A DNA stretch of 54,615 nucleotides, the filler included, from Bipalium vagum (taxonomy: Eukaryota), in assembly GCA_037834085.1 (NCBI GenBank). It is 3 parts of 3 records of this genome, joined end to end, with 100 filler letters (N's around TTAATTAATTAA, not from the genome) between each part and the next. Parts side by side here need not be neighbours in the genome. Positions count along the whole stretch, not along the records: positions 1 to 15,892 come from JBBMKC010139479.1; 2 more parts are not named here. One strand, 5' to 3'. The notes beneath the pieces were generated by a model. The model saw nothing but the letters and a program-made list of their open reading frames with translations, ran no database searches and had not been told where the DNA came from. A program made the position numbers and the translations under genes. Shown here piece by piece: positions 1 through 54,615 of the stretch; positions within the stretch are counted from its first letter, which is position 1; every line of letters begins with the position of its first letter.

Positions 1-105
1 TCAAACATAAAATGGAGATTTGTATAATCTAAATAAACTTTTTTAAAACAATAAATCCTTATGAAAATGATCTATTTCTATTATATTTAAAAATTCAAGT
101 ACCTG

Positions 106-128
106 CCTAATACTTTTGAGCGGTAGTG
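106..128. mobile_element. Terminal inverted repeat end of a Tc1-like DNA transposon extending left of the window
   Basis: Reverse complement reads CACTACCGCTCAAAAGTATTAGG, a Tc1-type terminus. It is followed by TA at 129-130. The partner end is not in the window. Confidence 0.5.
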
Positions 129-259
129 TATATAAATGAAATAAAATGCATAAATAGAAATGAAAAATCTGGTTATAATGCTAAAGTATTTAGATCGAGT
201 ACACTTGAGTTAACTAAAATGATTAACTCTAATAATATATCTCTTAGTTGAAAATTATT

Positions 260-426
260 CGGAGATACCGGATTCGAAAATTTTCTTTCAATCTCCCTCT
301 GATATAATCTCCTTCCATCTGATTGGCTGATCTCATTACATAATATATTATTTAAACGGCACATTTTCAATTCAATTAGACCCTTCACATGCGCATGGAC
401 TGCCCTGACCGCTGAGCTAGATCCCC
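260..426 (-). pseudogene. Interrupted tRNA-Ala-derived sequence (tRNA nt 1-48, 100-bp insert, T-loop and 3' acceptor strand)
   Basis: Minus 426-379 reads GGGGATC TA GCTC AGCGGTCA GGGC A GTCCA TGCGCAT GTGAA GGGTC, which fits tRNA numbering 1-48 with an A box and CGC at the anticodon position. Minus 278-260 reads TTCGAAT CCGG TATCTCC G and pairs with GGGGAT, including the G3-U70 Ala determinant. The anticodon stem is degenerate. Confidence 0.7.
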
Positions 427-450
427 AACTAATTTTCAATTTATCTCACA
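276..450. repeat. ~175-bp direct repeat, copy 1 (copy 2 is split between 5079-5144 and 6541-6636)
   Basis: aaaattttc..caatctccctctgat.taatctccttccat.tgattggctgatctcattacata recurs at 5079-5144. atatattatttaaacggcacattttcaattcaattagacccttcacatgc..actaattttcaatttatctcaca recurs at 6541-6636. Confidence 0.95.
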
Positions 451-564
451 TCTCACTCCTTTAAAGCTTACATCCAGACTCTTAACCGCCCCGAGTCTCT
501 TTATTTCCATTTCCATTCCATTACTTTACTTTTTCACTTTTACTTTTTTTTTTTACTTTTTTTT

Positions 565-3500
565 CCAAATATTCTAGGAAGACAGTCAACGAGAACATGA
601 GACAGCGTCTCCTCCGGTTTATTGCATCTTCTGCATCCTCGGAACACTGAACCGCGATGAGCATTAATCTGAATATAATAAGATCGTGTACAGTGGATGA
701 AATACTAAGTGACAATTGATATTTCACCGTTGAAAATTGGCGTTGTTGAAAGCGTCGACTGACCGATTGACGAAACGAAGCAACCTGCACTGGATTGAGA
801 ATTCCATCTGTCGTTCCATGCGTGTTTCACGAGATTGTGGAGAACTTTGTATATTATCTTTGAGTCTCTGGGTTTAATGATCCCCTTGTTCTGATAGCTT
901 GAGTGAAAATGTTGGAAGTACTTCAAACAAATGCCATTTTCATTCTTTTTGAAATTGATTGATATTTTATGGCGTGATTTTATTTGATTAATGGTTGAAC
1001 GTGTCTTTTTCCACCATCAATTTTGAAGACATTGAACATCTCTTTGATTCAACCATTCAAAAGCCTGTTCTTTTGAGACTTTCTTGCCCAAGCCTGGATT
1101 TGAAGGAGCAGAAATTAGCGAAGAAATTGAGATGCGTCTGATGAGTTCGTCGGAAGAGTTGAAAAGTTGAAACACATTTGCAATTGACTGCAGTATTCAT
1201 CAACAATAGAACCAATACCTGCTCCGAAATGAGATTTCGGTGTATACATGTATTTTATCGATGACCGAATACCAAGAACAAGGATACTTTTCAACTGACG
1301 CCGAATATTAGGCTCTATTGCATTTTTCCCTTGTGTGATTTCATTAAAAGTGATGTAATTGTTCCGAAAAGCAAAGATCATTTTAGAGCGAATGAAGACA
1401 TGATAAGCATTCAATTTCTGCCAAGGATAGAGAATGCTATCAGCGATCGTTTTCAGTTCATGTATGATTTATGCAAACAAAGATCTCGATGGAGAATGGA
1501 GATTTTCACAGAAATCAACATCCAAGTAGCGATAGGTTTCATCAACCGTCATAGTACCAATAGGAAATTCACCAATTCTCAAAGCGAATGCATTTGGAAC
1601 TTGAGGGACGAAAAAACAAAAGCACACTTTGAGGGCCGGAATTTCAAGAGGAGCCATGATAATACCTGAACTGCACGATTCAGGAGGTCTTCTATATGTG
1701 AACAACCGGTAGCTAAAAGTACGACATCATCTGCATATGCAAGCGCTCAACTGATATTCACGAAGCAGTACACCGCCGCTCAACACCGCACATGAAATAC
1801 GATTGGCAGTTTCTATATAAAGCTTCAATCAATTAACATGATTGAGAGCCAACACTCATTCACCGAATACAACCAGTAATGAAGAAAATATCAATACTGC
1901 CGAAAGCATCAGCTACATCGAGAAAATCAATATGCAGAGGCATATTCAGTTCTCTCCGATGTCGATCAATTAAGTCTTGAAGAAGAAAAAAAACGGACCA
2001 AGGCTCTTTTGCATCGGATGTAAAAGATTATTGGCATTCAACCAACCAGAAAGTTGTAAAGATAAAGCGTAAGCGAATATCTTATATGAGCATTCAAGTG
2101 AAGCAATTGGTCGTCATGAATTGATATCATGGTACTCTCCTTTTATCATTGGCTTCGAAATAATCAAGGTAGAAAAAGACTTCCAGCGAGAAGGAAGAAA
2201 TAAATCGTCAATTATTCTGTTGAACATGGATTTTTAGCAACGGATCACAGTATTTGATGTCAGCATAGATGATGTTCCTAATACCTGGAGCTGAATTCTT
2301 GCAGGATTTTAAGATTTTCTATAGTGAATCACATTCAATTAAGTGGAAATCGAATTGTGATCTTTGTTTAATAAGATTAAATTGAGACCAGTCACAAGAT
2401 GGTGGATACACTGATTTTTGTTTGTAATATCCGTTAATCTCATCCATAGACGGTGTGCAATCCGCAATTGTCGTGTCTACAATAATTTTGAAAGCTGTTG
2501 ACGGAGTAATATGATAAATTTTCCTCATATTAATATCCCTGTGACCTTTCACTAGACATTTTACCAAGAAATACGTTTTTCTCCTTAATCTGCCTCAATT
2601 CATAAATGTAGTTGACTAGTCTATTATCAAATTCGTTGTTAGAAAGGTTTTGCTATAAACAATCAGAAATTAAACTTTCAGCTATGGAAATTCAAGCAAC
2701 AAAAGTAAGAATTGGCTTAAAATTAGGAGATTTTGACATGGATTTTAGAATGCGATTTGCATTTGACCGAATAACATTACAGTTTACTCCGAAAAGTGAA
2801 GAAAAATGAACAAGACCCAACATCAGTTCACTAACAAGAGGTCCACTGTCCTTCCTATGCTTCATTTTCTGTTGTTCAGGTGTATCAAAAAAGAACGAAA
2901 ACAAAATTTGATCAAGAGAAAACAGTGTCACCAATCTTGCAATTGATTTCACTGACGTAGAAAAATCGGTTTTGCTTTTTTCGTTATTTAGATCAAGACA
3001 ATACACTATTTTATTAGAAAAGTTAACAACGAAAAGAATTCAATAATTTTCACTGCAAAAATATGGACACAAGACGAGTTTCTTATCTTTAAACATTTTG
3101 AAAGTTACATAGTCACTAATAAATTCCAAATTTTCACAAACAAGCACCTTACTTATCAAACGATACAAAACAAGGATTTCTCTATTATTAATGTAATGAG
3201 AGCAATACGACACAAGATGATCGTCCTTGAAATATAAAAGAGAGGAAACGTCATTTAAAGCTACGGAAAAAGATTTTGGATTTTTAAATATTGAAATTTT
3301 TTTTGAAGTTATAATATCAAGAGGAAGTTATTCGGAATTACCACGACCAGAATAAAGAGATTTGGTATTGAGAGAATTTTAATATTAAATGCTCTTTTTA
3401 GAATTTTAGCAATAAACTTTGGATAAATTACCAATTTATATGTATCTCAATGTTTATCAATCAATTGTAAACAAGTAACCACAATTGGTCCACAATCATA

Positions 3501-5078
3501 GCCATTGTTTTGTTTACTTATTTCCAATTGACAGTCAATTATTTCCACGTCGATTCCGAATGCCAAGTTCAAAGTCAAATTCAAAACTCCTATCTGATTG
3601 ATTAGAAACATATTCAGGCATGAATGGTTTCAGAAGAGGATCGAAGAAAAAGGAACTTAAGCTAATTTTACAATAGATAAAGGCAATTCAATTTTGAGTT
3701 AGAATTTTCAAAGGACAAAAAAGCTTTTCAGAGGAAAAGAATGATGAAAAAAGTTTTGGATAAAAATCAATGCCATTTGCAAGCCGAATAAAATCAGAGG
3801 ATTAATACAAAATGCCATACCATTAGACACATATTCAGAGAGATAACAGTGAATATCTGCATCTGTAAACAAGGAATTATATTTGAAAGTCTGGTTAGAA
3901 AGAGTTTCTCGCTTACTTTGTGCTATCTACACCTGTCAAATCGAGAAAATCTGAAAAAGTGTAGGCAATGATTTCAACAGGAAGAAATGCGAGTATTGAG
4001 CTGAACCATCTTCTGCCTAGTTCCAGCTGGGATTTGTGTGAAGATTGATGTCTAAACTGGAATTTTAGAAGGAGATTTGATTTTATTATCTGATTCATAA
4101 TTTTTATTTTCCCTCTAACGATTTCGGTAACCTCTGAATTATTATTGATTTTATTTTTAGGTTCCATTTCAGCACAACCCATTTCAATAAACTCTATTCG
4201 ATGCATTTCTTGCATATTGGAAAGCAGGTGGTTTCTGTCTTTAATAAAATAATTGGTTTAGCATCAGCACAAACTTGACAACAAGTTTTAATATTTTGAT
4301 TCTTATGCTCTATATCTTTGTCCCTTAATGGTGGAATTTTAAGAGCTTGATGAGTAATTTTTGGTCTTGCACAAAATGGAGTTTTGTCACAGAATATTTG
4401 TATTTTTTTCAAAAGTGTCTCCATTGTAGAGTTCACATCATTTTCTGAATCTGGCTTGAATTTTATAGAAGGGACCATATCCAAGTTAAATTCTTTAATA
4501 TTTCCTTTTAAAGTTGAAATTTTTTCTTTAAACATTAATGATAAAATTTATTTTCTAATTTTTCCCTTAAATCCCTCCCTTAAATCTGATATTTTAAAAG
4601 TTTTATTAAACGCTTTTGTTCATTAATATCGGAACAATTAATTTCGATTGTCTTTAAAAAGTCATTCAAACTTTTCTTTAATAATGGAAATAAGTCATCT
4701 GTGAAAGCTGATGATACATCCATATTTTACGTATGTAAAGGATTTCCTCCGAAATTGATTTCACAATTGCATCCAGAGTATCTAGAGTAGAAGCAATATT
4801 GGACGACTTCCTCTCGACTGATCTCGACAATCAAGGTATCATCTGATTGGCCTTCACCTGCTTGTCATTGGTAAGTAGATGATTACTCGAATTTGACAAG
4901 ACTTAACCAGAATTTGAGCAAAATCATCAACCAGAGGCATTTTTAAAAATCTTTGTTCACCATCACATTTGACGTCAACAGATTTTCTAGAAAAACTATC
5001 AGAGAACAGAAAAAATTGAGTCGAATATATCCTCAAGGTATTTCATAAAATCTGAAAACGAATTTTTCAAGATTTTTG
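565..5078 (-). mobile_element. Decayed non-LTR retrotransposon of the RLE group (NeSL-like): CxxC..CxxC finger, two Ulp1-like protease domains, RT, CCHC knuckle
   Basis: Minus-strand motifs across stops and frameshifts: CQVC..CKKC (~4200-4280); LFTDADIHCYL / FCPL..N*IAF..FFDPL / QNNGYDCG (3470-3880); a second similar domain (2810-3240); CKNSAPG (~2285-2305); AYADDVVL (1717-1740); HAWNDRWNSQSSAG; T*YFIHCTR; CRRCNKPEETLSHVLVDC (582-635). Confidence 0.9.
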
Positions 5079-5144
5079 AAAATTTTCATCCAATCTCCCT
5101 CTGATGTAATCTCCTTCCATATGATTGGCTGATCTCATTACATA

Positions 5145-6540
5145 TGTGGAGCATCCCACAATAGACATTTCTTTAACATATCCCATTTTGCTGTTTACTG
5201 ATTTTTATTTGATCAATAAATGTTATGATTTTTAGTAAATAAACATTTTTTAACATAAACTTACTTGGTATTAGATGCCGGGTGTTCATGATTGCTCGGC
5301 TCTCAGGACAAGGCCTGTTCATTGCACTGCGAACAGGCTGCCTCCTGCGCTCATCCAAATCGGGTGAGTCAAACACGTAATTTTTGATTGATTTAATGTT
5401 GTATTCATTTAAAGATGTATTGCTGATTATCAAAAAATTCTCTTTTAAATAATTATTACTATTGTTATTATCATTGTTATTATTAATTATAAATCATTAT
5501 TAGAAAAGTAATAAATAAAGAATTTATATAAAAAATAAAAATAGAAAACAATAGAAATAAAATTATAAAATTTGTTTAAAATATTTTTTAGATATATAAA
5601 AGTATAGTAATTTCTAAAAAAGAAATTACATATTACTAAAAATAATAATATATAAAAAATAAATAATATAAAAAGGCTTACCTAAGAGCATAAAAAACAC
5701 AATAAGAATCTCTCCATCGACAAGCAATACATAGAAAGGCCAAGAAATCGTTGATAAAACAAATCAGACAGCAGTAAATTAAACAGTGCAGTCACGTACA
5801 AATTCCAGTTAAATATCAAGGTGCACATTCCAAAACCCAAAAACAAATTCAAACACACTTGCATCACTGCCTATATAAGATAAATCGTTCAACGTGGTAA
5901 AAAGAAATTACAAACTGAATTAAAAGAATAGCCAAGGGTTAAGACAAGAAGGAGGTTAATAAACATAAACGAACACAAATACTTGAAGGTAAATCATTTG
6001 GTTATTATTGTTATTATTATCCTTATTTCAATTATTATTATATCGATTTATACTCTGTGAGAACAGAAGTATTAAATCTACATTTTATTAAAATAAATAA
6101 TCAATCACAGTTGCGCAATCTTAACCGATTGACGTAACTTTTAATTAATTTCTCTCGTAAATAACTACTCGGTGCTTCATCGTTGATCAAATAAAAGTTT
6201 TTTGTTTTTCCCTTTCTTTTTTGTTTAAAGTGTACACAGCCGCTAGCTGGTAAACTTCCTGAGGGCTTTAACACACTAGGCTAAGCCTGTGTTTAAAGAT
6301 TCTGATAAATCAGCACAAAATCTCAGTAACCCTTGTAATTAAAACTTTGTCGAAAAATTTATCAATAAAGATTTTATTTAAAAGCTGTGTTCTCTTAGTT
6401 TATTTTTGATCGACTTTTTATTTTGTATCAGTGATTATTTAGTGCTTCAAACGTTCATCCGTAAGTCCTTCTACAATTAAGTAACCTAAAGCAGAGTTAA
6501 GTCTTTTAAATTCAACCCATATTTTTAGGAACTTAACACA
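5145..6540 (+). mobile_element. Probable solo LTR (1.4-kb TG...CA insertion)
   Basis: It splits repeat copy 2 precisely. Ends are TGTG...CACA. There is a TATA-like ctatataag at ~5871 and AATAAA at ~6190. No convincing ORF, and the target duplication is unclear. Confidence 0.6.
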
Positions 6541-6576
6541 ATATATTATTTAAACGGCACATTTTCAATTCAATTA

Positions 6577-6612
6577 GACCCTTCACATGCACGCGGACTG
6601 CTCTGATCCCCC
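6577..6612 (-). pseudogene. Second tRNA-Ala-derived 5' half with D-arm deletion
   Basis: Minus strand GGGGGATC-AGAGCAGTCCGCGTGCATGTGAAGGGTC is homologous to 426-379 but lacks TAGCTCAGCGGTC. Confidence 0.6.
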
Positions 6613-9600
6613 GACTAATTTTCAATTTATCTCACAATAATATTTTTTACACATCAAATATAAAATCACATCCTTTTTGAATTATAAAAATGAAGTCAGT
6701 AAGCCTTACGAAGCCTTTTCATGCACATTAAATGTAAAATTAGTCAAATGTTTCAATTATTACTTTCGGAGAGCTGTCCTCATCCTCCATCAGCTTTTGA
6801 GGTTTTGTTGTTGTTTGTTTGAAGTAATCAGCAGTTCCTGAAAACTTTTGGTTGGAGGTTTGTGTGGGTTCAGTATGGGTTTTTATCAGTTTTGCTATAG
6901 CTTCCAACATATACATTCTTTTTCTATATCTCTTCGCCAATATCCTTCTAGTGGATTTTACACTGTCAAACACTTAAGGATATGGCTCCTATTTTAAAGT
7001 AACCACTCATTATTATTATTGTGGGGACTCCCAGGCCAACGATATGAAGATAAAAAATGAAAAAGAACCCTTATATGACATGACTTGTTTATGATCCAAA
7101 TATCTTATATGTGTGCATGTTCTTTTGATAACTTAAAAAACTATTCCTGATGTGATTCAATCCTTTGCATGATAAATCTGTATAAAAATGGAATTATTAT
7201 AATTTTTGGTAAATGTATAAAAAATGTTTTGGTAAATGTAAAAAAAAGAATATTGTAATTGCTAGTAAATCCTGTAAAATACAAATAAAATTCATTAAAA
7301 TTAAATAAATAATCAAAATATAAATAAAATTATAAAATTCAAAAAATATGGAAAAAATTAAAAATATTTCTAAAATTAGAAAAAATAATAATAATAATTA
7401 CTTAAAATAAAGTGATATTAAATTTAAATTAAATAGTCTCAATAAAAATATTTATAGAATATTTAAATTAATAAAAATATAAAATAAATAACAAATTTAG
7501 TATAAATATAAAACATTTATACAAACGAAGCACGACAACAATAAAGACGAGAATTTAGTCAGAAAATTAATTAGAAAATTCATAGAATAATCTGGTATCA
7601 AATTTCCAGCATTGTCAACAGAGAATATATTGGTATCAAATAGCAAATTAATTTGGATACGGAACTATCAGATCTGATAGATCATCTAGAGTTACCAGAA
7701 GATCCAATATATAAAGTAGCAACAATTCAATCAGGAAAACCAAAAAACCAAACAAAATAAAAAGGAAAATTAATCAATTTAAGCATAAACAATTCGTCCA
7801 AATAAACAAAAAGGAAAATTAGTTAAATTGATCGTAGTCAACTCGACCAGATAAAAGAAAGGAAATCAGTCAACTTGATCATCCAGAGAAGAACTGAAAA
7901 TACAGTTAATTTGATTATACAGGAAAGACAGCCGACATTTCTATTAAAGAAATTTATTCAACCTACGACAAAGCTTGTAATCAATTCCAAACGAAAAGCT
8001 AAGAATCTACTTAGACTCAGTCTGACGAACCTTTTTCACGACGTTAATATAACTAGCCAGAATAATATTCTATTAGAAAACTCGGTAAAAATCTAATAAT
8101 TTATATTTATACATATTTAAAAATAATTTAAGATTACTCCGAATTGCAATTTGATTTAAAATTGGACAATTCTTTTTCTAACTTGACTACAAGTTAGTAA
8201 ATCAATAATTAAATTAAATAACCAGTCAAAGTAAACGGATAGATCCCCGAATACTTTCGAATCATCAAATAAAATTTTCTTTTTTGTTCTTCCAATATTT
8301 TTTTTGCCTTCTCAACGTCAAGTAGGGCGGAGAGGCGCTTTTTACTTTTGAGGGCTCTTGAGGCTAGGTTTAGCGAAGAGCATAAACATTATTCTGATCC
8401 TTCTCCGGGATTTACTAACAAACTATTATTTGTTCAACAAAGTTTTTAATAAAGTTTTTAAATTTATAAAAAAGATTGTTTTGTTTTGTCTTAGTGATTA
8501 AATTTTTATTGAAGTCAAATTTAAGTTTTGATTCATATTATTTCGCACCCAAATTACAGTTACCCAGTCGATTTTCCAGAAATAACATATACAATAGCAA
8601 CCTTTCATATAAACAGAGCATGACACTCTCTAAATCCTTCTGAAATATACGAGTCGCGTTAAGTTTTGGAGAAATCTCGAGAATCCAAATTAATTAAAAC
8701 TTAATAAATCCAAACCTCCAAGAACTTAACACTTTATTTATTTTTAATTTTAAAAAATTAATTAATGTTTGCTTTGATTGCTAGTCTGAAACCAATTAGA
8801 TGAATTTGTGAATTGAACTGAAAAACTTTTGACTGATATACTTTTTGATATTGACTAATGATCAAGATTTTTTGATCAAATTGATTATAGATTGATCACT
8901 AAAATGAAATTTATTTCTCTTCCACTTTGATTCCGACTCCCACATTATTATCGATTATATTATTTTCATTATCAATTATTATTATAAAAATAAAAATAAA
9001 ATCACTTACAATGTGTGCATAAAAATAATCGATTAGAAATGGGAGTGAGATTGAGCATTTTAACTCGACATTGGTCTAATATCCTCAAATAAGACTCATA
9101 AACACAGTGGGGAAATGCCTGTCTCAAAATTTTCAGACAATTAAGGTGGAATTAATGGGCTATCATGGGAAATATCTTTCCAAAGTGGAGATTGGCAGTT
9201 GTGGATCAATCTCTACTGCTATATAAAGCAAAATTTCGTCTAGAAATTGTTTTTAAAATTATTTAATTTGAAATTATTGGATTGGTTGAATATTAGAAGA
9301 TTGTGTTGATGAGATTATAAGAAAAATTGTTTGTTTAGGAAACCAGAAAGTTATTGCATTAAGAGAGGTAATTCATTCAAGTCAGAGTTAGAAGTTATCG
9401 TCAGAAAATTATTTCCATTTGCGTCAGAAGAATTGGACCGTTTTCTTCTCACGTTTATGTCCTTATTTTCATCCTCATGAAATTTCAATTGGTCACGTAG
9501 AATTAAAGAATCCTAGGTGACAGAACAGGACCTAGCGGGTAATCCGGGAAACCGTTGAGCGCTCTGGTGAGTAATGTATATTGTTTCATTTTTCTTCTAC

Positions 9601-10847
9601 ATAATTGTCTCAATTTAATTTTGTGTTTTATTTTTAATTTCAGTACTTAACTTTTGATTCAAAACATTATTTGACTAGAATTTTACGATTGTGTTTAACA
9701 GTAAAATAAAACTTATTTTAATTCATTATGAATTATTTTGAGTAAAATGTATGATTGGTATTTTGATTCACTAACACGAAAATAATAAAGTGGTCAGTCA
9801 GAGACAAAAGCACAAATTTACATTTTGAGTATAATAATGACATGTTTAATAGAATAAAAACTAGCAACCGAAATTTCGAAAAAAATAAAAATTAGTAAAA
9901 GTTTTAATGTTATGGAAGTTATTAATAAATTAGAAAAACCTATATCACTGATAAAGTGTCAGGAAAATGGAACACTGAAAAAAGTTTTGAAATCAAAACT
10001 AAACTCCCAGAACATTTTTATTTGCATTAATTTAAAACCTACATAATCGAAATGAACGGTAACCTTTACGAGAAGCTTAATCAACTTAGAGTTTATTTCA
10101 AGTTGATAGTATAAAGATTGATTTGACAAAATTAAATTTATTTTTATTTATATTACTTTTATTAATTAATGACACCAACAGACAGGTATTGAAGAAAAGT
10201 TTAATTGTAAGGGCAAGTAAAAATTATCCGTAGTACTTTGGTTTAGTCAGGTTTGATGACAAGATTCATATAATGCAGACTGCAGGTTTCAGTTAAAATG
10301 GTATAACGTAATATACATCAATTTTGAATGTATCTTATACAATGGTCTGTGGAGTTCGAAAACCTAAACCCAGTAAATCAGATCCCTATTCTGTAAATCA
10401 AATCCACTTTTCATAAAACTAAACAATGGTAAATTGTCTAATTTGGTTTACTACACAATTGTAGAGTTTCAGTTAAATTTTCTTTTTAATTAGTCTTTCT
10501 ACCATCACCCATTCCAGATATTTTACAGAAATGTTTAAGTGTAATTTTTTAAAAATGTCTATTTTTCAATCATTTTATTACACCAAGTTAAGATTTTTTT
10601 TTAAAAAAGTTTGTAATTTTATACCAATTTTCACTTAAATTGGAATTTCTCTGTTAATATCTATTACAATTATAAAAATCTTCATTATAAGAAAAATTCA
10701 TTATTAAAAGAGAAATATTATTATTTATGTAGCTAAATAAATTATCATTTATAATAATATTATCAGAATTATTAATTAATACTTTTACTGGTTATATATT
10801 TATAATTAAATAATTATATATTTCCGTGAGATACCAGAAAACTATTT

Positions 10848-11225
10848 TTGAATTTCAAAAAAGAGAACGTTAACATGTCCCTTAAAATACACTTTTTGAA
10901 GTGCCACATGAACTTTTTCCCGCAAGATTTGAACAAAATTAGTAATGAACATGTTGAAAGATTTCACCAAACAATAAGCACCATCAAAAAGCGATACCAT
11001 GACCGTGTGGATGAGCACATGGTGGTGGATTTCTGTATTTGCTTAAGATTTGTTATTGATATATATAATTTTTTAATTACATAAACGGTGGTTTTTATCT
11101 ATTTTTTAGAAAGTGAATTTTCTCGAAAATGAGACGTGATGTTTAAGACTGAGACTATATTTGGAATCACGAGCAAAAACTACACCTGGTCAGATAGCTT
11201 TTATTCCTTTTTGGCAAACACTCTG
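10848..11225 (+). mobile_element. Chapaev3-type (CMC) transposase C-terminal remnant
   Basis: MSLKIHFLKCHMNFFPQDLNKISNEHVERFHQTISTIKKRY..MVVDFC matches the SLKIHFLHSHLDFFP..SDEHGERFHQDI..RY..MLADYC signature. Confidence 0.8.
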
Positions 11226-11414
11226 ATTATTACTTATTTATATTTATCATTTTGAATATTATTATTCATGAATAATGTTTATCATATTTTTCAGTTTAGA
11301 AAATATTGATTTTCATTTATAGTAGATCTACATTTTTTAAAAAATCAATAACGAATAAAATTTAACCGATTTATTTAATTACTAACACTGAATGTCTTTG
11401 TGAACAGGAAAAAT

Positions 11415-12638
11415 CTATGCATTAGCAGTCTTCATCTTTTGGCCCAGTGATTTCAGGTCGTTCAAGCATTGTGTAAGAATGACCTTCTCATGTTGGGGCG
11501 AAAAATCTTTGATCACAGAATCCACGATCCAATTTATCATATATGTCCTTTGGAAACGTTGTTTTGACAATTCCTTTTCCACTTGATAATCCTAAAAATA
11601 TTCAAAGACGGTTTTCAAATAAACGAAGTCCCAAGGGTAAAAAATCAATGACAAAAGAGATGACTAACAAGTCGACTTTTTACGGCCTTGTGCACGTCTT
11701 GGATTCGATTGCGATAAACATTCTCCAACTGTAAACCGATATTTTCCTTGGTCGCCTGAAACAAATCGATATTGACATCGGCACATTTCTTATCTTCTGT
11801 GGCTATATCAATCATTTTGTTGGCGATACTCGTATAGATGATCGGATCTCGCTGAGTCGTGTACCAGATTTTACGCTTTAAAACGCGTTAATAACCCAAT
11901 AAGAATAAAATTGGTTGAAAATGCTTTGCTTACATCGACTCCTTTTCGAAAAATTTCGCTGAGTATTGGTCCTGCATAACGATGCAGTATCAAAAACACA
12001 ATGACTGCAGCTGGTACCTCAACGAAGTAATGATCGACTACCCAATATTCTTTCTGTATTAAAAAAAGAATGCCACCCCAGAAGAATAAATAGGGACCTG
12101 AAAATTGATGTTTTAATCACAAATCTAAAATATTGAGATATTTTAAGTTAAGGTAAAAATTAAATAATTATATAAAACCACTTAGTTTTTTTTAACATTA
12201 CCTGTTACGCCAGTTTTATGATAGAGAGCAGTAAACCATTCATCGGGTATAAAGCCCATTCGTACCTTTGGATGATAATCAGGTAAAGTCAACATTGGAT
12301 AATTAACTAAATCTCTCTCTTTCCCGTAATAAATATCATATTTTTCCTTCCATCTTTTGCATTTTTGTTCAATGATCTTAATTAATTATTAAAATTATAT
12401 GACCAAAGGCTTTTAAAATAATTAACTTCTCTTATTGACGACGTAGCTTTTATTTTATTTTCCAATATATTTTTTGAAATTTGTTTACTTTTATCCACTG
12501 TATTCTCACTAGCTGGTAACGACGACGTGGAAGCAAATCTTAAAGGCAACCTCCGGAATAGGCAAGTTTGTAATAAACCTATACAAAAATATTATTTTGA
12601 AAAAATATAGTACAGTTTAAACCAGATAACTTCATCAT
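11415..12638 (-). CDS. ATP5PB: Mitochondrial ATP synthase F0 subunit b. Exons: ~12614/12623-12638, 12427-12578, 12202-12376, 11934-12097, 11669-11875, 11415-11591
   Basis: The spliced translation contains [60 protein letters not shown] and MINWIVDSV..CLNDLKSL. All junctions are GT-AG and phase-compatible. The first mini-exon (MMKLSG) and its donor are less certain. Confidence 0.95.
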
Positions 12639-12879
12639 TCGAAATATGAAAACATAAATAAACCTAGTTTTATTTGTTTAAACAAATTTTTAAAAACAAT
12701 TATAATTAAAACTTATTAAATATTGAATTCTTGGATTATGCTATATATATTGTTTTAAATAGTTTACCATAGTACTGAATTTCCAATTTATTCAAGAATC
12801 TTTATCTTAGTTTAAAAAGTCATTTAAAAAGTATTACATAATTTATAAATATAATATATAAACTATTTAATACAATATA

Positions 12880-13126
12880 CAGTTGAGTCTCGATATAACG
12901 AACCTGTGTGAAACAAATGGTTGGCCGCACATCATATATATACAAATTAAACTTTGATACAGCAAATTTTGATATAACGAAAGTTTCGATATAACGAAAT
13001 TTTATGAAACATTTAAATTTACGAATTTTAAATTTACATAATATGTATACTTCAATTTAACGAAACTTTGACATAACGAAGTAATTTGATCGGTCCCTTG
13101 AAATTCGTTATATCGAGACTGAACTG
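12880..13126. mobile_element. pogo/Tigger-like MITE
   Basis: TIRs CAGTTGAGTCTCGATATAACGAA / TTCGTTATATCGAGACTGAACTG, with TA on both sides and internal (cg)atataacgaa repeats. Confidence 0.9.
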
Positions 13127-13137
13127 TATATTGCACA

Positions 13138-14293
13138 GGTAAAAGTGGACTTTAGGGGTCCTTGTTATTTCAATATAATTTAATGATTTTTTATTGATTA
13201 TTATTATTATGTATAAATAAATATATATTTAAAATATATATGTAAAATTAATATAACCGGACGACCACGAACTTTAACAATCATTGTGGATAATATATTA
13301 GAATATAAGGATTTTCGTGCTGAAAGGTATGATCTAAAGTAACATGATATCTACATTTATTAAGGTATGATATCAACACAACAGCAAAAATTGATGCCAT
13401 TCCTTGGTTAGCCCAAAGAAATTTAATCAAGAAGTCCATGGAATGTGCAAAATGTTTCCAACTTTGTACTTTAGTTATAGACAACAAAAAGCTAGATGGA
13501 TTCAGATTGTGATGCAGAATTCACCAAATCAATATGGGATGGCATTTTTTTTACAAGATCTCACCTTTCATTATCAACAATAATAAGAATTATTTATATG
13601 TGGACAAAACGCTATCCGGACCATATAATTATTGATGAATTAAAAGTTGATAAGAAAACAGTAGACTGGAAAAACTTTATGGAAGGACAATAGAGCAGAA
13701 CCCTTATGTGGAATTTTAAATGATAGTGAATTTGCGTCATTGCGAAATAGATGAATCTGCACTTGCAACCGAAAATATCAGATGTAGGAAAACGAATGCA
13801 AGATGGATATTTGGAGGTGTTGGAAGGCATTTACGCCGTATATTTTTAGAAGTAGTAAAGTTGCGGGATGAAGATACCCTACTACCTCTGATTTATAAAT
13901 GGATTTCGTCTGGAACTTGTGTATATAAATCTTGAGGGAAAATCTTCCGGAAAGTATCAACATAATTTTGTTGATCCTTGTGATCAGAGTATACATACCC
14001 AAAATATTGAGAATGTATGAAGATAATAAAGCACCATATTCATCATCATCGGAGTAGTGGTGCTTTATTAAAATCATACCTATCCGAGGCAGTGTTCCGA
14101 TCAAATCTAAAAAATGATGCTTTGTGTCGATTTTGTATAAAATTATTTTTGATTACAAATTGTAAAAAAAATATTTCTTACTTTTTAATTAGGTTTTATT
14201 TACATATAAAAATTTATATTTCCAACTATTATTTAAATATTTTATCGATAAAAAATCATTAAAAATAACAAGGACTCCTAGAGTCGATTTAGC
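13138..14293 (+). mobile_element. Merlin (IS1595/IS1016-like) DNA transposon, decayed, both ends present
   Basis: Motifs EIDESAL, WIFGGVGR..IFLEVVKLRDEDTLLPLI and NFVDP..HTQNIE. Imperfect ~30-bp TIRs GGTAAAAGTGGACTTTAGGGGTCCTTGTTATT / AATAACAAGGACTCCTAGAGTCGATTTAGC. Flanks ttgcaca / ttgctca resemble a decayed TSD. Confidence 0.88.
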
Positions 14294-14712
14294 TTGCTCA
14301 CCAAAACTAAATCATTTGAATCAAGATTTTCTGCTATCTAAAGAAAATTATTCCTATAAAATAAATCTTTTCTGAATGTTAAAGACTAATAACAATCGGA
14401 TATTCGTTCAAAATTATTTCATTTCGCAAATATTATGCCTTTATACAATTTACTAGAAAATACTTCTACTTTGCAAATAAAACGATTCAATAAAATCTCA
14501 AGCTTTAGAAAGGTCAATCAAAAATATTTATTGTAACAACATAATATTTAACGCGATAAGATAACATTGTTTAAGCACTCAAAGATTTACATTCTTAAAT
14601 TATTAGTGACATGTTCTAAGCTTGAGTCAAAAAAATTAATTAACTAAAACGAAAGAAAACTAAGTCATAAAGGCTTTATTTAACAGATGACCAATATTAA
14701 TACGAGTTAAAA

Positions 14713-15058
14713 CTAAGCTGTTTGTGATTGTGTTTCAGTAATAACATTTTCATCAATATCGGTTCGAGGTCGCCTAAATAAAATTATGTGCGGTTCAGGT
14801 TCATGGATCATATAATGAATCCATCCAACAGACTGTTGAATTCCAATGTTTCGCCATTCTCTTTCAGACATTAATCGTTGTTTAGGCACCAACTTAGTCA
14901 ATTCAGGAGGCAAATGGACATGTCTAATATTATATATATAATGATTTTAAAAAAACCACTTTCATTATTAAATTTATACTGATAAAAATTTATAATTACC
15001 TATATTCATAAGTATCATCATAGTATTTGTCCGAATAATATATATTTTTATTAGACAT
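14713..15058 (-). CDS. CKS1: Cyclin-dependent kinases regulatory subunit (Cks1/Suc1). Exons 15000-15058 and 14713-14923
   Basis: Spliced protein [73 protein letters not shown] 76-bp GT-AG intron splits the Arg codon. Confidence 0.97.
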
Positions 15059-15892
15059 TTGCAGTATCTTTCACACAGTAAATTTAAAAAGTTAATCAAT
15101 AAAACAAATATTTAAATTTAACTAGTTAAAATGATTTATTTAGTATTACAGTTCTCAGTCTGTTTTTATAAAATCGAGTGAACATATAAATCTGAATTAA
15201 ATTTTAAAAATCTTTTATAAATTAAATAAAATAAATATTATAATATAAAATTTCTAAAAATGATATGTTTAAGATATTGAATAATTGAATTGATTAGAAC
15301 AGTTTAGTCATTAAAAATATGATTACTTCAATTTTAATAAATAATAATTCAGAGCTTCCAATTTAAATTAAAATTCTAAACCTTTAAAAAAATATTTATT
15401 ATTATCAAGTTAGATATAAAAATAAAACTTATACTTTAAAACTGTATATATAGTGAAAATAGGAACACTAAGATAAGTCATAAATAGTGCACTGTATTAT
15501 TTGTTATATACATATTATAATGTTACTATGACATAATTTTATTATTAATAATCTAATAATAACAAATAAAATAAAAAAGGACAAATCTCATTTTGTAACT
15601 GTGTTAAGATCCTAAGATGATGGATAAAAAGGATGTTAAAGGCCGGAGCGTAAAAGTCTCTCAGGTCTTAACGGTTGAAGGTTGCGTTTGTGCGTGTTCG
15701 TTTAATTGAAATTCACCGAGAAAACGAATTTTGATTTAATACTTTTATTTGAATCGATATCAAAATATACAATGAATGAGACAATTCTGACCGATTTCTT
15801 TTGTTTTTATTATCCAAATGATTTTATTAATTATAATTATTATTTATAAAAATCCTCTCGCTCTTAGGCTCAGAGGTCCTCGATAAAGAGAA

Positions 15893-15992
15893 NNNNNNNN
15901 NNNNNNNNNNNNNNNNNNNNNNNNNNNNNNNNNNNNTTAATTAATTAANNNNNNNNNNNNNNNNNNNNNNNNNNNNNNNNNNNNNNNNNNNN
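15893..15992. other. Artificial 100-bp scaffolding spacer
   Basis: 44 N + TTAATTAATTAA (stops in all six frames) + 44 N. An identical structure occurs at 38562-38661. Confidence 0.95.
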
Positions 15993-16167
15993 TATTTTCT
16001 AAAAATAACTTTATTTACAAATGATTTTTGCGATGTTTAGAAATCCTATAAATGTTTGGCCTTAAGAAATAATTTAATTTTTCTTTAATTTATTTGTTTA
16101 TTTTCTTTAAATAATATTGTTCTATCGTATTGCTGTTGGTATATTAATAGGATTCTTATTATTTTTA

Positions 16168-16169
<2 letters not shown>

Positions 16170-16228
<59 letters not shown>
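16170..16228. repeat. (TTA)n microsatellite
   Basis: Uninterrupted trinucleotide run. Confidence 0.95.
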
Positions 16229-17049
16229 TTGATCGATAATAAACAATCCAAATGAATAATAATAAACAATCCAAAGTCCTCTGTAGCTAAAAGATTTTTG
16301 ACCCTTGCTATCGCAAAATTGATGAACTTACCTTATATATTTCAAATTACGTAAAGATAATTATTGTAAAAAAAATATTTAATTTTGATATTAATAATAA
16401 TAGTAATAATAAAAAAATAAGAAATAAAAATAATAATAATAAAATAATGATAATAAATACCTGCTGTAATATAAATAGTCTTTTTTGAATTTGTTATAAT
16501 TAATCAAATTAATCATTTAATAAATATTATGTTAAATTGCTCAGTTTTTAAATTTTAAAGAGCCTATTTAATATTTAACATAATAAATAATATAAATAAT
16601 AAATAAATTTCCAGACGATACCAACATTAAATGATTTACATGATGTTTTTTTCAATGAAGAAAGTGCGTACTATTTTCAATAAATAATAATAAATTATTA
16701 AATATCGATCGATCCTGCTCATACTGTAACATTCCAGTGATAATAAAAATACATGAACAAAGATTTAAATGTCCAATAAAAATTAGCGAAAAAGAAAAGA
16801 TTCTGTGTTTACAAATCACAAATTATAATATTTGACATTCTTTTTTGTGTCATATTTGAGTTTATATTGTATATCTCACACATGTTCCCTACTAAATAAA
16901 TCTAATGAATATGCTGACCAGGTTTTTGTGCCCACTCCTGATTTTTGCCAAAAACTTTACTGTTATGCTGATGCTATGCGATCTCACATTACCCTGTTGA
17001 AAACTACTGAATAGAAGTTTTTCATTAATGAAAATAATACGGGTCTCAG

Positions 17050-17790
17050 GATTTCATCGATGTATCGGAAATCATTCAAATTATCTCTGATAAATAAAAA
17101 GTGTAACCGGAATCGAAACCATTTGATACTACAATACCATAATTCTAAGTAACTTCCTTGTTACTTGGTAGCATCAAGCTAACAATTATTTCGATTGTTG
17201 TCGGTGTAGGGGTTACTTTGGAAGGTTTTTGTTCTGATAATTGAAATTGCGCTGGGTGGAATTTGCTCTTTATTTAAGGACCATGCGACCACATTTGTTG
17301 TGAGTTGTTATAGAAGCTGTTCTTAAACTGTAAAGCAGCAGAAACTGATTGAAGACTAAATTGATTTAAAACAGTAATTGATGTTTTAAAGCCTGTTATA
17401 ATTGAGACATTATAATGTTCAAAAATTCATATTGGAAATTGACTTTTGAAACTGTTAAGTAATCCCTCTGACTGTTTATATCAAGGATTTTCTTTGGGCC
17501 TTTTTGGAACTCGTAGACTTTCAGGATCGAAAAAGACCCGAGTAGTCCACAGAGAGGTTTGAGTTGAAGTTAGCTGGTAAATACCTATTCAAGAAACTAA
17601 TCAATATATTCATTGCAATAATTTTTTTAATTTCATTTGACAAGGGAGTCGGGACTGGTGATTTAAGACATTTGGATGTTTTACCGGGTTTTTTAGACAT
17701 TGAAAAGACATTTCGGTTGTGTTATAACGTGAATGGTTATTAATTTTATCGATCGACTCGAAATAAATGGGATACTTAGGAAAATATAGC
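17050..17790 (-). mobile_element. Possible highly decayed BEL/Pao gag-protease fragment
   Basis: Weak motifs only: TRVFFDPESLR resembles the protease LFDxGSQ motif, with a downstream DSGY..SE segment. Many stops. Confidence 0.3.
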
Positions 17791-17827
17791 TATTAATGAA
17801 ATTAATTTTAAAAGTTAAATCTATATA

Positions 17828-18214
17828 CTAGGCTGTCCCATTTGCTATGTTACCTTTATTCAACAAAATTTCAAACGTACAAAAATGTTGAATGTTCTAA
17901 ACCACCCCGACACAGTCATTTTGTTGGTAGTACCCTCACCTTTAACTGCACAGATTTTGATTGCAGTTGCTTGCGCCATTAAATCTTCATTCCAGAAGAA
18001 CCTAATTACTGCACTAAAGGACATTTTTGCATCCATGTTATGAAATAAAATTACCGCAATTATTGATATATTGAAATAAAATCAATGTGATATTCGCATC
18101 TCCGCTAAAAAAAACTTGAAATGTTAATTATATTTGCTTTGCAGAACGAGTGTCAAAAAAACAATCAATAAATAATGATGGTGATAAAGTAACACAACTT
18201 ATGGGACACCCTAA
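17828..18214. mobile_element. Internally deleted mariner/Tc1-superfamily element
   Basis: Imperfect TIRs CTAGGCTGTCCCATTTGCTATGTTACCTTT / AAAGTAACACAACTTATGGGACACCCTAA flanked by TA. Confidence 0.7.
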
Positions 18215-19949
18215 TATAAGAATAAACCGTATTCGATATTTTTGAAACAAAATCTTTATTTTCATTGGCTATTAAATTTTGTTAAATATTCTACTTTGAA
18301 ATGTAAATAAAACCTTTTGCAATGTACAGAAAAATTTCTTTACAAAAGAAACGATGCAGAAAGATTTCATTTCATTTCATAAAATCCTGTCTAATGTTCT
18401 TCCATTATTTCAAAATGTCATCTTTTGCTGAAAATTTATATTTTGATAAAGTTTTAATCAAAATCGAATCAAATCATCGTTTTAAACAAAAATATTTGGA
18501 AACCATTTTTCAGAAAGTAAATTAAATATATTTGGGTTCATAGCATTCCCTTCTCATGTATCCTGAATGATCAGTAGTGCAGTCTCGTATAACCATCCAG
18601 GTTCATAACTGTTCTGTTATCTTTAAAAAATTTGTGAAAAAAATTAAGAAAATTAAAAAAGAAAAATGAAGCGGCGCCCTTCTAACTACAACAGTTTTTC
18701 ATTTGAAAAACTGTTATTAACAAGTCGCGGCTTATAACGGAAAGATGGTATCAGTCGTTATAAATTTTGGCGGATTTTGTACAACTTTTATAAAAGTCGT
18801 AAAATTAACTAAAGTCAATTCTGCCCCGATTTTGATTTGTTTAAAAAAAAAAAAGAAGAAATTCTCATTTCATCAAACTTGAAATTAAATGTGTTGAAGT
18901 CGTATTGATTTGAAAATATCGATTTCTGTTTTCCACTTCCTCTTGAAACCCTCAAAATATTAATGGCAAATTTTTCCTAATCAAATCAATTTTAAAATTA
19001 ATTTCGGATTTCATTTTTCTCTCCAAAAAATTTTTAACTTTTTTGTCCATTTTAAGATTAATTTTTTTAATTAAAATATTTTGAGAAATAATAAAAAATG
19101 AAAATGATTTATTTATTCCATTTATTACGCATTATCAATATTTACTTTCATTGTGTAAATTCAATGTTAAGATTAATCAGGCACAGTTTTATGTAAATTC
19201 AGAATGAAATTCTGTAGAAGCAAATTTAAGTAAAATTACATAAAATTTTAATTAATTTAAAATTAAGAAAAATTAAGAATAATTAAATTAAAATTTTAAA
19301 AAATTATTAAAATTAAAATTAAGAAATATTAAATTAAAAATAAATTTAGATATATTTTTAAAAATTATTTATTTGTTTTTAAAAAAATTATACTTAAATA
19401 TTTGAAATGTAATTTTGATCTATTTATTTATTGCGCTGTCTAACAGTGTTTATTTAAACAAAACACATTTCTAAACCTATATAAACTTACATAAGATATT
19501 CCGATATTTAAGAAAAATTTTTATTTTTACTTTATTAAAAATAAAACTAACGTTATTGATTTTTTTAATTTTAGATCAGAACTCAAGCGCCTTCCTAATA
19601 AATAAAGTCAGTTGTAATTATATCATTTATTTTTTATAGAAACATTGTGTTAACTTTAATATTTGAGTGGGTTTTGATATTTATTCAATAAGCAGTGGAT
19701 ACAAAACCCGAGTTTTAAAGAATTAACTTACATTTTGTACAAGTTAAAAAAATTAAGTTATTAAACTTCAAAAAATTTAAATAAATATATAAACACAATT
19801 TTGTTTTAACTGTACTGTGGGCCAAAATTATCCTCTCCTCCACTTAGGAAAACTTCTTTTTTTTTAAAAAACCCAATAATTTGAAATTTACAATGCCGAT
19901 AAAGTTAACCTTGGTAGAAACAAACATACATTTTTTAAAAAAATATTTA

Positions 19950-20340
19950 ATCATAACATTTCCATTAGTAGCATGTATGACAACCATTCTTGTCACCACA
20001 TTCCGCAATTCGGCGTGGCAAACTGTCGAACAAAGACTTGACTGTTTAAAAAGGAATTAAGTTCCACTGCTCTTTCAATCGATATTTTAAAGATTCCAGG
20101 GAGGCAAGTGGTTCATTTGCAATCTACTGCCAATTACATCCCCCAAATTTTTTATTAATATAATGGAAAGATCCGGAGATCGCGAAAGCCATGGAATAGT
20201 TTGATTTTATTTATTTAAAGCACATGTAAACTTTACAAATATGAGAGCGTGCGTTGTCAGGTGAGTATTATTATAATTTTTCTAGCAGGATTGGTAAATG
20301 GGTCTAAATTCCTATTTTATTCCCAGAAGCATATTCTCCG
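19950..20340 (-). mobile_element. Tc1/mariner transposase remnant
   Basis: Minus-strand IPWLSRSPDLS (WPxxSPDL motif) at ~20165-20200. Confidence 0.6.
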
Positions 20341-20479
20341 GACATTGTCATTTACCTAAGTATATGGCGTTGCTAAATTACAAATCGGTATTTTTAATCT
20401 AAAAGAATTACGAGGATTTGTAAATAAATGAAAATCTTGTCCGTAGAAAACCGCATATTTCTTGTAAAGCTGTTCTACA

Positions 20480-20972
20480 AGAAATTGAATGTAGAAGTCT
20501 TTGAGAGTGTAAAACAGCACGGGATATCATGACACTTGCCTGATCGTCAGACACTCAGTGCGCTGATTACAAAAATTTGAGAAATGTAGGACCATTCATG
20601 ATCTATCAAGAAATGGGCGAAAAATGCAAAAATAAGAATCATTATTAAAGAATTCCCAATGACATGGCCTGTATTCACCCCTGATCTCTCACCTTGTGAT
20701 TTCCGGTTGTTGAACGCTGTGAAGGAGGAGATGTGTGATGATCCTTTACCTACTATTCTGTTTGAAATGAAACAAAAAATCAAAGACGCATTTGAAAATA
20801 TTCAAACTGAAAATCTACCCTCTGTGATATTGAGTGTTATAAAGAGAATGACTGTTTTTATTGATGTTAACAGGATACATGTCAATAAATTTACTTCTGG
20901 CTTCTTATATATTATTTTGCTTATTTACAAATAGAAAAATACGATGGTATTTTAATTTCAAATGACCCGGTT
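20480..20972 (+). mobile_element. Tc1/mariner transposase C-terminal remnant
   Basis: TWPVFTPDLSPCDFRLLNAVKEEM..EMKQKIKDAFENI..SVIKRM matches the WPxxSPDLxPxDF tail. Confidence 0.8.
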
Positions 20973-22139
20973 CATAGACATTTCTTCTTTTGAATAAATA
21001 TTTTAAAAACAATCTTTTTACAAAAAAATTGTAAATTTAAAAAACGCTAAGAAATGTGAAGTTCCAAAATCGTTCTAAATCATTTCCACTAGGGTGATGC
21101 AAAAGTTCGTGCTCAAAAAAATGTATAAAGAAATTTTAGATTCCAAATAAAATTTTGCTGTTATGTTCAAAATTTAATAGGTACACTTTATATTTAAAAT
21201 GTATAATTTTATTTAAGTAACAATTGATTATTTGTTTAAATATTGAAATATTGACGGTAAGGTTTTGAATTTCAATAAATAATTTTTTTCAAATCTTGTG
21301 ATTAAGATCACTTCTGGAAAATGTGAGATAAGAGTGTTGTTAATTAAAAATTTAATTTTTATAAAATAAAATAATATTGTTTTTTCCTACAAAAAATTGA
21401 AACAAAATCCATAATTTTAATTATCAGTTTGCCCATCGATTGATTAAAAATTTCTTTCATAAAAACAGTAATAAGAGAAATATGCCGAAATACATCCATT
21501 TTAGATTTAATAAAAATGATTAGGAAAAATGGAAAATCCAAATTAAAAATAATTTGGAGATCATTTATGATATATTGGGATTCTGGGGGCTTTTTTTCCA
21601 ACGGTAATTTTGCATAAATTTTTTCAATTTTATTTCCAATTATTTTCATTATGAAATTGAAATTTTAATCAATTTTTTCACATCCACTAAATTAATAAAA
21701 ATCCTCATTTAATTAATTTCAATTTTTCGTTCCAGATATTAAATGTTTAATCAAGGAGTAATCGTTACCAGTACGACATTAAATAAACTATTTTTTCACT
21801 GTTTCCGTAATTGAATCGAAACCCGGGCAATGAGGTGGTTTTCATTTTCATTTTTCAAGTATTTTTTGTTTAAATAAGCGAGGTTTAAATTACACTAAAA
21901 TTGATATTAAAAAATTTTTAATTATATATTTTTGTTTTAATTTTCGAGAATATTTGTTTTCGTTTATGAATATTTTCTATATTTTTAACGATGTACTTAT
22001 TTTATTTAAGTATTATCATTCCGCTCAAATATGAAAATGAAATGGCTGGATATTAAAAAAAATATGAAAATTTTATTGTTTATATTTGTCAAATGACAAA
22101 TGCAATTTTGACATTTCTCAATGTGTTCGAATCTGACAT

Positions 22140-22930
22140 TTCTATTAAGTTGAGTCATATATGATTTCTTTTTTGGATGTTTTGACTTGTTATCTCTTAA
22201 ATATCTGGTAGTCTTTTATCGCCTTGGATCCTGAATTTTTACATCAGTGAGTTCCATCTTCCTTCACTTTAGCGACTTTACCATTGTCCATCACTCTACT
22301 CTTATACCCGTCTTAGGTCTATGGTTTCCCAAGGTCAATTGATACGCCGGTGACTGAAAGTTTTTGAAAAATTCAATTTTTCTTAGGTAGGACAACAGCC
22401 TTTACACTAGTAGCGCAGCCATCAATAAATAGTCACCAATCCGTAATGACATTAAAACGTTATCCTATGTTTGATAAGCAAACTGGTAATATCTCGACAA
22501 TAAACAAATCCATGCAGTTCACTTTTTTTATAACATACTGCTTATCTCTTCCTTTAAGCCTGTAAAATCAGTTTCCATAATCCTTAGAGATAACCCGAGT
22601 TTACCACTAAAGGCATCAATTGATGTTGCCTGATTTCATTGCTATCATAATTGTTATCATCATACGTTTAAAAATCACTAGTCACATCAGATATTTCACT
22701 TTTATTATAATGGACCATTGTATTATCATCCTTATTTTATGATGTCAAATCTGGACGTTTAATATGATTCGCTGATCTCTTTTAAATCCCCACACCTTTG
22801 GTTTTCAAAAATAGCAAAAGTGATAATGGTTTTTTTATTCCCTCTAATCCAAAGATGTACTGAACCTCTAATTTTTAGGGACAAATACTCACCACAAATG
22901 TAACAGAAACAATTTTGGTCATTCATGCCT
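22140..22930 (-). mobile_element. Chapaev3-type transposase N-terminal/core remnant
   Basis: Minus-strand NHYHFCYF (NHxDCYFC), KLGLSL, GFVYCRDITSLL and DW*LFIDGCATSVKAVVL (WRLFIDSSKxSLKAVLL). Confidence 0.75.
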
Positions 22931-23183
22931 CACCGGCGTGCCATTTCGTTTAAATTAACTCAATATTCGATTACTGTAAACATTTTTTAATTGGTATTGA
23001 TTATTATTATTTACCATAAATACGAAAAAAACCTAAGAAAATCATTATCTCAAAAACCAGACGTGCAAGACTATTGAAAGTTGACAATGTTGTGATCAGT
23101 GTGTCGACGTGCATCATAAAATGTTTATGTCATCTCAGTATAAATTTGGACCCCGGGGCACTTATTAAATAATTAATGATAAG

Positions 23184-24221
23184 TTGAGGATACCTAGTAA
23201 ATCATATTTGGTTGATTGTGTTCCATTGACAGCCCCACCGAATAGCCAAAGTGTAATTCATATTATTGATGATACAATGAAATGTATGGGAATTGGAAAA
23301 GATAATTTCTCACTCTTGCTCAGTGATGCAGCAAAATATATGACTTCGACAAGTAAGACATTGCACGTATTGTACCCGAATCTTTTCCATGTCACTTGCA
23401 TTGCTCACTCCATGCATAATTGCGTCATGAAGGTTTGAACTTATTATGAAAATGTTGACAATTTAATATGGCTACTGTTAAAAACAAGGTAAGATTGAAC
23501 AATTTCATAAATATTGGATATCCACCAGATACCATTGTAACACGATGGGAAAGCTGGACAAATGCAGCGTTATATTACTCTAAACATTTTCCTGAGATTA
23601 AAAAATAGTTGAAAATTGGTCTGGGAATGGTGTTTTGGTAAAGCAAGAACCAATGGCACTAAAATGCAAGAAATTAATGTCTTCATTAATTGAATTTCAG
23701 GAATACTATAGTTCAATATCTTTATTAATTCAAAAGTTTGAGGACAGACATTACTCGATTACTGAAACAAGGGATTATCTTAATTAAATTAACTTTTATA
23801 AGGATCCATGTGAAATTGAAAAATATCTAAATGTAAGAATTCAGAAAAATGATTTTAGCTAGATTATTAACAACCCAAGACCAGATATATCTTCACAAAA
23901 TTATGTTTTATTGAAGCAATGCCAGTGCGTACATCAGATGTTGAAAGAAGCTTTTCCATGTTGAGAAATATGCTGTCGAATAAAAGAAATTTTAAACCTG
24001 CAAATGTTGCATACAACCAATTGTATTGATGTTGATAATTATTAAAAATTACTTACGATTACATGTTACATTATTTCCACAACTTATTGTTTAATATGGC
24101 TTGTATTTAAAAGTCAATAAAGTCAATTTCAATAGTTTTTATAGGTCAATTCCCGTCATTTTATGTGTCAAAATATTAGGTTAATTTTTATAATCTTTAG
24201 GTCAAATTTTTTGGGGCCCTA
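23184..24221 (+). mobile_element. hAT-related (DUF659-type) transposon, 3' part
   Basis: Motifs LLLSDAAKYM..LYPNLFHVTCIAHSMHNC, PPDTIVTRWESW..AALYY and TSDVERSFSMLRNML. Terminus ..ttggggcccta with subterminal aagtcaat repeats. Confidence 0.88.
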
Positions 24222-24469
24222 ATGATAACAATTCTAAAAAACACTTAGATTCTCATATCACATTTCTCCAACTTATCCGTTATATTTACCAATTATCCGC
24301 ATTCAGCAAGAATTTCTCCCATCGATTTAAACAAGAAATACATTTATTTAACAATCACCAGAAATAAAATTTAATTATTAATTACATCGAAATTCAAATG
24401 GATCGAAAATAAATGAAAAATCACAGTAGTAAAAAATGTCAGAAAATTAAAACTGGAATTGAATTTCCG

Positions 24470-25843
24470 CTAAAATAATTTCCTACATAAAAATCTGCGG
24501 TACGCTAATCTGAAATCTTTAGAAAATAGAGCGTATATCCAAGGATTCAACAACGAGTTGCAGTACCCCAACCAGAAGACCGAGTCGAACAGGTTTTCCG
24601 GAATGTTTTTATAGAAAGCTCCAGCCACGTACACCATGAAGAAAGGAAGCCAGCACAAAATGAATGCCCCGCAAATAATTCCCAACATTCGCGCTGCTTT
24701 AGCTTCCCGTTGCATTCTGCTCAAAGGAAGATGAAAAATCTTTATATCACTGTTTTGAGTCAAACGTCTCTTGTCCTTCGACAGGCTTAACGGAACACCT
24801 TCGATGTTCGATCGAGAATACTCAAAATCAGACTCCAGTCCAATTTCCAGTTGACTGTAACTTATGGATTCTGGTGATAAGCTGTCGTTGATTGTGGATT
24901 TCTGGCTGTCGGACTTGTGGAAAAAGTGCTTCGTTTGCATATGGAAAGGGCTTTTGTTACATTGGCAAAATTTGCAGGAACAATTATTGATATTGTGCAA
25001 GGGGGTCGATTGAATCAATTTTCCTTTTTCATCGGAATTGTCCGGACAATGAGATTTATCACTACTCCCACTGCGAAAACCGCCACAGTGAACTCTCATG
25101 ATTATCGTTTTTCCATCTCGGTTCTTCAGTCGACCTTTGGCAATACCGGAAATGGTCGCATGTACCGTAGCAAAGATACTGGCATAGAAATAGACCATTA
25201 TTGTCAGCGGTATGTAATAGGAACCAAAGGCAGAATAGATAATATATCCCGGAGACGAATCGGTTATACTGCATGTTACCAGAACGGAAATATTATTATT
25301 ATTATTATTATTATTATTCGTAAAGTTATTAATGGGTCGCATGTCGGAAATTTCAATGTTAATCATGGTATTGTTGTTTACCAGTGAGAGAAATGTCGGA
25401 AATGATATGATAAATGCAAATATCCAAACCGACGTCAGAAGAATTTGGCAGTTTTTATTCGTCATCCACGACAAATAACGGATAGGGTTACGGATGGCAA
25501 CGTAACGGTCGAACGAGATGACCGTTAAGTTCAGTATGCTGGCCGTACAGAGCAGCACGTCGCAGGCCAGCCACATTTTGCACAGAACATTGCCGAAGAC
25601 CCACTGGCGAGTCAAGACTTGATTACTGATTGAAAGAGGTAAAACGATAATTCCCAATAACAAATCACTAACGGCCAGATTAATGATGAAAATGTTCGTT
25701 TTGTATCTGCGCAGCTTTATCGACGTCGATGCGGCGATGATGACCAGAATGTTGCCTATTAAAATGGATAAATCGATCATGATCAATATTATCAGTACGA
25801 CCACAGAATCCAACGACAGGAAGTTAGTGAGGTTTCTCGACAT
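24470..25843 (-). CDS. Aminergic class A GPCR, most similar to the alpha-adrenergic-like octopamine receptor (Octalpha1R/OAMB type)
   Basis: Seven TM segments with GNILV, LAVSDLL, TM3 CDVLLCTASILNL (amine-binding Asp), DRY, TM5 YSAFGSYYIP, MRVHCGG, CWLPFF and FWLGYCNSLLNPWIYALFSKDFR. The first ATG is at 25843 (MSRNLT). An acceptor-like ttctcccAG before 25861 allows for an upstream exon. Confidence 0.93.
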   Translation of the reverse strand: MSRNLTNFLSLDSVVVLIILIMIDLSILIGNILVIIAASTSIKLRRYKTNIFIINLAVSDLLLGIIVLPLSISNQVLTRQWVFGNVLCKMWLACDVLLCTASILNLTVISFDRYVAIRNPIRYLSWMTNKNCQILLTSVWIFAFIISFPTFLSLVNNNTMINIEISDMRPINNFTNNNNNNNNNISVLVTCSITDSSPGYIIYSAFGSYYIPLTIMVYFYASIFATVHATISGIAKGRLKNRDGKTIIMRVHCGGFRSGSSDKSHCPDNSDEKGKLIQSTPLHNINNCSCKFCQCNKSPFHMQTKHFFHKSDSQKSTINDSLSPESISYSQLEIGLESDFEYSRSNIEGVPLSLSKDKRRLTQNSDIKIFHLPLSRMQREAKAARMLGIICGAFILCWLPFFMVYVAGAFYKNIPENLFDSVFWLGYCNSLLNPWIYALFSKDFRLAYRRFLCRKLF

Positions 25844-26349
25844 CAATGCTTTCGTTTTCACCTGGGAGAAATCAGTGTAAATTATTCTTTATTTTCCAAA
25901 TGATACTGACGAAACGAAGACAGGCATAAACCAATCGCCTCCAATGTATAAACGAATAAAAAATCCTTCTTTCATGATCAATTAATTGTGATTTGGTTGG
26001 CTATTTTAATATGGATTTTATTTTTTAAAAATTATATTTTATAAAAATATTTCTGAAAAAAAAATATATGAAACTTTTCGTTTTATAATATGCTAAAAAC
26101 ATTTATTTGATAATAACTGTAAAATATTATTTTTTATTTTATAAATTTAATTATTTTATTTATATAAATTATAATACTATAATATAATTATTATTTTTAT
26201 AAGGCTGATGGGAATGTTTCCGCCGATTTATTTCATTAATAAAGCCAATTAGTCATTGTATCATTAATAAAATCTTTTCAATATTGAGATAAATAAATCA
26301 ATAAATCGAAGTATTGTCTTTGTTTTCAAATCATTAAAAATTTTATTTA

Positions 26350-26900
26350 ACTTGACCTTCACAGTAGAAATATGGTACTCTATTAGTTTCATCGAGAATT
26401 AAATTTTTCATGATATGTGCAGTTCATCAAAATGCTCTGTCTGAAAGGACAGTTCTCGAATGATTTGCTCGTTTAAAAGGAAATAATTTCGATCTTGAGA
26501 CGTTACCAAAATCGGATCATCCTGAAGAGATGGACAATGTGACAATTAATTGGCTGTGACACGAAGATGACGTCTCGTAAGTTTAGGCATATTATTGACA
26601 AACATACTACTACAGTTTTAATCCATTTTAAGTATATTGGGAATTTTTTTTGAATGCTGATTTTGTTCCGCACTAGCGGTCTCAACAAAACCTTTTACAT
26701 AGAATTACCAACACTTTCTCATTACCAGACATAAATTGTATCCATTTTGGATCGTATAGTAATTGAAGATGAGAAATAAGGATTCTGAAATTAATGTCAA
26801 TCTAAATATTTCGATCTATAAAACGTTGATGTTGTAAAACACCTAACAAGCGACATATGGAAGTGTTCTTTCCAGTGTACCTAACATTTACACTATAAGA
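26350..26900 (+). mobile_element. mariner transposase remnant
   Basis: ALSERTVLE*FARLKGNNFDLETLPKSDHP (HTH, WF..F..G.FDLED..RSGRP) and LDRIVIEDEK* (TGDEKW). Confidence 0.75.
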
Positions 26901-27269
26901 AGCCCAATCAGATCCTGGGAAATTTTAATTTTAAAATTTTAAAAAAGAATAACGATTTCAAAATTTAATTAAAATTATTTTGTTTTAAATAGTATTCTGT
27001 ATTTAGTATTATGGACTTTGATTTAACTCCTACAGATCCCATGTTCAGATTTATGAGCACAATTTTTGAAGTCTTATAACAATGTTAGTTGGCTCTTCGT
27101 TAATAACACTTGAATCTTAATTTGCATAATTGTGCAAATGATGAAAAATTGGATATGTTCAATAAACGTTTTCATTTTTCTGATCAATTAAAAATAATTC
27201 AGGTTTGAAGGGGTTAATATTTTAGTAAAATTTAATAAATTAAAAATGTTAAAAGTTAGCTGTACTTTC

Positions 27270-27530
27270 TGAGGACATCATTTGAGTGAAGATAAATTGA
27301 TGGGATTGAACTCTGTCCTCATCCTCTTCATTATCAAGACATGGCATCATCAGATTTTACCTTTTTTAGATCGATGAAACACTTTGAACTGACAGTGATT
27401 TGTTAATCTTGAACAAATAAAGAAATTTTGCAGGACGCTCTTTACTTCAAAGTATAAAGAATGATACAATGAACAAATAAAAATACTGGCCGAAATATGG
27501 GAAAATGTTATACAAAAAAGGTTCTTATTT
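27270..27530 (+). mobile_element. mariner transposase C-terminal remnant
   Basis: ELCPHPLHYQDMASSDF..FRSMKH resembles LPHPPYSPDLAPSDYHLFRSM. Confidence 0.7.
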
Positions 27531-27555
27531 TTTAAAAAAATTGTTTTTTGTATAT

Positions 27556-28190
27556 TTCAGGTGTGTACATAAGTTTCCATCGTTCACATATTTATGATAT
27601 TAGATGAATTACAATATTATAAACGCTTTCTTTGGAAATATTTTTGTTTAAGTAAGTCAATATTGATTATATTTATATATATTGTCTCATAATTTATGTA
27701 AATTAGCATATTTATTTACAGAATATAAATGGAAAATCGAAATTTAATATGGAAATCGATAAAATGCATATTAGCCACTACATGCTGTTCCTCTTCCATC
27801 AAATGAAAACTGCTGCCAAAGCAAGCAGAATAATTTGCCATGAATAATTTGGTGATGAAACAATAGCGCAGAACTCATGTCCTGAATGATTCAGGCGCTT
27901 TAGAGAGCCAATTGGTGGTCCACATGAAATGGATTCGGACAATTTAGAAGCTTTTTTGCAAGAAGATTGTTTTTAATCGTGTACCGAACTGATGACAAGA
28001 TTGCATGTGAATAGGAACACCGCACTTCGGCGGTTGCATCAGTTTGGAAAAATTCTTAAAGAGGCAAAATGGATTCCTTATGATTTTTCGGAGAAGAAGA
28101 TTGTCTTCGTAGACACGAACAACGGTTTTTTTATATCGAATTGTGAACAGAGATTATTAGATTATATTTTTAACTTATGATGAAACCTAA
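27556..28190 (+). mobile_element. mariner element 5' part
   Basis: TIR-like TTCAGGTGTGTACATAAGTTTCC, then MEIDKMHISHYMLFLFHQ..TAAKASRIIC, E*FRRF and KWIPYDFSE (WVPHEL). Confidence 0.8.
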
Positions 28191-28689
28191 TAAAATTCCA
28201 TAGTTTGATAAGTCGTATTGAATATTAGAATTATTCATATTACTGTTAAAAAATATCTTCTCTTATTGATTGCAAATCAATAGATGTTAATATTCAGGAT
28301 CAAATGCCAAGAGCACTCTGGGATAGGTTAACGAAATCAACAAATACAACTGTCAAAAAATCGTTAACTCTCCTTGATTCTTAATTTTTTTTCCAAAAAA
28401 ATAATTTTTTTTTAAATTTTATATATAAATAATAGTTGAAAATAACTTTTACGAAAAACATTCAAAGATTTTTTTATAATTATTATTACACATTGTTTCG
28501 ATAAAATTTAATATAATTCCTAAAAAAAATTAACTCCAGCGAAAATTGATGTTTTTTATTTTTCCCATTAAGACAATAATAATCCCAGAATCACGTCTGA
28601 CTTAAATGAGCTATCTTCCGTTATCTCTTATTTTTAGCAATTTGTTATATTTATATGCATACATTATTTTATTAAAAAATTTCGAAAAT

Positions 28690-29000
28690 AATAAAACAAA
28701 AAAATATAAAATTCACTCAGTGAATATATTAAAACAAAATAACTTAAACATCACCTGAAGATAATATTAAAGAAAATTTTAAATTCACCCAAAGATTATA
28801 TTAAAACAAAAAAAATTTAAAATTCACCCAAAGATTATATTAAAACAAAAAAGTTTTAAAATTCATCCAAAGATTATATTAAAATATAAAAATATAAAAA
28901 TCACCCAGTGATTATATTAAAACAAAAAAAAATTAAAACATCACCCAAAGATTTTATTAAAATATAAAAATCACCCAGTGATTATATTAAAACAAAACAA
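28690..29000. repeat. Minisatellite, about 8 imperfect 30-41-bp units
   Basis: Recurrent unit aaattcacccaaagattatattaaaacaaaaaaaattt. Confidence 0.9.
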
Positions 29001-30005
29001 TCTAATAAATCTATAATGAAGAGAGATCAATCAAATTATTTTTTATCAAGAAGAATCGAACAATAAATTAAGATTGGTATTGATTTTCAGCGGCTTCGTC
29101 AATTGAAGACCAAACCGATTTCTTATGGAATACTAATACTATCAATAATAAAATAAAAACGAGAGAAAATGTCACTAAATTTATTTTATCACAATTTAAT
29201 ATTGATAAAAGCTTTGAAAGTAATTGAAAAAAAAATTAAATAATAGTAATAAAAAAAATTAATTCTCTAATGTTCTTTGATGGGATTATTTGTTTTAATG
29301 AATGAAAATTAGCAATTGAGGTCAGAGTGATTAACGAAATCAATTAGAAATTCGATTGATATTTGAATCCATTAATTTCAATTTTCTCATTTCATCTAAG
29401 AACAATAATAATAAATAAATAAATAAATAAAATAAATAAATTACAATTTTATTGATATTAGACCATCTTTAATGATTCCGTTTTCTGAGGGGAGAACGGC
29501 GAGCATTTCAAAACATTTAAACAAACAATGTGAACGGGATTTCATTTTTTTCCAAGAAATTTTCCAGTTTGATTGATTCAAAGGAAATTTGAAAATATTT
29601 GTTGAAATGAAACTAATTAAAGAGTAAAAATCAATAATGTGAAATCATTTCAAAATTCTCATTGCTTAAAACAAATTTTAATGGAGATTTTCACAATTTC
29701 ACAATATACAGTTTTAGATTTAATTAAATTTATTAATTTTCATTATTAAGTTTTAATAATATTTTTTTGTTTCAAATAATTATTTTAATAAAAAAAAATT
29801 TTATAAAAAATTTTAAGGTTTCTCAATTTTGATATCATATTTTTAAGATAAATCAATTATTGAAATAATTTATTTAAGATGTCTTAGAAATAAACAAATT
29901 ATTATTAAATAATTATCTCTAATTATGATTAATTTAAAAATATTTTTTTGTTTTTTTGTAAATATTATTTTAATTATATTATTTTAAAATATATTTTATA
30001 TTTTA

Positions 30006-30241
30006 NNNNNNNNNNNNNNNNNNNNNNNNNNNNNNNNNNNNNNNNNNNNNNNNNNNNNNNNNNNNNNNNNNNNNNNNNNNNNNNNNNNNNNNNNNNNNNN
30101 NNNNNNNNNNNNNNNNNNNNNNNNNNNNNNNNNNNNNNNNNNNNNNNNNNNNNNNNNNNNNNNNNNNNNNNNNNNNNNNNNNNNNNNNNNNNNNNNNNNN
30201 NNNNNNNNNNNNNNNNNNNNNNNNNNNNNNNNNNNNNNNNN
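30006..30241. other. Assembly gap
   Basis: Run of 236 N. Confidence 1.
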
Positions 30242-31099
30242 TAATATAATATATAAAATAATATATTTTCATATAAAAATTTTATTAAAAATAAAATGAT
30301 AAAAATTGAGTTTTGAGTGTTCAGAATTTATTTTGACAATAAAATAAGATTTTGGAATAAAGACGAATTAAGGCCTTTCATGAAAGAAGCCAAGAGACAA
30401 ATAATGAGCAAATCATTCCTTTAATTATACTTTCACAATGGTTTCACATTAATGAGGAGACTGAGATTTCATAAATTGACTTGTTTAAATCTTCTTCACA
30501 GTTTTATTTAATGATTGACTGAAAATATTTCATAATATAATCAATGATGAAAATGGAAGTGTAATTTAATATTTTCTATATAATATTAATTATTATTATT
30601 AATTAATTATATTATTGATTATTAATTATTATTGATTATTATATTAATTTAAAATTTATGCCAGCCTAAAGTGCATTTTAAGTTAATTATTATAACGTTT
30701 TATAGTATGTTTTATTAAAAATTGCAAATTATTTTATTGGAAAATGTAGAAAATTAATATTATTAATAATAATAATAATGATTCTCAATAATATAATGTG
30801 TTTCAAAATAGTAGCGCCAACTTTGAACAACAATAATTTTAAAACTATAAACAATATTTCAAATATTTTTATTTTATATATCTTAACCATTAAAAACCGC
30901 CAATAAAAATAAATCAATTTTTTGGAAGTAATCTAAATCCTTTGTTGTGATATAAAAAATGTAAGTACTCCCAGATTGAATTTTTGTGTTTACAAGTGTA
31001 AAAAAGATTGGATTAATCGGTAAGTTCCTGCTCGTTTAATTAGTGGAATTTCTACACAATGTTTTTCACGAGATATTTTTTAAATTGTTAACATTTTTG

Positions 31100-31620
31100 C
31101 TCCCTAATTAACAATGTGGAAATGTGCATTTTCGTGATATTTTTTTAAGTGGATAAGTGTTATATTACTTTGGAAAAGAGAAGAGGGAAGCACAAGAGGT
31201 ATGTAGTATTGATACCTATCAATATCCAAATGTCAAAACTGGTGTACTGAATTGAGATGCAAAAACAATGAGGCTTCTCATTCTGGCCATCAGTTTGAGA
31301 CGAATTCAAGTGACCTTGAAGCCATCATCAAGCAAAATCCATTCCTCACAACAACGAAAGTGACAGTGATATCTCATACAACCGTAGAGAATTATCTGAG
31401 TACAACGTGATTTGTTTTTCAACTCAGTATTCGGGTGTGACATCATTTAACAGAACCCAATTTATTGATTTCATTATTTGATTCTCTACTGAGAGCAAAA
31501 AAACCATTCGTCCTAGAAACGGCTGTTTACCAGAGATGAAAAATATTTATTCTATGACATATTTTTCAGGAAAGACAGCATTTACCCAAGTTGAACAATG
31601 CAATACACCAAAACCGTTCA
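31100..31620 (+). mobile_element. mariner transposase remnant
   Basis: SIRV*HHLTE (WVPHEL) and RLFTRDEKYLFYD (RIVTGDEKWI.YD). Confidence 0.65.
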
Positions 31621-32354
31621 AAATATTCTATCTTACTTTTGTTTCAATTTGTGTTCATCAATATTTATCATTAATAAATATTCTTTATTACCCCGAAACA
31701 TTGTAATTCATTATCAATTTTGTTTGAATCAATGGATATTTAATTTTATAATACCAATTACAAAACCCGGCTCGCTTTCATTGAACAGCCTTTTTCTTTG
31801 AGAAAATTTGGAGCTGGAATTTTTTTTCTTAACCATGATCCATAATGATCTTTTAATGTATTCAGAATAGATTTATTATCAAAATATGTAAACAGAGAGC
31901 CGTAAAAAATGGGGAAATATTCCTCTATACAATAAATATGAAAAATTCCCTTTTTCCTTCAAACTGTCAAAAGCCAATACTGACCCGATGCCCATTATCG
32001 CTCTAGGAAATTCATCATAGATTTTTGCGATTTTGTATATGATGTTTAGATTTATTTAAGTTTTTCATAATTAATATTCTTTTCACAAATAATAAATAAA
32101 TAATATATTTATATTTATATATGGATTTATTATTACTTAGATTAAAATCATATCTAAAAAATAGTTCAATAAAAGGAATCGGAAACCTTAAGAATTCTCT
32201 GCGGAAAATAAAATATCTATTTATTTATTTATTTTAATGATCTGGAATTTTTAAATATTTTTAATAATTTATATTTATTATTATTAATTATATATTAATA
32301 TTATTGATTATATATTATGATTAATTATATTTTTATTAATTAATAATTAATAAA

Positions 32355-33069
32355 TCGAAAAGGTCGCTGCTGTTGTTTGTGTTTAACGCTTGCAGCTTTA
32401 ATTGACGCAATTAAGTTATCCATGAAAAAGACGTGGATATAAAATATGCAAAGATTTCACTGCACATGTCATATGTGTGCGGCATCTGTGAGAAGTAAAC
32501 AAAAATTTTCTCGACTGCATTCTAGAAATGGAATAGTAACATTTATAATGTGAACAATACCAGTAGAGTTGATGAATGAATCAAGAATAAGATATTTCCA
32601 TAATGGAATATCAGCAGATAGGAATGCTTTTGTTAGATTTATAGTAAGAACCTCATTGTTCTTTGGCAAAAATTGCTGTTTGAAAAGTTTCTTTGAACTT
32701 GTTAGGCTATTATTTTGCAGAAATGTTAAGTGTTTAATTGTTGCTCGATGTTTATCAACAAAAAATATTTAATGACATTGGATGTCTGTATTGCAACATA
32801 AACATATATAAACATATTGCAACATATAACCTTCAGGTGAAACTGAAAATTCATCCTGATATTGTCTTGTAATGTCTTGAGTCTTACTTATTAATGAGTC
32901 ATAATGAGATTTTGCAATTTTCCGCATTTTAAATATTTAATTATTATTAAAATATGATTTATAATTAAAAAAATTTAAATTTTATTGACTTTATTGACTA
33001 TTTAATTTTTTTATTTACTTTATTGACTTTAAAAATGTTTTTTGACTTTATTGACTTTTTGTTGCCCTA
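32355..33069 (-). mobile_element. hAT-related (DUF659-type) transposon, deleted 5' part
   Basis: LTKAFLSADIPLWK and FCLLLTDAAH. Terminus TAGGGCAACAAAAAAGTCAATAAAGTCAA with the same aagtcaat subterminal repeats as 23184-24221. Confidence 0.8.
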
Positions 33070-33942
33070 TTAATAATATATTATTAAACTTACTTATATA
33101 TTATTATAATTAATTATATATTATTATTATTATTAATTATATATTATTATTATTGAATATATATTATAATTATATTATAAAATATTATTTATTATATAGT
33201 ATTCTTAATTATATGAGTATTATTATTATTATATTATATTAAGTGTATTATTATTAATTAATAATTTAAAAACTTTCAGTTATTTATCTAACTAATTAAA
33301 GCATTTTTTCAGAAAATATATAATCATTTATCCGCGACATTTCTCCATCATTTTTCAAAAGTTATCATTAAAACAAAATCATAAATACGATGCCTAAAAA
33401 TCGTTCAACATCAATTTTATTTGGTTATTTCCAAAACATCTTATTTCCGTCTATGGGAAATTATTATCAAAGTAAATACAGTTATAAATTATCCGAAAAC
33501 TGATTTTGTCATCTTGAAACAATTTCTGAAAACGAAAATAATATTAATATTATTTTTATCTGAATATTTGTTTTAATCAATAACAGAAAACACCAACAAC
33601 AACAACGAAAAAAAGAAAAAAATGAAGAAAACATCAATCAATTTTGACATGTTTTTTCTCTGCTTGTAAATAGATAATTATCTATATTTTAAATTGAATA
33701 AAAATTATTTTAAAAAATCAATGAATTTTTTCTGCATTTTTCTGCACAGAGAAAATTTTTTTTCAATCTTTTCAATTCATTTTTCATAATATTTACAAAA
33801 GTCTAGCAAAAATAATTAATTTTCAAAACTTTTGTAATTACTTCGTCTGGTACTCTAAATCCCGTGAAAAATAACTGCACGGTCCTGAGAGAAAGTTTGT
33901 TTTATTGAACAAATTTATTGATAATCTCAATTTCTTCTTGTA

Positions 33943-34070
33943 GATAACCGGGAATCCAGTGATTCTGGAATTTCCAGCTTCAGAAATTGCTTCGTTTAAT
34001 CAATTTCTGCCACAATATCTGAACCATCATTTTTCACAAAAGGGAATTAGGGATCTCCACATCAAAGTTC
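33943..34070 (+). CDS. Candidate upstream calsyntenin exon
   Basis: Strong acceptor ttcttcttgtAG. Translation ITGNPVILEFPASEIASFNQFLPQYLNHHFSQKGIRDLHIKVQ resembles calsyntenin YLN..GIRRLKI. The donor site is unresolved. Confidence 0.45.
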
Positions 34071-34099
34071 AAAGGAAATTATAAATGGATTAATTTCCA

Positions 34100-35090
34100 C
34101 AATAATCATAGAAATATAATTTTAATTGAGATTTGTACTGTTTTTTGTCAATGTTTCCTCTTTCATGCATCGAATTTTGCATATTGGAGCACTTTTTTAA
34201 TTTTTTTAATTTAATTAAAGTTTTTGTTTAAATAATCATTTTTTTGAAAAATGTTTTTTAACAAACAATTTTGAAAATAAACATTTTTAGTATAATGGAG
34301 CACTTATGGTTGAGATTATTTATTATTGGCGAATTTTTGGTTTAGTCTTTCAAAGATTTGATAATAAATCAATTATTACATTAATTATTGTTTTAATATA
34401 TCAAACTGAAGCGCCAATTTCGCTGTATGATATAATTTTATAATTAGGTGGTTCAATTTAAAATTACATATCATAAAAAAATAATTTAATTGAGATCTTA
34501 AATGTTTTTTGTCAATGTTTTTTCTTTTATGCATCAAATTTAACATGATGATGCACTTATAATTAAAATTATTTATTTATATTTTTGTAATATAATGAAA
34601 GTTTTTGTTTAAATAATCATTTGTTTGAATAATGTTTCTTTAACAAATAATTTTGTAAATAAACATTCTTATTTTTTACAACAGTTCTTCCCACATGAAA
34701 TGAAGAATCTTACGTTTATTATTTCAAAACTTTGTAAATCAATAAATTTTTATGATAGTTTTTGTTTTAATATATCAAACTGAAGCGCCAATTTCGCCTT
34801 TTTAGAGAATTGTAAAAGTAAGAAGTTCCATTTAAAAATTATTTTATCATAAAAATACAATTTTAATTGAGATTTGTAATATTGATGTCAATGTTTGCTC
34901 TTTTATGCATCGAATTTAGCATAATGGAACAATTTTAGTTGAGATTATTTATTTATATTTTTGTAATTTAATTAAATTTTTTGTTTGAATAATGTTTTTT
35001 AACAAGCAATTTTAAAAATAAACATTCTTATTTTTTACATCAGGTTGTCTTACACGAAACTACGGATTTTACGTTTCTTATTTCAAAGAT
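34100..35090. repeat. Tandem repeat, ~370-bp unit, about 2.6 diverged copies
   Basis: tttaattgagat..tgtcaatgttt..atgcatc recurs at ~34120, ~34485 and ~34860. atatatcaaactgaagcgccaatttcgc occurs at ~34396 and ~34770. Confidence 0.9.
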
Positions 35091-36739
35091 CATCTCTCTG
35101 GTAATTTATTATTCTATCTTCTTAAAATATTTTATTTTTTCCAACAATTCTTATAGGTTTTTCGGCGCCAAAGAGTTTTGTTGACAATCTGTTGGCACAA
35201 GAGTGGGGACTAAATAATGGTTCTGGCAGAATATTCCTTGTCAAGATCCAACACCGTATTTTCATATTTTCCTAAGCCCTTTAATCTTTTTTTAATTTAC
35301 TGTACAATTTTAATATTAGTCCAAACCAGCGGTCGGCAGCCCAGATGTATTGGCGTGCCACAAACCAGATAAATTAAAATTACTGAACATTAAGCGTGAC
35401 ATTCAAAAAACAAACCCCGTTATATATTCAGATAATTTTATTTATTTACTAAAATTTACGCCTTGCAGAAAGATTATTTCATTTTGTTTTAATTTGAAAG
35501 CTTTGAAATGCACTGCCAGATAGGAGAAGGTCCTAATTAATAACGGAACACACATTACTCATCGATTTTTCATTATTATTTGTAAATAAAATCTTTTACT
35601 GCTCACATATATGTATTATTTAACATCACGAAATATTATGTTACAACCTATTAATAAATCAGAGGTATGCCAAAGGGAAGATAATCATAAATTATTTGCA
35701 GCATGACGTCTATAATAAAAATATCTTTAAAATTATATTTAATAATACATGATACTTATTATATTATATTTTTCAGAAAATATTCATAAATATATGGCAC
35801 TGCCAAAACGTACATTACCTTTGCAGTAACTCACTATTTTCACTTTATTATGATTTTTATTTTTTTTACCCAAAAAATACTATAATAATAATATTATTAT
35901 TAATAAGAAAAAGAAGAAGAAGAAGAACTTTATATTTAATATGCACGTAAAGAAACCAATTGTGATTTTAAATTTTGAACAATTTGAATTTATGTCTAAA
36001 ATGAAATAACTGTTTTATTTAAACAAAAACTAATTTTCATTTTAAATGGTTTGAATTTATGATGACTTGGTTCTGTATTCACACAATGCTTTTTTATAAT
36101 TTAAAATTTTCTCTGAAAAAAAATTCAATAATTCATATCTCATAATAATGGAAATATTTCTCTTATATTTCAGGACTTTTATTTCTTTCCTGTTCAAAAG
36201 AATTTTGAATAAACAAATAAATTCTATCTTATGTTGAGAATGGAAAATACTTGGCTGAATTACCTTTCCACATTATATGGATCATTGGGGGATTATTTTT
36301 ATATTATATTTCCATAATGTTTATATCATAATTCGAGAACATTTCAATTAAAGCTCGAAAGGATTATTTTATTTTAACTAGAGAAATATTAATAAATATT
36401 ATTGATTTCCCGTTTAACAATATCAATTTTCCGGTGATTTTAACTATATAATATGTATCATGTGTAGTATTTAATTCTTCGGAATTTTTTTAAGAAACAA
36501 AACGCATTTATTTTAATGACACACACACACAATTATATTATACGTATTTCCCACCGTTGGCTTTAAAATTGGTCCAAATTTCTTTATATATAGGTATTAT
36601 ATATATGGAGACTGTGGAAGTTAATGATTAATTATTAGATTAATCGATGAAGTTATTTTAATGATTAATTTTAATTTCTCTAAATTTGTATATATTCCAT
36701 ATTAATTCATGCATTTCTGTTTGAAATAAATCTTTAAAC

Positions 36740-37226
36740 TGTAAATCAAATATTTTCTTGTTATGTTTAACAAACTTAAAAGAATCAAAATGTCCGAAAA
36801 AGAAATCCGAAGAGGTTTTTGTGAATAATTTTGACGAACTGTATAGAAATCAAAGTTACAATGGAATTCCCGAATCGACTGATCCTTACAATGGTGAAAA
36901 TTGTTCCAAATTATCAATTTCGCCAAAGAGAACTTTGTGTATTACGGTAACTTCTGTTTCCTGTGAACGAATCTTCATATTACTAATAAGACGTTTTCAT
37001 CACTGGAATATAATTCCGTTAACTTGCCAGTTTGATTGTGTAATCCTTTCCCAGATGAAATGACACTAATAAACTGTGTTCATGTTAAATAAATGTATAC
37101 TAGGTATTATTAAGCTTTAGTTTTCATTTTGAAAGTTAACTTTTAATAAAATTAAGTATTAAAAAAAGTTTTGTCATTAACAGCTCTAATGTACATATAG
37201 TAGCGTTCAAAAGTTAGTTGACACTG
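36740..37226 (+). mobile_element. hAT C-terminal dimerisation-domain remnant with possible terminus
   Basis: KLSISPKRTLCITVTSVSCERIF matches L...A...L.IPATSV.SER.FS. The end ..ttagttgacactg reads CAGTGTCAAC on the minus strand. Confidence 0.65.

Positions 37227-54615: not shown

Follow-up and report, generated by a model that had tools for sequence, protein, structure and literature searches.

The 54,615-nt stretch of Bipalium vagum DNA analyzed here (the window; filler included) very probably holds a dead RLE element that sits at a fixed site in the tRNA-like LTR of a TRIM, together with a second copy of the tRNA-like part and of the element's first ~100 nt (X) that was made by local copying. 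We propose that members of the family use target-primed reverse transcription (TPRT) to enter one fixed site in a short dispersed unit, E, and that one of them would have entered the upstream LTR of a single TRIM. Leader, tRNA 5' part, and X would then have been copied from there into the downstream LTR, most simply by gene conversion between the two LTRs, with the local copy terminating at a TTTTC(G/A)AA microhomology with the T-loop. Afterward, one deletion would have removed the RLE and 3' UTR together with what remained of the upstream LTR and the PBS-bearing side of the TRIM core, two smaller stretches would have been lost internally, and a 1.39-kb retroposon would have inserted into X. 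Activity, the position of the nick, and the details of TPRT are suggested by what is known of the family.

On the minus strand, the tRNA-like 5' part followed by X occurs twice (Table 1), an arrangement far above chance. Comparison of repeats within the window gave the direct repeats 338-408 versus 6536-6606 (71 nt, 93% identity), 423-450 versus 6609-6636 (28 nt, 96%), and 273-342 versus 5075-5144 (70 nt, 93%); none of the remaining repeats, all short and AT-rich, exceeded 85% identity. These repeats confirm the layout first described from the sequence alone (the sequence-only reading). The common breakpoint held as well, both tRNA-like parts ending ..GTGAAGGGTC at tRNA position 47/48, as did the acceptor pair G3-U70, read as G3-T70 in 278-260, where the T-loop and the 3' acceptor strand lie. 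That reading had placed a 100-bp X in both copies; the downstream X is whole, and the upstream X is split by the 1.39-kb insert. It had also placed a tRNA 5' half in each copy, and the upstream one is present with a 12-nt internal deletion. The repeat extends further than was described, taking in 24 nt upstream of each tRNA-like part. A tRNA gene would not share this leader.

Table 1. Features of the repeated arrangement and of the retrotransposon in the window
Feature	Positions	Strand	Remarks
Leader of upstream unit E (LTR of Helenus-like TRIM)	6613..6636	-	Starts TGTGAG; 96% identity to 427-450
tRNA-Ala-derived 5' part, upstream E	6577..6612	-	12-nt internal deletion; ends ..GTGAAGGGTC at insertion site
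X-a, first ~37 nt of RT element 5' end	6540..6576	-	Private short form TAATTGAATTG-AAAATGTGCCG; placed by alignment with loci L062-L065, L067, L089
Nested 1.39-kb retroposon, other repeat family, inserted in X	5145..6539	+	Boundaries +/- few nt
X-b, final 70 nt of X (5' UTR start of the element, continued)	5075..5144	-	93% to 273-342; CCAAT box at 5128-5124
RT element body	562..5074	-	Many stops and frameshifts
Ulp1-like protease region of window copy	~3872-3450	-	NGYDCG at ~3490-3470
Second protease-like region, window copy	~3213-2695	-	Degenerate
RT of window copy	~2430-1340	-	YADD at ~1735
CCHC of window copy	~640-578	-	
TRIM internal region, 3' part	451..561	-	A-rich (GTAAA/GGAAAT)-like tract, then gactcggggcggttaag.., then purine tract
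Purine tract adjoining downstream LTR	462-451	-	
Leader of downstream E (3' LTR)	427..450	-	
tRNA-Ala-derived 5' part of downstream E	379..426	-	48 nt
X alone, first ~100 nt of RT element	279..378	-	CCAAT at 326-322; joined directly to T-loop
T-loop, T-stem 3' strand, acceptor 3' strand, and trailer of downstream E	242..278	-	Ends ..CAACTAAGA

The domains predicted in the window element and its family mark it as an R2/NeSL-type non-LTR retrotransposon of the RLE group (R2, NeSL, R4, CRE, HERO) with Ulp1-like protease(s), RT, CCHC, and RLE, which supports the class originally proposed for it. A Pfam profile search gave RVT_1 at 90.4 bits on L037:2148-3236:-, and the window copy carries this domain too, interrupted by stops. 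The best solved-structure matches of the RT in a PDB search were R2 proteins (4e-23), with L1 ORF2p behind at ~1e-12. A C-terminal piece (L033:2280-3296:+) aligned with R2 residues 950-1118, the RLE region of R2, at 1.2e-5 with the D..D..K positions conserved, and with 967-1258 of P0073, the CCHC and RLE region, at 3e-55. The motifs ..RIDL.., ..IDVK.., and ..HYK.. are preserved in the RLE region of other copies; in the window copy the RLE is deleted and CCHC alone is retained. Upstream of RVT_1, Peptidase_C48 was found in the intact relatives P0073, P0075, P0077, and P0082 (29 to 81 bits). In Pfam, the decayed N-terminal and middle pieces of the family gave weak CE-clan protease matches alone (RickCE_cat, 0.0012, and Peptidase_C48, 0.1). 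A family piece matched the P0073 protease at 2e-8, and the motifs HW..D..Q.NGYDCG are readable in family pieces. Exo_endo_phos had no match in any piece or in the eight full-length relatives scanned, the N-terminal region of the family being known from broken pieces alone. A placement in the NeSL clade (NeSL-1, Utopia, and R5/LIN) is suggested by the architecture and by similarity to unlabelled relatives. A protein atlas search returned generic RT clusters alone. Searched against the PDB, one protease-region piece yielded nothing useful; the other resembled the putative methyltransferase 3i9f (1.5e-5), a match that is probably spurious because the SAM-binding glycines are unmatched.

Unit E, the sequence into which the element is inserted, had been taken for a tRNA-Ala gene. 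It is instead an LTR of a Helenus-type TRIM (TRIMp3), a class described by Kojima in 2024 (PMC10886601), as is shown by its TG..CA termini, its 5-bp target duplications, and its occurrence in pairs together with a PBS and a purine tract. Of the ~113 bp of E, the leader takes up 24 nt and the trailer 17 nt, with a tRNA-Ala-derived pseudo-tRNA between them, and the unit is dispersed in more than 1,100 copies; leader and trailer are common to more than 1,000 of them, and the same leader was read before the tRNA-like part in dozens. Paired E copies flank a ~130-nt core, with TGGCGACCACACCAGG.. directly after the upstream E and the purine tract directly before the downstream E; one such unit (L017) has TAAAT on both sides, and Helenus-type features were found in L011, L017, L033, and L047. 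Around solo E copies, 4 to 5 of the 5 flanking bases match in all seven cases, against a control maximum of 3. ARAGORN called no tRNA anywhere in the window, nor in most E copies, nor in the two halves once joined, which the sequence-only reading had seen as restoring an acceptor stem. Intact E in other copies scores 33 to 46 bits on the Rfam tRNA model, with the anticodon arm left unmodelled. The A-rich tract that had been read as a spacer behind the element is present, and it belongs to the TRIM internal region rather than to a LINE tail: it is also present in front of E, independently of the RT element, in L011, L014, L017, L033, L035, and L047. In the window the PBS side of the TRIM is deleted, and the purine-tract side alone survives. 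No common 5-bp duplication is recognizable around the two window E copies (ATTAT versus GATAT), so that their origin as the LTR pair of a single TRIM insertion is probable rather than proven.

Within this pseudo-tRNA, insertions occupy the T-arm's 5' side, just before GTTCGAATCC. In 16 of the 16 loci read, the element 3' end lies directly before GTTCGAATCC.. of E, as the proposed site-specificity predicts, and the sequence beyond E varies between loci. Three junction patterns gave 418, 313, and 157 matches genome-wide and their reversed controls 0, which places the 3' junction at at least 313 positions (313 to 418 by pattern); the window insertion is one of hundreds. Among the matches listed for the 157 exact-match junctions, the flank was of E type in 100 of 100, and none of these 100 adjoined a host tRNA gene. 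The same E flank at the 3' junction in independent loci indicates a target-specific retrotransposon. By pattern counts, about one-fifth of detectable E copies are occupied (313 occupied versus 1175 intact T-arms). Relatives from other samples (L091 and L092) end at the T-arm of different tRNA-like sequences. Separately, a truncated tRNA-Leu adjoins a 72%-identical subfamily copy at L077.

Most loci were read from 90 genomic stretches, and a first look at the genome gave 84 candidates with the 5' end, 246 with the middle, and 865 with the RT/3' part. Most copies are 5' truncated, without LTRs of their own and with a single 3' junction; their 5' junctions and 5' ends differ. In eight loci, 5'-truncated copies of 667 to 2533 bp lie between E(1-~69) and E(76-107). 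That two parts of E bracket every copy read could also mean that E and the RT cassette form one mobile unit whose real ends are the leader and trailer of E, with short E copies as its internal-deletion derivatives and no target specificity at all. We regard this as very improbable: intact E has a continuous T-stem-loop and its score as a tRNA, which a deletion would not rebuild; the copies, truncated at many internal positions, all meet E within the same few bases; a PBS, a purine tract, and 5-bp duplications belong to E itself; and the relatives in other samples adjoin other tRNA-like sequences at that position.

No intact copy of the RT family was seen among the loci read, and the window copy itself is dead, with stops, frameshifts, the RLE and 3' UTR gone, and the nested 1.39-kb retroposon. 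Compared with other copies, it has lost ~1060 nt (at ~4727) and ~100 nt (at ~1786) internally and, after 562, the RLE and 3' UTR, such that its 3' end is no element end. It is a decayed relic, of which no function is expected.

X had been proposed to be the 5' UTR of the element, and this proved right, since in other copies X runs on into the element. The same observation bears on the suggestion that one insertion made a ~175-bp target-site duplication of the tRNA 5' half and X. The repeated block does flank the element in direct orientation, as such a duplication would; yet X continues unbroken into the element 5' UTR beside other E copies (L002-L004, L065, and L089), more than 1,100 intact E copies are without X, complete copies elsewhere have the form E(1-~69)+element+E(76-107) with no long duplication, and the 3' end of the window copy is no element end. 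A target duplication is accordingly the least credible account, with hardly any probability left to it. A CCAATCA motif in X is preserved in ~17 of 21 copies, across subfamilies, and X may serve as a promoter with a conserved CCAAT box.

Both X copies in the window have the junction GGGTC|TAATTG and a private 20-nt gap form that is in no other copy examined; the window stretches flanking the nested insert were set end to end for this alignment only. The shared junction and private gap form point to a single insertion that was later copied between LTRs, and on this comparison we derive both X copies from one event. In one model of the sequence-only reading, the same element had struck two neighboring targets separately, each at the one site, and the downstream insertion had then been reduced to X by deletion at a TTC microhomology. 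Both LTRs do offer the target site, at the observed occupancy a double hit is not absurd, and a microhomology, TTTTC(G/A)AA, does exist where X joins the T-loop. Against this, copies in general differ in their 5' junctions and 5' ends, yet the window pair has an identical junction and private shortened 5' form; and the pair is 93 to 96% identical over the shared repeats (88% in an alignment extending beyond the point of divergence), compared with 77 to 89% between the downstream X and any other copy. We therefore consider two independent hits unlikely.

A pattern search found the X/T-loop join (270-293) once in the genome. A propagating LTR variant made of leader, tRNA 5' part, X, and T-loop was ruled out by the uniqueness of the join. 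The arrangement might also be a chimeric contig, in which two different insertions of the family were joined through a shared repeat. The assembly is very fragmented (272,664 contigs for 440 Mb), and both E and the element are high-copy. The join, however, is a unique sequence and no repeat-to-repeat join; the two copies differ at 4 to 7% of shared-repeat positions, unlike a collapse; and independent contigs of one public run hold all sampled words of a neighboring stretch, a result that does not bear on 242-6636 itself. An assembly artifact is in our judgment quite improbable, and we retain local copying between the LTRs.

The sequence-only reading had supposed that the site-specific family might be undescribed, which is only partly true. 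NeSL-clade families specific for tRNA genes were published in 2015, namely NeSL-1_TV (tRNA-Pro) and the planarian LIN15_SM (tRNA-Arg) and LIN25_SM (tRNA-Glu) (Kojima and Jurka; PMC4640811). Like these, the window family is RLE-encoding, sequence-specific, and inserted inside tRNA sequence; unlike them, it uses the start of the T-arm and enters another retrotransposon's LTR, one derived from tRNA-Ala. The planarian LIN junctions lie elsewhere in the tRNA and have other 3' ends (S6 Fig in PMC4640811). A Ulp1-like protease upstream of the RT, which the window family and its nearest relatives also have, has been reported for NeSL and Utopia-1_TSP (PMC4640811). Thus, tRNA-specific RLE elements are already known, and the window family adds a T-arm site in a TRIM LTR.

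R2, whose solved structures were the best matches of both the RT and the C-terminal CCHC/RLE region, resembles the window family in that its 3' junction is fixed, its 5' junctions vary and show small losses of target sequence, and its copies are often 5' truncated; it differs in its target (28S rDNA) and in having no Ulp1-like protease, and RT identity between the two is low (E ~1e-23). The rotifer element R9 is likewise an RLE element, with an unusually long target duplication; the window family has none, and part of what is repeated is the 5' end of the element itself. For Dictyostelium TRE and yeast Ty3, tRNA genes are safe havens too, and both integrate beside them through Pol III factors. 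The window family differs from both in that it inserts at a fixed base within tRNA sequence. Dada elements, for which tRNA genes also serve as safe havens (PMC3706591, PMC8869645), are DNA transposons. Unit E fits Helenus in its short LTRs with a pseudo-tRNA (A and B boxes), its PBS and purine tract, and its many solo LTRs with duplications; these duplications are 5 bp in E, versus 4 bp reported for Helenus in animals and 5 bp in fungi and plants (PMC10886601). Helenus here is the target of the RT element and not itself the finding, and RLE elements inserting into Helenus LTRs are not mentioned in the Helenus paper (PMC10886601).

The tRNA-like LTRs of Helenus-type TRIMs can therefore be safe-haven targets, and these LTRs and their split halves could be mistaken for tRNA genes or gene fragments in annotation. 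Sequence-specific RLE elements with a defined site are, like R2, natural models of targeted insertion. We also entertain, as a speculative and rather doubtful extension, that the lineage recognizes the T-arm/B-box of tRNA-shaped DNA generally and is here a specialist parasite of a retrotransposon's tRNA mimic. Insertions would then split the Pol III A and B boxes of Helenus-like LTRs, with occasional hits in true tRNA genes, of which the truncated tRNA-Leu at L077 may be one, and would provide a natural T-arm-directed insertion system in which one transposon limits another.

The retroposon nested in X belongs to a family with 1538 candidates in the genome. Rfam, beyond chance-level matches elsewhere in the window, placed a U1-like snRNA inside it at 5257-5414 (77.3 bits, E 5.4e-18); members of the family have a common end, at 6535 in the window, and variable 5' starts.

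The tRNA-Ala gene that a sequence-only reading had placed in the window proved to be a copy of a dispersed repeat, E, in which a non-LTR retrotransposon of the RLE group (the RT element) is inserted. A search of the genome (440 Mb in 272,664 contigs; the window averages ~30% G+C) with positions 255-455 gave 1,624 first-look candidates, and 1,175 places, allowing for as many as 3 mismatches, carry the intact T-arm region of E, against 0 for the reversed control. The unit common to the genomic copies is ~113 bp long: a leader of 24 nt that starts with TGTGAG, then 72 nt of pseudo-tRNA, then a trailer of 17 nt with CTAACA at its end. This pseudo-tRNA, which is closely similar to animal tRNA-Ala, scores 33 to 46 bits on the Rfam tRNA model, with the anticodon arm left unmodelled; its G3-U70 is read straight from the sequence. 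In L013:1002-1108 and other E copies, the leader base-pairs with the trailer, which adds 13 bp to the acceptor stem for a total of 20 bp (-36.3 kcal/mol, z -3.8). ARAGORN turns down most E copies, and it called zero tRNAs in the window and zero in the two halves that the earlier reading had joined into one tRNA.

Its sequence organization identifies E as the LTR of a Helenus-type TRIM, a miniature LTR retrotransposon. In all seven solo copies with both ends, the 5 bases directly adjoining on either side agree at 4 or 5 positions (control maximum, 3). Paired copies enclose a core of ~130 nt in L011, L017, L033, L047, and other genomic stretches; the first letters of the core, TGGCGACCACACCAGG.., abut the terminal CA of the upstream E and are PBS-like, being complementary to the 3' end of a tRNA, and the core closes with a purine tract, AAAGGAGGGGGA, that abuts the initial TG of the downstream E. 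TAAAT stands on both sides of the complete E-core-E unit in L017. A second, very uniform LTR subfamily, ending ..GTGTCTCCAATTTATTTGAACCTAACA, has 214 exact places genome-wide, many of which lie ~30 nt away from the end of a contig, as young high-copy repeats would be expected to; it is likewise occupied by the RT element.

Insertion of the RT element is site specific, as had been supposed. Loci were read from 90 genomic stretches, and the further genome-wide counts are pattern searches. At 16 of 16 loci holding the 3' end of the family, the junction to E is fixed, ..AATACAATTTTGTTC being followed by GTTCGAATCC and the remainder of E, beyond which lies unrelated DNA or TRIM core. The 3'-junction pattern occurs at 418 places genome-wide, and the join of the 3' end to E-specific sequence at 313, with reversed controls of 0 for both. 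There were 157 exact junction matches, and in all 100 for which flanks were listed the flank is E or the second LTR subfamily; the DNA outside that subfamily varies by locus, and these sites are therefore independent. Truncated copies of 667 to 2,533 bp, at eight loci, each lie between E positions 1-~69 and 76-107. The 5' junctions vary by a few bases (tRNA positions ~40-50), the 3' junction not at all. Full-length copies from several subfamilies (70 to 86% identical) all adjoin the leader and tRNA 5' part of E, and the 5' end is much rarer than the 3' part (84 versus 865 candidates).

The window copy of the RT element is a relic, full of stops and with three losses relative to other copies, which are 80 to 91% identical to it and broken too. 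Pieces of these copies matched RVT_1 at 90 bits; 3' of the CCHC they carry a region aligning to the R2 RLE domain (1.2e-5), followed by a ~230-nt 3' UTR. Among solved structures, R2 proteins matched the RT best (4e-23, versus ~1e-12 for L1 ORF2p). An exhaustive protein search identified intact relatives of 1,000 to 1,350 aa at 37 to 47% identity, with Peptidase_C48 upstream of RVT_1 in 4 of the 8 scanned (29 to 81 bits); against one intact relative, P0073, the protease piece gave 2e-8 and the C-terminal piece 3e-55. From the domain matches in family copies and intact relatives, the architecture is Ulp1-like protease, RT, CCHC, and RLE, as reported for NeSL-1 and Utopia-1_TSP (PMC4640811). Behind the first protease-like region lies a second, probably inactive because NYW and DSG replace NHW and DCG; P0073 also has two Peptidase_C48 stretches. 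The second piece additionally matched a putative methyltransferase, 3i9f (1.5e-5), which is unexplained.

The order of parts proposed for the minus strand (tRNA-like 5' part, segment X, coding region, spacer, then 5' part, X, and T-loop with acceptor strand) was borne out by reading and by three long direct repeats; none of the remaining repeats from this search of the window exceeds 85% identity, and all are short and AT-rich. The last letters of each tRNA-like 5' part are ..GTGAAGGGTC. Some details required amendment: the repeat starts earlier, 24 nt before the tRNA-like part, the upstream tRNA-like part is present but carries an overlooked 12-nt loss, and X does occur twice, but its upstream copy is split by an insert rather than contiguous. 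The "A-rich spacer" is the 3' part of an E-core-E core and therefore not a LINE tail.

Coordinates of features in the window and in compared stretches
Feature	Position	Strand	Remark
Direct repeat	338-408 and 6536-6606		71 nt, 93%
Direct repeat	423-450 and 6609-6636		28 nt, 96%
Direct repeat	273-342 and 5075-5144		70 nt, 93%
T-loop and 3' acceptor strand	278-260	-	G3 pairs T70
3' part of TRIM core	561-451
RT-element loss 1	~4727		~1,060 nt
RT-element loss 2	~1786		~100 nt
RT-element loss 3	after ~562		all, RLE and 3' UTR
Second protease-like region	~3213-2695	-
Second protease-like region	L047:153-554	+
Insert splitting X (~6539-5145)	5145-6539	+	1.39 kb
U1 snRNA-like sequence	5257-5414	+	Rfam 77.3 bits
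Inverted-repeat unit	12873-13133		261 bp
Tandem unit	7755-7852		49 nt, twice, 76% alike
Folded E copy	L013:1002-1108	-
Interrupted tRNA-Leu(TAG)	L077 (C236167):991-1070	-
Intact relative	L091:4495-5160		JGI 3300033082
Intact relative	L092:5555-5655		Logan SRR12893711

The double occurrence of X had been explained either by two independent hits at the same site, with X as the element's 5' UTR, or by a single insertion with a ~175-bp target duplication. X runs unbroken into the RT-element 5' UTR in L002-L004, L065, and L089, which upholds that part of the first proposal, and it is missing from intact E copies; this makes X the element's own 5' end, not target DNA, and the target duplication is ruled out. 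A CCAAT box in X, kept in ~17 of 21 copies across subfamilies, suggests a putative internal promoter. Both window copies of X share the junction GGGTC|TAATTG and a 20-nt gap form seen in no other copy examined, and the X/T-loop join was found once in the genome. A single origin of the two copies is reasonably probable. In the simplest reading, one RT element would have inserted into the upstream LTR, after which leader, tRNA 5' part, and X would have been copied locally into the downstream LTR, as far as a TTTTC(G/A)AA microhomology; the deletions and the nested insertion would have come later. No 5-bp duplication common to the window's two E copies was found.

NeSL-related families specific for tRNA genes were published in 2015: NeSL-1_TV (tRNA-Pro) and the planarian LIN15_SM (tRNA-Arg) and LIN25_SM (tRNA-Glu) (Kojima and Jurka 2015, PMC4640811), whose junctions are unlike those of the window's RT family. 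No description of an RLE element targeting Helenus-type LTRs was found in the literature searched, the coverage of which was incomplete, with Repbase outside it. The suggestion of an undescribed site-specific family thus stands for the target, the Helenus-type LTR being new in that role, but not for the kind of element.

Breaks at the T-arm were also seen outside E. In a single case, L077, a tRNA-Leu(TAG) reads intact as far as GGGTTCGAAT, where it is cut in the T-loop and gives way to AT-rich filler; ~60 nt beyond lies the 5' region of an RT-element subfamily that is 72% identical, and a true tRNA gene may have been the insertion target here. In other samples, two intact relatives, L091 (..AAATACATATTTGTAA then GTTCGATCCTCACTCGGGGCA) and L092 (terminating ..GGTTGGGTTCAAATC at a contig end), adjoin the T-arm of other tRNA-like sequences; the break point is therefore conserved in the lineage, and the tRNA-like partner differs. 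The 3'-terminal motif AAATACA..TTTGT is common to L091 and the window's RT family, and a long upstream ORF is present in L092 (503 aa) and in a further stretch, L095 (607 aa).

The insert within X belongs to an abundant family of its own (1538 first-look candidates), whose copies have the end at 6535 in common and differ in where they start on the 5' side. The U1-like sequence lies near its 5' end and has ACUUACUUG as the 5' splice-site-pairing stretch, versus ACUUACCUG in the Rfam consensus; another family copy (C6002) is without most of the U1 part. Besides the tandem unit, the window contains an inverted-repeat unit that looks like a MITE, with 30-nt, 97% complementary ends (CAATATACAGTTGAGTCTCGATATAACGAA ...) and an internal repeat of ..TCGATATAACGAA.. 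motifs.

Follow-up and report, generated by a model that had tools for sequence, protein, structure and literature searches.

What would a retrotransposon gain from two protease domains in tandem, one of which seems unable to cut? The question is raised by a stretch of the Bipalium vagum genome (assembly GCA_037834085.1), for which a preliminary description had proposed two Ulp1/SENP-like (C48) domains, here called A and B, upstream of a reverse transcriptase (RT). The window, that is, the whole analysed stretch of 54,615 nucleotides, filler included, carries on its minus strand a non-LTR retrotransposon copy, dead as judged by its sequence and assigned to the RLE type by its intact relatives (Table 1); the interest lies in the lineage. 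In tblastn, these relatives cover positions 582-3908 colinearly, with frames shifting along the copy, and the RT region matches the relative P0001 at 36-51%. About 115 bases of the RT are absent between 1785 and 1743, as is the RLE domain that comes next after the CCHC knuckle in relatives. Sister contigs span 2600-4600 of the element; the only grounds for including 4600-5074 are that it reads like coding sequence and that the repeat starts at 5075. Pfam returned no match for the upstream open stretch.

Table 1. Features of the retrotransposon copy and its flanks, in window coordinates.
Feature	Position	Strand	Basis or remark
Direct repeat of 70 bp, left copy	273..342	.	65/70 identical to 5075..5144
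Decayed non-LTR retrotransposon	560..5074	-	approximate limits; flanking repeat taken to mark the 5' end
Thumb/linker region and CCHC zinc knuckle (635-582)	582..1624	-	sequence reading and tblastn
Reverse transcriptase, frameshifted, YADD at 1737-1726	1615..2531	-	Pfam RVT_1, E 7e-4, one frame
Predicted C48-fold pseudo-protease domain B, single frame	2752..3237	-	motifs, relatives' profile, relatives' folds
Inter-domain linker, G-R-G	3340..3354	-	sequence; relatives' alignment
C48 domain A	3389..3878 (about)	-	motifs, profile score, sister copies
Upstream open stretch; possible zinc finger, CxxC...CxxC at about 4283-4200	4197..4547	-	sequence reading
Direct repeat of 70 bp, right copy; possible target-site duplication	5075..5144	.	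113-182 bases upstream of U1
U1 snRNA gene	5257..5414	+	Rfam RF00003, 77.3 bits vs 69.5 cut-off

All motifs quoted for A and B in the preliminary description were found on the minus strand where it had placed them. Domain A reads LFTDADIHCYL from 3872 and KLFCPL at about 3720, and retains the Asp (GAT 3642-3640), the Gln (CAA 3512-3510) and the Cys (TGT 3494-3492). Its His site is Asn (AAT 3693-3691) and its Trp site a stop (TGA 3690-3688), leaving the His-Asp-Cys triad incomplete; two frameshifts interrupt the domain (about 3787 and 3595) and a third lies ahead of B (about 3375). With Asn at the His site, a stop and frameshifts, this copy of A is inactive as it stands. The missing His is a point absent from the preliminary description. 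Against a profile of six cellular Ulp1-like proteases A scores 23.9 bits, which none of 1000 shuffles equalled. Domain B reads YFKDDHL from 3234 and has, as had been reported, Ser (AGT 2847-2845) in place of the catalytic Cys; its His site is Tyr (3045-3043), the first codon of TAT-TGA (Tyr, stop; 3045-3040), while the Asp (GAT 2994-2992) and the equivalent of Ulp1 D451 (3225-3223) are retained. At the positions of the Ulp1 His, Gln and W448 it has Tyr, Met and Tyr. The cellular profile gives B 6.6 bits, a score reached by 3 of 1000 shuffles; a profile built from domain B of the relatives gives 112.7 bits (0 of 2000 shuffles), a score that is partly circular because the relatives were found using this same stretch. 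Aligned with the relatives' profile, B scores 105 bits across 161 of 162 positions. Lacking the catalytic Cys and His, B is, as judged by these residues, a C48-fold pseudo-enzyme and so no active member of the family. A PDB sequence search with B gave a methyltransferase as best match (E 0.012), which was dismissed as chance.

Intact relatives were sought by HMMER among 1.84 billion proteins, yielding 10 matches, 9 of them carrying PF02902; P0010, an MBD protein, was removed, having matched an out-of-frame stretch. A search with an alignment as query contributed one further relative, P0014, and word-indexed searches with B (436 candidates) and a piece of the RT (197) found no homologs. The relatives, which represent only about six independent lineages, pass the Pfam cut-off. 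Two C48 matches had been anticipated: Pfam found none in six frames of the copy (one RickCE_cat match, E 0.006, lies at the end of A), and two PF02902 stretches in six relatives. The full order, an active-type C48 domain, a Gly-Gly linker, a Ser-type C48 domain, RT, CCHC and RLE, was seen in P0001, P0011, P0013, P0003 and P0007, with RT, CCHC knuckle and RLE motifs following one another in P0001, P0011 and P0007. In all relatives A precedes B and the linker is short; P0007 has three protease domains, with two still more degenerate copies that lack the Trp or the Asp. No zinc finger or Myb domain was called between B and RT in the relatives, whose best PDB matches are R2 proteins. R2-like proteins are in use for gene insertion, so that an unrecognised class of N-terminal module would be of practical interest. 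A metagenome scan returned eight loci, each with a single protease domain and without RT, six of which served as cellular-type references; Rfam found nothing on these reference loci.

Structure predictions for P0003 and P0013 gave two separate Ulp1-fold domains joined by a low-confidence linker (pLDDT under 50 in both), the fold being assigned on these models and not on the copy's own domains. Compared with yeast Ulp1, modelled B gives Z 17.7 for P0003 (rmsd 3.0 over 171 aligned positions) and Z 18.2 for P0013 (2.6 over 166); compared with SENP5, modelled A gives Z 17.6 (3.1 over 164) and Z 17.9 (2.4 over 163). Fold scores for SUMO, NEDD8 and ubiquitin proteases lie close together, so the type of tag cannot be told from them. 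With the cellular Ulp1 profile, the paired PF02902 stretches and these folds (Z 17.6-18.2 overall), the proposed tandem of C48-type domains ahead of the RT is confirmed. In the relatives, the H-W-D-Q-C set of domain A, triad and oxyanion Gln, is complete in 5/5, and it is for them only that these catalytic residues predict an active A.

The second domain tells a different story. All six two-domain relatives that cover the nucleophile site have Ser there, whereas the His site is Tyr in two, Lys in two and His in two; the oxyanion Gln is replaced in 5/6, and the W448 equivalent is Tyr, His or Ala. The equivalents of D451 and W515 are retained in all two-domain relatives covering them (5/5 and 6/6). 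Their retention may serve folding. In a tree, all nine B rows fall on one side of a single branch with support 99/98. This clade could owe something to long branches. B is conserved about as well as A, with 58 vs 65% identity in a close pair and 24-28 vs 24-30% in distant pairs. A and B share no DNA similarity past 8-mers, so their duplication must be old; the sequences suggest one such event, after which B would have been retained under selection. The comparison supports an ancestral Ser, common to distant intact relatives and no private decay of one copy, and the Ser of the relatives makes B likely to be a long-kept, non-cutting grip on host protein tags and not the product of mere decay. 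Thus the suggested pairing of a pseudo-protease with an active partner holds for the Ser-type B and not for this copy's A, itself without its His; of the two substitutions whose fixation it had set out to be checked, the Ser is general and the Tyr is not lineage-wide.

It is conceivable that both domains were once active and that Ser and Tyr reflect decay, in this copy or in the family. Each codon is a single base from the catalytic one (AGT/TGT, TAT/CAT), and the copy is heavily decayed, with A's His lost too. Sister copies in the genome speak otherwise. In these, the stops at both Trp sites, in A and in B, revert to Trp (at 3688 in 490/589), the four extra bases at 3595 are absent in 413/599, and majority letters shift B toward the relatives' D-S-G-P-L-x-C-G; neither Cys at 2847 nor His at 3045 has a strong majority, and the listed differences, 40 out of 46 with a majority, include neither position. 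One divergent contig (loose end at 3058) moreover has Tyr at B's His site by another codon, TAC. Together with the Ser of the open-frame relatives and the B clade, this makes decay exceedingly improbable, and the preliminary description's caution that the Ser might be mere decay of a dead copy is not borne out. The other six differences include one T>A and one A>G, which could be 2847 and 3045, with an estimated share of 55-65%. In the B frame, 0 of 19 changed codons of the sister copies are synonymous (expected fraction 0.24, P 0.005), a hint of protein-level constraint that was set aside, as P becomes 0.59 if the six unlisted differences are synonymous in B. Nor does B look like a present or recent Ser-His-Asp hydrolase with altered chemistry, a very unlikely reading: P0011 and P0014 do have His-Trp, Asp and Ser in B, and another divergent contig of the source genome (loose end at 3059) has His-Trp at the site, but the remaining four relatives have Tyr or Lys, this copy has Tyr, the oxyanion Gln is gone, and Ulp1 is inactivated by Cys-to-Ser (PMC3216068, in part).

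The reading we favour, tentatively and at somewhat less than even confidence, is that the Cys-to-Ser change is ancient and that the two domains divide the work. Domain A, catalytically complete in relatives, would cut Gly-Gly bonds, those of host SUMO-type conjugates and probably also the one in the linker of the element itself; B would remain fused to the RT, gripping SUMO/ubiquitin-like tags without cutting them. This reading also draws on the SUMO trapping by Ulp1 C580S, the viral cleavage at Gly-Gly-X and the derepression of R1 and R2 on SUMO loss, all cited below. Linkers have Gly-Gly in 6/7 relatives (Q-V-G in P0002), with one Gly invariant in 7/7; a Gly-Gly lies 35-55 residues past the Cys in 6/7 relatives vs 9/295 background windows, a range picked after the motif was seen. 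Given G-R-G here and Q-V-G in P0002, Gly-Gly self-cleavage would not be universal; the 46 majority differences of the sister copies include no G>C change, which bears on G-R-G. Gly-Gly may simply mark a flexible linker. Counting against the favoured reading are B's lost His and Gln, the change at W448, the G-R-G linker here and the His missing from A in this copy. The same losses would suit an ancestral pseudo-protease that binds no tag and acts as a structural module or as one for nucleic acid or a host factor, perhaps replacing the N-terminal DNA-binding fingers of R2, which would fit the lack of zinc finger or Myb calls before the RT and the degenerate extra copies of P0007. Since Ser, D451 and W515, the substrate-tail site in Ulp1, are kept across lineages only about 25% identical, we consider this unlikely, albeit a serious contender. 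A and B might instead stay joined as one enzyme, with B either gripping one member of a chain of SUMO or ubiquitin or regulating the cutting by A. The fixed order, the short linker, the Gly-Gly missing here and in P0002, and models in which no linker is ordered in the active site would all agree with this; the prevalence of Gly-Gly, the invariant Gly and pTM values of 0.40 and 0.41, hence no fixed A-B packing, argue against it, and it seems distinctly improbable.

In this one copy, the U1 snRNA gene points away from the element and lies about 180 bases beyond its inferred 5' end; no SL, U2, 28S or tRNA gene was found in the window as an insertion target. A repeat at 338-450 was considered as the element's 3' end and dropped, since it is also present by itself at 6536-6636 and looks like a tRNA-like repeat in its own right, with no call by ARAGORN or Rfam. 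The pair could form a natural SUMO-type trap, in which A would release itself at Gly-Gly and B, on the RT-endonuclease, would grip tagged chromatin and steer insertion to snRNA promoters such as that of U1; we regard this as a long shot. If B were a natural trap, the retrotransposon would read as well as erase host SUMO/ubiquitin-like marks, which would tie in with the strong SUMO-dependent repression of R1 and R2, derepressed about 1000- and 300-fold in flies on SUMO loss (PMC7676866, in part).

Why mobile elements repeatedly capture Ulp1 domains is a question for which PMC2836005 gives suggestions only, and a conserved live and dead pair splits it in two, the substrate of A and the binding partner of B. 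Such a pair in non-LTR elements was not found in the literature searched, and Repbase may already annotate one. The relatives resemble NeSL/Utopia-1_TSP (Kojima and Jurka 2015) in RT, zinc knuckle, N-terminal Ulp1-like protease and RLE, and the layout of A (W/F-x-x-D, P-x6-HW, D, Q-x5-CG) is shared with the 12 domains of elements shown in S5 Fig of PMC4640811. NeSL/Utopia elements, however, are described with one protease domain each, always with His and Cys (nematode families only; PMC4640811, in part), unlike the two or, in P0007, three found here, the second being Ser-type, and no SL or U2 target is seen. The planarian R5/LIN elements, NeSL-related and RLE-bearing, target the multicopy RNA genes 28S, tRNA-Arg and tRNA-Glu (PMC4640811, in part); section 10 and part 1 of S6 Fig of that paper mention no protease for them, and that part of the figure contains neither a match for snRNA nor a U1 target. 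Ginger1 and Mutator have likewise captured Ulp1 repeatedly, but are DNA transposons with C-terminal placement and one protease domain listed per element (PMC2836005). For the linker alone there is an analogy with the pS273R-type enzyme of ASFV, a member of the SUMO-protease family that cuts its own polyproteins at Gly-Gly-X, although it is viral and those polyproteins are separate (PMC8619059, in part). Closest to the proposed role of B is yeast Ulp1 C580S, which traps SUMO in a manner requiring D451 (Elmore et al. 2011, PMC3216068, in part): both combine the Ulp1 fold, predicted for B, with a Cys-to-Ser change and a retained D451 or its equivalent, but the engineered protein has the His, Gln and W448, while B is natural, old and without them.

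The tandem arrangement of a C48 (Ulp1/SENP)-type domain A and a Ser-type domain B before the reverse transcriptase (RT) of this element is real. All motifs reported for the two domains in the preliminary description were found when the minus strand was read (table). In the window copy, A keeps its Asp, Gln and Cys, but reads Asn in place of the His and a stop codon instead of the next Trp; in B, Tyr-stop replaces His-Trp, Asp is retained and the nucleophile is Ser (AGT). An independent profile of six cellular Ulp1-like proteases scored A at 23.9 bits, a value reached by none of 1000 shuffles, and B at 6.6 bits, reached by 3 of 1000. Profiles of the relatives, a partly circular comparison, recovered A as three colinear pieces and aligned B across 161 of 162 positions. 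Pfam gave no C48 match in the six frames of the window copy, and a PDB sequence search with this copy returned nothing relevant. A HMMER search of 1.84 billion representatives, with the frame that covers B in full and A in its central part as query, gave ten matches, nine of them with PF02902, in two stretches for four. The tenth was judged spurious and dropped.

Features of the window
Feature	Position	Strand	Remark
C48 domain A	~3878-3389	-	spread over three frame pieces
C48 domain B	3237-2752	-	single frame
CxxC...CxxC motif	4200-4283	-	upstream of A; no Pfam match
Further coding-like reading	4550-5070	-	upstream of A; no Pfam match
U1 snRNA gene, full-length	5257-5414	+	77.3 bits (Rfam); back to back with element
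70-bp direct repeat bracketing element	273-342 and 5075-5144		65/70 identical
Second repeat	338-450 and 6536-6636		94/113 identical; left copy where RLE domain expected
Rhodopsin-family receptor frame	24470-25888	-	uninterrupted, 472 codons; top PDB hits are alpha-adrenergic receptors
Diverged tandem repeats and one imperfect palindrome	34105-35087, 28688-29011, 39929-40106		window self-comparison
Second, distantly related RT fragment	47515-48075	-	RVT_1 E 6e-8

Two PF02902 stretches each were also present in P0011 and P0013, cluster mates of the matches, and a later search added the relative P0014. The relatives align to 582-3908 in the order A, B, RT, CCHC. An RLE motif follows CCHC in P0001, P0011 and P0007; it is absent from the window copy, whose RT is short of about 115 bases, and this copy is dead. 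R2 proteins are the nearest solved structures to P0011 (E 5e-44), the first domain of which matches Ulp1. Window A (3389-3878) is nearest to P0007 (42%, branch support 99/97), the RT side (582-2531) nearer to P0013 and P0001 (41 and 38%) than to P0007 (28%), a mismatch for which module exchange or uneven rates are possible explanations.

Folds were modelled on the relatives P0003 and P0013, to which, rather than to the window domains, the scores refer. Both models (pLDDT 62.6 and 63.3) contain two separate domains joined by a low-confidence linker, and all four halves are predicted to have a Ulp1/SENP5-like fold: residues 235-414 of P0003 (Z 17.7, rmsd 3.0, 171 aligned) and 218-387 of P0013 (Z 18.2, rmsd 2.6, 166 aligned) against yeast Ulp1, and residues 41-217 (Z 17.6) and 24-194 (Z 17.9), respectively, against SENP5.

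Judging from the relatives, the Ser of B is not decay, a possibility initially raised for its AGT codon: the nucleophile column holds Ser in all six two-domain relatives covering it (P0001, P0002, P0003, P0011, P0013 and P0014; the cluster mates P0004 and P0005 were left out, as were P0006 and P0008, which end before the nucleophile). The His column of B reads Tyr, Lys and His twice each, so that of the two substitutions only Ser is fixed. His-Trp-Asp-Gln-Cys is complete in A of 5/5 relatives, in support of an active partner for a pseudo-protease B in these relatives; window A, with its Asn, stop and frameshifts, is inactive in its present form. P0007 has one complete C48 domain and two more degenerate ones. 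In a 21-domain tree, all nine B rows share one side of a branch (support 99/98), a grouping that long branches may aid, and the A rows are not a single group. B is conserved about as well as A (58 vs 65% for P0001/P0013; 24-28 vs 24-30% for distant pairs), with 42-80% for the RT between relatives.

Sister copies of the element were compared as contigs from one sequencing run. Between 2815 and 3720, the window copy shows 46 majority differences, of which 40 are listed, ranked, we infer, by share (lowest shown 0.65; 0.89 in the first stretch, 2600-4600). Among these 40 there is no change at 2847 or 3045, the former close to the edge of this second stretch and internal in the first. By subtraction, a T>A and an A>G are among the six others, and at 2847/3045 a Cys or His share of 55-65% is therefore possible. 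A change private to the window copy is unlikely, since such sites elsewhere show majorities of 83-95%, and decay as the source of Ser and Tyr in B is hardly credible. The sister copies turn both stops into Trp (541/570 and 490/589), mostly lack a 4-base insertion at 3595 (413/599), and carry majority letters that shift the end of B toward the relatives' D-S-G-P-L-x-C-G. One divergent contig has Tyr at the B His site in another codon, another His-Trp. The A His site (3693) lies too close to where the second stretch ends to be read there, and a nearby change at 3698, seen in the first stretch, dropped out as well; the two A domains closest to window A, those of P0007 and P0009, have His. The listed majority indels do not include the frameshifts near 3787 and 3375, but two contigs across 3375 are longer by 4 and 13 bases, consistent with an open frame.

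By analogy with known enzymes, we tentatively favour a reading in which A would cleave host SUMO-type conjugates at Gly-Gly, and probably the element's own Gly-Gly linker, with B remaining attached to the RT as a non-cutting binder. Support is of an indirect kind: yeast Ulp1 C580S traps SUMO and requires D451 (PMC3216068), a viral enzyme of the SUMO-protease family processes polyproteins at Gly-Gly-X (PMC8619059), and in flies R1/R2 repression is lifted upon SUMO loss (PMC7676866). B, with W-L-N-D placed from published Ulp1 and element-domain motifs, retains Ser, the counterpart of D451 and the Trp that follows the His site. W448, W515 and the Gln are matched to B by the Ulp1 numbering. Unlike the C580S trap, B is without His, Gln and the W448 equivalent, which counts against the favoured reading; the latter is also weakened because the fold scores of the P0003 and P0013 domains fail to separate SUMO, NEDD8 and ubiquitin enzymes. 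That B is a scaffold or targeting module binding no tag is a less probable but serious alternative. A joined two-domain enzyme made of A and B is rather improbable, and a Ser hydrolase activity of B very much so.

As to linker cleavage by A, Gly-Gly occurs 35-55 residues past its Cys in 6/7 relatives vs 9/295 other 20-residue windows, the linker window having been picked after the motif was noticed; one Gly is invariant (7/7). Universal self-cleavage is counted against, because the window element family reads G-R-G where P0007 has G-G-G, with no G>C change among the 40 listed of 46 majority differences.

The U1 gene begins with ACUUACUUGG, where U replaces the Rfam-consensus C in the splice-donor pairing arm. 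The right copy of the 70-bp repeat lies just upstream of it; the two repeat copies differ by 7%, the same order as the 46 differences in 906 bases. Seen at one element copy only, the repeat could represent a long target-site duplication, or else a dispersed repeat that has nothing to do with the insertion; targeting of the U1 upstream sequence is possible. The second repeat, on its minus strand, is similar to the 5' half of alanine tRNA; ARAGORN and Rfam made no tRNA call on it. The source is an animal, given that the window is eukaryotic DNA (27% G+C) with an aminergic-type receptor frame.

Within the accessible portions of the literature found, our searches on tandem or inactive proteases in elements of this kind, on transposon SUMO proteases and silencing, and on U1 targeting by RLE elements brought up no such report; the original NeSL and R5 descriptions or Repbase may contain one. 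Published surveys list 28S and tRNA genes as targets of planarian LIN families (PMC4640811) and Ulp1 domains in Ginger1 and Mutator (PMC2836005). Nematode NeSL and Utopia-1_TSP are described with one Ulp1-like domain each (PMC4640811), in contrast to the window element and its two-domain relatives, which carry two.
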